Shown: positions 1 to 64,000 of the stretch, piece by piece
Numbering within the stretch: the stretch's first letter is position 1
Layout: each line of letters opens with the position of its first letter
NCBI GenBank assembly: GCA_965261345.1
Contig: OZ253449.1
Coordinates: 928,001-992,000 of the forward strand
Direction of reading: 5' to 3'
Source of the DNA: Chloroflexota bacterium
Lineage (GTDB): Bacteria; Chloroflexota; UBA11872; VXNJ01
DNA: 64,000 bases
Program-made: the position numbers and the translations under genes
The notes under the pieces: generated by a model
What the model was told of the DNA's origin: nothing
Database searches by the model: none
The model's input: only the letters and a program-made list of their open reading frames with translations

Positions 1-173
1 CGCCTGTTGCCACTCCTTAAATACATGATTGGCCGATCGCCTTTTTTGGAATGGACCAGGGTGGCTGTCGCAGACCCATCAATTCAAACACGCCATTGCA
101 AGCGTAGATCGAAGCGCTCTTAGAATCGATTCGGCGGGCGGATTTCATATGTTCAAGTTTCCCCCGCGAGCTA

Positions 174-980
174 ATGTCTGACCTGCTCGCGCAATTACAA
201 GCGACCCTGCTGGGGTTTCTCGAGGCCAATCAGTACTACGCCCTGGCGCTGCTGATCGGCATTGAAGAGGCCGGGGTGCCGCTGCCGCTGCCCGGAGACC
301 TGGCGATCCTCTTTATGGGATCGCAGATCGCCCTGGGGTCGGCCAACCCAATCGCGGTGGTGCTGGTGGCGGCTTCCTCGGCTACCGCCGGAGCATCGGT
401 TTTGTACTGGCTCGCGCGGAGATTGGGACTGGCGCTGCTGCGCCGCTACGGCCGTTTTGTGCGGATCGACGAAGGTTCGATTGAGCGGTTCGAGGACTGG
501 TTCCAACGCCATGGTGGGCTGGCGATTATTGTCGGCCGGATGATTCCCGGACTGCGCATCGCGGTCGCCGTGTTCGCCGGCCTGGCCCAGCTGCCCTATT
601 TGAAATTTGCAATCTATACGGGCATATCGTCGCTGCTATGGGCATCGTTCTTCACCGGGCTGGGATGGTACTTTGGAACCCGCTGGGACCAGGTCTTAGC
701 GGTTATCGCGCAAGTTACCGGCAACCCGCTGTTGACCGCGTTGGCCGGACTGACGCTCGGCGTGGCCTTGACCCGGCTCTACTACCGGCGGCGGCAGCGG
801 CGGTCGGAGTCCGCCCACGCCAACATCGACCCCAAAATCGCCGAGCTCCCGGCGCCAGCCGAGGAACTGGAAATCAGGGTTTCCGAGCCCACGGTCGCCG
901 AGCGGGTAGGTGAACCAGAGCATGGAAATGGCGGCAATTGGCGGTCCCGACCGGATTCGAACCGGCGATCTCCTCCTTGA
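174..980 (+). CDS. DedA family membrane protein
   Basis: Motifs EEAGVPLPLPGD and GRMIPGLR, several TM segments. The hydrophilic C-terminal tail overlaps tRNA-Asp on the opposite strand. Confidence 0.9.
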   Translation: MSDLLAQLQATLLGFLEANQYYALALLIGIEEAGVPLPLPGDLAILFMGSQIALGSANPIAVVLVAASSATAGASVLYWLARRLGLALLRRYGRFVRIDEGSIERFEDWFQRHGGLAIIVGRMIPGLRIAVAVFAGLAQLPYLKFAIYTGISSLLWASFFTGLGWYFGTRWDQVLAVIAQVTGNPLLTALAGLTLGVALTRLYYRRRQRRSESAHANIDPKIAELPAPAEELEIRVSEPTVAERVGEPEHGNGGNWRSRPDSNRRSPP

Positions 981-1015
981 CAGGGAGGTATGCTAGGCCG
1001 CTGCACCACGGGACC
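939..1015 (-). tRNA. tRNA-Asp(GTC)
   Basis: Reverse complement reads GGTCCCG...CTCCCTGTCAAGGAG...GGTTCGAATCC...CGGGACCGCCA: acceptor stem, GTC anticodon, T-loop and encoded CCA. Confidence 0.97.
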
Positions 1016-1448
1016 ATGGGAGGCGATTTGATCCCGTTAAAGTAGCGGGATCACGCCAAGTCGGAGCAATAAGCCAATAAGTTTATAGGGCCCTTTGCCG
1101 CGCGGTGGGGAATTTGAGAATCTAAGGACCATGTAATCCCTGGGGCGGCACGGGAGAAAATTACCGATGTCGGCGCGATCGCCCGGTCCTCCCGCTTGCC
1201 CGGCGAGAGTTCCGGTCCCATATTCGCTACTCGCCAGCGCACCTGGCAATCGCCTTCCTGCCGCCGCCCGAAGAAGATGTCATCTCCCTCTAAGGCGGCG
1301 CGGGCGGCAGCCTGCGGGGCACCATCGACGTCCGTGCGGGGGATGGGCATGCCCGCCGCTTCCCTGTACTTTGACCTCGTAGTCGGCGACCATTTCGGGC
1401 TCGTTGCCGCTGTTTGGACCTGGTGCAGGCTTGATGGACGGGCAAAAC

Positions 1449-1470
1449 CGAGCCCGCTGCAGCGGGCTCG
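1449..1470. repeat. 22-bp perfect palindrome
   Basis: CGAGCCCGCTG|CAGCGGGCTCG. Confidence 0.8.
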
Positions 1471-1558
1471 CGCGGTTCAATCAAAAGCCTGCCAATAATG
1501 GCGCTGCGCACACTACGCTACAACCAGCCGGCGCGCGCGAGATTTTGAGGGGGCGACG

Positions 1559-2614
1559 ATGCTGGAAGACCACCTAACACGACGGACCGCTTGGGCGCTT
1601 TTGCCCGCGATCATGGTACTGCTCCTGGCCTGCGCGCTGCTTGCCGCGTGCAACAGCAATGGCAACGACCTGCCAATCCCAACGACCCAATCAGATCCGC
1701 AAAGCGCCACCGACCCTGCAGGCAACGGCGATGCTGGCGGCATCACGCCCGAAAACGGCGATGTTGGTGAGGCAGCCGCGCCGGTCGCCGCCAACGCGCC
1801 CACGGTCCCGACCGGGCTTGCTATCCAAACGAAGCTCGAATCGGCCACCTATCTTGCAGAGAGCACCCAAGCAGGCACAGCAATGCTCGAAAACGGTGAG
1901 TTTCGCGAACCGGTCGCACCGGGTTCTGCTGGTGAACTGGTGATCCAGCTCGGTAAGTGGGCGCTTGGGGATCTCGACCGGCAGGGCGACTTGGACGCAG
2001 CGGCAATTACGATCGAGCATCCCGGCGGGACCGGCACTTTCTACCACCTGCATGCGTTGGTGGACGAAGAAGGCGCCCTGCGGGACGCAGATTTTGCATT
2101 TCTCGGCGACCGCATCCAGATTGAGGGCGTTTCCATTCACGACGGCGTCATCACCGTCGCGATGCTTGATCGGGCGCCGGGCGCGTACTTCATCGAGCCG
2201 CCCTCGATCCTCGTAGTCCGCTCGTTCCGGCTCCAGGGCGGCATACTGGTCGAGGTAATTGGCGAGGGCGCGTTCGCGTGCGATGCGGACCTGCCTAACG
2301 CGGCGATGGTGATTGTGCGCTCGCCCAACAGCGGCGACGAAGTAAAGAACGGATTCGGGGTAAGTGGTTGCTCGCGGACCTTCGAGTCGACGGTCAACTG
2401 GCGTTTGCTCGACCGCACGGGCAAGACGATCGCCGACGGCCATACGCAAGGCGGCGGCGTGGACGGGCCGGCTCCGTTCAACTTCACGATCGTCTACGAG
2501 TTGGCCGAGCGGCAACTCGCAAACCTCGAGGTGTTCGAGGCGAAGGTTTCAGAAGGCGAGGGCTTTCCGCCCCCGCGCGACATCGTGCCGGTTGTTCTCT
2601 TATCTAGTAGGTGA
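1559..2614 (+). CDS. Lipoprotein with C-terminal Gmad2-like Ig domain
   Basis: Lipobox LAAC; C-terminal SP..G..V...F.VSG.SRTFESTVNWRLLD..G pattern typical of Gmad2 domains. Confidence 0.75.
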   Translation: MLEDHLTRRTAWALLPAIMVLLLACALLAACNSNGNDLPIPTTQSDPQSATDPAGNGDAGGITPENGDVGEAAAPVAANAPTVPTGLAIQTKLESATYLAESTQAGTAMLENGEFREPVAPGSAGELVIQLGKWALGDLDRQGDLDAAAITIEHPGGTGTFYHLHALVDEEGALRDADFAFLGDRIQIEGVSIHDGVITVAMLDRAPGAYFIEPPSILVVRSFRLQGGILVEVIGEGAFACDADLPNAAMVIVRSPNSGDEVKNGFGVSGCSRTFESTVNWRLLDRTGKTIADGHTQGGGVDGPAPFNFTIVYELAERQLANLEVFEAKVSEGEGFPPPRDIVPVVLLSSR

Positions 2615-2636
2615 GGCGGACGCTTGCAACGTTGGT

Positions 2637-2666
2637 TCGGAGGACTGCGTTAACGCAGTCCTCCGA
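2637..2666. repeat. 30-bp perfect palindrome, possible terminator
   Basis: TCGGAGGACTGCGTT|AACGCAGTCCTCCGA, 22 nt after the lipoprotein stop codon; no U-tract. Confidence 0.75.
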
Positions 2667-3072
2667 TACCCGGCTTGAAAATTCCTCCGGATTTTTTAAT
2701 TCATCGGCTATCGGAATCGTTGTTAACTGCCACCAGCGATTCGCGATCACATTTGCGGCGAACAATTTTTTCAAAATCGCACCCGCATGGTGGTCTTGGA
2801 ACACACGGGCGTCTCCTGGGCGCCAATCCCGGGTGGTCTTGGCAGCGTTGATTAACGCACCGATTCGGTCCTTTCGCCAATTGCCGATGGGCTATTGATG
2901 GCGCTGAAGCGTTAATCCCGGGATGTGCGAGTATTTGTTCCCGGCGTCATATGTCAACCAAGATTTCCGCTAAACGATTCATGGGGACCGACCCGGCGCA
3001 AAGGCAGATAGAGTACGCGATTGCAGGAATCCAGATTCGACGACAGTGGGCATCTTCCCAGGTTCTTAAAAG

Positions 3073-4990
3073 TTGACTCCACACCACAACGACCCCGAAA
3101 TCACCGAGATCGCCCGGGACCTGCTTGATCGGCACCACTCCGGCGCGACTGAACAGAACGTGCTGAGCGCGGCCCGCGCTTTCCTGGTGGCGACGGAACT
3201 GTTCGATTCCAGGGAGCTGGGTGAGCAAATCGCGATCGGCGGCGGATTGGTCGACTTGATCGGACGATCGCACATCTTCGAGTTCAAACGACGTGTCGGC
3301 TTGTCCAATCGCATTCGCGCCGAGTATGTAAAGCAACTCGACGGGTACCTGGAGGCAGCCAGCACCGAGGCCCCGCAGGTGCGCTACGGTGTACTAACCG
3401 ACGGGCGCAGTTGGGTACTGCGCTGGCCAGGCCAGAGCGATGCCGAACCCACGATCAACCGACATTTTTCGTCTGGAGCGCCCTGATGACTGGTTTCTGC
3501 TCTACGAATGGCTGGCCGAGCAAGTATCAGTTGATGTCGAACCGCTCAAACCAACGGCGACCAATATTGCGGCTCAATTGGGTTCCGGCAGCCAGACCTA
3601 CCGAATCGCTATTGATCAGTTGCGGGAATTACGGCGGCTCAATTGGGTTCCGGCAGCCAGACCTACCGAATCGCTATTGATCAGTTGCGGGAATTATGGC
3701 GGCGCGCCGCCAACCCTAATTCGATCGAAGTAAAGAAAGAGCTCTGGCAGGACCTGCTGGCGGCCGCCCTCGGAGAAGCCGGACAGGTTGCAGATTCCGA
3801 AGACCTGTTCCTGCGGCACACTTACCTGTCGGCGGCGGTCGGCATTGCAATCCATGCCGCGTTTGGCCTGAGGGTATCCGAAATCGCCCAGAACGAGCCG
3901 GAAGAAATTCTGAACGGCAATCGGTTCTTTCTCGACACGGGAATCCACGGAGCGATCAACCAAGGGTTCTTTTCGTGGCCGAGTGAGGTTGACGGTTTCG
4001 CGAATTGGCTCGGGGCGCTTACCGGCGCAGTCAATCAATTCGATTGGTCGGGGCTCGACCAGGACTTTGCCCGCCTGCTGTATGAATCGATCATCTCGCC
4101 CGGCGAACGGCGCGATCTCGGCGAATACTATACGCCGCAATGGCTCGCTGACGCGGTCGTCGAGGAAGTTGTGACCGACCCCCTTAATCAGAGTGTCTGG
4201 ATCCGGCCTGCGGGTCGGGAACGTTCCTGTGGTCGGCGCTGCGACGTTATATCAACGCCGAGCGGGCAGCTGGTATGGCGCCTGCGCAAATGCCCGATTG
4301 GGCCTTAAACAACGTAATCGGCATGGATGTCCTTCCGGTGGCGGTCTTGCTCGCGCGCGCGGCCTGGCTGTTTGCGGTCCGCGATCTATTGGACGAAACG
4401 AACTGGCAGCAAGGGACGGCGGTGCCCGTTTACCTGGGCGACTCGCTGCAGTTGCGAACCGGCTATCGGCACGACCAGATATTCGGCGACTCGGCGGTCG
4501 TTCCCATCCGCGCCAAGGACGAAACGAAGGCGCGTGAATTACGGTTCCCGGTGGCGCTGGTTGATCAGAGCGATTGGTTCGATGACGTGATGCATTCGTT
4601 GGCGCGGGAGATCGAGAGCGGCGGAGATCCCGAAGCCTGGCTCAATAGCGACTCAATGCTCAGAGGAGAGCCTGACTTGGCGCATACGGCGCGCCAGCTG
4701 GCTGAATTGCACCGCAAAGGTCGCAATCACATCTGGGCCTACTACACCCGCAACTTGGTGCGCCCGATTGCATTGGGCCGGCGAAAGGTCGACGTGATCG
4801 TTGGCAATCCGCCCTGGATCTACTACAACCAAACAGACAATTTAATCCGGGATCGAACGAAGGAGTTGAGCCGCAGTTATGGGATCTGGTCAGGCGGACG
4901 ACATGCCGCCAACCAGGACATAGCCGGCCTTTTTTCACTCACTCCGCTCACTTATACCTCAAAGATCCAGGACAGATAGAGTTTGTTTTG
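3073..4990 (+). pseudogene. Type IIG-like fused restriction endonuclease / N6-adenine methyltransferase, frameshifted and truncated
   Basis: N-terminal PD-(D/E)xK-like region (VDL..IFEFK, QL..Y, GVLTDG..W), LGEYYTP, motif I LDPACGSGTFL (alternate frame at about 4197) and motif IV GNPPW. Frameshifts at about 3470, 3570-3700, about 4196 and about 4933. Ends at LYLKDPGQIEFVL, directly against the IS left end. Confidence 0.88.
3569..3696 (+). repeat. Tandem duplication with 65-bp period
   Basis: 63 identical bases at 3569-3631 and 3634-3696, bounded by GCGGC microhomology. Confidence 0.95.
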
Positions 4991-5065
4991 GAGGATTATA
5001 TCGCAGGGTTGACACGTCTCCAGATTGAAGGCAAACTAGACTATTAGCTGCCAAAGAATCTACTC

Positions 5066-6007
5066 ATGACCCAGAGAGCCCCGGGCAGATCCCACCGCGA
5101 GGGCGTAACCCTGCTTGAGCTTGCCGAACTATTTCCCGACGAAGAATCCGCCCGCCAGTGGTTCGAAGACATCCTATGGCCCAATGATGACCAGCCCTGT
5201 CCGCGCTGCGGCTCTGTCAACACACACGAGGCCAGCCACAAGAAGATGCCTTACCGCTGCCGTGATTGCCGCTCGTATTTCAGTATCAAAACGGGCACGG
5301 TTATGGAAGGTTCTCCTCTGCCGCTCCGCAAGTGGGTTTATGCTATCTACTTGGATGTAACCAGCCTCAAGGCCGTTTCCAGCATGAGGCTGCACCGCGA
5401 TCTCGGTATCACGCAAAGAACTGCCTGGCACATGCAGCAGCGCATCCGCGAGGCATTCGCCGAAGGCCCGCCCGTGCCGTTCGCCGGGCCGGTCGAAGCG
5501 GACGAAACTTACATAGGTGGTAAGCGCAAGAACATGCCCCGGCGCAGGCGCGAGCAACTAACTGGGCGCGGCGCGGTCGGCAAGATTGCAGTTGCCGGAG
5601 TCAGGGACCGAGCCAGCGGGCAAATCTCGGCCGCTGTGGTTTCGATTACTAACAGCGTGGCGCTGGTTCCCTTCGTCGCCGAGCGAACCGCATCGGATGC
5701 GCACGTCTATACGGACGATCACGGAGCGTACCGATATCTACCGCGCCGCCATCAGGTCGTGCGTCACAGCGTGGGCGAATACGTGGACGGCATGGCGCAC
5801 ACGAACGGACTGGAATCGTTCTGGGCGGTGCTCAAGCGCGGTTATCACGGGACGTTCCATCACTTCAGCGCAAAGCACGTCCAGCGTTACGTCAACGAGT
5901 TTGCCGGTCGACACAACATCCGCGACCGCGACACGCTGGAACAAATGGCCATCATCTCGCGCGGGATGGTCGGCAAGCGCTTGCGCTACCGGGAGTTGGT
6001 GGCCTAA
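5066..6007 (+). CDS. IS1595 family transposase
   Basis: Zn ribbon CPRCG...CRDC; DDE motifs VEADETYIGG, VYTDD, HTNGLESFW, YVNEF..RHN; frame intact. Confidence 0.95.
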   Translation: MTQRAPGRSHREGVTLLELAELFPDEESARQWFEDILWPNDDQPCPRCGSVNTHEASHKKMPYRCRDCRSYFSIKTGTVMEGSPLPLRKWVYAIYLDVTSLKAVSSMRLHRDLGITQRTAWHMQQRIREAFAEGPPVPFAGPVEADETYIGGKRKNMPRRRREQLTGRGAVGKIAVAGVRDRASGQISAAVVSITNSVALVPFVAERTASDAHVYTDDHGAYRYLPRRHQVVRHSVGEYVDGMAHTNGLESFWAVLKRGYHGTFHHFSAKHVQRYVNEFAGRHNIRDRDTLEQMAIISRGMVGKRLRYRELVA

Positions 6008-6027
6008 CGGCCGCCGGAGTCGAGCGA

Positions 6028-7443
6028 ATGGGCCACCCGAACTGGGCCGGCAAGACTATCTTCACCGGCGACAACCTGCCGACAATGCGCGGCATGAATT
6101 CGGAGTCGGTGGACCTTATCTACTTGGACCCGCCATTTAATTCGAAAACTGACTATGCAGCGCCCATCGGCAGCAAGGCGGCGGGGGCTGCGTTCAAAGA
6201 CACTTGGTCGCTTTCTGATATCGATGTCGAGTGGATCAATTTACTTGAGGCCAAGCACTTGAGGCTTTGGCGAGTGTTGATGGCGGCAATGACGCCAAGC
6301 GACAAATCGTACTTGGCTTACATGGCGGTGCGATTGCTGGAAATGCACCGAATCCTCAAGCCAACCGGCAGCATCTATTTGCATTGCGATCCAACTATGA
6401 ACCATTACCTGAAATTGGTCATGGATGCGATATTCGGGATCCGAAATTTCCGCAATGAGATTGTCTGGAGACGCAGTGACTCGAAGGCAAGGGGGAGTCA
6501 GCACACGGCTCGCAGTTGGGGCAACAGCATAGACTCCCTGCTGTTTTTTTCGAAAAGCGATCAAGCGGAGTTGAAGCCGCAAATCGTAGGGGAGATGAAT
6601 GAAGCGGAAATGAAGCGGAAATTTCCCAAGGTAGACGCGAACGGCCAACGGTACAACACCAAAACGACTGCTTGGTGCTCTCCGTCAATGGGTGCGCGTC
6701 CGAACCTCTGCTACGAGTTTCGCGGCATCACTCCGCCGTACCCGTCCGGTTGGCGGTTGAGCCGTCCGCGGATGGAGGAAGAGTTTGCCAAAGGCAACAT
6801 CGTAATTCGCAACGGCAAGCTCGAACGGCGTTCTTACGCCAAGGACTATCATGGTGCGTCTCCCGCCAATCTGTGGGCCGAAACCGAATTGCTGCTCTCG
6901 GCGCATTCAAGCGAACGCACTGATTACCCGACCCAAAAGCCGCTTGCCCTGCTAAACCGCATAATCCAAGCCAGTTCCAATCCCGGTGATTTGGTATTCG
7001 ACCCGTTCTGTGGGTGCGCCACTGCCTGCGTAGCCGCCGAGCTCGCCGGGCGAAATTGGGTGGGAATCGATATATCACCGAAAGCCGCGCAACTAGTGCG
7101 GGCGCGACTGCAAGAACAACCGCCGCTTGGAATCGGTTCACTTTTCCACAACCGGCTGGTAGCGCACCGCGAGGACATTCCATTTCGCGATGATTTGGGC
7201 TTACTGCCGCCATACAACTGCATTGCCAACCGAAATGCGCTATACGGAGCCCAGGGCGGGCATTGCGCAGGCTGCGGCGAGCACTTCATGACGCAACATC
7301 TGGAAGTTGACCACATCATCAGCCGCTCGAAAGGCGGCACGGATCATCTCGAAAACCTGCAATTGCTGTGCGCGCATTGCAATCGCGTCAAAGGCGATCG
7401 TGGGATGGAGTATCTGCGGACAAAACTCCAATTGGCGGCCTGA
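6028..7443 (+). CDS. Beta-class amino DNA methyltransferase fused to a C-terminal HNH endonuclease
   Basis: DLIYLDPPF (motif IV), YPTQKP, DPFCGCAT (motif I); C-terminal CAGC...EVDHIISRSKGGTDHLENLQLLCAHCNRVKG. Confidence 0.92.
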   Translation: MGHPNWAGKTIFTGDNLPTMRGMNSESVDLIYLDPPFNSKTDYAAPIGSKAAGAAFKDTWSLSDIDVEWINLLEAKHLRLWRVLMAAMTPSDKSYLAYMAVRLLEMHRILKPTGSIYLHCDPTMNHYLKLVMDAIFGIRNFRNEIVWRRSDSKARGSQHTARSWGNSIDSLLFFSKSDQAELKPQIVGEMNEAEMKRKFPKVDANGQRYNTKTTAWCSPSMGARPNLCYEFRGITPPYPSGWRLSRPRMEEEFAKGNIVIRNGKLERRSYAKDYHGASPANLWAETELLLSAHSSERTDYPTQKPLALLNRIIQASSNPGDLVFDPFCGCATACVAAELAGRNWVGIDISPKAAQLVRARLQEQPPLGIGSLFHNRLVAHREDIPFRDDLGLLPPYNCIANRNALYGAQGGHCAGCGEHFMTQHLEVDHIISRSKGGTDHLENLQLLCAHCNRVKGDRGMEYLRTKLQLAA

Positions 7444-7458
7444 GAGAGAAGCTCAGGA

Positions 7459-7578
7459 ATGCCCAAGAAACGCAAGGCCGGCCGGCCGGCCAAGTACGGC
7501 AACTCGACGCCGAAGCAGGTAGCAGAAGTCCTCTTGCGCTACCGCCCGAAGAAACCCCGGAAGAAGCGGCGCGGCTAG
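7459..7578 (+). CDS. 39-aa highly basic peptide inside the IS1595 element
   Basis: MPKKRKAGRPAKYGNSTPKQVAEVLLRYRPKKPRKKRRG; fills the gap between the MTase stop and the right IR; purine-rich upstream sequence. Confidence 0.5.
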   Translation: MPKKRKAGRPAKYGNSTPKQVAEVLLRYRPKKPRKKRRG

Positions 7579-7705
7579 GCTTCGTCAACCTTGATATTGA
7601 ATCCCCTTATTCGACAGATCATGACAAGGCGGCGAATGTACTACAGAACGACGGGTTGCGGGAGCGTTAACCGATTGACAACCAGCTTCGGGAATCGAGA
7701 CGCCT

Positions 7706-8842
7706 ATGTCAATGCATAGTGACGCTGCACATCGGGTACACCACGCATTCGAGATCATTAACAACCTGTGGAATACGAATGACATCAATCAAGACATCAT
7801 GCCTGAATACGCAGCAGCGCAAATATGGGCGTGGGCGCCAAATTGTTATTCACTGCTCGAGCAATCACTAAAAGTCTTGTGGGCTACCCGGAAAAAGATC
7901 GAACTCAGCGAAATCAAATCAGAAATCATGAATTTGGAAGGCGGGCGGTCCGGATTACACGACTTGGAGTTTCTATTTGGCCTTCAGACAGATTCGGACA
8001 AAAAGATCCTAGGTACGGCGTTCCAGTCCTGTCGTCGGCTTCATGATTACCTTCCGATCACTTCATTACCTGAGTTTCTAAAGAGCATTGGGCGCGGATA
8101 CACCGATTGGCGGTACATGCTGATCGAAGGCATTGAAAAGTTGCCGGGTAGCCACATAGATACGATGATCGAGCTCGCAGAAGCGGCGACCTTGACTTTG
8201 ATGCACGAGCATCACCGCAACATCAATTACCGAAGCATCGAGGTGAGGATTCAAGAAAGCCTTGATCGTGCTGCGTTTAATGCCGCGACCATGGAGTATG
8301 CCAGCAATTACCCAGAATTGGATAACGACGACGAATACATGGAGTACTTCAAGAGCATACTTCGCCAAACTCACCACTTAATTGAACGCAATCCAGTTTT
8401 GGTGTTGCGGTACTTGGACCTCGCAAAAGAACCCATGCCATCCGGTTTTGTACCCCAGGACGATACCAGTCGCATTGCGTTAATTTGTCGCGATCTACCA
8501 CCTAACGAACTTAAGCATTTGCGGCAATATTTCTTCAAACAGACTCCGCTGGGCAAGCTCAATCTGTCGGGGAGGGAATCGGACTGGTTGCGCCTGCGGA
8601 TGTACGAAGCCCGGACTGTGTTAGACCGCGCTCAAGATTCCGGCACCGTAGAAAACAACAGATTGATGCGATTGTATGAGGCCGAGCGACGTATCAAAGA
8701 GCTCGAATCTGATCTGTACTCGTTGGATAAGGATGCCAAGCATGCAGTGGATCGTTTGGCTGAACTAGACGAAACCGAGGTTCAGTGGGTCGAGATTGAC
8801 GCTGCAATTGACCTCTTATTGGGCCCAACAGGTCAGGAATGA
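7706..8842 (+). CDS. Hypothetical protein with N-terminal HEPN-like domain and C-terminal coiled coil
   Basis: Pattern EQSLKVL...HDLEFLF...YTDWRY resembles HEPN; 378-aa ORF with lower GC than the core genes. Confidence 0.6.
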   Translation: MSMHSDAAHRVHHAFEIINNLWNTNDINQDIMPEYAAAQIWAWAPNCYSLLEQSLKVLWATRKKIELSEIKSEIMNLEGGRSGLHDLEFLFGLQTDSDKKILGTAFQSCRRLHDYLPITSLPEFLKSIGRGYTDWRYMLIEGIEKLPGSHIDTMIELAEAATLTLMHEHHRNINYRSIEVRIQESLDRAAFNAATMEYASNYPELDNDDEYMEYFKSILRQTHHLIERNPVLVLRYLDLAKEPMPSGFVPQDDTSRIALICRDLPPNELKHLRQYFFKQTPLGKLNLSGRESDWLRLRMYEARTVLDRAQDSGTVENNRLMRLYEAERRIKELESDLYSLDKDAKHAVDRLAELDETEVQWVEIDAAIDLLLGPTGQE

Positions 8843-8857
8843 TTCTGAACCGGGATC

Positions 8858-9397
8858 GTGTTCTCACGGTGCAAGATAGAGCACTCTAAGTTGAGCACTG
8901 CGCTACGAGTCAGACAGGGTCTTGGTCGGCATCCCGGAGCACACCCTCTGGACTACAGGGTTCTGCTTCCGCATCGCCGAGTCCCCGATCAGGGTACGAC
9001 GCTCATTACCCTCGCGGAATATGTCCGGCAAACGCCGAAACTCGAATCAGTCAATTCCCTAATCAAGAAAGCGATTGAGTACGCATCGTGGGAACCTGGC
9101 TGGGATGGTGCGGGTGCAGAGAAGATCAGCATCCTCGCGGTTCAGAATTTTTTGCGAATCCTCCGGTCAACCTTCCCGGTGATCGAATTACCTCACATCG
9201 CCCCAGCAATGACCGGTGAAATATTGGTCCAGTGGGCGTTCGGAGACCACGACTACATTGAGATTTACGTAGGTGAGAACGATGTTTTTCCAACAGAAGC
9301 ACACGCCGTGCAAAACGGGAATATTTCCGATCATGCACTCACGGATGTCGGCACATTGGTGCGATTGGTGGCGAGGGTCAGGGCTCGTTCGTATTGA
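8858..9397 (+). CDS. Hypothetical protein with GWDGxGA motif
   Basis: EPGWDGAGAEKI...LPHIAPAMTGEILVQW; stop overlaps the next start (TTGA). Confidence 0.65.
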   Translation: MFSRCKIEHSKLSTALRVRQGLGRHPGAHPLDYRVLLPHRRVPDQGTTLITLAEYVRQTPKLESVNSLIKKAIEYASWEPGWDGAGAEKISILAVQNFLRILRSTFPVIELPHIAPAMTGEILVQWAFGDHDYIEIYVGENDVFPTEAHAVQNGNISDHALTDVGTLVRLVARVRARSY

Positions 9398-9810
9398 GCG
9401 CTGACATCATCGATGAAAGCGATTGCGTCTTTCGGCTGTTGATTCCTGACTGGGTCATTAAGGGAAGGGTAAGTAGCGCGGCATTCAATTGCCGGATACC
9501 TGTATCCATGTTCGTAAAACAGAAGTTGCCTGGCCATGATGGTCAAGTGCTCCACAAAGGGAAGTTCACGGACTGGGGGCGGGCACGGTTAATGGTCAAG
9601 AACCTACGGTCAGTAACCCGGCGTTCAGACGGGAATCTTTACGGCTTAGATGTAAAGCCGCAGCGACCCGCTCTACCGCCGTTGGAAGAATTCAGCGATG
9701 CGCATGTAGTCCTTGTCGGGCCATACAACAACAGAAAGGCTGCGCAAGCGTTGGCCATTGAGTGGAACGAGGAAGGGAAGATCGAAAAATTTCCTTTAAA
9801 AGGGAATTAG
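9394..9810 (+). CDS. Hypothetical protein, possible ART/RES-like fold
   Basis: VFR...SSAAF...VSM...HVVLVG, an R-S-H spacing; translationally coupled to the upstream gene. Confidence 0.55.
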   Translation: MSADIIDESDCVFRLLIPDWVIKGRVSSAAFNCRIPVSMFVKQKLPGHDGQVLHKGKFTDWGRARLMVKNLRSVTRRSDGNLYGLDVKPQRPALPPLEEFSDAHVVLVGPYNNRKAAQALAIEWNEEGKIEKFPLKGN

Positions 9811-10412
9811 ATTCTGATTCCAGTGTGTTGGCTTCGGGTCACCAACCCACCCTCCGTAGGGTGTACATTCCATGGTCAATGCGGTCGGGTGTTGCGCCAG
9901 TGGTTCAACGGTAATGCAACCGTTTGTGCCCACGAACGTCCTTTCCTCATTGAATCTGCCGATCGGAAACGAACTCGGGCTTGCCGTCGGCCTCTCTATT
10001 GCCACGACACGGCGGACTCCCGGTGGCAATATGACGCCAATTCCATGCCGCCGTGTAAATTGCAGATTGGTGGCGCTGGGATGCCTGGGTGAATTTCGGG
10101 CGAAGGAATTACCTCGTCCAGATTTGCAGGCAGTTTCATCGCGAAGTCAGCCATTGCCTTTAGTGCCAAGTGCGGAGGAGGCCAGCGGGGCCAGAGGGGG
10201 TTTTAGGGAGATCGAAGAAAGGCTCGCGGGCTGGTCCGCGCCCAATTTCCGTATCGACCCTGCCGAAGCCACGGCCGCGACGATGTTGGGTCAGTGTCCG
10301 GCACGCCTGCGCCGACGCGCTTTGCTCCGACAAAAGCCCTCCCAGGGATGGCTCTGCCAGGGACCCTGCCGCGGCGCACGGGTGCCCGGGGCGATCGGGC
10401 GAGCGGCGACCG

Positions 10413-10501
10413 CTACTCGGCGGGGCTCGCCTCCACGTGCCATTCTTCGCCAAGCCGGACCATGACGTTTAGGATCACCAGCAACTTGCGCGTACAAAGC
10501 C
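10413..10501 (-). pseudogene. C-terminal remnant of an IS110-family transposase
   Basis: Translates as CTRKLLVILNVMVRLGEEWHVEASPAE*, matching the IS110 C-terminal RKLL...M...G..W pattern; cut at the neighbouring IR. Confidence 0.65.
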
Positions 10502-12236
10502 TGATCAACGACTTTTAGATTTCCGGTCGCATTGACTCATTGTTTTTGTAACCCAAACAGGGCCGTTGCCTCACAAGATTTGTAACCCAAATCTCTACGG
10601 AGGCAACCGATGGCAGGAAAGAAGCTGAGCCGGGCGGTGCGGAAGGAGCTGCTAGCGGCCTTAAGGGGCCGCTATGCGCGGGCGTCCAAGATCGAGAAGG
10701 GCGCGATTCTGGACGAATTCGTAGCCCTTAGCGGCTACAACCGCAAATACGAAACCCGATTGCTGGGCAATGCTGCAAGCCCTGATCCGGTACCGCCCAC
10801 CAAGTCCACATACCGCATCTACGACGAGGCCGTCAGGGAGTCCCTGATCGTCCTCTGGGAAGCAGCCGATCGGATCTGTGGCAAACGATTGAATGCGATC
10901 CTGCCGAACATGATCGAATCACTGGAAGGGTATGGCCACCTGCAGCTTGATCCGGATGTACGCAGCAAGCTGCTCTCAATCAGCCCGGCATCGATCGATC
11001 GGATGCTCAAACCAGTGCGCAAGACCGCCGGCAGCAGTCGCAGGCGTAATCCCCGCCGCCGCAATCGTCATCACGCCAAAGTCCCGATCAGGACGTTCGC
11101 CGATTGGCATGGCCCCGATCCCGGTTATCTGGAAATAGACCTGGTGGCCCACTGCGGTGGCAACATGGCCGGGAGCTTCATCCAGACTCTGTCAGTTACC
11201 GACGTTGCCTCGGGCTGGGTTGAAGCAGTCCCGCTGCTAGCCCGCGAGCAGACGCTGGTGACTGGGGCGCTTGAGGTTATAGCCGGGCGGGTACCGATTC
11301 CAGTGCTCGGCATTGACTCGGATAACGACAGCGCCTTCATCTCCCAGACCTTGATCGATTACTGCCGACAGCGCGGGGACCCAAGTTCACCCGCTCACGC
11401 GCGTATCGCTCCAACGATCAGGCCTTCATCGAGCAGAAGAACGGGGCCGTTATACGCCGCTTCGCCGGTTACGAACGCTTTGCCGGCTTCATCGCCGGAC
11501 AGACCCTGGCCCGACTCTTTGCCTTAGTCGGTCTCTACACCAATTTCTTCCAACCGTCTTTCAAACTGATCTCCAAGCAGCGCTATGGAGCCAGAACTCT
11601 AAAGCGCTACGACCGTCCGCTAACTCCCTGCCAGCAACTGCTTGATCATCCCGCTGTTGCCGAAAAGGTTAAGGAGCGGTTGCGCGCTACGCGCTTGCAA
11701 CTGGATCCGCTATTGCTCCTTAGCGAGATCCGAGCGGCCCAGTCGGCCCTGGCCACATTGGCATCGCCCGAGGAAAGAAGCAAGGTGCAAAGGGAAGACC
11801 TGTCACAATTCCTGGCCAAGCTCTCTCATCTCTGGCGCGAGGGCGATGCCAATCCGACGCGCCGTCCCAAACGAAAGCGCCGCAGGTGGTGGCGGACTTG
11901 CCCCGACCCCCTAGAGCATGTCTGGCCCGATGTACTTACCTACCTGCAGGATCATCCCGACGCCAGCGGCATGCAGATCTTGAAAGTGCTCATGCGTGAT
12001 CACCCCGACGCCGTCGGGCCCAAATAGCTGCGGACGTTGCAGCGAAGGCTCAAGCAATGGCGGTCGGTGATGGCCAAAGAGCTCGTCTACGGAGTCGTAA
12101 ACGGTGCTGATGGTGCGGTTGAAAATGCCGAAATCGTACGTGTAAACGCACCGATTGGGGCCAGATAAATGGTCCGCAATTTCGATTACATTTTTAGATG
12201 AGGCAACGGGACGGCAAATCTAAAAGTCGTTGATCA
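10502..12236 (+). mobile_element. 1735-bp insertion sequence (DDE/rve, ISNCY-like) with perfect 21-bp terminal IRs
   Basis: TGATCAACGACTTTTAGATTT at 10502-10522 and its reverse complement at 12216-12236; TG...CA ends; subterminal TTGCCTCA-N8/9-TGTAA repeats. Confidence 0.88.
10610..12168 (+). pseudogene. Integrase-core (DDE) transposase, inactivated
   Basis: YLEIDLVAHCG, IDSDNDSAF, then a frameshift at about 11380 into FTRSRAYRSNDQAFIEQKN; internal TAG at 12025-12027 followed by LRTLQRR. Confidence 0.85.
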
Positions 12237-12468
12237 CTGGGCCTTCCAGCGGTAATAGGTCGAGTGATGGATCCCCATCACCCGGCAGGCGGCCCTTACA
12301 CTGCCGATTTCCCTGGCCAATGCCAGAGTGCGCAGGCGGTAGCGGTATATCGTGTCCTCGGGGGTCACAGCGGGAATCCTTAGCTGCGTGTGGTAACACA
12401 GCAGGATGCCTTAAGTGACCCCTACGAAATTAGGCGCGCACCTGTCGCAGGTACTCGGAAATAGGACA
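12237..12468 (-). mobile_element. Left-end remnant of an IS481-like element
   Basis: End TGTCCTATTTCC... at 12468. An ORF from GTG 12368 reads MTPEDTIYRYRLRTLALAREIGSVRAACRVMGIHHSTYYRWKAQ (HTH) and is cut exactly at 12237. Confidence 0.7.
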
Positions 12469-13112
12469 CTCTAATGCCCAGTTCGCGCATCAGGCGCTCT
12501 ACCCGCTTGCGCGAGCAGGAGATTCCCTCCTCGGCCCGCAGCTCGGCATGCACCCGCGGCGATCCGTAAATGCGCCCCGAGCGCTCCCCGCCCGCGGCGA
12601 TCTTCTCCTTGAGGGACCTGTCCCGGCGCCGACGCTCGGACGGCGTACGCTCGCGCCAGGCGTAGAAGCCGGAGCGCGAAACGCCGAGCAGGCGGCACAG
12701 GATTGCGATCGGGTGCTGCAGGTGAAGGGATTTGATGAACTGGAACCTCATTTCGGGTCCCCTTCCCGCACAAAAAAAGTCACCGCCTTCTTTAAGATAG
12801 CGCGCTCCTGGCGCAGGATCCGGTTCTCTCTTCTGAGCCGCTGCAGCTCCTTAGCGCTCGGAGGTTGTCAGGCCTTCGGCCCGGCCTTCGTCGATGTCGG
12901 CCTGCTTTAGCTAAGTGGCTCAGGGTCGGATCGGAAACGCCCAGTTCACGGGCGATCTGGGTGCGCGCGCGGTCGCTGGACCTGGCCAGGCGCACCGCTT
13001 CTTCCCGGAACTCGTCCGGGTACGGAGGTCTTGTCTTTCCCAATTTGGATTTCGCTTGTGATTTGCAGATGGTATCGGGATGATACGTGTCCACCAAATC
13101 GGGAGAATTCCA
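12469..13112 (-). mobile_element. IS3-family element, truncated remnant
   Basis: Left IR TGGAATTCTCCCGATTTGGTGGACAC (13112-13087); orfA YPDEFREEAVRL...IARELGVS with frameshifts; orfB LCRLLGVSRSGFYAW...YGSPRV...RKRVERLMRELGI, cut at 12469. Confidence 0.9.
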
Positions 13113-13167
13113 GTCTGGCGTGGCATACCTAGTCAGTCACCTGTAGCCAACCCGTCTCCTCTCGTCA

Positions 13168-13563
13168 CTATGGGATCGACGGATTGCTGGAAATTGCCGC
13201 GAATGTCTGGTCAAAGGTCTTGATCTCCCGGACACCTCGCCGTCGGCAACTGGCCAGATGACAAAGATCCCGGGCTTGCAATTCAAGGTATTCCTCATGG
13301 AGCCGCCGGGCCAGAGCCACATCCGCCTCTTCCAGCGGCCAAACCTCAACAGCGGCACTCGCTATCAACTCTAGCGTCGCATCGAGGGTGTGCAGCCTTC
13401 CGGTGGGCAAGTATGCATGGGCCAGTTCCTGCATGACCTCTGCTGAAGTGCACAGTGGCGCGCCACTCCGGTTGGCTTCAACGAAGAAGCGTTGGGCGGG
13501 CGTCTGGAGTGCGTGAGGGCGACCTACCGCGTACATGAACACGTTGGTGTCAACGAAAATCAC
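13168..13563 (-). CDS. vapC: PIN-domain toxin
   Basis: IFVDTNVFMY...SAEVMQE...RDLCH...IKTFD; the GTG start overlaps the antitoxin stop (GTGA). Confidence 0.92.
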   Translation of the reverse strand: MIFVDTNVFMYAVGRPHALQTPAQRFFVEANRSGAPLCTSAEVMQELAHAYLPTGRLHTLDATLELIASAAVEVWPLEEADVALARRLHEEYLELQARDLCHLASCRRRGVREIKTFDQTFAAISSNPSIP

Positions 13564-13835
13564 GTTACGGCAACGCCTCGTCCACGCGACTCGCTGATGA
13601 CTCGCAAGTGCTCGCTCCAGTCTGGCTCCGTCTCCGGACCTTCTAGCGTGGCGCATGACCTGAAGAACTCCTCGACGTCTTCCGGGGACCCGAACAGCTT
13701 GACGCTCTGGAGCGTTTCGAGGCGCTCTCGGGCGGCTGCCCGCAGCCACGCGCTGAGGGATATTCCCTCCCGTCGTGCCTCGTGAACGAAGCGATCTCGG
13801 TCATCGTCCGGCATCACCAACTGCACTCTGGCCAT
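13560..13835 (-). CDS. vapB: Antitoxin, RHH/CopG-like
   Basis: MARVQLVMPD...ARREGISLSAWLR, directly upstream of the PIN toxin; RBS GGAGG. Confidence 0.85.
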   Translation of the reverse strand: MARVQLVMPDDDRDRFVHEARREGISLSAWLRAAARERLETLQSVKLFGSPEDVEEFFRSCATLEGPETEPDWSEHLRVISESRGRGVAVT

Positions 13836-13856
13836 ATCGTCCTCCAGTCGAGTTAG

Positions 13857-13887
13857 AGCATGTGTGTAATATCGTTACACACATGCT
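13857..13887. promoter_or_regulatory. Probable vapBC operator
   Basis: AGCATGTGTGTAA-N5-TTACACACATGCT inverted repeat 21 nt upstream of the antitoxin start, next to a TTGACT -35-like hexamer on the minus strand. Confidence 0.75.
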
Positions 13888-14071
13888 TGCCCGAAGTCAA
13901 GCGTTTGGACTCGTTCGGCTGCATGGTACTTATGGGTGGGAAAAGGGCATCCAGGCCGGGGGCACAACGCTAAGCACTCGGCACATGGAGCAGACCGGAT
14001 GAGGCGGGACTCGTTCGCTATGCCTATCGGCCCTTCGATAACCGCCGGCTCTACGGGGAAACTGACTATAC

Positions 14072-14509
14072 CTAGTAGCTGGCACTTCCCGCCTTGCCGG
14101 GCCGTCCCACTGAGCCAGTGATGGCGGCGCACATTAAGGCGAGCCCCGACGGGAGGTAGAACAAGCCTATCGACAAGATCCCCACGGCGCAGAACGCCAG
14201 GAAGGTCAACGCGGCCGTCCACAGGAGGACTTTGCGCCTTAGCTGGCCAGCATCGGTCAAGGGGATGACTAACAGCACCAGACCTGTTATCAGAACGGGC
14301 AGCAGCAGCAGCCAGATAACCCCCAGACCGTTCTGTTCCACCAGCGTGGCGGTGTGTCGCGTGGCGTTGCTTTCAACCCCGCCGGGCACTGTCGGAGTTA
14401 CCGAGACACCTTGGTAAGCGGGGCCGAATGCGAGCCAAAATCCGGCGCACCAGGTCAAAAGGTGGGCTGCACACGCCGATCCGGCCGTGATGTCCATGCG
14501 CTTAAGCAT
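14072..14509 (-). CDS. Hypothetical membrane protein
   Basis: 145 aa, about 4 hydrophobic segments, RBS GGAGG. Confidence 0.75.
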   Translation of the reverse strand: MLKRMDITAGSACAAHLLTWCAGFWLAFGPAYQGVSVTPTVPGGVESNATRHTATLVEQNGLGVIWLLLLPVLITGLVLLVIPLTDAGQLRRKVLLWTAALTFLAFCAVGILSIGLFYLPSGLALMCAAITGSVGRPGKAGSASY

Positions 14510-14582
14510 CTATTGGCCTCCACATTGCCGCCCGCGTCATCGCTGTGAACGGTTGTTGTTACGGGCGAGAGACACGACTTGC

Positions 14583-15469
14583 TCACTCGCTGCCGCCCTG
14601 GAACTTCTCCGGTGCGTTGGTGGTGTCGCTGATCAGGTACGTTGACGCGTCGAGGGTCGTGGGCAACGCCTCCAGGTCCGGGTTGCTCAGTATCGCCTCG
14701 ACGCACTCCCGGCTGCCGCCAACGTAGGTGTCGCACAGGTCGATGTCCGTTGCCACGCACCAGGCCCGGTCCTCCGGCCACCAGATGTTCGGCGAGTTGC
14801 TCCAGACGTTCCCGCGAGGCCAATCTGTTGCGAGAAAAGCCATGATGGCGTCGATAGGACCGCGGAACAGCAGGTGGTCTCGGTGCGGTGCTCTCACACG
14901 AGAAACGGCCTTGTAGAGGCGCGAGTCGATGTTGCCCCAGCCTTCCCATAAGCAGAAGTAGCAGCTGTCGGGGGTTGTGGTGAAGACCCTGAGCGTTTCG
15001 ACCAGGGTACGGCACTCCGCCTCCGGGATCGACCCGACCGTCGGATGCGAACTCCATAGCGGGTCTGGTACATTGACGTGAGGGCCTTCGGGTAGACCTG
15101 CGACCCGCTGGAACTGCATCAGGGGATGGACGGTCCGTCCCGTCCACGAAGCCACCGTGGACCATCTGACCGGCTGTTCCTCGTCGTCGTTCAGGTAAGC
15201 GGGATGGAACACGCGGGCGTACGCCGCAAACCCGCTCGGCAGCAAGGAACGCACCGTCGAGAAGTCCGAGTCGACATGCACTCCTCCACCCACCTGGCCT
15301 CCGACACGTCCTCGGAGAACTCCACGCCATCGGGCGCAAGCTTGGTCTGCCGGATAGGAACGCCCCCTCCGGTGGAGAGCATCGCAATGCTGGCCATGCC
15401 GGAGCCCCGCCTACGCAGCACCAAGCGCGACAGCAGCCTGCGAAACCACGACCTCCTGACGTGCTTCAT
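14583..15469 (-). pseudogene. Conserved hypothetical protein, apparently frameshifted near 15275
   Basis: The N-terminal frame (DVSEARWVEECMS) and the C-terminal frame (DFSTVRSLLPSGFAAYARVFHP...SPNIWWPEDRAWCVATDID) join across one shift. Confidence 0.55.
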
Positions 15470-15571
15470 CTCAATTCCACGTCCACCTGCGCGCCATCTC
15501 CGGCCATCGCAGGCCGAGGATTACACGTCCAGCCTGAACTTCATGGTGAAGGTTCTTGATTTTGTCAAGTC

Positions 15572-15659
15572 TGGTGGGCCGGGCAGGATTCGAACCTGCG
15601 TAGCCATTCAAGGCGCCAGATTTACAGTCTGGTGGTATTAGCCGCTCACCCACCGACCC
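15572..15659 (-). tRNA. tRNA-Tyr(GTA)
   Basis: GGGTCGG...CCAGACTGTAAATCTGG, long variable arm, GGTTCGAATCC...CCGGCCCACCA. Confidence 0.97.
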
Positions 15660-15730
15660 GCCGCCGCGTCAAGGCGCAGCAGGGCAGAGTTTAGCAAGAA
15701 CCTTTTGTCCTGCTATCGCTTAATTGGGGT

Positions 15731-16447
15731 ATGGATCAGGTAACTGAGCTCGCATATTTTCTGGGCGATCAATTTCAGCGCCTGCACTGGGGCGCGCTGG
15801 CCGTGACCGTGGCTGCCGCCCTGCTTTGGACGCGATTGGTCTCCTCGCCGCAGCTCTCTGGAATCGGATTCTGGCTGGCGATTGGCGGGGGCGCGGCCAC
15901 CGGTGCAATCTCGACGCTCTGGGTCCAGCCCAATGTCACCCAAGCGGTGGGCGACATTGCCGCCAGCAGCGAAACCATCGCCCCCCAAGGCGCCCATCTC
16001 GTCCAAATCGCAGTGGTTGCCCTGGATCTGGTGCTGGTCCTGGCGGTGTTGGTGTTGGTGATCGTCCTGGCCCAAGTGCGCTTGACCCCCGGTCCGGTGC
16101 GGTCGGTTTCGCAGGGCTTTGGGATCGGCTACTCTGGCCATTTTCTCCAGCAGCGGCTACCTGGCGATTTTGCCGCTGGAATCTCATCCGAACTGATCGC
16201 GCCAATCGCGGTCGGCGGCATGTTGGTGGCCATCGCCATGGCGACTGCCATGCTGCTTGGTCACGCTCGTCTCACCGGCGGTTATCCGGGCCGCTTGTTA
16301 CAGGCGATCGCAATCAGCCTGGCCGGCCGCTACATCCTCGACCTGGAAGATCCTAGCTGGCAGGCCGCCGGACTGGGCCTGCTGGGTCTGGTGGCGCTTT
16401 TTTATGCTTCGGCGACTACCCAGACACGGCCGCGAACACGCTATTGA
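15731..16447 (+). CDS. Hypothetical multi-pass membrane protein
   Basis: 238 aa, many hydrophobic helices. Confidence 0.65.
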   Translation: MDQVTELAYFLGDQFQRLHWGALAVTVAAALLWTRLVSSPQLSGIGFWLAIGGGAATGAISTLWVQPNVTQAVGDIAASSETIAPQGAHLVQIAVVALDLVLVLAVLVLVIVLAQVRLTPGPVRSVSQGFGIGYSGHFLQQRLPGDFAAGISSELIAPIAVGGMLVAIAMATAMLLGHARLTGGYPGRLLQAIAISLAGRYILDLEDPSWQAAGLGLLGLVALFYASATTQTRPRTRY

Positions 16448-17205
16448 ACTCCCTGGGCAATCGTTATCAATTGCCCGAAGATTTGCGCCGCTAGCGAGGC
16501 GCCCCCCACCAGGGCGCCGTCGATGTCTTCCTGGACCGCGATTTCCGCCCAGTTGTCCGGGTTCACGCTTCCGCCGTAGAGCACGCGCAGGTCGGCGGCA
16601 GCGGAACCGAAGCGCTCAGATATCCAACCCCGCACCGTGCCGGCGGCGGCCCCGGCCTGGTCAGGGGAGGCGGTATGGCCGGTCCCGATCGCCCATACCG
16701 GTTCATAGGCGATGCTCAGGCGCCCGATTTGCGATTGGTCGACCGACCGCAGGCCAAGCTGCAGCTGCTCCCTAATCACACCGTCGGTGGCATCGGCCTG
16801 GCGTTGATCTAAGGTCTCGCCGACGCAGAGCATGACATCCAGGGAGGTTGCCAATGCCGTTGCCACCTTGGCACCGATCAGTTCCGAGGATTCGCCATAT
16901 ACGTGACGGCGTTCGGAATGCCCCAGCAGCACCAAGCTGCAGATTTCGGCCAGCATTGCCGCCGAAACCTCGCCGGTAAAGGCCCCGGCCGCAAGTTCGT
17001 GGGCGTTCTGTGCGCCCAGTCGGACCGGCCCGCCGGCCAGTGCTGAAGCGGTGGCCGGCAGCGAGACAAAGGACGCAAACAGGGCCACGTCAACACCTGG
17101 GTTGGCGCGGGCAAGAGGATTGACCTGGGCAGCCAGCTTGGCGGCCGCGGCCGGACCGAGATTCATCTTCCAGTTGCCGGCAACTAACAGCTTGCGCGAT
17201 TTCAT
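16441..17205 (-). CDS. tpiA: Triosephosphate isomerase
   Basis: AGNWKMN, GHSERR, AYEPVWAIGTG, LYGGSV, GALVGGASL. Confidence 0.98.
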   Translation of the reverse strand: MKSRKLLVAGNWKMNLGPAAAAKLAAQVNPLARANPGVDVALFASFVSLPATASALAGGPVRLGAQNAHELAAGAFTGEVSAAMLAEICSLVLLGHSERRHVYGESSELIGAKVATALATSLDVMLCVGETLDQRQADATDGVIREQLQLGLRSVDQSQIGRLSIAYEPVWAIGTGHTASPDQAGAAAGTVRGWISERFGSAAADLRVLYGGSVNPDNWAEIAVQEDIDGALVGGASLAAQIFGQLITIAQGVQ

Positions 17206-17238
17206 ATGCACCCCATGTCGGCAGATTGGCGCAAGCGG

Positions 17239-20200
17239 TCAGGTCCGGGCGACCGCGATCTTGCGGTCGCGGTGACGGTGGCGCGCTTGATCAATGAATT
17301 TTGCCAACCAAATACCGGTGTGCGAGGCTTCATTGCCGGCGATTGCCATCGGCGACCCGCAACCGACCAACTGGCCGCCGCCGCGCCCGCCTTCCGGACC
17401 CAGATCGATTACAAAATCGGCCTGGGCGACGACCGCCAGGTCGTGCTCGATCGCAATTACCGTGTTGCCGGCATCGACTAAGCGATGGATCACCGCCAGC
17501 AGCTCCTGTACGTCGGCCGGATGCAGGCCGACCGTTGGCTCGTCGAAGATGTAGGCCGTGCGACCGGTGGCCGGCCGGGCCAATTCGGCGGCCAATTTCA
17601 CCCGTTGAGCCTCGCCGCCAGACAACGTGCGTGCCGATTGGCCCAGCCGCATGTAGCCCAAACCGACGTCATTTAATGCGTCGAGCGCGCGCTTTACTTT
17701 GGGAACGTGCGCAAAATGCTCGCGCGCCTGGGCGACCGTCATGGCCAGGACCTGGGCGATATTGGCGCCGCGGAAGCGGACACGAAGCGTCTGCTCGTTA
17801 AACCGCTGCCCCCCACAGACCTCGCATTGCATCTCAACGTCGGCTAGGAATTGCATCTGGATCCGGATCTGACCCTCACCGCGGCAGGATGGACAGCGCC
17901 CTCCGCCCTCATTGAAGGAGAACCGGCGGGTGCCAAAGCCCAGCGCGCGCGATTCCGGCAGACGCGCGTACAGGTCGCGGATGGAATCAAAGGCGCCGAC
18001 ATAGGTAATCGGCGTAGAGCGCCCGCTGCGGCCAATCGGCGACTGGTCGACGACGATCACCTTGTCGAGCTGCTCAACCCCTTCAAGCGAATCATGTGCC
18101 CCGGCCGGCTGCCCGGCGCGATGCAGTCGGACCCGCAGGGCTCGGGCCAATATCCCGTTTACCAGGGAGCTCTTGCCAGACCCCGAAACACCGGTCACCG
18201 CCACGAAGCAGGAAAGCGGGAATTCCACGTCGATATGGCAAAGATTGTTGTGGGCGGCCCCCTTAACAACCAGTTTTCCGCGCGGCGGGCGAGGGACCAT
18301 TTTCACGGTCATACGCCCCAGTCGGCCATCCAACGCCTGCCCGGTTAGCGAATCGGCCGCGATCACGTCGGCAACCTGGCCGCTTGCCGCGACGGCGCCA
18401 CCCAACTCGCCCGCCCGCGGGCCGATATCGATGATGTGGTCGGCCGCCCGGATGGTCTGCTCGTCGTGTTCAATCACGATAACCGTGTTGCCAGTGTCGC
18501 GCAGGCGCCGCAGCGACTGCAGCAGTTGGGCGATGTCGCGCGCGTGCAGACCGATCGTGGGTTCATCCAATACGTAGATCGCCCCGATCAGGCGGGTCCC
18601 GATCTGGGTGGCCAGGCGGATCCGCTGGGCCTCTCCGCCGGAAAGCGTGGCGGTCCGCCGGTCCAGGTCCAGGTATCCCAGGCCGACCTCTTGTAAAAAC
18701 GCCAACCGGTTGGCGATCTCGCGCAGCGCCGGGGCGGCGATATCGCGCTCATTGCGAGAGAGCCCAAACGCCTCTGGTTTTTCTTCCACCGCACCAAAAA
18801 ACTCGGCCGCGTCGGCAACCCCCAGCCGCAGCACCTGGGGAAGGGTGCGGCCGGCGAATTGGACCGCGGCCAGAACCGGCTGCAGGCGGTCGCCATCGCA
18901 CTGGCGGCAGCGGTCCAGCCGCATGAAACGCTCCAGGCGCTTCTGCCGATCGGGGTTTTGGGTACGCTCATGCCAACGCGCAAAAAGCGGCACGAAACCT
19001 TCCCAACAGCGTCGGCTGATCCATTCGCTCTCGCCATCGGCATTGGAGAATTCAGCCCGACTTTCGATCTCCGCATCGCCGGATCCGTGGAGCAGAATCT
19101 GCTGGTGCTCGGGCGGCAGATCCTGCCAGGCGGCGTAGAGGTTGATGCCGAAGTGGCCGGCGAGAGCGGTCGCCCAACGCCCCCACCAATGCCCCATCGG
19201 GTCGGATTCGATCAATGCCACTGCCCCGGCGGCGTAGGACCGGGTCCGGTCGGGCACCGCCAGATCGGCATCTATCTGGAGCAGCGAGCCAAGGCCATCG
19301 CAGGCCGGGCAGGCTCCCGAGTAAGAGTTAAAGGAGAAATGTCGCGGCGTAAGGTCGCTACCCAGTCCGGCCCCGCACTCGGCGCAGGTGGCCGAGGTCG
19401 TAAAGGCTTGGGTCACCGCCTCGCCATCGGGCCAGGTCAGCTGGGCGACCAGCCGACCGCCCCCGCGGGCGAGCGCCAGTTCGACCGAATCACCCAGGCG
19501 GTCGCGGCGATCGGGGCGAATCACCAGGCGGTCGACAATCACCTCGACCTCGGAGTTGTCATCAATCGCCGGCAGCTCCGGCGGCAGAGCCGCCAGGTCC
19601 AGGATCCTGTCGGCCAGCCGGGCGCGGACAAAGCCTTCGCGCAGCAGGCCCGCCAGCTGCTCGGGCAATCCGACCTGTGATTCGACCGCCACCGGGGCCG
19701 CCAGCAGCAGGCGGCTGCCGATCGGATGCCCGGCCAAGGCATCGGCTATCTGGGTTGAGGTCATTCCGGAAATGTCGCCGTGCCCATTGGGGCAGTAAGG
19801 CCGCCCGGCCCGAGCGTAGAGAACGCGCAGGTAGTCATGGATTTCGGTAGCGGTTGCCACCAGCGAGCGCGGGGTGCGCGAAGCATTCTCCTGGGAGATC
19901 GCAATCGCCGGGGCCAGGCCGCTGATCGATTCGACCTGGGCATCGTCGGGCCGGCCGAGAAATTGGCGAGCGTAGGCCGAGAGGCATTCCACGAAACGCC
20001 GCTGCCCCTCCGCGAATATGGTGTCCATCGCCAGGGTGGATTTGCCCGATCCCGAGACCCCGGTTACCACGGTCAGCTGGTTCTTGGGGATTTCGACATC
20101 GATCGCCTTGAGGTTGTGCTTGCTGGCGCCCTTGATCGTTAGCATCCGGTCGTGATTCGGGCCCCCGGTTTTTCGCTTCACGGCGGCGACCGCAGACGTT

Positions 20201-23040
20201 CTACCGGCCAGGCACTCGGCGAGCATTTCACCGGTATAGGAGCCGGGAGTGGCGGCGCAACCCTCAGGGGTGCCGCTAAAGACGAGCTCGCCGCCGCCGG
20301 CCCCGCCATCGGGGCCCAGATCGATAACCCAGTCGGCGCACTTAATAACGTCCGAATTGTGCTCGACCACCACCACCGTGTTGCCGCTATCGGTTAGCCG
20401 GTCGAGCATTGCGATCAGGCGTTTGACGTCGGCAAAGTGCAGCCCGGTGGTGGGTTCATCAAGGATGTAGAAGGTTTGACCGGTCGAGGGCCGGGACAGC
20501 TCGCTGGCCAATTTGATCCGCTGGGCCTCGCCGCCGGAAAGCGTCGGGGCCGGCTGTCCCAGCTGGAGATAGCCGAGACCGACGTCCGCCAGGGTTTGCA
20601 GGATCCGGGCGACGGTCGGCAAATTGGCGAAAAATTCGAGCGCCTCATCGATCCGCATCGCCAGCACATCGGCAATGCTCTTCCCCTTGAACCGAACCTT
20701 TAGCGTCTCGCGGTTAAATCGCAGGGACTCGCAAACCTCGCATTTGACCTCGACGTCGCCCATGAACTGCATTTCGATCTGGCGGTAACCACGGCCCTTG
20801 CAGGCCTCGCAGCGCCCGCCGGCGACATTGAAGGAGAACCGCCCCGGAAGATAGCCGCGCGCCCGGGCCTCGGGCAGCTGGGCGAACAAGCGGCGGATCG
20901 GTGAAAACACCCCGGTATAGGTAGCGGGATTGGAGCGCGGGTTGCGGCCGATCGGCTGCTGGTCGATCTCGATGACCTTGTCGATGTGCTCGATCCCCTC
21001 AATCCGATCGTGGGCTCCGGGATCGCGCTGCGCCCGGTGCAGGGTTCGGGCCAGCGCCCGCCGCACAACATCGTCAACCAGCGACGATTTTCCCGATCCC
21101 GATACCCCGGTGACCACGATCAACATGCCCAGCGGGAAATCCACGTCGAGGTTTGCCAGGTTGTTGGCACGCGCGCCGCGCACCCCCAGGAATTGCCCGT
21201 TGCCGGTTCGGCGCGCGGCGGGAATCTCGATCCGCTGTTCCCCGCGCAGGTAGGCGGCGGTCAGCGATCGCTGGCTGGCCAGCAGCTGGGCCGGCGAACC
21301 GGCCGCGACCACCTGCCCACCATCGTCGCCCGCGCCCGGCCCAAAGTCGACGACCTGGTCGGCTGAGCGAATGGTCTGCTCATCGTGCTCGACCACCACC
21401 ACCGTGTTGCCGCGCTCACGCAGCGCCCCCAGGGTCTCCAGCAGTCCGGCGTTGTCCTTGTGGTGGAGCCCGATCGAGGGTTCATCTAGTACGTAGAGGA
21501 CCCCTTCCAGGCGGGATCCGATCTGCGCCGCCAGCCGAATCCGCTGGGCCTCGCCGCCCGACAGGGTTGGGGCGCGCCGGTCGAGTGCCAGATATCCGAG
21601 GCCGACCTTTTCCAAAAATTCCAGTCGTGACTGGATTTCACGCAGGATTTGGGCCGCGATCTGAGTGGTGCGCTGGTCGAAGTCGAGCCTGCCCAGATGG
21701 GCCCGCGCCACATCGACCGTAAAGGCCAGGGTCTGGGCGATATTGATCCCGCCGACGAACACCGCCAGGGCCTCGGGCCGTAGCCGGGCACCCTTGCACT
21801 TTGGACACGGCTGATCGCTCATATAGGGCAGGGCCCAGGCAGCAATTTCAGAGCCCTTGCGGCAGCGTCCACGCAGAATCGGCAGAATTCCACGCCAGGT
21901 CTTCTGGCGGGTTGCCACCCTGCGGTAGCGACCGTCGCCGGTGGCGCGGTCGACCCGCTCGGTATATTTCCGCCGGCCGGCCCCGTGCAGGATCAGGTCG
22001 CGGGCCGATTGCGGCAATTGATTCCAGGGTGTGAGCGGTGAGAATCCAAAGGCGTCGGCAAGCGAATCCCAGGATTGCTCGTCCATCCGCAGGTAAAGGG
22101 TCCAGCCGGAGCGGTTGGTCAGGGCCAGCGCCCCGTCGGCGATAGAGCGCTCGGGTTCGGTGACCAGCTTGGCCGCGTCAAAGTCAAAGGTTGTGCCAAT
22201 CCCATGACAGGCCGGGCAGGCGCCGCGCCGGCTGTTGAACGAAAAAAGCGCCGGCTCGGGCGGCTCCACCCCGGCCCCGCAGTTAGGGCAACCATGACCG
22301 GAGCTATACGTTGCCCGGCCATTGCCCCAATCGGCCAAGAGAAGACCGTCGGCCAGTTCCAGGGCGGTCTCGACCGCACCGGTGATGCGGTCCAGTCCAA
22401 CCGATCCGATGCGCAGGCGGTCCACCACGACCTCGATATCGTGCCAGCGGGTCCGCGCCAGCTCGGGCAGCGGGTCCAGCCGGCGGACCTCGCCGTCGAT
22501 GCGGGCGCGGACGTACCCGCGGGCCCTCAACTCGGCAAGCAATTTGCGATGTTCGCCGCGGCGATGTCGCACCACCGGCGCCAGCAGCAACACCTGTGTT
22601 CGCTCGGGGATCAGCGCCACTTGGCGGGCAATTTGCTGTGGGCTGAGCGATTCGATCGCCGACCCGCATTCATGGCAATTTAGCTTGCCGGCGCGAGCGT
22701 ACAGGAGCCGCAAGTAGTCGGAGATCTCGGTGATCGTCCCAACCGTCGAACGCGGGTTGCGGCCGGCACTTTTCTGGTCGATTGCGGCGGCCGGGGCAAG
22801 GCCCTCAATGTGTTCGACCAGCGGCCGTTCCAGCTGCCCCAGGAACTGCCGCGCGTACGAGGAGAGCGATTCGACGTAGCGCCGCTGGCCCTCTTTGAAA
22901 ATCGTATCGAACGCAAGCGAAGACTTGCCCGAACCGCTTATCCCGGTAAATACCGTAAGGGATTCGTGCAGTATTTCTAGATCAACGGCCTTGAGATTGT
23001 GCTCGCTGGCACCGCGGATCGAGATTGCCTGGATCGGCAG
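17239..23040 (-). CDS. uvrA: Excinuclease ABC subunit A, tandem double-length form (about 1933 aa)
   Basis: Two complete UvrA units with four GxSGSGKS Walker A and four LSGGEAQR motifs plus Zn fingers. The frame stays open upstream of the listed TTG 22713 (IRGASEHNLK...GISGSGKSSLAFDTI) up to CTG 23040, which follows GGGAG. Confidence 0.93.
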   Translation of the reverse strand: MPIQAISIRGASEHNLKAVDLEILHESLTVFTGISGSGKSSLAFDTIFKEGQRRYVESLSSYARQFLGQLERPLVEHIEGLAPAAAIDQKSAGRNPRSTVGTITEISDYLRLLYARAGKLNCHECGSAIESLSPQQIARQVALIPERTQVLLLAPVVRHRRGEHRKLLAELRARGYVRARIDGEVRRLDPLPELARTRWHDIEVVVDRLRIGSVGLDRITGAVETALELADGLLLADWGNGRATYSSGHGCPNCGAGVEPPEPALFSFNSRRGACPACHGIGTTFDFDAAKLVTEPERSIADGALALTNRSGWTLYLRMDEQSWDSLADAFGFSPLTPWNQLPQSARDLILHGAGRRKYTERVDRATGDGRYRRVATRQKTWRGILPILRGRCRKGSEIAAWALPYMSDQPCPKCKGARLRPEALAVFVGGINIAQTLAFTVDVARAHLGRLDFDQRTTQIAAQILREIQSRLEFLEKVGLGYLALDRRAPTLSGGEAQRIRLAAQIGSRLEGVLYVLDEPSIGLHHKDNAGLLETLGALRERGNTVVVVEHDEQTIRSADQVVDFGPGAGDDGGQVVAAGSPAQLLASQRSLTAAYLRGEQRIEIPAARRTGNGQFLGVRGARANNLANLDVDFPLGMLIVVTGVSGSGKSSLVDDVVRRALARTLHRAQRDPGAHDRIEGIEHIDKVIEIDQQPIGRNPRSNPATYTGVFSPIRRLFAQLPEARARGYLPGRFSFNVAGGRCEACKGRGYRQIEMQFMGDVEVKCEVCESLRFNRETLKVRFKGKSIADVLAMRIDEALEFFANLPTVARILQTLADVGLGYLQLGQPAPTLSGGEAQRIKLASELSRPSTGQTFYILDEPTTGLHFADVKRLIAMLDRLTDSGNTVVVVEHNSDVIKCADWVIDLGPDGGAGGGELVFSGTPEGCAATPGSYTGEMLAECLAGRTSAVAAVKRKTGGPNHDRMLTIKGASKHNLKAIDVEIPKNQLTVVTGVSGSGKSTLAMDTIFAEGQRRFVECLSAYARQFLGRPDDAQVESISGLAPAIAISQENASRTPRSLVATATEIHDYLRVLYARAGRPYCPNGHGDISGMTSTQIADALAGHPIGSRLLLAAPVAVESQVGLPEQLAGLLREGFVRARLADRILDLAALPPELPAIDDNSEVEVIVDRLVIRPDRRDRLGDSVELALARGGGRLVAQLTWPDGEAVTQAFTTSATCAECGAGLGSDLTPRHFSFNSYSGACPACDGLGSLLQIDADLAVPDRTRSYAAGAVALIESDPMGHWWGRWATALAGHFGINLYAAWQDLPPEHQQILLHGSGDAEIESRAEFSNADGESEWISRRCWEGFVPLFARWHERTQNPDRQKRLERFMRLDRCRQCDGDRLQPVLAAVQFAGRTLPQVLRLGVADAAEFFGAVEEKPEAFGLSRNERDIAAPALREIANRLAFLQEVGLGYLDLDRRTATLSGGEAQRIRLATQIGTRLIGAIYVLDEPTIGLHARDIAQLLQSLRRLRDTGNTVIVIEHDEQTIRAADHIIDIGPRAGELGGAVAASGQVADVIAADSLTGQALDGRLGRMTVKMVPRPPRGKLVVKGAAHNNLCHIDVEFPLSCFVAVTGVSGSGKSSLVNGILARALRVRLHRAGQPAGAHDSLEGVEQLDKVIVVDQSPIGRSGRSTPITYVGAFDSIRDLYARLPESRALGFGTRRFSFNEGGGRCPSCRGEGQIRIQMQFLADVEMQCEVCGGQRFNEQTLRVRFRGANIAQVLAMTVAQAREHFAHVPKVKRALDALNDVGLGYMRLGQSARTLSGGEAQRVKLAAELARPATGRTAYIFDEPTVGLHPADVQELLAVIHRLVDAGNTVIAIEHDLAVVAQADFVIDLGPEGGRGGGQLVGCGSPMAIAGNEASHTGIWLAKFIDQARHRHRDRKIAVART

Positions 23041-23156
23041 GCGGTCAAACTCCCGTCATTTGGCCGCCGCGTGGCCGCCAAAAAAGCAAAGGATTCAATT
23101 ATCGGGCGGATCCGTGGGCCGGTTCAAAATACCCGGGCCCAGGCCCGGGGCGTTGG

Positions 23157-23324
23157 TCAGGCTGGCTTATCCTGGCGGTTGCCGCAACGCTCGCAGGCCC
23201 AATAGCGTTCGCGTTTGAGCCCCAGCATGCTCTTGCGTTCGCGCAACTGAATATTGGTGTTCTGGCGACAGGCGCTGCATTCGGCCACGATCACATCACC
23301 TACGCGGTGGTTGGTATCCCCCAT
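23157..23324 (-). CDS. Small zinc-ribbon protein (55 aa)
   Basis: CSAC...CERC; ATG with strong RBS GGGAGGG. Confidence 0.65.
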   Translation of the reverse strand: MGDTNHRVGDVIVAECSACRQNTNIQLRERKSMLGLKRERYWACERCGNRQDKPA

Positions 23325-23451
23325 GGTCTCCCTCCCGATGATTACCTTGTGCCAATAGACTTTCAATATAAAGCAGCGGTAGCCCCGATTCCGACATGCG
23401 GCTGTCTTTATCTGCCCGAAACAACAATCCCACTGTCCAGGCGGCCAGGCG

Positions 23452-23727
23452 ATGAAAGTTAACGTGCGCATCCCACGGGTATTGCGCGGCCACACCGGCG
23501 GCCAGGCGATCGTGGAGCTTGAGGCGGCCACCGTGGCCGAATTGCTCGATTCCCTTTACTCGACCTACCCGAGCTTGCGTGAATCACTAGGTGGCGGGGG
23601 CGATGAGGTCCTAAATTTCACCAACTTCTTCATCAATGACACCGAAGTTACCGCCGTTGGCGGCCTCACGGCCCGACTCGCCGACGGCGACACGGTGACC
23701 ATATTGCCGTCGATGGCAGGCGGCTGA
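23452..23727 (+). CDS. MoaD/ThiS-family ubiquitin-like sulfur carrier
   Basis: VRIP..LR..TGG...NFFIND...LADGDTVTILPSMAGG, ending in GG. Confidence 0.92.
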   Translation: MKVNVRIPRVLRGHTGGQAIVELEAATVAELLDSLYSTYPSLRESLGGGGDEVLNFTNFFINDTEVTAVGGLTARLADGDTVTILPSMAGG

Positions 23728-23734
23728 ACCCGGC

Positions 23735-24649
23735 TTAGGCGCTTTTACGCTCGCCTAGCAGCGCGTTGACAAACTGCTCTGGGTCGAACTCGGCAAGGTC
23801 GTCGATCCCCTCGCCGACTCCCACAAATTTGATCGGCAGCCCCAGCTCACTGGCCACCATGAACGCCGCACCACCCTTGGCCGACCCATCCAGTTTGCTT
23901 ATCACGACACCGTCCAGACCGATGCTGGCGGCAAATTGCCCGGCCTGGGCGATCCCATTGAGGCCGCTCATTCCATCCAGCACGATCAGCTTTTGGTGCG
24001 GTGCACCGGCGATCCTCCGGCCCACCACGCGACAGATTTTCTCCAGTTCCCGCATCAGGCCGGCATTGTTCTGCAACCGACCGGCGGTATCGACGATCAG
24101 GTAGTCGGCCCCGCTGGCCTGCGCGGCGCTGGCCGCATCATAGACCACCGATCCGGGATCGGAGCCGGGAGCCTGGGCCACAACCCGCATGTTCAGGCGA
24201 GCTCCCCAATGCTGCAACTGGGCGATTGCCCCGGCCCGAAAGGTATCGGCGGCGGCAAGCACCACCTCATGGCCGTCGGACTGCAGGCGCGCCGCCAGCT
24301 TGGCGATAGTGGTGGTCTTGCCCGAACCGTTGACCCCGACGACGACTATCACCGCCGGTCGAGCGGGCGGTGGCAGGGTGCAATCGCGTCGGCCCAGGGC
24401 GGTGATTAATTTTTCGCGTGCCAGTTCCCGCAATTGGTCACCTGAAGTGACCGGCGCAGTGCGCAGTTGCTCGACAAGTCCGGTGGCAAAGTCCGGGCCA
24501 ACGTCGGAACTAATCAGCAGGTCTTCAAGTTCCTCCCAATCGGCATCGCCGAGTCGCTGCCGCCCGATGACCCCAAGAACCTGGTTGGCAAATCCGGCAC
24601 GCAGGCGGGCCATCCCGGAGAAGAGTTTGCCCCGATCAGCTCTGGTCAC
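23735..24649 (-). CDS. ftsY: SRP receptor (short form); start approximate
   Basis: [33 protein letters not shown]. Confidence 0.95.
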
Positions 24650-25694
24650 GGTCGCGCAAGCCTGGGGTGGGGGAGGGCAGCGGCTCGGGGCCAAACAGCC
24701 CGATCTCGGCTGCTGACACATACAGTCGGCTTCCGTGGTTGGAATTTATTCGCAGCAGATACCAGCTGGCTTCGCTGCGGTCGGGATCATCGGCGAGCCC
24801 GAGCGGATTGGCGCCAATCCGCTCGGGCACGAAGAAGGAACCCAACCAAGTGAGTTCGCTGGCGCCAAATTGCGGGTCGGTACTTGCCGAATAGATTTCA
24901 AATTCGGCCACAAATGAATCGGTCGGTTCAAGTTCGTGATTCCAGATCACCACCTTGGCCAGTGGGAACGGTTTTTCACTCCAAAAAACCAGGTCCAGCG
25001 GAAGATTTGGAATTTCCGATCGCCAACCGGGCAACTGGGGTTCGAAAAGGCCATCCACCAGCCGCGGGGACGTATGCCACTCCGACTGGGGGACGCCCAC
25101 CACCTGGCCGGAACTGAAGCGATGATCGAGCGCGACGCCATTGATCTGAGCGATGTCGCCAGCTCCCACCCGCAGGCGGTCGGCCAGGCCTACAACGCTG
25201 GTGTCGCCCTCCAGCACAAGGTGGCGGGTAGCCGGTTCAACAACCCTCGCTCCACCGCCATTTATCAACTCGACCAAGTCGATTCCCTGGCCATCAAGTG
25301 AAAAATCCTGGGTGAATCCCACCCGCGCGCGGCGGATGGTCTCGTAGGGGACTGGTGCCGAGGCCAGGTTGACAAAAACCGCGCTCGCCCCGCCGACGAT
25401 CAGCAAAAGGGCGGCCAACATCGTCATCATCACCGCGGTTCGGGGCGAGCGCAGTCGCGTTAGGAAATTGCGGTAGGTGAAACGCCGTTCCTGGGCCAAC
25501 CGTTCCGCCAGCGCGATTTCTTCAGCGCATTTGGGGCAGACTTGCACACTGGAAACCGACGACAGCGCCCGCTTGGAATAGAAGCGGCGACAGCGTCCGC
25601 AGGGATCGGTCGCCGGGTGGGTGGGAAAGTAAGGGCAACGCCTGCGCGAGAGGGATCCGGCAAGATTGCGATCGCGGCCGGGTTGGCTCTTCAC
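24636..25694 (-). CDS. Membrane-anchored protein with N-terminal B-box-like Zn finger, LysM-like insert and discoidin-like C-terminal part
   Basis: C...HP...CGRC...CPKC; one TM segment; HLVLEGDT...IAQING; [10 protein letters not shown]...SAAEI. Confidence 0.55.
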
Positions 25695-25717
25695 CGGCCC
25701 ACCGGTCGGGCAGACTT

Positions 25718-25936
25718 TTAGCGGCGGGCGGTGTGCCGCAAGTCGACCACCGGTTCGTTCATGTAGACCTCGCCGTTGCGGATCTTGAGATTGAACTTGC
25801 AGATTGGGTTGGTGCAGACCCAGGCCTTGTAATGGACCGATGCGCCATGGCCACCGAAATCTGACAGCGGCACCAGCACGCCCTCGCCGCAGGACATGCA
25901 GTCAGGAAATTGCGACTCGGTGTACGATTCGTCCAC
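25718..25936 (-). CDS. Small zinc-finger protein
   Basis: CMSC...CTNPIC; GTG with RBS GGAGG. Confidence 0.75.
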   Translation of the reverse strand: MDESYTESQFPDCMSCGEGVLVPLSDFGGHGASVHYKAWVCTNPICKFNLKIRNGEVYMNEPVVDLRHTARR

Positions 25937-26050
25937 ACAACCTCCTAGGCAGTTGTCCACCAGGCCCGATCCCCGTGCCCAGAATAATTGAGGTCAATCC
26001 AACCTTCGGCCAGCGGCGCCATCCTACTAGCCGAACTCATTGTAGTTGGC

Positions 26051-27376
26051 TCAGACGCCGGCTGTTGGCCTGCCCGCTCGATAGGATTCCAGCAGAATTT
26101 GGGCCAGGTGCTCAACCGGCAGGCCGGACTGGCGCTTTGCCAAACCCTGCGCCAAATGCATTTGGCACCCCGGATTGGTGGTAATTAGGCGATCGGCGCC
26201 GGTGGCCTCGATGGTGTCCAACTTTTCATCGCGAATTTGACCTGAGACCTCGGGGTTGAGCAGGCTGTAGATGCCGGCATTGCCGCAGCAAAGATACGGT
26301 CGCTCGGGCTCCACCAGCTCCAGCCCGGGTATCGCCCCGAGCAACTCCCGCGGTTGGGCGGTGATTTTCTGGGCGTGCCGCAGATGGCAGGCATCCTGAT
26401 AACAGACCCGCGCCGGCACCGGCCCAAGGTTTCCGACCAATCCGATTCGCCCGAGCCACTCGGAAAGATCGTAAACGTTGGCCGATACCCGGTCGGCCCG
26501 AGCCGACCAGCGCGGGTCATCCGAAAGCATGTGGGCCCATTCCTTGGCCGAAGATCCGCAGCCGGCCGAGTTGATCACGATTGCGTCGAGGGTGGGATCG
26601 TCGAAGGCGGCCACGTTCTTGCGGGCCATGGCCCGACCGGTGGCCCGGTCGCCGTTGTGCCAATTTAGCCCGCCACAGCACCCTTGGGCCTTTGGCACGA
26701 CGACTTCACATCCGTTTTGCGCCAGGACGGCGATGGTGGCCCGGTTGACTTCGGCGAAGGCCACCTGCATGATGCAGCCGGCCAGCAGGCCCACCCGGTA
26801 GCGACGGGTGCCGATCGCCGGGACCTGGGTCACGTCACTTGGGCCGCAGAAGCGGCGGGCAATGCGCGGGGCCGATCGCGCCGCGTTGGCCAATTTGCTC
26901 GGGAGGAGATCTAACAGGCGCAGGCGATCGGCGGCTCGGTCCAGGGCCAGAAGTTGCACCAGGCCTAACCCGCGCGCCAGGATCCGCAGCAACCAGGTTC
27001 GACCTAGGACGATGCGCAGCAGCGAATTGGCGGTGGCCATTCCGGGCGGGAGGTTGCCGGCCATCGTCGCCTGCGCCCTAGCTGCCTCGATGATCTGGCC
27101 GTATTCAACTCCCGACGGGCAGGCCGATTCACAACCGCGGCAGTCCAGGCACAAAAAGATGTGTTGTGAAAAGGACGGTTCGTCCAATCCGAGGCGCCCT
27201 TCGTGTACCGCCCGCACCAGCTCGATGCGGCCCCGCGGGGAATCGGTCTCCACCCGGAGGGCGCGGTAGGTGGGGCACTCCGCCAGGCACATTCCGCAGT
27301 GAATGCAAGTAGATATCAACCCCGCATCGGGGGCATCGATCGCCGTGAATATGGATTGCGGGGGCTTGACCGACAT
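26051..27376 (-). CDS. glcF: Glycolate oxidase Fe-S subunit
   Basis: CIHCGMCLAECP, SPRGRI, CLDCRGCESACP, two CCG domains. Confidence 0.92.
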   Translation of the reverse strand: MSVKPPQSIFTAIDAPDAGLISTCIHCGMCLAECPTYRALRVETDSPRGRIELVRAVHEGRLGLDEPSFSQHIFLCLDCRGCESACPSGVEYGQIIEAARAQATMAGNLPPGMATANSLLRIVLGRTWLLRILARGLGLVQLLALDRAADRLRLLDLLPSKLANAARSAPRIARRFCGPSDVTQVPAIGTRRYRVGLLAGCIMQVAFAEVNRATIAVLAQNGCEVVVPKAQGCCGGLNWHNGDRATGRAMARKNVAAFDDPTLDAIVINSAGCGSSAKEWAHMLSDDPRWSARADRVSANVYDLSEWLGRIGLVGNLGPVPARVCYQDACHLRHAQKITAQPRELLGAIPGLELVEPERPYLCCGNAGIYSLLNPEVSGQIRDEKLDTIEATGADRLITTNPGCQMHLAQGLAKRQSGLPVEHLAQILLESYRAGRPTAGV

Positions 27377-27390
27377 GGGGTGGGCTCCGA

Positions 27391-28719
27391 TCAGATGCCG
27401 CCCAAGTATCGGCCCGGCGAGAGAACTTTCAGCGGATCCATCGCCTCTTTTAGCCTCAGCATCGCCGCCCAGGCCACCGGGTCGGCCGGGCCCCAGGGAT
27501 CCAATTGCTCGGCCAGGGAACCCGGCAGATGATCGAATCGGCAGTTTCCGCGGTGGGCGCCGACCTGCTCTCGCAGCCAGCTCAGCTCGTTCCCAGCAGC
27601 TTCCGATTCGGCTTCGGCGTTACCTATTGCCAACCAGGCCAACCCGTGCTCGGTGCGCCCCCAGGCGCCAAAATCCAGCCCCCGGTCACGCAGCCGCTTT
27701 GCAGCCGCCAGCAGAACCTCAAACCGCTGGCGGGCCGGCAAGGCGATCGCGGCCACAGCCGCTCCGGCGCGCTGACTTCCCGGCTGCAGCCGGGAAGTCC
27801 TGCGCCAAAACGCCATCGATTGTTCCGATTCCCACGAAGTCAATTCGATCGCCCGGCAATCCTGAAAGATCTTTAAGGCGTCACGTAGTCCGCGAGCGTT
27901 GGTTTCGCGCCTGCCACCAAAGCGCAGAGCGATCACCGCGCCGGAGTCGGTCCTGTCGGGAAAAATATCAGCGGTGGCCGAGCCCAAAAACAGGTCGGCC
28001 GCCATGGGCCAAAACTCGGCCTGGCTGAGGGCGGTAAGGGCCGGCCAGGGATCGGCCACGGCGGCGGCCAGAGTGGATTCGGCCTCGGGTAGCGGCCAGA
28101 CCTTCAAGTTCACGTCGGTAATTACCCCCAGGGTGCCGAACGCCCCAGTGTGCAAACGGGTCAGATCATATCCGGATACGTTCTTGACCACCCGCCCGCC
28201 GGCGGAACTTAATTGACCGTCGGGCCCGGCCACCCTAATCCCCAGCAGCTGGTCGCGCAATGCCCCGTAACGCCGCCGCAACGGGCCCTCGGAGGCGGTG
28301 GCGAGTAGGCCGCCCAGCGTGGCATCTTGCGGCCACGGAGGGTCGAGCGCCAGGAATTGGCCGCGACCGGCCAATTCGCTCTGCAGCTGCGCAAGCCGTA
28401 TCCCGGCTTGCGCCGAAACGGTCAGGTCCTCCGATTGGTAGTCGTTAATGCCGTTCAGCGCCGCTGTGGAAAACAGAACGTCTACCCTGCCGGGATTTCT
28501 TCCCCGGTCGAGCTTGGTGCCTGAGCCCACCGCGACCGCCGCCGCGCCAAGATCAGCACAGAGTTTGAGTGCGGCCGCCAGGAGCTCGGGGGTACCCGGA
28601 ATTGCCAGCAGGGCCCGCTCAGCCCCCAGTTTGGCCATCTGCTCCGGGTCGGCCGGCCCCAGCGAATCCGGACCGAGCAAGTCGGCCAACCGGCCGTACA
28701 GGCTGCTGCTTCCGCTCAA
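27391..28719 (-). CDS. glcE: Glycolate oxidase FAD subunit
   Basis: ATLGG, GGRVVKNVSGYDL, GAFGTLGVI, DP..VLSPG. Confidence 0.9.
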   Translation of the reverse strand: MSGSSSLYGRLADLLGPDSLGPADPEQMAKLGAERALLAIPGTPELLAAALKLCADLGAAAVAVGSGTKLDRGRNPGRVDVLFSTAALNGINDYQSEDLTVSAQAGIRLAQLQSELAGRGQFLALDPPWPQDATLGGLLATASEGPLRRRYGALRDQLLGIRVAGPDGQLSSAGGRVVKNVSGYDLTRLHTGAFGTLGVITDVNLKVWPLPEAESTLAAAVADPWPALTALSQAEFWPMAADLFLGSATADIFPDRTDSGAVIALRFGGRRETNARGLRDALKIFQDCRAIELTSWESEQSMAFWRRTSRLQPGSQRAGAAVAAIALPARQRFEVLLAAAKRLRDRGLDFGAWGRTEHGLAWLAIGNAEAESEAAGNELSWLREQVGAHRGNCRFDHLPGSLAEQLDPWGPADPVAWAAMLRLKEAMDPLKVLSPGRYLGGI

Positions 28720-28851
28720 GGTATTTCTAGCGCGTTCGTATTGGGGAAAATTAACTTGAAGGAATTACCCATGACATTTTGCGGTTACTCATCTACTAAG
28801 GAAGCGACTGCTGCGGCCCGTTTGCAACCACCCGGGTTCCATTAGGCAGGA

Positions 28852-29508
28852 TTGCGCGTGATGGGTCAATCTCCGGGGCAATTGGACCTGTTCCCGCTAA
28901 ACACCGTGCTGCTGCCAGGATGCGTGCTTCCGCTCCACATATTTGAGCCGCGCTACATGCAGATGACCGCCGATTGCCTTGCCCGGCAGGGCCAATTCGG
29001 AGTTGTGTTCATTACCGCCGGATCTGAAGCTGGCGACCCCGACGCCGAATTTTGCGATGTGGGGACGGCCTGCCGGATCGTCCATTGCCAGGAAAAAGCC
29101 GATCAAACTCGCGATATACGGGTGCTTGGCCTGCGGAGATTCAAGGTGGTTCAATTGCTTGAAAAGCACCCGGTGGCCTCGGCCGAAGTTGAATCGATGC
29201 CCTGGGGCGAACCCTCGACCGCCGGCATCGCCAGCGCCCATCGGTTATCGAACAATTTCGGCCACTACTGGGACCTCTTGATGCGGATGGGGGCGTTCTA
29301 TCGGCGCCAGCCCAAACTGGGCGACGACCCGCTGCGGTGCGCGTTGACTGTGGCCGCCAATTTGATGGTGGCCCCGCAACAGCGCCAGCTCTTCCTGGAT
29401 GCGCCCGGAGTCGACGACCTGCTCGCGCTATGCCTCGAACTGCTCGAGGCGGCCACCGGAGAACTCCAACGCCAACTCAATGCCCGCCGGGGACCGGATC
29501 GGAACTGA
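28852..29508 (+). CDS. LON substrate-binding domain protein
   Basis: LFPLNTVLLPG..LPLHIFEPRY. Confidence 0.9.
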   Translation: MRVMGQSPGQLDLFPLNTVLLPGCVLPLHIFEPRYMQMTADCLARQGQFGVVFITAGSEAGDPDAEFCDVGTACRIVHCQEKADQTRDIRVLGLRRFKVVQLLEKHPVASAEVESMPWGEPSTAGIASAHRLSNNFGHYWDLLMRMGAFYRRQPKLGDDPLRCALTVAANLMVAPQQRQLFLDAPGVDDLLALCLELLEAATGELQRQLNARRGPDRN

Positions 29509-29549
29509 CGCATGCAACTACCAACGTTCCGGTATTCGGCCGGCACCTG

Positions 29550-31049
29550 ATGCGGCAAACCGAGGATCCCTCCGCCCGATCGGTCGCCGATCCGGCGCCC
29601 CGCTACGACGTGCCGCAACTGGCCAACGAACTGCGTGCGGCGCTGGACCCGGCCAACATCCTCGACCAGCCGTATCAGACGATGCTGTACGAAACGGACG
29701 GCTCGACCGACCGCCACCGCTGCGACCTGGTGGCCCTGCCGGAAAACACGGCGCAGGTAGCCGCGCTCATCAAGATCTGCCGACGCCACCACGCCCCGAT
29801 AGTTGCCCGCGGCGCCGGCACCTCGCTTTCCGGGACCGCGGTCCCGGCTGAGGCCGGGGTCGTGGTCTCAACCGCAAGAATGAACCAGATCTTGGAGATC
29901 GACCCGATCTCGCGCACGGCGGTGGTCCAGCCCGGAGTTGTCCAGCTGGATATCTCGCTGGCCGCCAGCCGGTTTGGTCTCTACTACGCCCCTGATCCCT
30001 CTTCGCAGAAATCCTGCACCATCGGCGGAAACGTTGGTACCAACGCCGGTGGCCCGCACACCCTGGCCTACGGCGTGACCTCCAACCACATACACGGGCT
30101 CGAATGGGTCGACCCCGACGGCCGCATCGCCCGCATGGATGCGGTGCGCGAAGGCCCGGGCTACGACTTGACCGGGCTGCTGATAGGGTCCGAAGGCACC
30201 CTGGCGATCGTGACCGAAATCACCGTTGGCCTGCTTCGCCAGCCCGAGGACGCGCGTACCCTGCTGGCCAGTTTTGAGTCGGTTACCAGCGCCTGCCAGG
30301 CGGTATCGGACATCATCGCCGCGGGAATCATACCGGCCGCCTGCGAGCTGATGGACCGGCCCTGCGCACAGGCGGTCGCCGGCTGGGTGCCATCGGCGCG
30401 TATCCCGCAAGATGCCGGAGCGGTGATGGTGGTCGAGGTCGAAGGCGTCACCGAGGGCCTCGACCACGACGCGATCGCGATCGAGGCGATCTGTCGCAAA
30501 AACGCCGGCCTGATTGAGATCCGCCGGGCCGGCGACGAGGCCGAGCGCGAGGATCTCTGGAAGGCGCGCAAGGGGGCGTTTGGGGCGATCGGGGTTTTGG
30601 CCCCGGATTTCTACGTTCAGGACGGAGTGGTTCCTCGCAGCAAGTTGCCGCAGGCAATAGAGGCGGTTGCCGAAATCGGCGAGCGCTTCGACCTCAAAAT
30701 CATGAACGTTTTTCACGCTGGCGACGGCAACATCCACCCCACCATCCTGTTCGATCGACTAGGTGAGGCCGGTTCGCTCGAACGCGTAAAACAGGCTGGG
30801 GCGGCCATCCTGCAGGTTTGCATGGATTACGGTGGGACCCTTACCGGTGAACACGGGCTGGGGATGGAAAAGAACATGCTGCTCGCCCAGCTCCTGGACC
30901 CTCCCTCACTGGAGGCCATGGTCAGGGTTCGCGACGCATTCGCACCGCACCGCCTGTTTAATCCGTCGAAGCTGCTACCGCTGGAGCTATCGCGATCCGA
31001 CCTGGCGTCCTACCCGGAACCAAAGCGGGCGGTCCGGGCGGCCTCGTAA
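29550..31049 (+). CDS. glcD: Glycolate oxidase subunit (FAD-linked oxidase)
   Basis: RGAGTSLSG, YAPDPSS, CTIGGNV, GSEGTL, HAGDGNIHP, GEHGLG; start moved to ATG 29550. Confidence 0.92.
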   Translation: MRQTEDPSARSVADPAPRYDVPQLANELRAALDPANILDQPYQTMLYETDGSTDRHRCDLVALPENTAQVAALIKICRRHHAPIVARGAGTSLSGTAVPAEAGVVVSTARMNQILEIDPISRTAVVQPGVVQLDISLAASRFGLYYAPDPSSQKSCTIGGNVGTNAGGPHTLAYGVTSNHIHGLEWVDPDGRIARMDAVREGPGYDLTGLLIGSEGTLAIVTEITVGLLRQPEDARTLLASFESVTSACQAVSDIIAAGIIPAACELMDRPCAQAVAGWVPSARIPQDAGAVMVVEVEGVTEGLDHDAIAIEAICRKNAGLIEIRRAGDEAEREDLWKARKGAFGAIGVLAPDFYVQDGVVPRSKLPQAIEAVAEIGERFDLKIMNVFHAGDGNIHPTILFDRLGEAGSLERVKQAGAAILQVCMDYGGTLTGEHGLGMEKNMLLAQLLDPPSLEAMVRVRDAFAPHRLFNPSKLLPLELSRSDLASYPEPKRAVRAAS

Positions 31050-31630
31050 TCGGTCCGGTAATTAAAGTGCGGGGGTATCCACTCTCGACGGGCCGGAACC
31101 GCAACCAAATGGTTGGCGTGGTCGCGCAGCACCGCACGCATGCCGGCGTCTTCTTCGCCGACCATGGCCAATTCGCCAAACAGATCGGCGCGAAAGAGTA
31201 CCGGATGAATCCGCCGGCCGGCGACTTCCGGACAGATGATGCGGGCGCAGGGCTGTTCCCGGGCGGTCTTTAGCAACAGGGCGATCAGGCCTGACTCGAC
31301 CGGCTGGTCGACGTTGCAAAAGATTGCCAGGCTGCTTCCGGCAACGGCCCGCGCGGCCAGGTTCACCGATGACGCGCGGCCCGCATCGGGATTGCGATTG
31401 TGAGCGATCTCGACGTTGGCCAAACCCTCAACCGCAGCACCCACCAAATCCGATTGATGCCCGGTCACCACCGCCACCCGAACGGCCCCGCCTTCAAGCA
31501 AGGCCGCAGCCTGCCAGGCCACCAGCGGTCGGCCGCCCCAATCCAGCAGCGCCTTGGGGGCTCCCATCCTGGCTCCCGCCCCGGCGGCCAGAACCACCCC
31601 GGCCGGACCGGACCGGTCCACCCGGGTCAA
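31010..31630 (-). CDS. MocA/MobA-like nucleotidyltransferase
   Basis: VVLAAGAGARMG.PKALL, VDQP, HPVLF. Confidence 0.88.
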   Translation of the reverse strand: MTRVDRSGPAGVVLAAGAGARMGAPKALLDWGGRPLVAWQAAALLEGGAVRVAVVTGHQSDLVGAAVEGLANVEIAHNRNPDAGRASSVNLAARAVAGSSLAIFCNVDQPVESGLIALLLKTAREQPCARIICPEVAGRRIHPVLFRADLFGELAMVGEEDAGMRAVLRDHANHLVAVPARREWIPPHFNYRTDYEAARTARFGSG

Positions 31631-32688
31631 TCGCCGATCAGGGCAAGCTGGCCGGTTTCGGTCGATTCGTATATGGCGTCGACGATCTGCGTGACCGCGC
31701 GGGCCTGCGCGGGCAACACCAGCACCTCGGAATCGGCAATAACGGCTTCAACAAATGTTTCGATCCCGCGTGCATGCTGCTGGCGGTAGTCAAGCTGCCC
31801 AATCGGGTTCGGCTCGACGTCAAGGAGGATCGAGCCGTCGTCGTAGAACAGCTTTGGAGGAAAAACCTGGGCCCCGCCGCGGTCGCCGGCCAGCATCAGC
31901 TGCTGGGATTCCTGCACCGGGAAATTTATCGCCCAGGCGCACTCGAAGTTGACGATCGCGCCGTTGTCGAATTTGATGCTGGCGAAGGCGGAGTCGTCGA
32001 CATCGAATTCGCGATGGTTGTGCGGACCGAGAGAATTGAAAATGTCGCCACGCTTGCCAAAACGGTCAAAGGCCGATCCGAAAGCGGCCACCGGTTTGGG
32101 TGACCCCATCAGCCAGAGCGTCAGGTCGAGGATGTGCACCCCGATATCAATGAGGGCTCCGCCGCCGTTGACCGCGCGGTTGTGAAACATCCCCCACGAC
32201 GGAATTCCGCGACGGCGCAGGTAGTGGGCTCGGGCAAAATAAATTTCCCCTAGATCACCCGATTCGATCTTGGATTTGAGCAGCTTCGCCTGGGGCGACT
32301 GGCGGGTTTGGAACTGAACCGATAGCTTCTTGCCGGCAGCCTGGGCAGCGTCGATCATTTCGGTAGCCTCGTGCGCGTTCATGGCCATCGGTTTTTCGCA
32401 GAGCACGTGCTTGCCCGCCTGCAATGCATCTATCGCACAGTCGCGATGCTTAAACGGCGGCACGCAGACTGAAACCAGGTCAACCTCGGGGAGCTCCAGC
32501 AGCCTGCGATGGTCGTCAAAGGCCCGTGGAATCGAAAATGTGGCGGCCGCGGCCTCGGCGCGCGACCCGACCACATCGGCCACCGCCAGGACTTCCACTT
32601 TCTCGCCCAAGGCCTGATATCCGGGAATGTGGCACATTTCGGCGATCCTGCCGGCGCCAATGATGCCGACCCCGATTTTCTCCGGCAA
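31627..32688 (-). CDS. Gfo/Idh/MocA family oxidoreductase
   Basis: GIIGAG, GKHVLCEKP, GGALIDIGVH. Confidence 0.93.
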   Translation of the reverse strand: MPEKIGVGIIGAGRIAEMCHIPGYQALGEKVEVLAVADVVGSRAEAAAATFSIPRAFDDHRRLLELPEVDLVSVCVPPFKHRDCAIDALQAGKHVLCEKPMAMNAHEATEMIDAAQAAGKKLSVQFQTRQSPQAKLLKSKIESGDLGEIYFARAHYLRRRGIPSWGMFHNRAVNGGGALIDIGVHILDLTLWLMGSPKPVAAFGSAFDRFGKRGDIFNSLGPHNHREFDVDDSAFASIKFDNGAIVNFECAWAINFPVQESQQLMLAGDRGGAQVFPPKLFYDDGSILLDVEPNPIGQLDYRQQHARGIETFVEAVIADSEVLVLPAQARAVTQIVDAIYESTETGQLALIGD

Positions 32689-32789
32689 TTTCCGATCCTT
32701 TAAATTAATGCTTTTTCACAATATATTCAGCCCGGAATGTCCGGCCCGCCGGCAATCATTTTCAATCAACCCATCGCCGGCAGCATCGC

Positions 32790-33490
32790 CGACGATTGAC
32801 GCCCTGATCGTCGGGGTCGGTCCGGCCGGCAGCCTGGCGTCCTGTTAATTGGCCACCCCGGGGGCACTTGTTGGCGCTACTGGACCGTGCCAAATTCCCT
32901 CCTGCGGGGGAGGGATCTCGATTGGCGTAGCTGGGTAATTGCCCTTCCCGCTTCGGCCGGTAATCGATCGAGCCATCTCCGGCACCTAGCTGTTCGGGGT
33001 CGGCGCTGCGAGCGCAACCTATCGGCCAGACACCCCTTTCGCCCACATGGCCGGGCGCTGAATGTTCAACCGTTTCCTGTTGGAAAACGTCGTCGGAGCC
33101 CGTTTTATAAAACGATGATCTCCGCCGGCGATCGAGGTTGGCGGCGAGGATGTTACCAAGCCGGCCGGAACGCGAAAATTTTGGAGAGGACGTTGGCCTG
33201 CGACGATGGCGCAAATGGTCCGGCTGCGCAACCGTCCAGCATACGCTGGCTGCGCCACAAATGGTCGGATTTGAGGCCAACTGTTTCCGCCGGCGGCGGT
33301 TGCCACCCGATTGCGAGCGGACCTGCCGATTCGACCCGGACTTTCCGCGCGGTGGCCACGAATGGGCTTTTGCAAATCGCGGTCACGCCAACTTCGCCGT
33401 GGTGTCCTGGAAGCGCGATGCCCACCGGCTCAAGGCTCAGCCGGCACCGTTTTTTGCTCAACCCGAGCTCGGCTCGGCCACCACTTAAGG
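32790..33490 (+). pseudogene. Degraded geranylgeranyl-reductase-like FAD oxidoreductase
   Basis: Fragments DALIVGVGPAGS, LDRAKFP..CGGG, DGANG and GHEWAF appear in different frames with stops; boundaries approximate. Confidence 0.6.
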
Positions 33491-33663
33491 CCATAGCGCA
33501 CTCAAAATCCCACGCCGATCCTTGGGCCGGTCAGGAACGCGAAGGGTGAACCCGCCGCCTACGATCTGCACCTTAGGCTTTTAGCAACCTTAAAACTTAA
33601 ATCCCGCCGCCAACAATTTGCAGCACCGACCGGTGCAGCTGGCGGGAATCGAAAGCCCCAGCG

Positions 33664-34542
33664 ATGGCCGATAAATCCCCTGCCCTAGTGTTGATTCACG
33701 TTGACGACCTGGGGATGTCGAAGGCAGCCAATCTGGGCGGTATCGAGGCCATGGAGGGGGCCGCAGGCTCGGGTTCAATCATGGTCCCCTGTCCGGCGGC
33801 CGACGAAATGATCGCAATCGCCCGCGAGCGTAACGATCTGGACCTGGGTTGCCACATCACCCTGAACGCCGAGTTTCCCGACTGGCGCTGGAAGCCGCTG
33901 CTTGGCGATGTGGAATCACTCTGTGACCGGGAGGGATTCATGTATCAGACTGCGCGCGAGACGATCGCCTTGGCCGATCCGGCAGAGGTCAAGCGCGAGA
34001 TGCAGGCCCAGGTCCGCTATCTGCTGGACGCCGGCTTGGCAATTACCCATATCGATGCCCACATGGGGACCGCAAACGACCGAAATTTCTTTGCCGACTA
34101 CGCCGAGTTGGGGATCGAATTTGAATTGCCGGTGCTGCTGCGCCGCCAAACCGCCGAACTTGGCGACTTCTTCAATCTCGAACACGGCTTGCGGTTTAAC
34201 CGCGAGCAATACGAGGCGATCTTAGAGGGCATGATCCGACGCGGCCATCCAGTTTTTGACCGCGCGATTCCCGGTACGCCGTGGTACAACCCGTACGTGG
34301 CGGCCGAACACAACCGGTCGCGGTTGGAGATGTGCGGGCCGGGACTCAACTACATGGCCATCCACTCGGCCTACCCGACCGAACAGCTCAAGGACTTTGC
34401 GCCCGACTGGATGATGCGCGACGCCGAACGCTACCTCTACGCCGCCGGCGGGCCAATCGAAGCCGCAATTGTCGAATTGGGGCTGGAGAGCATCGACTAC
34501 TCAGGCTACCTGGCGGCGGTCAAATCGGCTGCCGGCGCTTGA
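33664..34542 (+). CDS. ChbG/YdjC family deacetylase
   Basis: HVDDLGM, SIMVPCP, DLGCHITLN, THIDAHM. Confidence 0.9.
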   Translation: MADKSPALVLIHVDDLGMSKAANLGGIEAMEGAAGSGSIMVPCPAADEMIAIARERNDLDLGCHITLNAEFPDWRWKPLLGDVESLCDREGFMYQTARETIALADPAEVKREMQAQVRYLLDAGLAITHIDAHMGTANDRNFFADYAELGIEFELPVLLRRQTAELGDFFNLEHGLRFNREQYEAILEGMIRRGHPVFDRAIPGTPWYNPYVAAEHNRSRLEMCGPGLNYMAIHSAYPTEQLKDFAPDWMMRDAERYLYAAGGPIEAAIVELGLESIDYSGYLAAVKSAAGA

Positions 34543-34615
34543 AGGACCCTACGACATCGTCAACCGGTGCGAAACCGACCCCGAACACCAAACAATCACA
34601 GCAAAGGTAGAACCA

Positions 34616-35473
34616 GTGGAAAACTACACCGTAATTCATGTCGATGATCTGGGGATGTCGCACGCGGCCAACCGGGGAGGAATCGAGGCAATGGAGGGCG
34701 CCGCCACCTGCGGCTCGATCATGGTCCCCTGTCCCGGATTCGACGAGATCGTCCAGATCGGCCGGGATCGGACCGAACTGGATCTGGGGTGTCACATCAC
34801 CCTGAACGCCGAATTTTTCGGCTTCCGCTGGAAACCGCTCCTAGATGATGTCCCCAGCTTGTGCGATGGCGATGGATTCCTTTGGCGCAAGGCCCGCGAA
34901 ACGATCGCCTTCGCCGATCCGGGCGAGGTCAAGCGCGAGATGCGGGCCCAGCTCGTACGCTTGCTCGATAGCGGCGTGGATGTGACCCACCTCGACGCCC
35001 ACATGGCTACCGCGATGGACAAGGCCTTCTACCGCGACTACGTGGAATTGGGACTTGAATTCGACCTTCCGACGTTGTCCCTGTCCAGTGATTCTGCCGG
35101 TGACATGCTCTCCCAGCACGGACTGCGCGCCGACGCCGACCTGTGCGCCGAATTGGCGAACGCCCTCGGCAGCCGGGGACTTCCAATCTTCGACTTTATC
35201 GAGATCGAGACCCCCTGGTACAACCCCTTTGTGGCCGAGCATCACCATCGCCTGCGGATCGGGCGACTAGCCGGGGGGCGCAACTACTTCATCCTCCATT
35301 CGGCAATGGGTGGCCCAGAGCTCAAGGCGTTCGCCCCCGATTGGATGCAGCGAGATTCCGAACGCTTCCTGTTCGCCCCGGGCGGGGCGCTGGCCGGCGA
35401 ATTTAGCGCCCGCGGCATTACCACCGTCGGGATGCGGCAACTGCGCGATGAGGCCCGCGCCGGGCGCGATTGA
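34616..35473 (+). CDS. ChbG/YdjC family deacetylase (tandem paralog)
   Basis: Same motifs as the upstream gene; probable GTG start at 34616. Confidence 0.9.
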   Translation: MENYTVIHVDDLGMSHAANRGGIEAMEGAATCGSIMVPCPGFDEIVQIGRDRTELDLGCHITLNAEFFGFRWKPLLDDVPSLCDGDGFLWRKARETIAFADPGEVKREMRAQLVRLLDSGVDVTHLDAHMATAMDKAFYRDYVELGLEFDLPTLSLSSDSAGDMLSQHGLRADADLCAELANALGSRGLPIFDFIEIETPWYNPFVAEHHHRLRIGRLAGGRNYFILHSAMGGPELKAFAPDWMQRDSERFLFAPGGALAGEFSARGITTVGMRQLRDEARAGRD

Positions 35474-35480
35474 CTTTGGC

Positions 35481-35807
35481 TTAGTCGCCGTCGACCGGGC
35501 TGCGGAGGTACTGCGTCGAAAATAATTGGCGGCATTCGGAATCAGGTTCCAAACTTACGCCCAGTTCCCGGGCAAGGCGCCCCGCGATGTCGGCCGCGGC
35601 AAATTGCCCCCACGCCGATTCGAATGAAGCCAGGCAATGGAAATCTATTTCGACGGTGAATTGGGAATCATCACCCAGGCAGCTGTAGGTCCGCGCCGGC
35701 GGCCAGCCCAGGCTGGCAAACTGCTCATTTAGCCAGCAATTGATGCGTTTGCCCGGACGTCCCGGGACGTCCGGCGACAACTTGATCGACCACTGGAAGA
35801 TGATCAA
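35481..35807 (-). CDS. Hypothetical protein
   Basis: 108-aa ORF filling the intergenic gap, with protein-like composition. Confidence 0.45.
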   Translation of the reverse strand: MIIFQWSIKLSPDVPGRPGKRINCWLNEQFASLGWPPARTYSCLGDDSQFTVEIDFHCLASFESAWGQFAAADIAGRLARELGVSLEPDSECRQLFSTQYLRSPVDGD

Positions 35808-35965
35808 GCTGACGGTCTTGGAATTTGCACGGCGGCCATTTGAAAATTATCTGGCCTCGGCACAGCGATTGGACGGCTGCGACTATATTGGATCTGCTCA
35901 TTGGCCGGGCCGGATGCGGACTCGGCAACCCACGCGGGGAGAAGTGAACCGTTAACGATAGCCGG

Positions 35966-37333
35966 TTGATCGTAATCTCCAATCGGTTGCCGGTTAGGCG
36001 CGACGCCGCCGGGCAATGGATATCCAGTTCCGGCGGGTTGGTCAGCGCGATAGCTCCGGTCCTGCGGCAGCGTGACGGCGGCTGGGTGGGCTGGTCGGGA
36101 ATCCCCGACGACGGACCCTTCGACTTTGAGCACGAGGAACTTGCCCTGCGGGCCGTCCGACTTAGCCAGGACGAGGTCAATGACTATTACTACGGGTTCT
36201 GCAACGGTACGATTTGGCCGCTTTTCCACGACGCCCTGCGCACGCCTGAGTACCACCGCCACTGGTGGCGCCCCTATCACGACGTCAATCAACGGTTTGC
36301 CGAAGCCGCCTCGGGCCTCCTGCGCAGCGGTGATGTCGCCTGGGTGCACGATTACCAACTAAACCTCGTGCCCGGACAGTTGCGGACCTTACGCCCCGAC
36401 GTTGCGATTGGTTTTTATCTTCATATCCCGTTTCCGCCGGTCGATCTGTTTGGCCAATTACCTTGGCGCCGGCAGATGCTGGAGGGAATGCTGGGAGCCG
36501 ATGTGCTGGGATTCCAGACCCGCCGGGCCCGCAATAATTTCGCCGCCGCGGCACGCCTGTACACGTCGGCCGAAGGGTCCAATGTCAGCCTGCGTTGGCA
36601 GGACCGGACGATTTTGCTGGTTGAGGCCCCGATCGCGATCGACTACAAATCTTTCGCCGAGCTGGCCCAGGTCCCCGACGTGGTCAACCGGTCCAAGCGC
36701 CTGCGCGAGATATTTAGCCACAATGCGGCAATCATCCTCGGAGTCGACCGACTCGACTACACCAAGGGAATTGACATCCGGCTGCGGGCGTTCGCCACCC
36801 TGCTGGAGCGATATCCACAGATCGCCGAACGCTGCGTGCTAGTTCAGGTGGCAGTGCCCACCCGCGAACAGGTCGGCGACTACGAGCGCATCCGCGGGCG
36901 GATCGAACGCCTCGTCGGTCAGATAAACGGTCGCTTCGCCCGATTGGGGCGAGTCCCGGTCCACTACCTCTACCGTTCGTTACCGATTGACGAGTTAATT
37001 TCCTATTACCTGGCGGCCGACGTGATGATGGTCACTCCGTTGCGCGACGGAATGAACATGGTCGCGCTTGAATACTGCGCCACCCGCAAGAGCAACACCG
37101 GCGTCCTGGTGCTGTCAGAATTTGCCGGCGCGGCCAATTACCTCCCCGATGCCCTGCTGGTTAACCCGCACGATATCGACGGCCTGGCAGACGCGATGTA
37201 CCGTGCCGTCAGTCTGGGCGAGGATGAACAGATCCGCCGCATGCGGCGGATGCGGCGCCGGGTTCGCACCAAGGACGTATTCGCCTGGGCGCGGCTGAAC
37301 CTGGAAATAATCACCGAACATACCGCCGGCTGA
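35966..37333 (+). CDS. otsA: Trehalose-6-phosphate synthase
   Basis: [42 protein letters not shown]. Confidence 0.95.
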
Positions 37334-37436
37334 TCGCCGTTCGGCCACCTTATCTAAAATTGGCGCCGACGCCATAGACGGCACCGGCATTGATCGCAGC
37401 CGGGTTCGCCGACCTTATCCTGACCGATCTCCCCCA

Positions 37437-37790
37437 ATGCCGACCTACCAGTATTCCTGCGACAGCTGCGGAAACCAGATCGAAGTGCGACAGCGCTTTA
37501 GCGACGACCCGCTGCAAGATTGTCCGGACTGTGAACAATCCAGTTTGCGGCGGGTCATTTTTGCTACCGGAGTGATATTTAAGGGCTCCGGCTGGTACAA
37601 GACCGACAACCGCCGCGACCCTGACAAGACCGAAGCCAAGGCCGAACAGGCCAAGGAAAAAGCGGCCGCCAAGAGCGAATCAGACGGGTCGGAGAAGAAC
37701 GCTGCCGGCAAGGCCGTCACCGGCAAGGCCGAATCCTCCGAAAAGAAAAAACCCGCCAAGGCGCCGGCTGGAGCGGCGGCCGGTGGCTGA
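37437..37790 (+). CDS. FmdB family zinc-ribbon protein
   Basis: MPTYQYSCDSCG...CPDC...FKGSGWYKTD. Confidence 0.92.
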   Translation: MPTYQYSCDSCGNQIEVRQRFSDDPLQDCPDCEQSSLRRVIFATGVIFKGSGWYKTDNRRDPDKTEAKAEQAKEKAAAKSESDGSEKNAAGKAVTGKAESSEKKKPAKAPAGAAAGG

Positions 37791-37804
37791 AAGTCCCCCC
37801 GGCC

Positions 37805-38275
37805 ATGAAGGCGGTACTACAGCGGGTAACTAAGGCCGAGGTCCGCGTCGACGACCAGGTCGTTGGCGCAATCGGGGCCGGTCTGTTAGTGCTCGTCGGG
37901 GTGGCCCGCGGCGACGCCGACGGCGACGCCGAATGGCTGGCCGAAAAGATCGCGCGGCTGCGAATATTTGAGGTTGACGGAAAATTTTCAACCAGCCTGG
38001 TCGACCGCGCCGGCTCGGTCCTGCTGGTTTCGCAATTTACCTTGTTGGCTTCAACCCACAAGGGACGACGCCCGGGGTTCGCCGCCGCCGCCGACCCACC
38101 GGTTGCACGCCAATTGATTTGCCGGCTGGGCGAGCGATTGAACCGGTACGGTTTAGTTGTTGAATCTGGGCGATTCGGTGCCAAGATGGAAGTTGATCTG
38201 ATAAACGATGGACCGGTCACGATCCTGCTAGATAGCGCCGACCGGGCGGTCGCTCGCCGCGAGGCAGCAAGGTGA
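37805..38275 (+). CDS. dtd: D-aminoacyl-tRNA deacylase
   Basis: MKAVLQRV, SQFTL, NDGPVT. Confidence 0.96.
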   Translation: MKAVLQRVTKAEVRVDDQVVGAIGAGLLVLVGVARGDADGDAEWLAEKIARLRIFEVDGKFSTSLVDRAGSVLLVSQFTLLASTHKGRRPGFAAAADPPVARQLICRLGERLNRYGLVVESGRFGAKMEVDLINDGPVTILLDSADRAVARREAAR

Positions 38276-39774
38276 GAGATCAACCGGGGGCGGTTGGATC
38301 GGTGACCGGAGCGGTTGATTTGGCCCCGGCCGCCTGGGCCGCCAAACGCTTTCTGGAGCAGCAACTGCTGTCGGCTTTTGCCGGCTACGGCTACCAGGGT
38401 ATTGGCGTCCCGCTGCTGGAATACTCCGAACTCTACGAGCGCAAGGCCGGCGCCCGCGTGGTCGCCCAACTGCTGCCGATTCCCGACCACGCCGGAAGGC
38501 AAATCTGCCTGCGGCCGGAATTTACGGCTTCGGTGGTACGGGCCTGGGCCGGCGGCGGCGGCGGCCTGCCGGCCCGCTTGATGTATTCGGGGCCGGCCTT
38601 TAGGCGGCGCGAGCAGAGGTCGGCTCCGCCGGATCAATTCACCGAGACCGGCGCCGAACTTATCGGCGTGCCGGGGCCAATTGGCGACGCCGAGATCATT
38701 TCCATGGCCTGTGCGACCCTTGACCAGGTCGAGGTCTGGGAGCGGCGAATAGTCCTCGGCCACCTAGGGGTCCTAGGCCATTTGTTCTCCGATCTGGGAC
38801 TGTCGCTGCGCGCGCGCACTCTGCTGCTGGAGGGGCTCGCCGACATCCGCCGCCCCGGCGGCGGCATCGCCTCCGCGCGGCGGCGGGCGCTGGACCGCTA
38901 CCGCGGACTGGCCCCTTCCTCACCGAGCGGACCGGCCAGTGGCCTCGACCGCCAACAGCTGGGGGATTTGGCCGATTCGATCTCCGGTGGCATCGCCGGC
39001 TTCGGCGGGGTTCGCAGCCGCGAACAGATCGTCGCCCGATTGGCGACCAAGCTCGAACGCGGCGACGAGAGCGCCCAACTGGAATCGGCATTCGATCTCC
39101 TGGGCAGTCTGAGTCAATGCCGTGGTCCGGTGCGCAAGGCCTTGACCGATACCACCAATCTGCTCGCCCAACGCGGGCTCGCCAGCGGACCGCTGGCCGA
39201 ACTTGCCCAGCTGCTCAATCTGCTAGAGGACGAAGGGTTAGATCTTGGCCCGTTCGAATTCGATCCGGTCCTGGGGCGCGGCCTACAGTACTACACCGGC
39301 CTAGTATTTGAGATTTTTGCCCCGCAGGAGAGTGGTTGGGTGCAAATTTGCGGCGGCGGTCGTTACGACGATCTGTTGGCTGCGATCGCTCCCGCCGGCC
39401 CGGCCCCGGCGGTGGGCTTGAGCTTTCGCATCGAACGCTTGTTGGAGGCCGGGGGCCAGCGCCTGGCCGCAGCCGGGGAGCGCTCGCCCGCCGACGTGAT
39501 AGTGATCGCGCGAGTCGGTTGCGAAGGCGCCGCCCTAGCTTTGGCCAAGAGCCTGCGCAAGTCTTGGCTGCGCACCGTCACGGGAACCGACGACACCGAC
39601 TTGGCGTCCGTGCTCAAAAGAGCCAAAAATCAGTCGATCGCGGTCGCGGTGCGGCAATCGGTTCCGCCCTCCCAATCGGTGACGGTCTGGGACCTGGCGG
39701 GCGGGCGCGAGAACGTCTTGGACCAGCAGGAATTGCCGGCGGCGATTTTTGACATCATCGGCCAGCAAGCGTGA
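38272..39774 (+). CDS. HisZ/HisS-like protein (probable ATP-PRT regulatory subunit)
   Basis: LRPEFTAS, GRGLQYYTGLVFE, GGGRYD; degenerate motif 2; GTGA overlap with hisG. Confidence 0.8.
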   Translation: MRDQPGAVGSVTGAVDLAPAAWAAKRFLEQQLLSAFAGYGYQGIGVPLLEYSELYERKAGARVVAQLLPIPDHAGRQICLRPEFTASVVRAWAGGGGGLPARLMYSGPAFRRREQRSAPPDQFTETGAELIGVPGPIGDAEIISMACATLDQVEVWERRIVLGHLGVLGHLFSDLGLSLRARTLLLEGLADIRRPGGGIASARRRALDRYRGLAPSSPSGPASGLDRQQLGDLADSISGGIAGFGGVRSREQIVARLATKLERGDESAQLESAFDLLGSLSQCRGPVRKALTDTTNLLAQRGLASGPLAELAQLLNLLEDEGLDLGPFEFDPVLGRGLQYYTGLVFEIFAPQESGWVQICGGGRYDDLLAAIAPAGPAPAVGLSFRIERLLEAGGQRLAAAGERSPADVIVIARVGCEGAALALAKSLRKSWLRTVTGTDDTDLASVLKRAKNQSIAVAVRQSVPPSQSVTVWDLAGGRENVLDQQELPAAIFDIIGQQA

Positions 39775-40787
39775 ACGGGGCAGAACTGGATTTTTCGCTT
39801 CCCGGAAAGGGCCGGATCGGCGAACAGACCCTGGCCATGCTGGCCGAATGCGGCCTGGCGCTATCGGTTCGCAGCCCGCGCAGTTACTCCGGTTCGATAC
39901 CGGCCCTGCCCGGCCTGGTCGCCCACTTGCAAAGGGCCAGCGACATCGTCGAACAGGTCCGCTCGGGCAACGCCGACATCGGTATAACCGGGCGTGACAT
40001 CCTGGCCGAGTCGGGAGCTGACGAATCGGAAATCATCACTCTGATGGATGACCTGGGTTATTCGCGGGCAAGACTGGTAATCGCCGTTCCGGACGCCTGG
40101 TTCGACGTGGTGGCGATGGCCGATCTGGCCGAAGTCGCGCTCGATCTGCGCATCCAGGGCCGGGCGCTGCGGGTGGCAACATCATTTCCCGCGCTCACCC
40201 GGAAGTTCCTAATTGCCAGCGGCGTGTACAACCTGCGGGTGGTGACCACCTCGGGTAGCGTCGAGGCCGCGCCGGGACTTGGTTCGGCCGACATCATCTG
40301 CGATATCGTCCAGACCGGGTCGGCGCTCTCCCAGAATCGCCTCCGCGCCCTTCCCGACGGGCAGGTCATGCAATCGGCGGCCTGCCTGATCGGCAACACC
40401 GTGGCGCTGCAGGGCAGCGCCCGCAAGCGCCAGATCACCGGTCGCCTGCTTGAATATCTTGAGGCTCACATGGCCGCCGATCAGGCGTATACGATCACTG
40501 CCAACATCTGCGGCGACTCCGAGCGGGCGATTGCCCGTTTCATCCTCGACGATCTCGATTTGGCCGGAATCAAGGGTCCGACCGTGGCCCCCGTGTATGA
40601 CAAAAACGGACAGGGCGGATGGTATGCAATCACCGTAACGATAGCCCGTGACCGATTAGTCGACGCGGTCGCCCATTTGCGGTCGGCCGGCGCGGTCTCG
40701 ATCCTGGCCCGCCGGGTGGATTACGCGTTCGCCGCCTCATGCCGGGCCCAGGTGGCGATGCTGGACAAGCTGGGGGTCGGCGACTGA
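39771..40787 (+). CDS. hisG: ATP phosphoribosyltransferase, long form
   Basis: LPGKGR, ADIGITG.D, GSVEAAP, DIVQTG, plus C-terminal GPTVAP regulatory domain. Confidence 0.93.
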   Translation: MNGAELDFSLPGKGRIGEQTLAMLAECGLALSVRSPRSYSGSIPALPGLVAHLQRASDIVEQVRSGNADIGITGRDILAESGADESEIITLMDDLGYSRARLVIAVPDAWFDVVAMADLAEVALDLRIQGRALRVATSFPALTRKFLIASGVYNLRVVTTSGSVEAAPGLGSADIICDIVQTGSALSQNRLRALPDGQVMQSAACLIGNTVALQGSARKRQITGRLLEYLEAHMAADQAYTITANICGDSERAIARFILDDLDLAGIKGPTVAPVYDKNGQGGWYAITVTIARDRLVDAVAHLRSAGAVSILARRVDYAFAASCRAQVAMLDKLGVGD

Positions 40788-42109
40788 AGGATTTGCCGAT
40801 CGTTTACGGCGCGGCCAAGATCGCCGCTGACCTGCTGCGGCGCCGGCCAATTACCCAGGTCGCGCTAAGCGACGAGCAACAGCGGGTTATGCGGCCGGTT
40901 TTTGGCAGCGATTTGAGCGCTCCGGAATTCGTGTCCCGGGTGTTTGCGGAAATATCCGCCACCGGGCCGGTCGGGCTAAAAAGGATAAGTCGCGCCCTGG
41001 GGATGGCGTTCCCCACCCCGCTGCAAGTTGATCAGCCGCGGATCGCCGCCGCACGGGACGGGCTCAGCCGACAGACCCGCAATGACCTGGAATTGGCGGC
41101 CCGGCGGATCAGGGATTTCTACGAGGCAACCATGCCGACGCTGGAGCCGGTCGGTACTGACAACTGCTACCAGGTAATGAGGCCAGTCGCCGCGGCCGGA
41201 ATCTACGCACCCGGCGGTCGCGCGGCCTACCCCTCATCGCTGCTAATGACGGTCATTCCGGCTTCGGTCGCTGGTGTTGGCAGCATCTTCGTTGCCTCGC
41301 CACCTGGTCCTGACGGAGAAGTTAGCCCGATCGTTTTGGCGGCGGCGGCGCTGGCCGGGATTGAGACCGTGTACGCCTTGGGCGGTGCCCAGGCGATTGC
41401 GGCCATGGCCCTCGGGATTGCGCCGGTGCCGCGCGCCGATGTCGTTTCCGGCCCAGGAAATGCCTTCGTCGTATTGGCCCTGCGGCAAGCGGTCGGGTTG
41501 ACCGGAATAGCAACCCTGCCCGGTCCCACCGAGACGCTGATCATCGCCGACCGGAGCGCCGACCCCGGCCACCTGGCGGCTGACCTGTTGGCCCAAGCCG
41601 AACACGATCCGATGGCCAGCCCGCTGCTGCTGCTCGATTGCCGCGATTTGGCGTTGGCAACCGCCGAGCGGATCTCCCGCCAGCTTGCAACCCTCCCGCG
41701 CCGCGAGATCGCCGCTAGCGCACTTAGCAACAACGGCGGAATCGGGGTGCTGGACGAGTTGGCGGAGGCGGTTGATCTGGCCAATTCCTTCGCTCCCGAG
41801 CACCTCTGCCTGGTCGGCCCGGGGGCCGAGGCACTGGCCGAATCGATCAATTCCGCCGGCGGCGTGTTCGTCGGCGACCAATCGCCCGAAGTACTGGGCG
41901 ACTACCTGGCGGGACCCTCGCATGTGATGCCGGTTGGGGGCACCGCCCGCTACGCCTCGCCGGTCAGCGTTTACGACTTCCTGAAACGGACCAATTATTT
42001 CAAGTTGACGCAACGGCAAGCGCGCGGCCTTGCTCCGGCGGCGGCCCGCCTGGCCGAACTCGAGGGACTTAGCGGCCACGCCCGCGCTGCCCGGCTGCGC
42101 CTTCGCTGA
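40784..42109 (+). CDS. hisD: Histidinol dehydrogenase; start uncertain
   Basis: YAPGGRAAYPSS, GPGN, GPTE, QAEHD, APEHL, GDYLAGPSH. Confidence 0.93.
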   Translation: MKDLPIVYGAAKIAADLLRRRPITQVALSDEQQRVMRPVFGSDLSAPEFVSRVFAEISATGPVGLKRISRALGMAFPTPLQVDQPRIAAARDGLSRQTRNDLELAARRIRDFYEATMPTLEPVGTDNCYQVMRPVAAAGIYAPGGRAAYPSSLLMTVIPASVAGVGSIFVASPPGPDGEVSPIVLAAAALAGIETVYALGGAQAIAAMALGIAPVPRADVVSGPGNAFVVLALRQAVGLTGIATLPGPTETLIIADRSADPGHLAADLLAQAEHDPMASPLLLLDCRDLALATAERISRQLATLPRREIAASALSNNGGIGVLDELAEAVDLANSFAPEHLCLVGPGAEALAESINSAGGVFVGDQSPEVLGDYLAGPSHVMPVGGTARYASPVSVYDFLKRTNYFKLTQRQARGLAPAAARLAELEGLSGHARAARLRLR

Positions 42110-42259
42110 CTCGCTAAGAATGCTCGGTAACCGGAAAATATTGATGCCGGGCCCGGGCGGATTGGATACTTTGCCAGAGTGGTTCTGCGTCTTTTTGTAA
42201 AACCGCAGCGCTGAACCGGTCGGTCATCCACCAAGGACACGGAAGGCAAGCAGGCAACA

Positions 42260-42853
42260 ATGCGCAGCGGCACGGCCGAGCGGGAGACCGCCGAAACCCA
42301 GATCTCGGTCCGGCTCGATATTGACGGGACGGGCGAATGCGACATTGCCAGCGGGATCCGGTTCTTCGATCACATGCTGGCCCAACTTGCCAAGCACGGC
42401 CTTATCGACCTACAACTGCACGCTCGCGGCGACATTGAAATCGATGGTCACCATACCGTCGAAGACTGTGGCATCGTGCTGGGCCGCGCCCTCGCCCAGG
42501 CCCTGGGCGAGCGGACCGGCATCACTCGCATGGGTGACGCCTGCGTTCCGCTCGATGACGCCCTGGCCCAGGTAGTTGTGGATATTTCGGGTCGCGGGTA
42601 CCTGGCGTTCGATGCCAAATTTGACAATCACCGAGTCGGTGACCTCGACACTCAATTAATCCACGAGTTTCTATATGCGCTGGCCATAAATGCCGGATTG
42701 ACCCTGCACGTCAAGCTGCTTGCCGGTCACAATGACCATCACCGGGCCGAGGCGATGTTCAAAGCCTTAGCCCGAGCCCTGCGGCAGGCGATGGACCTCG
42801 ACGCTCGGCGGGCCGGCCAGGTGCCATCGACCAAGGGAACCTTGGCCGACTAA
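42260..42853 (+). CDS. hisB: Imidazoleglycerol-phosphate dehydratase
   Basis: FFDHML, HHTVED, NDHH..EA.FKA, PSTKG. Confidence 0.97.
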   Translation: MRSGTAERETAETQISVRLDIDGTGECDIASGIRFFDHMLAQLAKHGLIDLQLHARGDIEIDGHHTVEDCGIVLGRALAQALGERTGITRMGDACVPLDDALAQVVVDISGRGYLAFDAKFDNHRVGDLDTQLIHEFLYALAINAGLTLHVKLLAGHNDHHRAEAMFKALARALRQAMDLDARRAGQVPSTKGTLAD

Positions 42854-42876
42854 TTACGAACCGCAAGGCAACCCCC

Positions 42877-43716
42877 ATGCTCATCGGACTGCTGCACGCC
42901 TCGCCGGAACACGCCCGTCTTCCCGGCGCTCGCCAAATCGGTGCCGCGTTGACCGCGGCCGGTTACCGTACCTGGAAGGGGCTGGTTAACGAGCTTGGAG
43001 AATGCCAGGACTCGATCTCCGAATCGGACCTACTCATCTGCCTTGGTGGAGATGGGGCCATGCTGCGGGTCGGATTGGCGGCGGCGGCGGCGGCGGTTCC
43101 CTGTCTTGGAATCAACTTCGGGCGATTGGGGTTCTTGACCGAGTTCGAAGCCAGCGATTTCCTCGGGAAAATCTCCACGATCGATTTTTCGGAGGGCTGG
43201 ATCGAAAAGCGGCTGCTGCTGGACTGGTCGCAGATACGCGACGGCCGGTTGGTCGACAGCGGCCGCGCTCTAAATGACGTAGTTGCCGCGCGCGGAGCGG
43301 TCGCCCGGTTGATCGACGTACTGGTGCGCATCGACCAGGTTGAGGTCCTGGGCTACCGCGCCGACGGGATACTGGTGGCAACCCCGACCGGTACAACTGC
43401 CTATTCCATGGCGCTGCACAGTTCGATCGTTCATCCGGCAGCCGAGGTGATCGCGATATCGCCGATTTGTCCATTCCGGGATGCGGCCAATGGCCTGGTG
43501 GTCGACGCCGGCGCGCGCATCGAAATCGAGGTCACCGGGTTTTCCGAAGCCTGGCTCACGATTGATGGGTCCAACCTGCACCGGCTGCACGACGGCGACC
43601 AGGTCGCCTGTCAGCGCAGCAGCCAAACGGTTCAGTTCCTGCGGTTCGGACCGGCCGATTATTTTTATCGCGATTTGGCCGACCGCCTGCAGCTATCGCC
43701 GCCCAAACAAAGCTGA
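42877..43716 (+). CDS. nadK: NAD kinase
   Basis: LGGDG, GRLGFL, ALND, ADG..VATPTGTTAY. Confidence 0.93.
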   Translation: MLIGLLHASPEHARLPGARQIGAALTAAGYRTWKGLVNELGECQDSISESDLLICLGGDGAMLRVGLAAAAAAVPCLGINFGRLGFLTEFEASDFLGKISTIDFSEGWIEKRLLLDWSQIRDGRLVDSGRALNDVVAARGAVARLIDVLVRIDQVEVLGYRADGILVATPTGTTAYSMALHSSIVHPAAEVIAISPICPFRDAANGLVVDAGARIEIEVTGFSEAWLTIDGSNLHRLHDGDQVACQRSSQTVQFLRFGPADYFYRDLADRLQLSPPKQS

Positions 43717-45440
43717 TGCTCTCCCGCCTCAGGCTGGGCCAATTCGCGCTGGTCGAACACCTTGAGATAGATCTCTGCGGCGGTCTGAACGTGTTTACTG
43801 GCGATACCGGTGCCGGCAAATCGATCATCGTCAATGCGATTGCCCTGCTCGGCGGTTTTCGCGCCGACAGCGGTTGGGTACGCAGCGGATCCGGTTCAGC
43901 TTTCGTCGAAGGCATTTTCGAACTGGAAACCGGTCACCCGGCCTGGGAGCATCTGCGCCCCCTGGGGATAGAGCCCGAATCCGGCGAACTTATCGTTCGG
44001 CGCGAGATATCGATCCACGGCCGCTCCAACATACGCCTAAACGGTCGAACCGTGCCGCTCAGGGAGCTGACCGCGATCGGTCCCCGACTGGTCGAAGTCA
44101 ACGGCCAGAACCAGCAGTTGGAGCTCCTCCAGCCCAGTGCTCAGCGTCGCTATCTGGATCAATTCGGCAATTCCCACCAACTGTTGGCCGCCTACCGCCG
44201 GCAGCTTGCCACGCTAACCCAGCAACAGGCCGAACTGGATCGATTGGGATCTGACAGCGACCAGCGTGCGCGGGAGATCGACCTGCTCACCTACCAGACC
44301 GAGGAGATCTCCGCGGCGGAGCTGGAAATTGGCCAGGACCAGGCGGTGCTAGATGGGTTGGAGGCGCTCAGCAACCAGGAAACACTCAGCGAACTGGCAA
44401 GCGACGCGCTGGAACGGCTCACCGGACCCGGTGGGGCCGGCAATCGGCTGGCGGCAGTAGTCGGGCAACTGCAGCGCCTGGGCCGACTTAGCCCGGGCCA
44501 GACGCACCTGGCCGAGCAGCTGCTGGCGGCCCAGGAAATCGCCGACGGAATCGCAGCTGAGCTGGCCGGGTACCTTGACCAACTTGAAGATGACCCTGCG
44601 CTTTTGGAGGAGCTGACCGCCCGGATGCGGCTCATCGACGACCTAAAGCACAAGTACGGGCCCAACATCAGCGACATCCTCGCCAGCGGCGAAGCGGCGG
44701 CCGAACGGTTGCTCGAACTCTCCCAGGCTGACCGGAAGGTCGGCGAGCTTGACGCCCGGATCGCCGAAAGCACCCAGGAGCTGTCCAAACGGGCCGCCGC
44801 ACTCTCGGACCGGCGCAGGCTCGCAGCGACCGCGCTGGAGGCCAAAGTCACCCAGAACCTGGAGCAACTGGGCCTGGCGCGCGCGCAATTTAAGGTGCAT
44901 CTAAAACAGATCGCCGAGTCGCGCGGCGGGGTCGTCGGTTATTCGTCCTCAGGGGCAGATGCCGTCAATTTTCAACTGGCGGCCAATCCGGGCGAACCGC
45001 CACGGGCGCTCGGTGATGTGGCATCGGGCGGCGAGATTTCGCGGATCATGCTTGCGCTGCGCTGCGCGCTGCTGGATCGGCGTCTGCCGGCGGCGGTCGT
45101 TTTCGACGAGATTGATGCGGGAGTCGGCGCCCGCCGCGGTATGGTCCTCGGATTCAAGCTCTGGCAGCTGGGCCGACAGGGCCAGGTGATTTGCGTTACT
45201 CATCTGCCGCAGATTCCCGCTTTTGCAGGGCGTCATTTTCTGGTGGCCAAATCAGAATCTAAGGGACGTAGCCAGGTCGCCGTGCAGGTCCTTAATGAAC
45301 CCGCCGCGCGGGCGGAGATCGCCGCCATGGTGGGTAGCGCGGGGGCACACGACTCGGTCACCGAAATCCTCCACCGCGCGCGCCAGCTTTGTCGCCAGCA
45401 CACTCTGCCAGAACCGATCGAGCGGGTCGGCTTGGTCTAG
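43716..45440 (+). CDS. recN: DNA repair protein RecN
   Basis: TGDTGAGKS, ASGGEISR, FDEIDAG, VTHLPQ. Confidence 0.96.
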   Translation: MLSRLRLGQFALVEHLEIDLCGGLNVFTGDTGAGKSIIVNAIALLGGFRADSGWVRSGSGSAFVEGIFELETGHPAWEHLRPLGIEPESGELIVRREISIHGRSNIRLNGRTVPLRELTAIGPRLVEVNGQNQQLELLQPSAQRRYLDQFGNSHQLLAAYRRQLATLTQQQAELDRLGSDSDQRAREIDLLTYQTEEISAAELEIGQDQAVLDGLEALSNQETLSELASDALERLTGPGGAGNRLAAVVGQLQRLGRLSPGQTHLAEQLLAAQEIADGIAAELAGYLDQLEDDPALLEELTARMRLIDDLKHKYGPNISDILASGEAAAERLLELSQADRKVGELDARIAESTQELSKRAAALSDRRRLAATALEAKVTQNLEQLGLARAQFKVHLKQIAESRGGVVGYSSSGADAVNFQLAANPGEPPRALGDVASGGEISRIMLALRCALLDRRLPAAVVFDEIDAGVGARRGMVLGFKLWQLGRQGQVICVTHLPQIPAFAGRHFLVAKSESKGRSQVAVQVLNEPAARAEIAAMVGSAGAHDSVTEILHRARQLCRQHTLPEPIERVGLV

Positions 45441-45562
45441 GCCGGAGTTCGGGCCGGACCTGCCATTTGGCACCGAATCGGATTATTCGGCGGCGCCAGC
45501 GGTCAAATCGAGATAGCCCTTAAGGTGAGAATTTGTCCACCAGCAGAGCAGAAAGCACACCA

Positions 45563-46927
45563 ATGCCACAAGGCCCCAACGTCGTTGTGCTCATCGCCGA
45601 CGACCATCGCCACGACTGCCTGGGGAGCGCCGGGCACCGCCAGGTCAAAACCCCGCAGTTGGATCGCCTGGCCAATGCCGGGACGCGGTTTAGCCGGGCC
45701 TACATGCAGGGGTCGACCGCCGGCGCGGTTTGTATGCCTTCGCGGGCCATGCTAATGACCGGGGCGGGGTTGTTCAACGTGTTCGCCGAAGGCCAGGACG
45801 ATCCCGGTTACTACCCGATTCGCGATGATCTCCCGTTGCTGCCCCAGTTGCTGGCCGAGGCCGGATATCAAACCCATGGGATCGGCAAATGGCACAACGG
45901 GCGCGAGAGCTTTACCCGTGGATTCCAGGGCGGGGCCCGGATCATGTTCGGCGGGATGTCCGATCACGATGCGGTTCCGGTCCACGACTTTGACCCCAGC
46001 GGCCTCTACCCGCCCGAGGACTCCTATGAAGCCGAGGGATTCTCATCGGAAATCTGGGCTGAATCGGCGGTCGAATTCATCAATACCCGGGACCGCCAGC
46101 GGCCGTTCTTCCTGTATGTGGCATTTACCGCGCCGCACGACCCCCGCACCCCGCCGCCGTCCTGGCGCGAGATGTATCCGCCTGCGGAGATCGAGCTGCC
46201 CGGCAACTTTGCCAAGGCCCATCAATTTGATCTGGGGATCCAGGATATCCGCGACGAGCACCTGGCCGATCAGCCGCGGCGCGAGTTTGAGGTGCAGCGC
46301 CACATTGCCGAGTACTACGGGATGATCTCGCACCTGGACCACTGCGTTGGACAGATCCTTGACGCAATCAACAGCCAGGGACTGGCGGAAGAGACGATCA
46401 CCGTCTATACCGCCGATCACGGCCTCTCGGTCGGGCAGCACGGACTTTTAGGCAAACAGAATCTCTACGACCACAGCATGCGGGTCCCACTGATCATGCG
46501 CGGGCCCGGCATCGCCCAAGGGTCCACCTGCCCAAGTCTTTGCTACCAACACGATTTGAACCCCACATTGCTCGAACTTGCCGGCGCACCGGTCCCCGAG
46601 CACTGCGATTTCACAAGCTTGGCGGCGGCGCTACGCGACCCCACGGCAATCGTTCACCAAAAGGTCTTTGCCTCCATGCAACTGGAGCGCAGCCCTAACC
46701 CGGAAATCCCGCACCTGCGGATGATTCGGCGCGGCGACCACAAATTGATCCGGACGGCTCACTCCGGGATCGAGCACTGGCAACTCTTCAATCTTGTCCG
46801 CGATCCGCTGGAAACCCAGAATCTGGCCGATCAACCGACCTGGTCTAAGGAATTTGCTAGCTTGCGGCAAGAACTGGCTGCATCCCTGGTTGATGCCGGC
46901 GATCCGCTGGCCCTATCACCCGGCTAA
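45563..46927 (+). CDS. Sulfatase (formylglycine type)
   Basis: ADD, CMPSRAMLMTG, GKWH, ADHG, GKQNLY. Confidence 0.93.
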   Translation: MPQGPNVVVLIADDHRHDCLGSAGHRQVKTPQLDRLANAGTRFSRAYMQGSTAGAVCMPSRAMLMTGAGLFNVFAEGQDDPGYYPIRDDLPLLPQLLAEAGYQTHGIGKWHNGRESFTRGFQGGARIMFGGMSDHDAVPVHDFDPSGLYPPEDSYEAEGFSSEIWAESAVEFINTRDRQRPFFLYVAFTAPHDPRTPPPSWREMYPPAEIELPGNFAKAHQFDLGIQDIRDEHLADQPRREFEVQRHIAEYYGMISHLDHCVGQILDAINSQGLAEETITVYTADHGLSVGQHGLLGKQNLYDHSMRVPLIMRGPGIAQGSTCPSLCYQHDLNPTLLELAGAPVPEHCDFTSLAAALRDPTAIVHQKVFASMQLERSPNPEIPHLRMIRRGDHKLIRTAHSGIEHWQLFNLVRDPLETQNLADQPTWSKEFASLRQELAASLVDAGDPLALSPG

Positions 46928-46982
46928 TTCGCCGGACCGGCGAGGGCCGAACTAGACTCGAAAACGTTGGCGGCATGGCACG

Positions 46983-48335
46983 GTGGGGGACTGGCTGGCG
47001 CAATCGGCTCCTTACCCAGAACGCGGCTCAGCGCTTTTCGATCTCATCGACCGAACGGCTGGGCGGGCGCGCTTAATCGCGATGGTCGCCGGCCTTCCGA
47101 CGACCATCGCGGCGATGCTGGCCGCGGGCGGTCTGGCTGCCGCCCTGGCCCGAAGCGGTCCGTCCTGGTTGGCCCCGTTAACGATCGGACTTGGCATCGT
47201 GGGGCCAACCGCCTGGCTGTGGTACAAAACCCGGCAGAAACCGGCCGTTATCGATCTGGCCCGACGGTTGGACCGGGCCAACCAGACAAACGAACTGCTC
47301 TCGTCGGCGATTGCCGCCCGCAACGCAAGTTCAACGATGCTCCCGGAGGTCCGGCGGCAGGCCGAACTTGCCGCCCGACAGCTGCCGGCGTCCTCAATCG
47401 GACACCTGCGTCCCGCCCCCGCCGGCGGCGCCGGCCTGGGCGCCGCTTTGGTCCTTTTCGGGTTGCTAACCAGCCTGCAAGTGGACCCCGGCAGATCCGC
47501 TGCCCCCACCCCGGCCCCGTCGAACTCGAGTCCGCTGGCAACCGATGTGTTGCCCAACCAGAAGGACCAGATGCGGTCGGCGGCTCAGCAGCTGCGCACG
47601 GCGCTCGATCCATACGCCCTTGAGCGGGCCGAAACACTCGGCCGGATCGCCGAAACCCTGGTCGACGAACCAATTACCCGCAGCGCCGGGCGGGCGCTGG
47701 CGGGCGGCGACCTTGACGCCGCCAGCGCAGAGTTGGCAAAGCTCGCCGACGCCATCGGCGAACTCAACCCCAGCGAGCGCGCCGCCCTGCAAGCAGCCCT
47801 GGCCAGCGCCAGCGCCAGCGCCGGGTCCGATCCACTGCTTACGCAACCGTTGCTATCCGCCATCGAAGGGCTAGAGCAGCACCGACTGGGATCGGCCGCG
47901 GCCGGACTGGACGAGCTGGCTGCGGCCCTAACCGGCGCCGCCCAGCAAATGGCCGCCCAGGAATCATTGCAATCGCGACTGCAGGACCTAGATGACCAGC
48001 TCAATCTAAGCGACCCGGTCGCCGCCCCGGGCGGCGACCCGACCACTGGCGGGCGGGCCCCCGGTTCCGGTCCCGGCCTGGCCGCCCCGGGCGTTGGTTC
48101 GATCGTCCGGATTTCGGCCGCTGGAGTGTTGGAGATCGTGCCCCTGGCGGCAGAATCCGAACCGGCAAGAATCGAGCGCCGGCAACTGCAGCCCGGGATC
48201 GAGAAGCAGCCGGACCGCAATCCGTCGGCCGGAGTGTTCGGGTTCGCCCAGCCAGGACCGGCGCCGCGCAGCCCCAATTCGCCGGAAGAGCGCGCTTTGC
48301 TGCAGTCCTACTATGCGGATCCAGATGCAACCTAG
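46983..48335 (+). CDS. Membrane protein with helical/coiled-coil tail, first gene of the MoxR operon
   Basis: TM segments plus Ala/Leu-rich helices; overlaps the moxR start. Confidence 0.65.
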   Translation: MGDWLAQSAPYPERGSALFDLIDRTAGRARLIAMVAGLPTTIAAMLAAGGLAAALARSGPSWLAPLTIGLGIVGPTAWLWYKTRQKPAVIDLARRLDRANQTNELLSSAIAARNASSTMLPEVRRQAELAARQLPASSIGHLRPAPAGGAGLGAALVLFGLLTSLQVDPGRSAAPTPAPSNSSPLATDVLPNQKDQMRSAAQQLRTALDPYALERAETLGRIAETLVDEPITRSAGRALAGGDLDAASAELAKLADAIGELNPSERAALQAALASASASAGSDPLLTQPLLSAIEGLEQHRLGSAAAGLDELAAALTGAAQQMAAQESLQSRLQDLDDQLNLSDPVAAPGGDPTTGGRAPGSGPGLAAPGVGSIVRISAAGVLEIVPLAAESEPARIERRQLQPGIEKQPDRNPSAGVFGFAQPGPAPRSPNSPEERALLQSYYADPDAT

Positions 48336-49320
48336 CGATCACTCGGCCCAGGCGGCAATCCTGGCGGTCGGCGAGTTGATCGGCGTCCTGCGATCCCAGA
48401 TCGCGCGCGCGCTAGTGGGCCAACAACGGGTCGTCGACCAGGTGCTGATCGCCCTGCTCTGCGGCGGACACTGCCTGCTGGAAGGGGCCCCGGGGCTGGG
48501 CAAGACATTGTTGGTGCGGGCTTTGGCACAGAGCCTTGAACTCGACTTTGCGCGGGTGCAATTTACCCCCGACCTGATGCCGGCCGATATAACCGGTACC
48601 AATTTCGTGCGTGAAAACGCCGCCGGCCAGATCTATTTCAACTTTGAACACGGCCCCCTGTTTGCCGAGGTGCTGCTAGCCGACGAGATCAACCGGGCCA
48701 CTCCACGAACTCAATCGGCCCTGCTTGAAGCAATGGCCGAGGGCTCGGTTACCGTCGGTTCGCAGACTCACCCGCTGCCCGACTGCTTCTTCGTTTTGGC
48801 CACCCAGAACCCGATCGAGATGGAGGGGACCTATCCACTGCCCGAGGCGCAATTGGACCGATTTTTCTTCAAGATTCAGGTGGACATGCCGACCGGGGAC
48901 CAGATCCTGGAGATCCTCGAACGTACAACCAGCAACCACGACCTGGTTCTGCGGCCGGTGGCTAACCGGCAGGACGTTGCCCGCTGCCAGCGGATTGTGC
49001 GCTCGGTGGTCTTGGCCCCGCACGTTGCCGGGTACGCCGTCGACCTGGTTACCGCAACCCATCCCGGAACGGATGCCCCATCAATTACCAACCGTTTTGT
49101 TCGCTATGGCGCCTCGCCGCGTGGCGCCCAGGCGCTGGTGCTGGCCGCCAAGGTGGCCGCCCTACTGGATGGTCGTCCACAGGTATCGTTCGAGGATGTT
49201 CGGACCCATCTCAAACCGGCCCTGCGGCACCGTCTGGTGCTCGGGTTCGAGGCCGAGGCCGAGGGGGTGGACGGCGATCAAATCCTCGATGAGATCGCCA
49301 TGGCCACCCGCCCCCGCTGA
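48325..49320 (+). CDS. MoxR family AAA+ ATPase
   Basis: GAPGLGKT, FTPDLMPAD, DEINRA, ATQNPIE, LPEAQLDRF. Confidence 0.95.
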   Translation: MQPSDHSAQAAILAVGELIGVLRSQIARALVGQQRVVDQVLIALLCGGHCLLEGAPGLGKTLLVRALAQSLELDFARVQFTPDLMPADITGTNFVRENAAGQIYFNFEHGPLFAEVLLADEINRATPRTQSALLEAMAEGSVTVGSQTHPLPDCFFVLATQNPIEMEGTYPLPEAQLDRFFFKIQVDMPTGDQILEILERTTSNHDLVLRPVANRQDVARCQRIVRSVVLAPHVAGYAVDLVTATHPGTDAPSITNRFVRYGASPRGAQALVLAAKVAALLDGRPQVSFEDVRTHLKPALRHRLVLGFEAEAEGVDGDQILDEIAMATRPR

Positions 49321-49334
49321 TCTAGGGCGGGGCG

Positions 49335-50213
49335 ATGGCAGCCACTGACCGCGCGGGCGGCCTGCCGCTGGGACTGCTTGTCCAGCTCGAAAACATCAAT
49401 ATCGTCAGCCGGCGGCGCCACGACAACACCCGACAGGGCAGTCGGGCATCCCGCCTGATGGGATCCTCGATCGAGTTCTCCGGTTACCGCGGATACGTCC
49501 CTGGCGATGACTGGCGCCACCTGGACTGGAACATCTACGCCCGTTCGCGGCAACTCCAAATCAAGCTGCGCGAAGCCGAGGAGGCGCTGCTGGTCTGGAT
49601 GCTTATTGACGCGAGCGGCTCGATGGCCAAAAAACTGGTCTATTTGCGCCAGATCGCCCTGGCCCTGGCCCACGTTGCCCTAACCGGTGGCGACCAGGTG
49701 CGCCTGGTCGGCATCCAGGATGGTCGCGCCACTCCGCTGTTAGAGCTCTTCGGGCGCGAACCGCTCTCTACGCTGGAGCGCAGATTGGCCGAAGTTACCG
49801 CCGGCGGCGAAACCGATCTGGCGCGCGCCGCCGCACAACTTCGGACCCGAGGAGGTCCGCACGGAGTCTGCTGCCTGATCTCGGACCTCCAAGATAAAGA
49901 CAGTCGCAGGGCCGTGGCCGAATTGGCCGAAGCCGGCCACGAGGTCTGGGTCCTCCATTTACTTGATAGGGCCGACCGCGATCCCAACGTGCCCGACGCG
50001 GCGGTGCTAATCGACGCCGAAACCGGATCCCGGTTGACTCTTGACGGATCGCGCGACCCGCTGGTGGCCTATCGTGCCAATCTGGCCCTTTGGGCCACCC
50101 AGCTGGAACGCTACTGCCGGCAAATCGGCGTCCACTACGTCCAACTCGATTGCGAGCGAGGTCCCTCGGTGGCCATCCTCGGGACGCTGCGGCGGGCGGG
50201 GCTGTTGCGGTGA
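49335..50213 (+). CDS. DUF58 family protein
   Basis: GSSIEF..YR.Y.PGDD.R.LDWN, DASGSM, ISD. Confidence 0.92.
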   Translation: MAATDRAGGLPLGLLVQLENINIVSRRRHDNTRQGSRASRLMGSSIEFSGYRGYVPGDDWRHLDWNIYARSRQLQIKLREAEEALLVWMLIDASGSMAKKLVYLRQIALALAHVALTGGDQVRLVGIQDGRATPLLELFGREPLSTLERRLAEVTAGGETDLARAAAQLRTRGGPHGVCCLISDLQDKDSRRAVAELAEAGHEVWVLHLLDRADRDPNVPDAAVLIDAETGSRLTLDGSRDPLVAYRANLALWATQLERYCRQIGVHYVQLDCERGPSVAILGTLRRAGLLR

Positions 50214-52009
50214 CCCTGTTGGCGTCCGGGGCGCTGGCCTGGTTGCTGCTGGCGATCCTGTTTTGGGTCCTGCATCGCCTGCGCCCACCTTTGCCGCAGA
50301 TCGTGGTGCCCTCATTGCGGCCCTACTTGATGCCCGATCCAGGCGGCCGGAGAGGTTTTTGGGAATGGCTGCGACGTCACCTGTCGCTTATCTTGCAGTT
50401 GATCTGTCTGACGGCGTTGGCGCTAGCCCTGGCGCGACCGCAGTTATTAATTGGGCCGGATATGCGGCAATTGGTGGTAAGCGTGGTCCAACCAGGGCTC
50501 GATCCCACTCCGCTCGCCGATGCCCTCGCCGCCTGGCCAAACGCCCGCCACGCCCTGGTTCTGGCCCAGCCACATCCACGGATCCAACTCGGCGACGCCA
50601 GTCCCGGACAGATCCTCGACACCCTGGCCGAGATTCCTCCCGCAAATGGTGGCGGCGATCTGGCGGCGGCCCTGACCGCCGCGGCGGGTTTAATGTCCGC
50701 CCATCAAAACACCCACGGCCTAGTGCTTGCCCGTGCTGCCGACCAACTGGTGCAAACCTCCGATCAGCACTGGCAGGTGCTCTCTCCGGCGGTCCCGCTC
50801 CGTCCCCAGATCGACCGGTTAAATTCCCGACTGGCCGGGGACGGACGCGCCTTCGTTTTTTATGAGGTTGCCGGACCGCCGGGGGCAGGTTATGAAATCC
50901 TGCTCGAGGCGCAACCCTGGCCAACCGTTCCGCCGCCGGCTCGGGTTGGAGCGACCGTCAGCTCGATAGCGTCGGGACAATTTCCCGAGTCAATGGTGGT
51001 GCGCGGCATTGTCGCTGCCGGGTCGCCGGCCGACCAGCAGCGGCTCTGGTTGCGCAGCCCGCTCCTTTCGGAACCGGCTCAGGCTGTGATCGGTCCCTTG
51101 ACCGAATTGCCGCACGGCCGGGTTTACATCGATGCCGCAACCCCCGAACCCTGGCAGCGGGCGGCCGAGGCGGCTGGTCACACCTTAGCCGATGGCCCCG
51201 ATGATGATTTTGAAATAGCACTTTACGTTGGCCGACTCCCCGAGCGGCTGCCCGCCGCCGGCATCGTCCTAATCGACCCACCCGAGGACGCCAACCTGCT
51301 TGAGCGCGGCGAGCTGGCAAACGATCTGGCATTGGCAAATCCGGCCAACCGCCTTCTTTCCGACCTGCCGTTGGCAGCCATGGGCGGTCCCTTTCGGCCG
51401 CTGCAGGCCCCGCCCGGGACAGACAGTGCGGCCCTGGCCAGCACCGGTTCGCTGCTGTGGCAGGGACGCCTGGCCGACCGCGAGGTTGTGGCGATGGCAA
51501 TTGATCCGGCAACGGCATTGGCTGGGCAGAGCGCCTTTCCAACCCTGGTTCAACGATTGCTAGCGCAAGTCGACCCGCTGGATCCGCTTCAACCCGGCGT
51601 GATCGCCCGGGTTGTGGCGCCGGGTACCTTGCGCCCCCACCCGGAAGCCGACCTTCTGGTCGTCGTCGACCCGGGCGGGGCGATCACGCAGACCCACCGA
51701 TTGAATCCGGCGCATTCCCTCACTCCGGACGCGATCGAATTGCGATCGGCCGGACAACGCCTCACCTGGACGCCTCAACGGATCGGGCTTCACTGGATGA
51801 TCCAATCCAGTGATGGCCAGCAGATCTCCCGAACGCCAATTTGGGTGCAGAACGGCAGTCCGGGATACCTGAGCGGATCCGGCGGCGGCGCCCTCGCTCT
51901 TGCCGGCGGAGGCCAAACGGCGGCGGCCTGGCCTTGGCTGGCGTTCCTCGCGCTTGCCGGGTTGATCGCCGAATGGACCTGGTTTCATCGCCGGCGGGCT
52001 GCCTTCTGA
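50210..52009 (+). CDS. BatA-like / degenerate vWA membrane protein
   Basis: N-terminal BatA pattern LQL...LALALARP; C-terminal TM segment ending EW..RRR. Confidence 0.75.
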   Translation: MTLLASGALAWLLLAILFWVLHRLRPPLPQIVVPSLRPYLMPDPGGRRGFWEWLRRHLSLILQLICLTALALALARPQLLIGPDMRQLVVSVVQPGLDPTPLADALAAWPNARHALVLAQPHPRIQLGDASPGQILDTLAEIPPANGGGDLAAALTAAAGLMSAHQNTHGLVLARAADQLVQTSDQHWQVLSPAVPLRPQIDRLNSRLAGDGRAFVFYEVAGPPGAGYEILLEAQPWPTVPPPARVGATVSSIASGQFPESMVVRGIVAAGSPADQQRLWLRSPLLSEPAQAVIGPLTELPHGRVYIDAATPEPWQRAAEAAGHTLADGPDDDFEIALYVGRLPERLPAAGIVLIDPPEDANLLERGELANDLALANPANRLLSDLPLAAMGGPFRPLQAPPGTDSAALASTGSLLWQGRLADREVVAMAIDPATALAGQSAFPTLVQRLLAQVDPLDPLQPGVIARVVAPGTLRPHPEADLLVVVDPGGAITQTHRLNPAHSLTPDAIELRSAGQRLTWTPQRIGLHWMIQSSDGQQISRTPIWVQNGSPGYLSGSGGGALALAGGGQTAAAWPWLAFLALAGLIAEWTWFHRRRAAF

Positions 52010-54540
52010 TGCCATTCGAATCGGGGATCGGACTGTGCGGCGGAGCCGTTTCAATCGGGCTAATGGTTCTGGCGGCGATCGCCGCCGGGGCGGTCGTTGC
52101 CGGCACCTTGAAAAGTCGCAGTCATCTGGGAACGGTGCGGCTCTGGGCGGCATCCGGGGTCAGGATCATGGCGGTCCTGGCGGTCCTCCTAGCCCTTGAC
52201 CGCGGCCTTTGCAACTACCCGGACAATCAGTCCGCGACGATTGCCCTTGACAGGTCCGAAAGCGTGCAATTGGCCACCCAGTTCGCCGCCTCCCAGTGGG
52301 CCGGCCAGCTGGCCGGACAAGGACTGGCCGACACATCTTTCGGATTCGGCCGACAGGGCACCAACCTGGGCGCCGCTATCGGCGGCGGCAGCGCCATAGC
52401 CGGTAACCGGGAGCTGTACCTCGCAAGCGACGGAGCCCACAACCTCGGCGACTGGGAAGCTGGGCTGGTCGCGGCCGAAGCCAGCGGGACGCGGATCAAT
52501 ATCGCCCCGGCGGAGCGGCTGGGCGAGGCCGATTCGGCGGTGGTCTCGGTGTCACACCGCCAGCAGGTAGCCGCCGGTAGGAAGTTTTTGCTATCGGTCG
52601 GACTCTGGGCACCCAACGCCCGGTCAGCCGAAGTGCGAATCTGGATCGGCAACCAATTGGCGGCCGGCGGAACGGTTGAGCTGGAACCCGGCCTCTCCGA
52701 GTTCTCGGCCAACCTGGTTGCTCCTCTGCAACCGGTCCCGATTCCGGTGACCGTCGAATTGCATGATCAGCGCTCCACTCAAACCCAGAACGACGTACTC
52801 AGCTCGGTGCTGGAGGTATACGAAGCAGCGCCGGTGCTGCTGGTCGGTTCTGCGCCGGCACTATTGAATGCGTTCTCGCAAATCGGCCAGGCGGTCCAAA
52901 CAACCGCGCCCGAGCAGCTCCCTCGGGCCGCGAGCGGTCTGGCCGGGTACAGTGCGGTGGTGCTCAGCGACATTTCCGCCGACGCCCTTGACCGGGCCCA
53001 AATTGCCGCGCTCGATGCGGCGGTAGCCGATGGCGGGTTGGGATTGGCGGTGCTGGGCGGCCCCAATGCGTTTGCGGCCGGCGGATATGCCCGGTCCCCC
53101 TTGAATTCCCTGCTCCCGCTTGATTCAGACCCCTGGCGCGAGCAGGAATCGGCCCAGATCGCCCTGCTGCTGCTGGTTGACCGCTCGACGTCGATGGCCC
53201 TGGGCGGGGAGAGCAACTCCAAGCTGGCACTCGCCCGCGAGGCGGCAATCGCCGCACTCGACCTTTTGGAAAACGGTGATCAACTTTCAGTGGTCGCCTT
53301 CAACGCTGAGCCGGTCTCCATCGTTGCGCCGACCACCCTGGAGGCCGATACCGATCGAGCGGCGCTGACCGACCAGATCGCCGCGCTGGTCGCCGATGGA
53401 ACCACCGACCTGTTCCGGGCGCTCGACTATGCCCGCCGGCAACTGGCCGACCAACCGGCCCAGATCCGCCATATCATCTTGATCACCGACGGCCAGGCGC
53501 ACTACGGCCGGTTCGGCGCGCTGGTGCGGGCGGCACGCAACGATGGCATTTCGATTTCGACCATCGCGGTCGGCGCCGACGCGGACCTGGAATTGCTCTC
53601 ATCGCTGGCCACCAATGCCGGCGGACGCCACTACGTGGCCGCCGATTCCGGCCGGATTCCGGCGATCTTGACTCAGGAGGCACTGCTGGCGAAGAATTTT
53701 GTAACGGTCAGCAATCCGATGCAACCACGCCTACTGGCCCCCAGCGCCCTATTTGCGCTAATCGAGCCGGGGGCGGCGCTGCCCTGGCTGCAGGGCTACA
53801 TCCGCACCCGCGCGCGCCCCCAGGCACAGGTGGTCCTGGCAGCAAACGATGGCGATCCCATCCTGGCCCACTGGCTCTATGGCCAGGGTTCGGTAGTGGC
53901 CTGGGCCAGCGACCTGTCCGGAGTGTGGTCGGCGGAATGGACCGCCTGGGACCAGTTTCCAGCGTTTTCCGAGTCGCTGCTGGCGCAGTTGGTGCGCGGC
54001 CCTCCGCCCGGGCATAGCTTCCAGATCGCCGCCCATGCCGGCACCGCCCAAATAACCCTGCAGACCGGTGATGGCGACAGTTTCGGACCGTCCACCAAAC
54101 TTTCCCTCGAACTGGCCGGACCTGACGGATCGCGGCAGGTCGACCTGACCGCCCAGGCGCCCGGCGTCTATCGCGGCACGGCCGCTATCGGCCCAGGCGC
54201 CTGGGCCTACCGGTTGTCGGACGGAGACACCGACCGGGGGAGTGGAATGCTGGCCATTCCCTACCGCGCCGAATTGCGTCCCGATCCGGCGGGGGCGGCG
54301 CGCCTGGAGCGGGCGGCGCATCTTAGCGGGGGGCGCAACGTCGGCCGCATTAATACACCCGGCAGCCGGATTTTTAACGACGGCGCCGATTGGCTCGCGC
54401 TGGCGATCCTGCTCCTGGCGGGCGACACCATCGTGCGCCGTCTGCGGGTGGGGCCGCGGGTGGCCGCCCGGCAACTGCGCGCACAGTTGCGATCTATTCT
54501 TGGAGCCTTAAGGCCAAGAACTCTCGGCCCGATCCGCTAA
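52009..54540 (+). CDS. vWA domain protein with glutamine-amidotransferase-like domain
   Basis: DRSES and DRSTSM MIDAS motifs, ILITDG, GG..AF.AGGY, PILAHW.YG.G. Confidence 0.85.
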   Translation: MPFESGIGLCGGAVSIGLMVLAAIAAGAVVAGTLKSRSHLGTVRLWAASGVRIMAVLAVLLALDRGLCNYPDNQSATIALDRSESVQLATQFAASQWAGQLAGQGLADTSFGFGRQGTNLGAAIGGGSAIAGNRELYLASDGAHNLGDWEAGLVAAEASGTRINIAPAERLGEADSAVVSVSHRQQVAAGRKFLLSVGLWAPNARSAEVRIWIGNQLAAGGTVELEPGLSEFSANLVAPLQPVPIPVTVELHDQRSTQTQNDVLSSVLEVYEAAPVLLVGSAPALLNAFSQIGQAVQTTAPEQLPRAASGLAGYSAVVLSDISADALDRAQIAALDAAVADGGLGLAVLGGPNAFAAGGYARSPLNSLLPLDSDPWREQESAQIALLLLVDRSTSMALGGESNSKLALAREAAIAALDLLENGDQLSVVAFNAEPVSIVAPTTLEADTDRAALTDQIAALVADGTTDLFRALDYARRQLADQPAQIRHIILITDGQAHYGRFGALVRAARNDGISISTIAVGADADLELLSSLATNAGGRHYVAADSGRIPAILTQEALLAKNFVTVSNPMQPRLLAPSALFALIEPGAALPWLQGYIRTRARPQAQVVLAANDGDPILAHWLYGQGSVVAWASDLSGVWSAEWTAWDQFPAFSESLLAQLVRGPPPGHSFQIAAHAGTAQITLQTGDGDSFGPSTKLSLELAGPDGSRQVDLTAQAPGVYRGTAAIGPGAWAYRLSDGDTDRGSGMLAIPYRAELRPDPAGAARLERAAHLSGGRNVGRINTPGSRIFNDGADWLALAILLLAGDTIVRRLRVGPRVAARQLRAQLRSILGALRPRTLGPIR

Positions 54541-54571
54541 ATGGACCACGGATCCGATCACACTTTGACAT

Positions 54572-55984
54572 ATGGATTACCTCGGCGACATCGCATTCTG
54601 TTTTGAGCGCGCCGGCCACCCGATCTACCTGGTGGGCGGGTCTGTCCGTGATCGATTGTTGGGCCGCCGCAGCTCCGACCTTGACCTGACGACCCCGGCC
54701 CGGCCCGGCCAGATCAGCGAGCTGCTCCGGCAGGCGGGAGCCGCCAACATCATCGACATCGGTTCGGCGTTCGGTACGATCATGGGCGTTTTTGGCGATC
54801 AGCAAGTCGATGTGACCACCTTTCGGGCCGAATGGTACCCAGATGAGCGATCGCGTCACCCGCATGTCCAATTCGGCGAAGATCTGCGGTCCGACCTGCA
54901 GCGCCGTGACTTTACGATCAACGCGATCGCCCAGGACATCTCCACCGGGAAAATAATCGATCCGTTCGATGGAGTTGGCGACCTGGCGCGCCGACGGATC
55001 CGCGCGGTCGGCTGTGCCCCGGCGCGGTTTCGCGAGGATCCACTGCGGATGATGCGGGCGGTCCGGCTGTCCGTCCAGCTGGGAATGCGAATTGACGATC
55101 CCACGCGCGCCGCGATCGTCGAACAGGCCGGCCGCCTGCAATTTGTTTCGGCCGAGCGCGTTTGCGCCGAGCTGTGTAAGATATTGCTCGCGTCCGACCC
55201 CGGCGGCGGCGTTGACGAATTGATCGACCTCGGGTTGTGTCGATTCATAATTCCCGAGCTGCTCGATTTGCGCCGGACCGACAACGCCGAGGCGTCCCGC
55301 CAAAAGGACGTCCTGGCGCACACCCTCAGGGTGCTTGCCGGAGTTCGTGCGCACCTGCCGTTGCGCCTGGCGGCGCTGCTGCACGATATCGGCAAACCAT
55401 CTACCCGCAGCATCCGTGACGGCAAGGTTCATTTTTTCCGCCATGAGCTGGTCGGGGCGCGGCTCGCGCGCAAGATCCTGAACCGATTGCGCTTTGACCG
55501 CGCCACCATTGAGCAAGTCTGTGAACTGGTGGGCCTACATATGCGATCGAACCTCTACGCCCCGGATTGGACCGATGGCGCGGTGCGCCGCTACATGCGC
55601 GAGGTGGGCGATCATCGTCCCCTGCTGCTAGATCTTTCGCGGGCCGACATTACCAGCTATCGGCACAGCAAGATATCAAACGGCCTAAAGCGGGTCGGGG
55701 AGCTGGCGGCCCGCTGCGAGCGGCTGGGAGCCGCCGGGGCGGTGGCTAAGATGGCGAGCCCCCTGGACGGAGATGACCTGATGAAATTGCTGAACCGCCC
55801 GCCGGGCCCCTGGATCCGGCCGATCAAGGATTACCTCTTGGAGCTGGTCATTGATGGCCGACTCGACCAGCAAGACCTGGACGCGGCACGTACGATAGCC
55901 CGCCGCCTGGCATCCGAAGGCTTGGGCGCCGACCTCTCTGAATCGTTACCACGAGCCCGGCCGGAATCCCCGGGGAGCCGCTAG
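54572..55984 (+). CDS. CCA tRNA nucleotidyltransferase / HD domain protein
   Basis: VGGSVRD, DLD, DLQRRDFTINA, EDPLR, LLHDIGKP. Confidence 0.92.
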   Translation: MDYLGDIAFCFERAGHPIYLVGGSVRDRLLGRRSSDLDLTTPARPGQISELLRQAGAANIIDIGSAFGTIMGVFGDQQVDVTTFRAEWYPDERSRHPHVQFGEDLRSDLQRRDFTINAIAQDISTGKIIDPFDGVGDLARRRIRAVGCAPARFREDPLRMMRAVRLSVQLGMRIDDPTRAAIVEQAGRLQFVSAERVCAELCKILLASDPGGGVDELIDLGLCRFIIPELLDLRRTDNAEASRQKDVLAHTLRVLAGVRAHLPLRLAALLHDIGKPSTRSIRDGKVHFFRHELVGARLARKILNRLRFDRATIEQVCELVGLHMRSNLYAPDWTDGAVRRYMREVGDHRPLLLDLSRADITSYRHSKISNGLKRVGELAARCERLGAAGAVAKMASPLDGDDLMKLLNRPPGPWIRPIKDYLLELVIDGRLDQQDLDAARTIARRLASEGLGADLSESLPRARPESPGSR

Positions 55985-56190
55985 TGTTGCGCTTCGACCA
56001 GGGTCAAAACCCTCCGCCCTCGCACCAGCGGACATCGCTGCTTTCATGCCTGGGAACGATAGCCGCGGTAATCGGCGGGTTCATATTCATGGGGGCGCTG
56101 GCCGTCGGGGTGGCCTTTCTGCTCGGCCTTTTCGATGGTGGGCCCGAACCGGCCCAATCACTGGCCGCATATTCCATCCACTGGGTCTGA
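55984..56190 (+). CDS. Small single-pass membrane protein
   Basis: 68 aa, one TM segment, starts at the upstream stop codon. Confidence 0.5.
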   Translation: MLRFDQGQNPPPSHQRTSLLSCLGTIAAVIGGFIFMGALAVGVAFLLGLFDGGPEPAQSLAAYSIHWV

Positions 56191-56219
56191 TCGGCGAGCG
56201 GCCGGCCCGACCACCGGCG

Positions 56220-57281
56220 TTAGCTTGGGGACAGCTTGGCGCGGGACCGATGGCGGTCCATTCCAAGCTCGATCAACCGCGCCAGTAGATCCGGGTAGGA
56301 CAGTCCGGAGTCCGACCACAGCTTGGGGTACATGCTTATCGGGGTGAATCCGGGCATGGTGTTGACCTCGGAAATAAAGAGCCGGTCGCTGGGCTGTTCG
56401 AGCAGGAAGTCAACCCGCGCCAAACCGGCAAGGTCCAGTTCGCGATAAGTCCGAAGCGCCGCCCGGACCAACTCGGCGGCGGTTTCGTCGGACAGATCGG
56501 CCGGTGCCTTGGTACGCGAGCCCGCATCCGCATATTTGGCCTCGTAATCATAAAAGTCGCGTCCGGGAAATACCTCGCCCACCGCCGAGGCGCGTGGATC
56601 GTCGTTGCCCAGGATCGCGACCTCAAGTTCACGCGGGTTCTGCACCGCGCGTTCGCAGATCACCCGGTCGTCGAACTCAAAAGCGGCTTCTATGGCACCG
56701 ACCAAGCCGGGCGCGTCAATGACCTTGGAAACTCCAACCGATGAGCCCATGTTGGCCGGCTTTACGAACTGCGGCAGCCCCAATGCCCCGATCAATTCAG
56801 CGGTGACCGCCGTACCCCGCATGCGCCATTGTCGGGCCCGCAGCAGCGACCAGTCGGGGGTTCGTAATCCGCACCGGGCAAAGACCGATTTCATGACCGC
56901 TTTGTCCATCCCGGCGGCCGATCCCAGGACGCCCGACCCGACGAACGGGACCCCGGCCATCTCCAGCAGCCCCTGGATTGTTCCATCCTCGCCATAGGGG
57001 CCATGGAGCACCGGAAAAACAATATCGGCCCGATCCAGTAACGCCAGCAACGGCTCGATATCGGGCCGCGCGGAAGATGATTTGGAGGTGCCCGCACCCT
57101 GCCGCAGCTGATCAGGGCTACAGGGGAACTTCCAATTGCCCAGGCGGTCGATGCCTACCGGGACAACCTCATATCCGGGGCGCGCCAGGCCGGCGAGCAC
57201 CGATTCGGCCGAGAGGATCGAGATGTCATGTTCGCCGGATCGCCCGCCGAAAACAACCGCCACCCGAATCGGGTCGTTCAA
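56220..57281 (-). CDS. ddl: D-alanine-D-alanine ligase
   Basis: [36 protein letters not shown]. Confidence 0.96.
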
Positions 57282-57808
57282 GTTATCCCGAGCGAGGAGC
57301 TGGTGTAGAGCGAGTCGAGGGTCAGCTCAAATTCGCTAAAGCGCGCGCTTGCGCCCTCCTCCCGGTCGAGCACGCACAGACAGCGTTCTAGGTGGACCCC
57401 AAAGCGGCGCAGGCGACCGGCGGCGGTGAGCGCCTGCTGTCCGCTGGTTACCACATCTTCGATCAACAGGACCCGTTGGCCAGCGGCAACCGTACCCTCA
57501 AAATAACGGGCCGTCCCATAGGCTTTGGCGTTCTTGCGAATGATCACGAAGGGCAAATCGGCCTGCAGCGACATGGCCGCCACAATGGCCACCGCGCCCA
57601 GTTCCGGGGCCGCTAGGACCTCGGTTCCGGTGGGGATGCGTTCAACCAGCAATTGGGCCACCGGGCCGAGTAGGCCCGGTTTTGTGGCAAAAAGGTATTT
57701 GTCAAAGTAATAGCTGGAGCGACGGCCCGAACTGAGTACGAATTCACCACGCAATAGGGCCGTGGCGGTAAGTTTTTGGCCCAGGGCTTCCAATTCGCCA
57801 GCTGCCAC
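57278..57808 (-). CDS. pyrE: Orotate phosphoribosyltransferase
   Basis: [29 protein letters not shown]. Confidence 0.95.
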
Positions 57809-58028
57809 CGGTTGTTCCTTAACTGGTCATGTCGCGTAGGGAATTTTGCGCGCTGCGCCGGCCGGCCGGCCGGCATTGCCCGCAGATCGGCAGCGGGTGG
57901 GCCGTCCGGTCCCTTCGGTGAGCTTTTGCGAGCGGAGCGCGCCTATAATTTTTCGCTTGTACGAATTTTGGGTTTGTGCGCAACCGGACCAACTCCCGAC
58001 CAGGACTGGAAGCAGCTCCATCGCCGGC

Positions 58029-59060
58029 CTGATTCGCACCCCCGCCGTCTTAAAAGTCGCAAAACGGACGGGGTCGCTCGGTATTCCGTTGGGCATCGCT
58101 GCGTCGGCCTTCCTGCTCGCCGGCTGCGGCGAATTGCCCCAGACCATCATGGACCCGGCGGGGAGCAACGCCCGCCAGACCCTGGACCTCTTCATCATCG
58201 TCCTAATTGGCGCCGCGATCATTCTGGTCGGGGTCGAGGGATGGATCATCTACGCCATGGTGGCCTACCGGCGGCGCAAAGGTAACGATGCAATTCCCCG
58301 CCAGGTCCACGGCAACAAGACCCTCGAGGTCATCTGGACGGCGATTCCGGCGGCGATAGTAATCGCCCTGGCGGTCCTGACCATCCGCACGATCTCGATT
58401 CAGGCGGCCGAACCGGCGCCCGACGCACTGCGGGTAAGCGTCTATGGCAATCAGTGGTGGTGGGAATTTGAATATCCCGAACAGGGAATAACCACTGCCA
58501 ACGAGATCTACCTGGTAGTGGACCGCGAGGTGGCCCTTACCCTGCACTCTAACGATGTAATCCACGGGTTCTGGATCCCCAAGCTGTCGGGCAAGATGGA
58601 CGTGGTTCCGGGACGGGTAAACGGCTTCAAATTCACGCCCGAGATCGAGGGTGTCTACGAAGGCCAATGCACCGAATTTTGCGGCTGGGCGCATACCGAC
58701 ATGCGGGTCAAGACACACGTGGTCTCGCAGGCTGAATTTGATGAATGGACAGCAATTCAGCGGACCGAACCCAGCGCCGAGGCGCAGGAATCAGAAGGGG
58801 CGCGGCTGATGGTCTCCAAGACCTGCAACGCCTGCCATGCGGTCCGCGGGACGATCCTGCAAGGCCAGGTTGGTCCGGAGTTGACCGCGTTCGGGGTGCG
58901 CACCGTGATTGGGTCTAACCTGATTGAGAACACGCCGCAAAATTTGCGAGCCTGGATAAAGGACCCCGCACAAATCAAACCCGGAGTACTCATGCCCACG
59001 CTTGGTTTGACGGATGCTGAGACCGACGCGATAGCCACGTTCCTGGAGGGTTTGCGCTAG
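58029..59060 (+). CDS. coxB: Cytochrome c oxidase subunit II with fused cytochrome c; start uncertain
   Basis: Lipobox LAGC, QWWW, DVIH, CuA motif CTEFCGWAH..M, heme c motif CNACH. Confidence 0.92.
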   Translation: MIRTPAVLKVAKRTGSLGIPLGIAASAFLLAGCGELPQTIMDPAGSNARQTLDLFIIVLIGAAIILVGVEGWIIYAMVAYRRRKGNDAIPRQVHGNKTLEVIWTAIPAAIVIALAVLTIRTISIQAAEPAPDALRVSVYGNQWWWEFEYPEQGITTANEIYLVVDREVALTLHSNDVIHGFWIPKLSGKMDVVPGRVNGFKFTPEIEGVYEGQCTEFCGWAHTDMRVKTHVVSQAEFDEWTAIQRTEPSAEAQESEGARLMVSKTCNACHAVRGTILQGQVGPELTAFGVRTVIGSNLIENTPQNLRAWIKDPAQIKPGVLMPTLGLTDAETDAIATFLEGLR

Positions 59061-60953
59061 ATGGCGGTCCTCTCCGGAATTCGCCCCGGCGCAGCCCACA
59101 GCGCCCCCGCCGAGCTGCCGAGCGAGCAGTACGGCATCTGGTCGTGGATTACCACCGTCGACCACAAACGCATCGCCAAGCTCTATCTGTTTACGGCGAT
59201 GGCCTTTTCGCTAGTTGGCGGCGGGTTGGCGCTGGCCATGCGCACCCAGCTGGCCGTCCCTGAAAACGACCTGCTTGACGGCGGGACTTTCAACCAGTTC
59301 TTTACGATGCACGGCCTGATCATGATCTTCCTGGTGATCATGCCCATCAACTCGGCCTTTTTCAATTTCCTGATTCCGCTGCAGATTGGAGCCCGCGATG
59401 TTGCCTTCCCGCGCCTGAATGCCCTCTCCTACTGGATATTCCTGTTCGGCGGAATCCTTTTCAACCTCTCCTGGTTCACCGGAGGGGCGGCCGATACCGG
59501 CTGGTTCGCCTACCCGCCACTGTCCGACGACCAGTATTCGGCCACCAACGGCATGAATTACTACCTGGTCGGGTTGGGTGTGCTGGGAACCTCGTCGATC
59601 ATGGCCGGAGTCAATTTCATCGTCACGGTGCTAAACATGCGCGCCCCGGGAATGACCTTCACGCGCCTGCCGATCTTTACCTGGATGTCGCTGGTCACCC
59701 AGTTCCTGCTGGTATTTGCCCTGCCGCCGCTGACGGTTGCCTTCATCCTGCTGCTGTTTGACCGCACCGTCGGCACGACGTTCTTTCAGGCATCAACGCC
59801 GGGCGGCGATCCGATCCTCTGGCAGCATATGTTCTGGTTCTTCGGACATCCCGAGGTCTACATCCTGATCCTGCCGGCGATGGGGATGATTTCCGACGTG
59901 ATCCCGGTCTTTGCCCGCAAACCGATATTTGGTTACACCGCGATCGTTTTCTCCGGCATTTCGATCGGATTCCTGGGGTTTACGGTCTGGGCCCACCACA
60001 TGTTCGCGGTCGGCATGGGGCCCATCGCCAACAGTGTCTTTGCCGCGTTGACGATGCTGATCGCAATCCCGACCGGGGTAAAGGTCCTCAATTGGTCGGC
60101 GACCCTGTGGCGGGCCTCGATCAACATCACAACTCCGATGCTCTTTGCGGTTGGGTTTGTGGCGATGTTTACCATCGGCGGCCTATCGGGGATGATGCAC
60201 GCCGCAGTGCCGGTGGACCAGCAGCACACCGACACGTACTTCATCGTCGCCCATTTCCACTACGTCCTGTTCGGAGGCTCGATTATGGGGATCATGGCCG
60301 GTATCTATTTCTGGTGGCCGAAGATGTTCGGTCGACCGCTCAGTGAAAAGTTGGGCGTCTGGCACTTTGCCCTGACCATGATCGGCTTCAATTTGACTTT
60401 CGGACCGATGCACATTGCGGGCAACGACGGGATGCCGCGGCGGGTTTACACCTTCCCGGCCGACTTCGGATGGGAACTGTGGAACATGCTCTCCACCATC
60501 GGCGCGTACCTGACCGCGATTGCAGCGATCCTCTTTGCCTACATGATCATTAAGAATCTGACCCAGAAGGGCGAACCCGAGGCGGACCCGTGGGACGGTC
60601 ACACCCTGGAATGGTCGCTTCCGACTCCGGTCCCGGTCTACAACTTCGCCTCGATTCCACGGGTATTCTCCAACCGTCCATTCTGGGATGCCAAGCACCC
60701 CGAATCCATGGAGATCCATACGGAAAGCGATCAGACCCTCGGCAATGGACATTCAACCGCCGCCGCCCTGCCGCCACTGTATGGCCCGCCCGACGAGCAC
60801 ATCCACATGCCGCCGCCGTCCTATTGGCCGATCATATTGGCGCTCGGGCTGGTGACCTTCGGCTTGGGCGTAATCTACTTCCTGCCGCTCTCCGCCTTTG
60901 GCGTACTGGTGGTGGTGGGATCGATCTTCGGCTGGTCCAAAGAACCGGTATAG
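59061..60953 (+). CDS. coxA: Cytochrome c oxidase subunit I (type A1)
   Basis: DHKRI, GHPEVY, WAHHM, AHFHY. Confidence 0.97.
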   Translation: MAVLSGIRPGAAHSAPAELPSEQYGIWSWITTVDHKRIAKLYLFTAMAFSLVGGGLALAMRTQLAVPENDLLDGGTFNQFFTMHGLIMIFLVIMPINSAFFNFLIPLQIGARDVAFPRLNALSYWIFLFGGILFNLSWFTGGAADTGWFAYPPLSDDQYSATNGMNYYLVGLGVLGTSSIMAGVNFIVTVLNMRAPGMTFTRLPIFTWMSLVTQFLLVFALPPLTVAFILLLFDRTVGTTFFQASTPGGDPILWQHMFWFFGHPEVYILILPAMGMISDVIPVFARKPIFGYTAIVFSGISIGFLGFTVWAHHMFAVGMGPIANSVFAALTMLIAIPTGVKVLNWSATLWRASINITTPMLFAVGFVAMFTIGGLSGMMHAAVPVDQQHTDTYFIVAHFHYVLFGGSIMGIMAGIYFWWPKMFGRPLSEKLGVWHFALTMIGFNLTFGPMHIAGNDGMPRRVYTFPADFGWELWNMLSTIGAYLTAIAAILFAYMIIKNLTQKGEPEADPWDGHTLEWSLPTPVPVYNFASIPRVFSNRPFWDAKHPESMEIHTESDQTLGNGHSTAAALPPLYGPPDEHIHMPPPSYWPIILALGLVTFGLGVIYFLPLSAFGVLVVVGSIFGWSKEPV

Positions 60954-60972
60954 GCCTTTCCAAAAATCCGCA

Positions 60973-61635
60973 ATGGCAGCTGAAACCCACTCGCCCGCCC
61001 ACCCGCCAACCAGCCTCGGGCAGGATATGCGCAAGCTCGGCATGTGGACATTCATCGGATCGGAATCGCTCTTCTTTGCGACCCTGATCGCCAACTTTTT
61101 CATCTGGCGGGGAAGCGGTGAAGGTGGGTTGGGGGCCCACCACCTGGACATTAACTTGACCGGTGTGGGCGCCTTCGTGCTGCTGATGTCCTCGCTGACG
61201 ATGGTCTTGGCTTTGCGCGGTCTGCGCGCCGGCAATTCCATCAGTTACCGGAACTACATACTGGCCACCGCCGCGCTCGGCAGCGTATTCCTCGGAATCC
61301 AGGTCTACGAATTCACCCACTTCGGACTTGAGGGCCTGGGGATGACCTCGAGCATGTTCGGAGCGGCTTTTTTCATCCTTACCGGATTCCACGGCGCGCA
61401 CGTATTCTTCGGGGTCGTCTGGCTGATCTCATTGCTCGTATTCAAAGTCGGCGAAAACGCCCGCCAGCCGCTCCAGTACACAGTTGGCGTCGAGGAGGAA
61501 CTGCCAGCCGCGCCCGACGCCGGAAGCGATGGCGGATCCTACGTCTCAGTTGAGCTGTGCGGACTCTACTGGCACTTCGTTGACCTGGTATGGGTCTTCA
61601 TTTTCACCCTGATTTACCTGCTTCCGGCACCCTGA
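60973..61635 (+). CDS. coxC: Cytochrome c oxidase subunit III
   Basis: GMWTFIGSE, TGFHGAHV, YWHFVD. Confidence 0.95.
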   Translation: MAAETHSPAHPPTSLGQDMRKLGMWTFIGSESLFFATLIANFFIWRGSGEGGLGAHHLDINLTGVGAFVLLMSSLTMVLALRGLRAGNSISYRNYILATAALGSVFLGIQVYEFTHFGLEGLGMTSSMFGAAFFILTGFHGAHVFFGVVWLISLLVFKVGENARQPLQYTVGVEEELPAAPDAGSDGGSYVSVELCGLYWHFVDLVWVFIFTLIYLLPAP

Positions 61636-62006
61636 TGCAAGCCGATATAAGGTCGGAAATCGCCGCCGAGCGAAGGCGGGTGGTCGAGCACGCGCGGGCC
61701 GCGGTCGACCATCACAACAAACACCACCCCAACTACGTGGTCGTGGCAATCTGGCTGTTTATCATCACCGCCCTTGAGGTCGGCGTCATCTTTCTGCCGA
61801 TCGCCCTGTGGCCGATCGTAATCGCACTTTTCGTGCTCATGACCCTAAAGGCGCTCGGCGTGCTGGGCTACTATATGCACCTTTTCTCCGACGCCAAGAT
61901 CTTCTCGCTGCTGATGGGTGGCGGGCTGACCGTGGCGATCGCCCTGCTCGTTTCATTCGGCGCCCTCTTCGGCGTTCTGCCAGGGATGACTTCGCCGCTT
62001 CTCTAA
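61635..62006 (+). CDS. Cytochrome c oxidase subunit IV family protein
   Basis: L..ITALEV, K...V..YYMHL. Confidence 0.85.
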   Translation: MQADIRSEIAAERRRVVEHARAAVDHHNKHHPNYVVVAIWLFIITALEVGVIFLPIALWPIVIALFVLMTLKALGVLGYYMHLFSDAKIFSLLMGGGLTVAIALLVSFGALFGVLPGMTSPLL

Positions 62007-62027
62007 GGTTCCGGACGGCGCTGCCCT

Positions 62028-62414
62028 TCAGATCTGGTACCCGGTCAGGTCCTCAGCGCTCTGGATTGCCAGGTCGGCCAGGGTCGTATTGCGCAGCGCC
62101 GCCATGGCCGCGGCCTCCGCCCGCTCGATACCAATGCAACCGCCGCCCGGCGGCTCCATGCCCAACTCCAGCAAGATCTGGTCGAGGGTCACTCCGGTCG
62201 AGGCAACCGCCAGTTGGTAGCCGCCGTTGGCGCCACGCCGACTGCGCACCAGCCCGGCGCGCGTGAGTGAAGCCAGGACCTGCCCTAGGATGCTCAGCGG
62301 CACACCCTTGCGCTCGGCGATATCCTGGGCGCGAACGTAGGTGCGGGCATCGCGCTGGGCCAGGTCGACTAGCGCGGCCACTCCGTAACGCACATGGGAG
62401 TTAATCGCAAACAA
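62028..62414 (-). CDS. Rrf2 family transcriptional regulator
   Basis: RYG..A..DLA, AGLVRSRRGANGGYQLA, TLADL. Confidence 0.9.
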   Translation of the reverse strand: MFAINSHVRYGVAALVDLAQRDARTYVRAQDIAERKGVPLSILGQVLASLTRAGLVRSRRGANGGYQLAVASTGVTLDQILLELGMEPPGGGCIGIERAEAAAMAALRNTTLADLAIQSAEDLTGYQI

Positions 62415-62503
62415 TTTACGCCAATCCTTACCGTTCCAGTAAAGAATACGTCCAATCCGGCGGTGACCAGCAATTGGCGACAGCGGCCACGGGCATTTCG
62501 CCC

Positions 62504-63445
62504 CTAGCTTCCGGGAACGACGATGGCCTTCAAAAATCCCGGCGCGTGGTCTCTAAGCGCCTCAAATCCATCGGCGACCTTATCTAGCGGGAGCCTGTGG
62601 GTAATGATCTTGCCCATCGGAAAAACGCCGCGCCCCAACGCGGCCAGGGCGCGGGCGTAGTCGGCCGGCTGGTCGGACGAATAACCAGGGTGAACCGAAT
62701 GGGCGATCAGGCCCTTGAACGCGAAATTGCGCAGGTTGTAGACATCGTCGAGCTGGTGGTAGCCGGCCATTATCAGGCGCCCGCGCCCGCGCCGCAGCAG
62801 GTCGGCCGCCAACCGCAGGCCTGCGGGCTTGCCCACGATTTCAATTACCACATCGGCCCCGCGGCCGGTGATGTTGAGAACCTCATTGATGGGATCTGCA
62901 ACGGTCACGTGGGTGGCGCCAATTTCCAGCGCCAGCTGGCGGCGTTCAGGGATCGGGTCGACGGCGATCAGCGAACCCAACCCGGAATTCTTGAGGGCGG
63001 CAATCGTCAGCAGGCCCATCGCCCCGCAACCGACCACCACCACGTGGTCGCCAAATAGCGGCGAGGCGGCGCGGGCAATGTTGGCGACGCAGAAAAGCGG
63101 TTCGCCCAGGGCATGGGCAAGTTCGACGGTGGACGGAACCTTGAACACCTTGTCGACGCTAGCGACCGTGTAGGTGGCAAACGCCTGCGAGATTGCCCCG
63201 GTAACCCGATCGCCTTCCCTGAGCCCGGTAACGCCAGCACCCAGCGCGGCCACCGTGCCGACCCCTTCGTGCCCCAAAAAAGCCGGTTTGTCGACCGGGC
63301 GCTGGCCGGTGTAAACCGGCAGTTCCGAGCTGCAAATCCCGCAGGCGGCAACCTCGACTAAAACCTCGCCCAGCCCCGGCGCCAGTTCGACGTCGATCAG
63401 CTCAAACCGTTTGGGCTCCACCAACCCGGCCCGTGTACTCTGCAT
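62504..63445 (-). CDS. Zinc-binding (MDR) dehydrogenase
   Basis: CGICSSE, GHE, GCGAMG; start approximate. Confidence 0.9.
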   Translation of the reverse strand: MQSTRAGLVEPKRFELIDVELAPGLGEVLVEVAACGICSSELPVYTGQRPVDKPAFLGHEGVGTVAALGAGVTGLREGDRVTGAISQAFATYTVASVDKVFKVPSTVELAHALGEPLFCVANIARAASPLFGDHVVVVGCGAMGLLTIAALKNSGLGSLIAVDPIPERRQLALEIGATHVTVADPINEVLNITGRGADVVIEIVGKPAGLRLAADLLRRGRGRLIMAGYHQLDDVYNLRNFAFKGLIAHSVHPGYSSDQPADYARALAALGRGVFPMGKIITHRLPLDKVADGFEALRDHAPGFLKAIVVPGS

Positions 63446-64000
63446 GACCACATCCCTTTGCAACTTAGCAAATGAATTCATGTGTATCGGCACCCGGGTT
63501 GGCAGGGCTCGGAATACCCAATCAGCATCCGGCCCGCCCTTACCTCCCAGGGGTCCCGTTTGTCAGTATGCCGCCGATCGGCGCGGCCGGCCGGGAGGTG
63601 GCCGTTGTTTGGCAGATTCGGTCCGGCGGCGCGCCCAATAGCATTGGCGGGAGCCTGCAACCCGGCCAACCGGCACTTGCAGGTTCCGGCGAGAAAGCAA
63701 CAATCTAGCAATTCCGGCCAACCCCCCAAGACCATGCCCGACCAGTCAGTCAAAATCGAAACCGCGCTCGAGCGAAAAAGTAGATCGATGAAATGTGTCG
63801 GCCCCGAACGCGACGGCCGCGATCATCCGTGCTATTTGGATGCCGCCTGCGTCCGGCCGCACCTGCCGGGCGACAACACGATCGCGATTTCCAGCCCTTG
63901 GATCGCAATTGGCTGCGAACTGTTCAATGACTGCCCCGAAACCCTTACCGACCGGCGGCCCGCGCGGGATGGACATTTTTGGGCGGTTGTCCGGGGCGGG

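Follow-up and report, generated by a model that had tools for sequence, protein, structure and literature searches.

An IS1595-family element with a methyltransferase–HNH fusion gene as its probable passenger in a Chloroflexota genome

Can an insertion sequence carry a complete restriction–modification (RM) system in the form of a single gene? This question is raised by a segment of 2,616 bp (positions 4991–7606) in the 64,000-nucleotide stretch of a Chloroflexota genome analysed here (contig OZ253449.1, positions 928,001–992,000; hereafter, the window), which the initial annotation described as an IS1595-family element with a passenger. The coordinates, open reading frames (ORFs), and domains that it gave all stand: inverted repeats enclose an IS1595 transposase gene, a gene for a DNA methyltransferase (MTase) fused to an HNH nuclease domain, and an ORF for a basic peptide of 39 aa. 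To judge from its sequence, the segment is very probably a “transporter IS” (tIS) of the IS1595 family, while the chances that its main passenger has an RM-like function, as its sequence and predicted structure suggest, are evenly balanced. The transposase gene (5066..6007, plus strand) is full length and encodes a protein of 313 aa with an N-terminal zinc ribbon, which matches PF12762 (E 4e-36, covering 3–153 of 153), PF12760 (E 2e-08), and NF033547 (E 6e-52, 2–215 of 215, 176.6 bits, the cut-off being 75). Its stop codon is separated by a 20-nt gap from the start of the passenger gene (6028..7443, plus strand). An rve-type ORF is also present at positions 10610–11527 of the window.

Related units that carry both genes have been found in other genomes. 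In a bacterium of the same order (G040), a unit of 2,479 bp, with the transposase gene followed by the MTase–HNH gene, resides in four places in copies that are 99.96% identical, with exact ends, 8-bp target duplications, and three distinct sets of flanks; another genome (G032) bears a unit of 4,018 bp in two copies. Pairs of repeats with 23–24 of 24 positions matching flank the transposase and MTase–HNH genes at six loci (L008, L009, L021, L024, L041, and L066), a second type of repeat encloses them at three others (L012, L079, and L071), and perfect 8-bp duplications surround L021, L024, L066, and L041, as well as a transposase-less cassette (L055). The check for matching repeats around homologs of the fusion gene, which the initial annotation proposed, came out in its favour: in relatives, both genes lie within such repeats and are flanked by target duplications. 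Within IS1595 units the MTase–HNH gene is found in tandem, convergent, and divergent layouts, and in one protein (P0004, 777 aa, 67% identical) the transposase and MTase–HNH are read through as one chain. A sister fusion, in which the same MTase frame is joined to a PD-(D/E)xK nuclease of the Mrr_cat type, is likewise carried with a transposase in a multi-copy unit. Simple adjacency does occur: at L055 and in the same-genus genome G006, the transposase and MTase–HNH genes are separated by an IS1595 end. Accessory ORFs precede the cargo in L008, L012, L071, and L079, and by eye their products show hydrophobic N-terminal stretches; no significant BLAST similarity was detected among these four, and those of L008 and L012 match no Pfam family.

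The linkage of homologs to IS1595 that the initial annotation proposed is also apparent in a wider survey of 80 MTase–HNH loci, where the transposase is the sole recurrent neighbour apart from tandem MTase copies. It lies within 1.1 kb of the fusion gene at 16 of the 80 (16 hits in 168 kb versus 4 hits in 560 kb of outer flank, an approximately 13-fold higher density), while 63 loci gave zero transposase hits, so the MTase–HNH gene persists without the IS as well. No partner nuclease, ATPase, or Res subunit is conserved beside the fusion in these 80 loci. The identities of transposases and MTases agree partly (r = 0.47, a value as high being obtained in 8 of 5000 permutations, with one duplicate pair, L079/L112, in the set), and there are discordant pairs (L011, L012, and L108), which indicates that the association arose more than once or that partners have been exchanged.

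Such behaviour might mean that the cargo serves the element and not the host: its HNH domain would break or nick unmethylated sites, leading to post-segregational killing or assisting recombination, homing, or transposition, while the methylase would shield the carrier, which is the addiction to the element suggested in the initial annotation. The recurrence of the gene inside IS1595 units in all three layouts, its linking anew with different transposase subgroups, the transposase-less cassette within a perfect 8-bp duplication, and the spread of the family across many phylum-level lineages, including Nitrosopumilus, would all be in line with this possibility. These observations are, however, compatible with plain defence too, from which a service to the element is here indistinguishable, and the 63 loci devoid of transposase hits count against it; we regard it as unlikely.

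The preferred reading, an RM-like function, draws on the architecture of the 471-aa passenger protein, in which a β-class N6/N4 DNA methyltransferase, whose recognition region is variable, leads through a conserved linker into an HNH domain at the C-terminus. The MTase part matches PF01555 (E 5e-40, aa 28–356, a long insert being spanned). The order of its motifs, with DPPF (aa 34–37) first, DPFCGC (aa 325–330) last, and the recognition region between them, assigns it to the β-class, so that the initial description of a β-class MTase joined to an intact Zn-ribbon HNH holds. The HNH domain (aa 413–458; 7264..7401, plus strand) is of the CxxC...DH...N...CxxCN type and matches PF01844 with an E value of 3e-14; among named HNH domains, it comes closest to those of IscB, Cas9, and group II intron maturase. 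Among 119 homologous sequences, C413 is invariant, and at least 90% retain C416, D428, H429, N443, C448, C451, and N452, the same level of conservation being seen for DPPF, FCGC, and the linker residues P385 and R387.

The central region, aa 149–295 (6472..6912, plus strand), is a putative target recognition domain. It had been predicted to vary between copies, and it does: its identity to 30 homologs is 18–68%, compared with 59–81% in the N-terminal part, 60–82% in the C-terminal part of the MTase, and 56–84% in the HNH domain (56–84% for the flanking parts altogether). Relatives yield split N-terminal and C-terminal matches, which points to swapping of the central recognition region between close relatives. 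The family is large, with 3,060 clusters (at 50% identity) matching at E ≤ 1e-30, and it has a cultured carrier, Rhizobium sp. Pop5, whose plasmid encodes a homolog with 39% identity over residues 11–460. PADLOC recognised the fusion only by generic MTase_II/III models and gave no match for the 378-aa neighbour, and no NCBIfam model reached its cut-off on the fusion protein. Some considerations weigh against the RM reading. HNH domains serve repair, homing, and mobility too, the HNH of L041 and L071 is truncated, and a single-chain RM enzyme entering a new genome has no obvious way to postpone cutting.

An AlphaFold2 model of the passenger protein reached a pLDDT of 93.1 and a pTM of 0.90; an earlier model from 31 sequences (pLDDT 67.7, with the HNH below 50) was set aside. 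In fold, the protein is most like the Mod subunit of EcoP15I, CcrM, M.BceJIV, and RsrI, with Foldseek E values of 1e-17 to 1e-13. A homodimer is predicted from the alignment built in this analysis, with a score of 0.77 against 0.00 for the best of three controls. Of 30 proteins solved as one-chain pairs, 20 reached this mark, as did 1 of 23 whose structures are single chains; at least 77% of contacts were shared between runs, with a partner pLDDT of 78 or more. Since dimers of β-class MTases have already been solved, this result may merely mirror the known likeness.

It may be asked whether such a protein in practice does no more than methylate DNA, for epigenetic or anti-restriction purposes, its HNH domain being a non-cleaving DNA-binding or structural appendage. 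β-class MTases of the same fold, such as CcrM and M.BceJIV, are often solitary, the fusion has no conserved partner nuclease or ATPase nearby, and the HNH is truncated in the element-borne L041 and L071. Nevertheless, at least 90% of the diverse set of 119 sequences preserve the DH pair that supplies the general base, along with the Asn residues and the four Zn cysteines, and PF01555 and PF01844 occur together in 118 of the 120 best homologs. Moreover, the phage homologs, which would be expected to be pure protectors, have kept the MTase part alone (none of 269 matching records covers at least 80% of the protein), and the parallel fusion bears a nuclease of a different fold, PD-(D/E)xK Mrr_cat. 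A methyltransferase-only function is therefore considered quite improbable.

Downstream of the fusion gene lies the small basic ORF of 39 aa (7459..7578, plus strand), whose product has STPKQVAEVLLR as its core motif and is a member of a recurrent peptide family. The pattern that characterises this family, [NG][AST]TPExLAxALLR, is present in small ORFs at six other MTase–HNH loci (L114, L010, L102, L032, L008, and L009), and the identity of these ORFs by codon position is 0.59/0.79/0.36. The 39-aa ORF has no family match in Pfam or PADLOC, the six homologs gave only sub-threshold noise against Pfam at E ≤ 10, and the top score in a protein atlas search with the peptide, 0.78, fell under the useful range.

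At its left end the element abuts the remains of another restriction gene. A pseudogene for a type IIG (Eco57I-like) RM enzyme occupies 3073..4990 on the plus strand as three ORF pieces in different frames, with a weak match to PF07669 below the cut-off, and represents the insertion target on this side. Intact, uninterrupted homologs exist in the same genus, in G005 (912 aa) and G006 (1031 aa). When these two proteins and a C-terminal ORF from G003, a third genome of the genus, were aligned to the window by tblastn, the alignment ended at position 4990, that is, at residue 619 of 912 in the G005 protein, just before the left repeat, as the initial annotation had indicated from the break in the type IIG frame. 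The same search picked up no further type IIG homology, either to the right of 6007 or in any other part of the window. What now lies on the right is thus not the sequence into which the element inserted, the C-terminus of the type IIG gene being missing.

The left terminal repeat (4991..5013, plus strand) reads GAGGATTATATCGCAGGGTTGAC with a TTGACA hexamer inside, and the right one (7584..7606, minus strand) reads GGGGATTCAATATCAAGGTTGAC as the reverse complement. They match at 16 of 21 positions (4993–5013 and 7584–7604) or, when extended to 4991–5013 and 7584–7606, at 17 of 23, and this pair ranks 9th among 108 inverted pairs in a 3.2-kb region, which alone is not above chance. The repeats become credible because each of them conforms to the terminal motif GGG[GA]ATTA...TTGAC(A) common to related elements, where it is found upstream of the transposase (L009, L008, L024, L041, L066, and L067); compared by eye, the right end of the window element agrees with the L009 end, GGGGATTACAAAGAAAGGTTGAC, in 17 of 23 positions. 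The end motif, GGnnATTAT, resembles that of the ISNwi1 subgroup. It is very improbable that a plain IS1595 ending before 6028 simply lies beside a resident MTase–HNH gene, with the repeat at 7584–7606 a chance match: the unremarkable rank of the pair, the lack of a target duplication, and the IS1595 ends between the two genes in L055 and G006 would suit such an arrangement, but the genes are only 20 nt apart with no end found there by a motif scan, the right end fits the family motif and not the left alone, the G040 unit, which has exact ends and duplications, shares the gene order and is of similar length, and the interrupted type IIG homology never resumes beyond the transposase gene.

What has become of this particular copy is another matter. 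No 8-bp target duplication is present, as the flanks TTGTTTTG and TTATTCGA agree in 4 of 8 positions. In the genome of the window the element is single-copy, and the sole other match is to another transposase gene, at 74–76% DNA identity. Short-read contigs of public runs span 4736–5823 and 5798–9000 with zero differences; four contig runs, all from one sample and none of RNA, cover the stretch, and no empty-site form was found among these contigs. Many short “joints” in contigs were discounted, having sides of 20–35 letters and less than 95% likeness, for which the tool itself warns of homologs from other organisms. Counts in a promoter and terminator scan of 4900–7750 were not above those in shuffled sequence. 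Being single, devoid of a target duplication, and bereft of its original right-hand DNA, the copy, whose repeats have diverged to 17 of 23, is probably immobile, though still coding, and its enclosure of the cargo is judged by comparison with relatives. The self-mobilisation suggested initially therefore applies to the related units in G040 and G032, which are multi-copy, and not to the element in the window, which is a decayed example of its family and no new phenomenon.

Taken as a whole, the account of a probably immobile tIS with a one-polypeptide, homodimeric RM-like cargo and a small peptide gene is judged to be slightly on the probable side. According to the mechanism proposed, one transposase would move a unit comprising the MTase–HNH gene and the gene for the small basic peptide. 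A copy would have landed in the type IIG restriction gene, after which the right-hand DNA was lost or replaced and the ends diverged. The central variable region would read the DNA sequence, the β-class domain with its DPPF motif would methylate there, probably at adenine N6, and the two HNH domains of the homodimer would cut DNA without the mark, while the small peptide may act as a DNA-binding regulator. Such cargo might repay the element as a defence and could punish its loss.

How does this arrangement compare with known systems? The element resembles tIS of the IS1595 family in its one zinc-ribbon DDE transposase, short terminal inverted repeats, passengers inside, and 8-bp duplications in relatives, and differs from them in that the window copy has no duplication and its ends have diverged; its passenger is a methyltransferase–HNH fusion with a small peptide, though ISfinder may already list such cargo. 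Passenger-carrying IS1595 elements are a described class (TnCentral preprint, 10.1101/2021.05.26.445724). A literature search returned no paper naming a methyltransferase–HNH fusion or its variants and none on such cargo in IS1595/ISNwi1 elements, and PMC10305163 and PMC9674854 have no bearing on it.

According to the review by Pingoud et al. [quoted passage not shown] The MTase–HNH protein is like type IIC/IIG enzymes (MmeI, Eco57I, BpuSI, and BtgZI) in having MTase and nuclease in one chain, a swappable recognition module, which presumably serves both activities, and no conserved partner gene; it is unlike them in its β-class MTase (not γ, NPPY), the location of the recognition region between the MTase halves, the C-terminal HNH, and the predicted stable homodimer. 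Its best matches in both fold and sequence are EcoP15I Mod (4zcf), CcrM (6pbd), M.BceJIV (8urk/9c3u), and M.RsrI (1eg2), and it shares with type III Mod subunits and solitary β-class N6-adenine MTases the DPPF-first order, the central recognition region, and a dimeric state, here predicted. Unlike type III systems, it has no Res helicase-nuclease beside it, either in the 80 loci or in the window, and the HNH is fused C-terminally through the conserved linker.

In the broadest reading, put forward tentatively, IS1595-type transposons would spread a seemingly undescribed class of one-protein RM systems across many bacterial phyla and archaea (Nitrosopumilus), with a dimeric β-class MTase, a swappable recognition cassette, a C-terminal HNH, and a basic-peptide controller; element and cargo would form a mutualistic selfish pair that changes specificity by cassette exchange. 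The cargo family itself is very large, uncharacterised, and transposon-spread. If the fusion is active, it would constitute a new type II architecture, a one-chain dimeric β-class MTase with an HNH nuclease. If the reading is true, plain insertion sequences, besides phages, plasmids, and islands, would carry complete defence units between phyla, and with its swappable recognition region the family may be a source of new specificities.

The element at window positions 4991-7606 is a new member of the transporter IS (tIS) class, i.e., IS1595-family insertion sequences with passenger genes. Its full-length transposase gene (5066-6007, plus strand, 313 aa), recovered in the ORF list, Pfam and NCBIfam, matches PF12762 (4e-36, 3-153/153) and the zinc ribbon PF12760 (2e-08) in Pfam and, with 176.6 bits, exceeds the NCBIfam cut-off of 75 for NF033547. 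The passenger gene (6028-7443, plus strand, 471 aa) follows after a gap of 20 nt and encodes a DNA methyltransferase fused to a nuclease domain (MTase-HNH), with Pfam matches to PF01555 (DNA methylase, 5e-40, aa 28-356) and, at the C-terminus, PF01844 (HNH, 3e-14, aa 413-458). Since the DPPF motif (aa 34-37) comes first and DPFCGC (aa 325-330) second, the MTase belongs to the beta class. A very basic ORF of 39 aa (7459-7578, plus strand) comes next. The ORFs, domains and comparative ends thus confirm the initial annotation, which saw these three genes between inverted repeats; its interpretation, a self-mobilising restriction-modification (RM) or addiction cassette, is partly supported, and what stands is the passenger-carrying IS1595 element.

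The inverted repeat matches at 16/21 positions in the repeat scan and, as had been proposed, at 17/23 once extended to 4991-5013 and 7584-7606. With a rank of only 9th among the 108 inverted pairs within 3.2 kb, it is no proof on its own, but three comparisons lend it credibility: the left junction, a family end motif, and relatives with exact ends. The type IIG gene to the left, an Eco57I-like RM pseudogene, has 73-78% DNA identity to its counterparts in three genomes of the same genus (G005, G006, G003), and its ORF is intact in G005 (912 aa) and G006 (1031 aa). These two proteins align to the window as far as base 4990 (residue 619 in G005), with no homology past that point anywhere in the 64 kb, so the foreign DNA begins at 4991, where the left end had been placed at the broken type IIG frame. 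The end motif GGG[GA]ATTA...TTGACA is common to the 160 nt upstream of related transposases, and the window element fits it at both ends (GAGGATTATATCGCAGGGTTGACA on the left; GGGGATTCAATATCAAGGTTGACG on the right, as the reverse complement). The ~290 final codons of the type IIG gene are missing, so that the original right junction has been lost; for this reason the element lacks an 8-bp target duplication (TTGTTTTG vs. TTATTCGA, 4/8 only). The window copy is a single, end-worn and probably immobile member of its family.

This copy lies in a small island together with the type IIG pseudogene, lower-GC ORFs at 7.7-9.8 kb that have no family matches, an rve-type integrase-core ORF (10610-11527, Pfam match below cut-off), and a PIN-domain ORF (13168-13749). 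Within the lower-GC stretch (0.48-0.50), an ORF of 378 aa (7706-8842) has no match in Pfam, NCBIfam or PADLOC, and its region finds a 69% DNA match at an unrelated place in G003. A triosephosphate isomerase gene (16441-17211) indicates ordinary chromosome. Elsewhere in the same genome (G000:C1:2211514-2212158, loci L002/L003), there is a second IS1595 transposase gene with 55% protein identity and an end-like motif, GGGGCTTATATAC, upstream; no MTase-HNH match was found beside it.

Relatives were sought in 80 loci from one-genome-per-species contigs. In six of them, both genes are enclosed by repeat pairs matching at 23-24 of 24 positions: L009 (3,207 bp), L066 (2,942 bp) and L041 (3,974 bp, with a further nested ORF of 429 aa), where the genes are in tandem; L008 (3,718 bp) and L024 (2,607 bp), where they are convergent; and L021 (2,427 bp), where they are divergent. 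Perfect 8-bp duplications flank L021 (ATTGCTTA), L024 (ATATAAAG), L066 (AAATCTTT) and L041 (TCTGTTTT), the duplication is 7/8 in L008, and none is seen at the flanks of the L009 unit. A second repeat type (..GATTATCCCCTTGACACA) surrounds both genes in L012 and L079, with a related type in L071. The layout of the window copy (transposase, 13-nt gap, MTase-HNH) recurs in a 2,479-bp unit of G040, a genome from the same order. This unit occurs at four places with 99.96% identity and has repeats of 24/25; its duplications read TTCTCGTA, CGTTTACC and CTTTTGTT. A pair of these places has common flanks and may be one locus. Another carrier, G032, has two copies (99.75% identity) of a 4,018-bp convergent unit, the same element as L079. 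Related units thus transpose whole.

Immediately upstream of the MTase-HNH start, and overlapping it, the units of L008 (4298-5002), L012 (4336-5004), L071 (4502-5020) and L079 (4604-4957) contain ORFs of 117-234 aa whose N-terminal stretches look hydrophobic by eye. They show no significant mutual BLAST match, and those of L008 and L012 belong to no Pfam family; they may represent a second, fast-evolving cargo gene. Further transposase genes are nested in or adjoin MTase-HNH loci: putative ones in L041 (6283-7572, an ORF cutting off the HNH tail) and L071 (6171-7202), a DDE_Tnp_1 type in L019 (3714-4696), an IS240-type DDE in L063 (3519-4556, a Nitrosopumilus record), and an IS1 type in L017 (6327-7211).

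The expected linkage of the homologs to IS1595 was borne out. By tblastn, the window transposase has a match within 1.1 kb of MTase-HNH in 16 of the 80 loci, and matches are ~13-fold denser near the gene (16 in 168 kb) than in the outer flanks (4, from 2 loci, in 560 kb). When neighbouring ORFs within 3 kb were clustered, only the transposase emerged as a recurrent family (by ORF, in 12 loci); tandem MTase copies came next (6 loci), and no other family occurred in more than 4 of the 80. In the closest linked relative, P0004, a 777-aa gene call has the transposase running into an MTase-HNH 67% identical to that of the window.

Several results speak against a single capture after which both genes would have travelled together. 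The same search found no transposase match in 63 of the 80 loci. L055 (4869-6407) holds a 1,539-bp transposase-less cassette with MTase-HNH alone; its IS1595-type repeats match at 25/25 positions, and its 8-bp duplication, TTCATTTT, is perfect. A distinct IS1595 copy adjoins, and the cassette looks mobilised in trans. In G006 (L114), an IS end motif lies between a divergent IS1595 transposase and MTase-HNH. The correlation between transposase and MTase-frame identities is only moderate (r = 0.47, reached by 8/5000 permutations; n = 14 pairs, among them the duplicate L079/L112), and discordant pairs exist: in L011 and L012, the MTase frame is window-like (71-74%) but the transposase distant (34-38%), and L108 shows the reverse. 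The association was therefore formed or reshuffled several times. In L114 (1899-7398), MTase-HNH is interrupted by ~2.9 kb with ORFs of 527 and 257 aa and has a small-peptide homolog after it; its N- and C-terminal parts show 73-74% identity.

The MTase-HNH family is very large: all 8,000 candidates scored in a word-indexed search were significant (at least 8,000), 118 of the best 120 homologs carry both Pfam domains, and an exhaustive search returned 43,841 cluster representatives at E <= 1e-3 and 3,060 at E <= 1e-30. The best-scoring representative, P0121 (1,598 aa), matches the query in 7 stretches and could be a tandem array that was read as a single protein. The 80 closest loci, at 42-58% identity to the window protein, carry in their record titles MAG labels of Dehalococcoidia and other Chloroflexota (33), Poribacteria (13), Gammaproteobacteria (7), Acidobacteriota (5), Alphaproteobacteria (5), Poriferihabitaceae (3), Latescibacterota, Rhodothermales, Flammeovirgaceae and Nitrosopumilus (2 each), and six others, a spread that implies transfer between phyla and even between domains. 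Among these lineages, several are associated with sponges.

In an alignment of 119 diverse members, DPPF, DPFCGC, the linker residues P385 and R387, and the HNH residues C413, C416, D428, H429, N443, C448, C451 and N452 are invariant or at least 90% conserved; judging from this pattern, both predicted catalytic sites are kept. Many matches of the exhaustive search consist of two stretches with the middle skipped, and same-order relatives show the same split within single ORFs. The variation anticipated for the central region is indeed found among 30 homologs: identity is 18-68% at aa 149-295 vs. 59-81% in the N-terminal part, 60-82% in the C-terminal MTase part, and 56-84% in HNH (in P0084, 73% N-terminal, 18% middle, 82% C-terminal MTase and 84% HNH). 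A swappable target recognition domain would be expected to vary in this way, and sequence comparison indicates that the region is swapped between relatives.

By sequence, the solved proteins closest to the MTase part are CcrM, M.BceJIV, RsrI, MboIIA, DpnA and Type III Mod, and those closest to HNH are Cas9, a group II intron maturase and IscB. An AlphaFold2 model with a deep alignment (pLDDT 93.1, pTM 0.90) finds the EcoP15I Mod subunit first in Foldseek (1e-17), along with the Mod-like MTase 6k0w, CcrM, M.BceJIV, MboIIA and RsrI; no fused MTase-nuclease chain is among the matches listed. The protein is predicted to form a homodimer whose interface lies in the MTase core (residues 79-89, 122-148, 161-184 and 278-284); the prediction, made from our own alignment, scores 0.77 against 0.00 for the best of 3 controls, with at least 77% contact agreement between runs and partner pLDDT of at least 78. 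The mark was reached by 20/30 proteins with a solved one-chain pair and 1/23 with a solved single chain; solved beta-class MTase dimers exist, so the pass may merely mirror that likeness.

As to the nuclease, none of the 269 phage records with a match covers 80% of MTase-HNH, those listed ending at about residue 362, and only 3 of 2,752 plasmid records do. A sister fusion in G032 joins this MTase frame to a PD-(D/E)xK Mrr_cat domain (PF04471, 3e-07) in place of HNH; its gene is followed by an IS1-like transposase, and the 3,508-bp unit containing both (L107 1498-2994 and 2888-3952; L115 3781-7288; L116 2223-5730) is present in two copies of 99.97% identity. The exchange of nuclease folds on one MTase scaffold is a behaviour of modular RM enzymes. 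Both the coverage pattern and the sister fusion point to a putative nuclease function of HNH.

The 39-aa ORF, too, is no accident of a GC-rich tail: its core motif [NG][AST]TPExLAxALLR with basic flanks recurs in small ORFs of six other MTase-HNH loci, directly past the MTase-HNH stop in L114 and L010 and also in L008, L009, L032 and L102. Identity by codon position among the seven copies (0.59/0.79/0.36) follows a coding pattern. The peptide has no match in Pfam, PADLOC or the protein atlas; that it is a small DNA-binding controller is only a guess.

In the mechanism we propose, the dimer would read a DNA site through its central region, the MTase would methylate that site, and the two HNH sites would cut unmarked DNA; the element would gain a cargo that benefits the host or punishes its loss. 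For the beta class, DPPF and the known relatives imply an adenine N6 target, which is probably that of the cargo as well. [quoted passage not shown] No description of an MTase-HNH fusion was found in the literature searched. The window copy itself is of moderate interest, and the family carries more weight; if active, its MTase-HNH cargo would be a new variant of single-chain RM.
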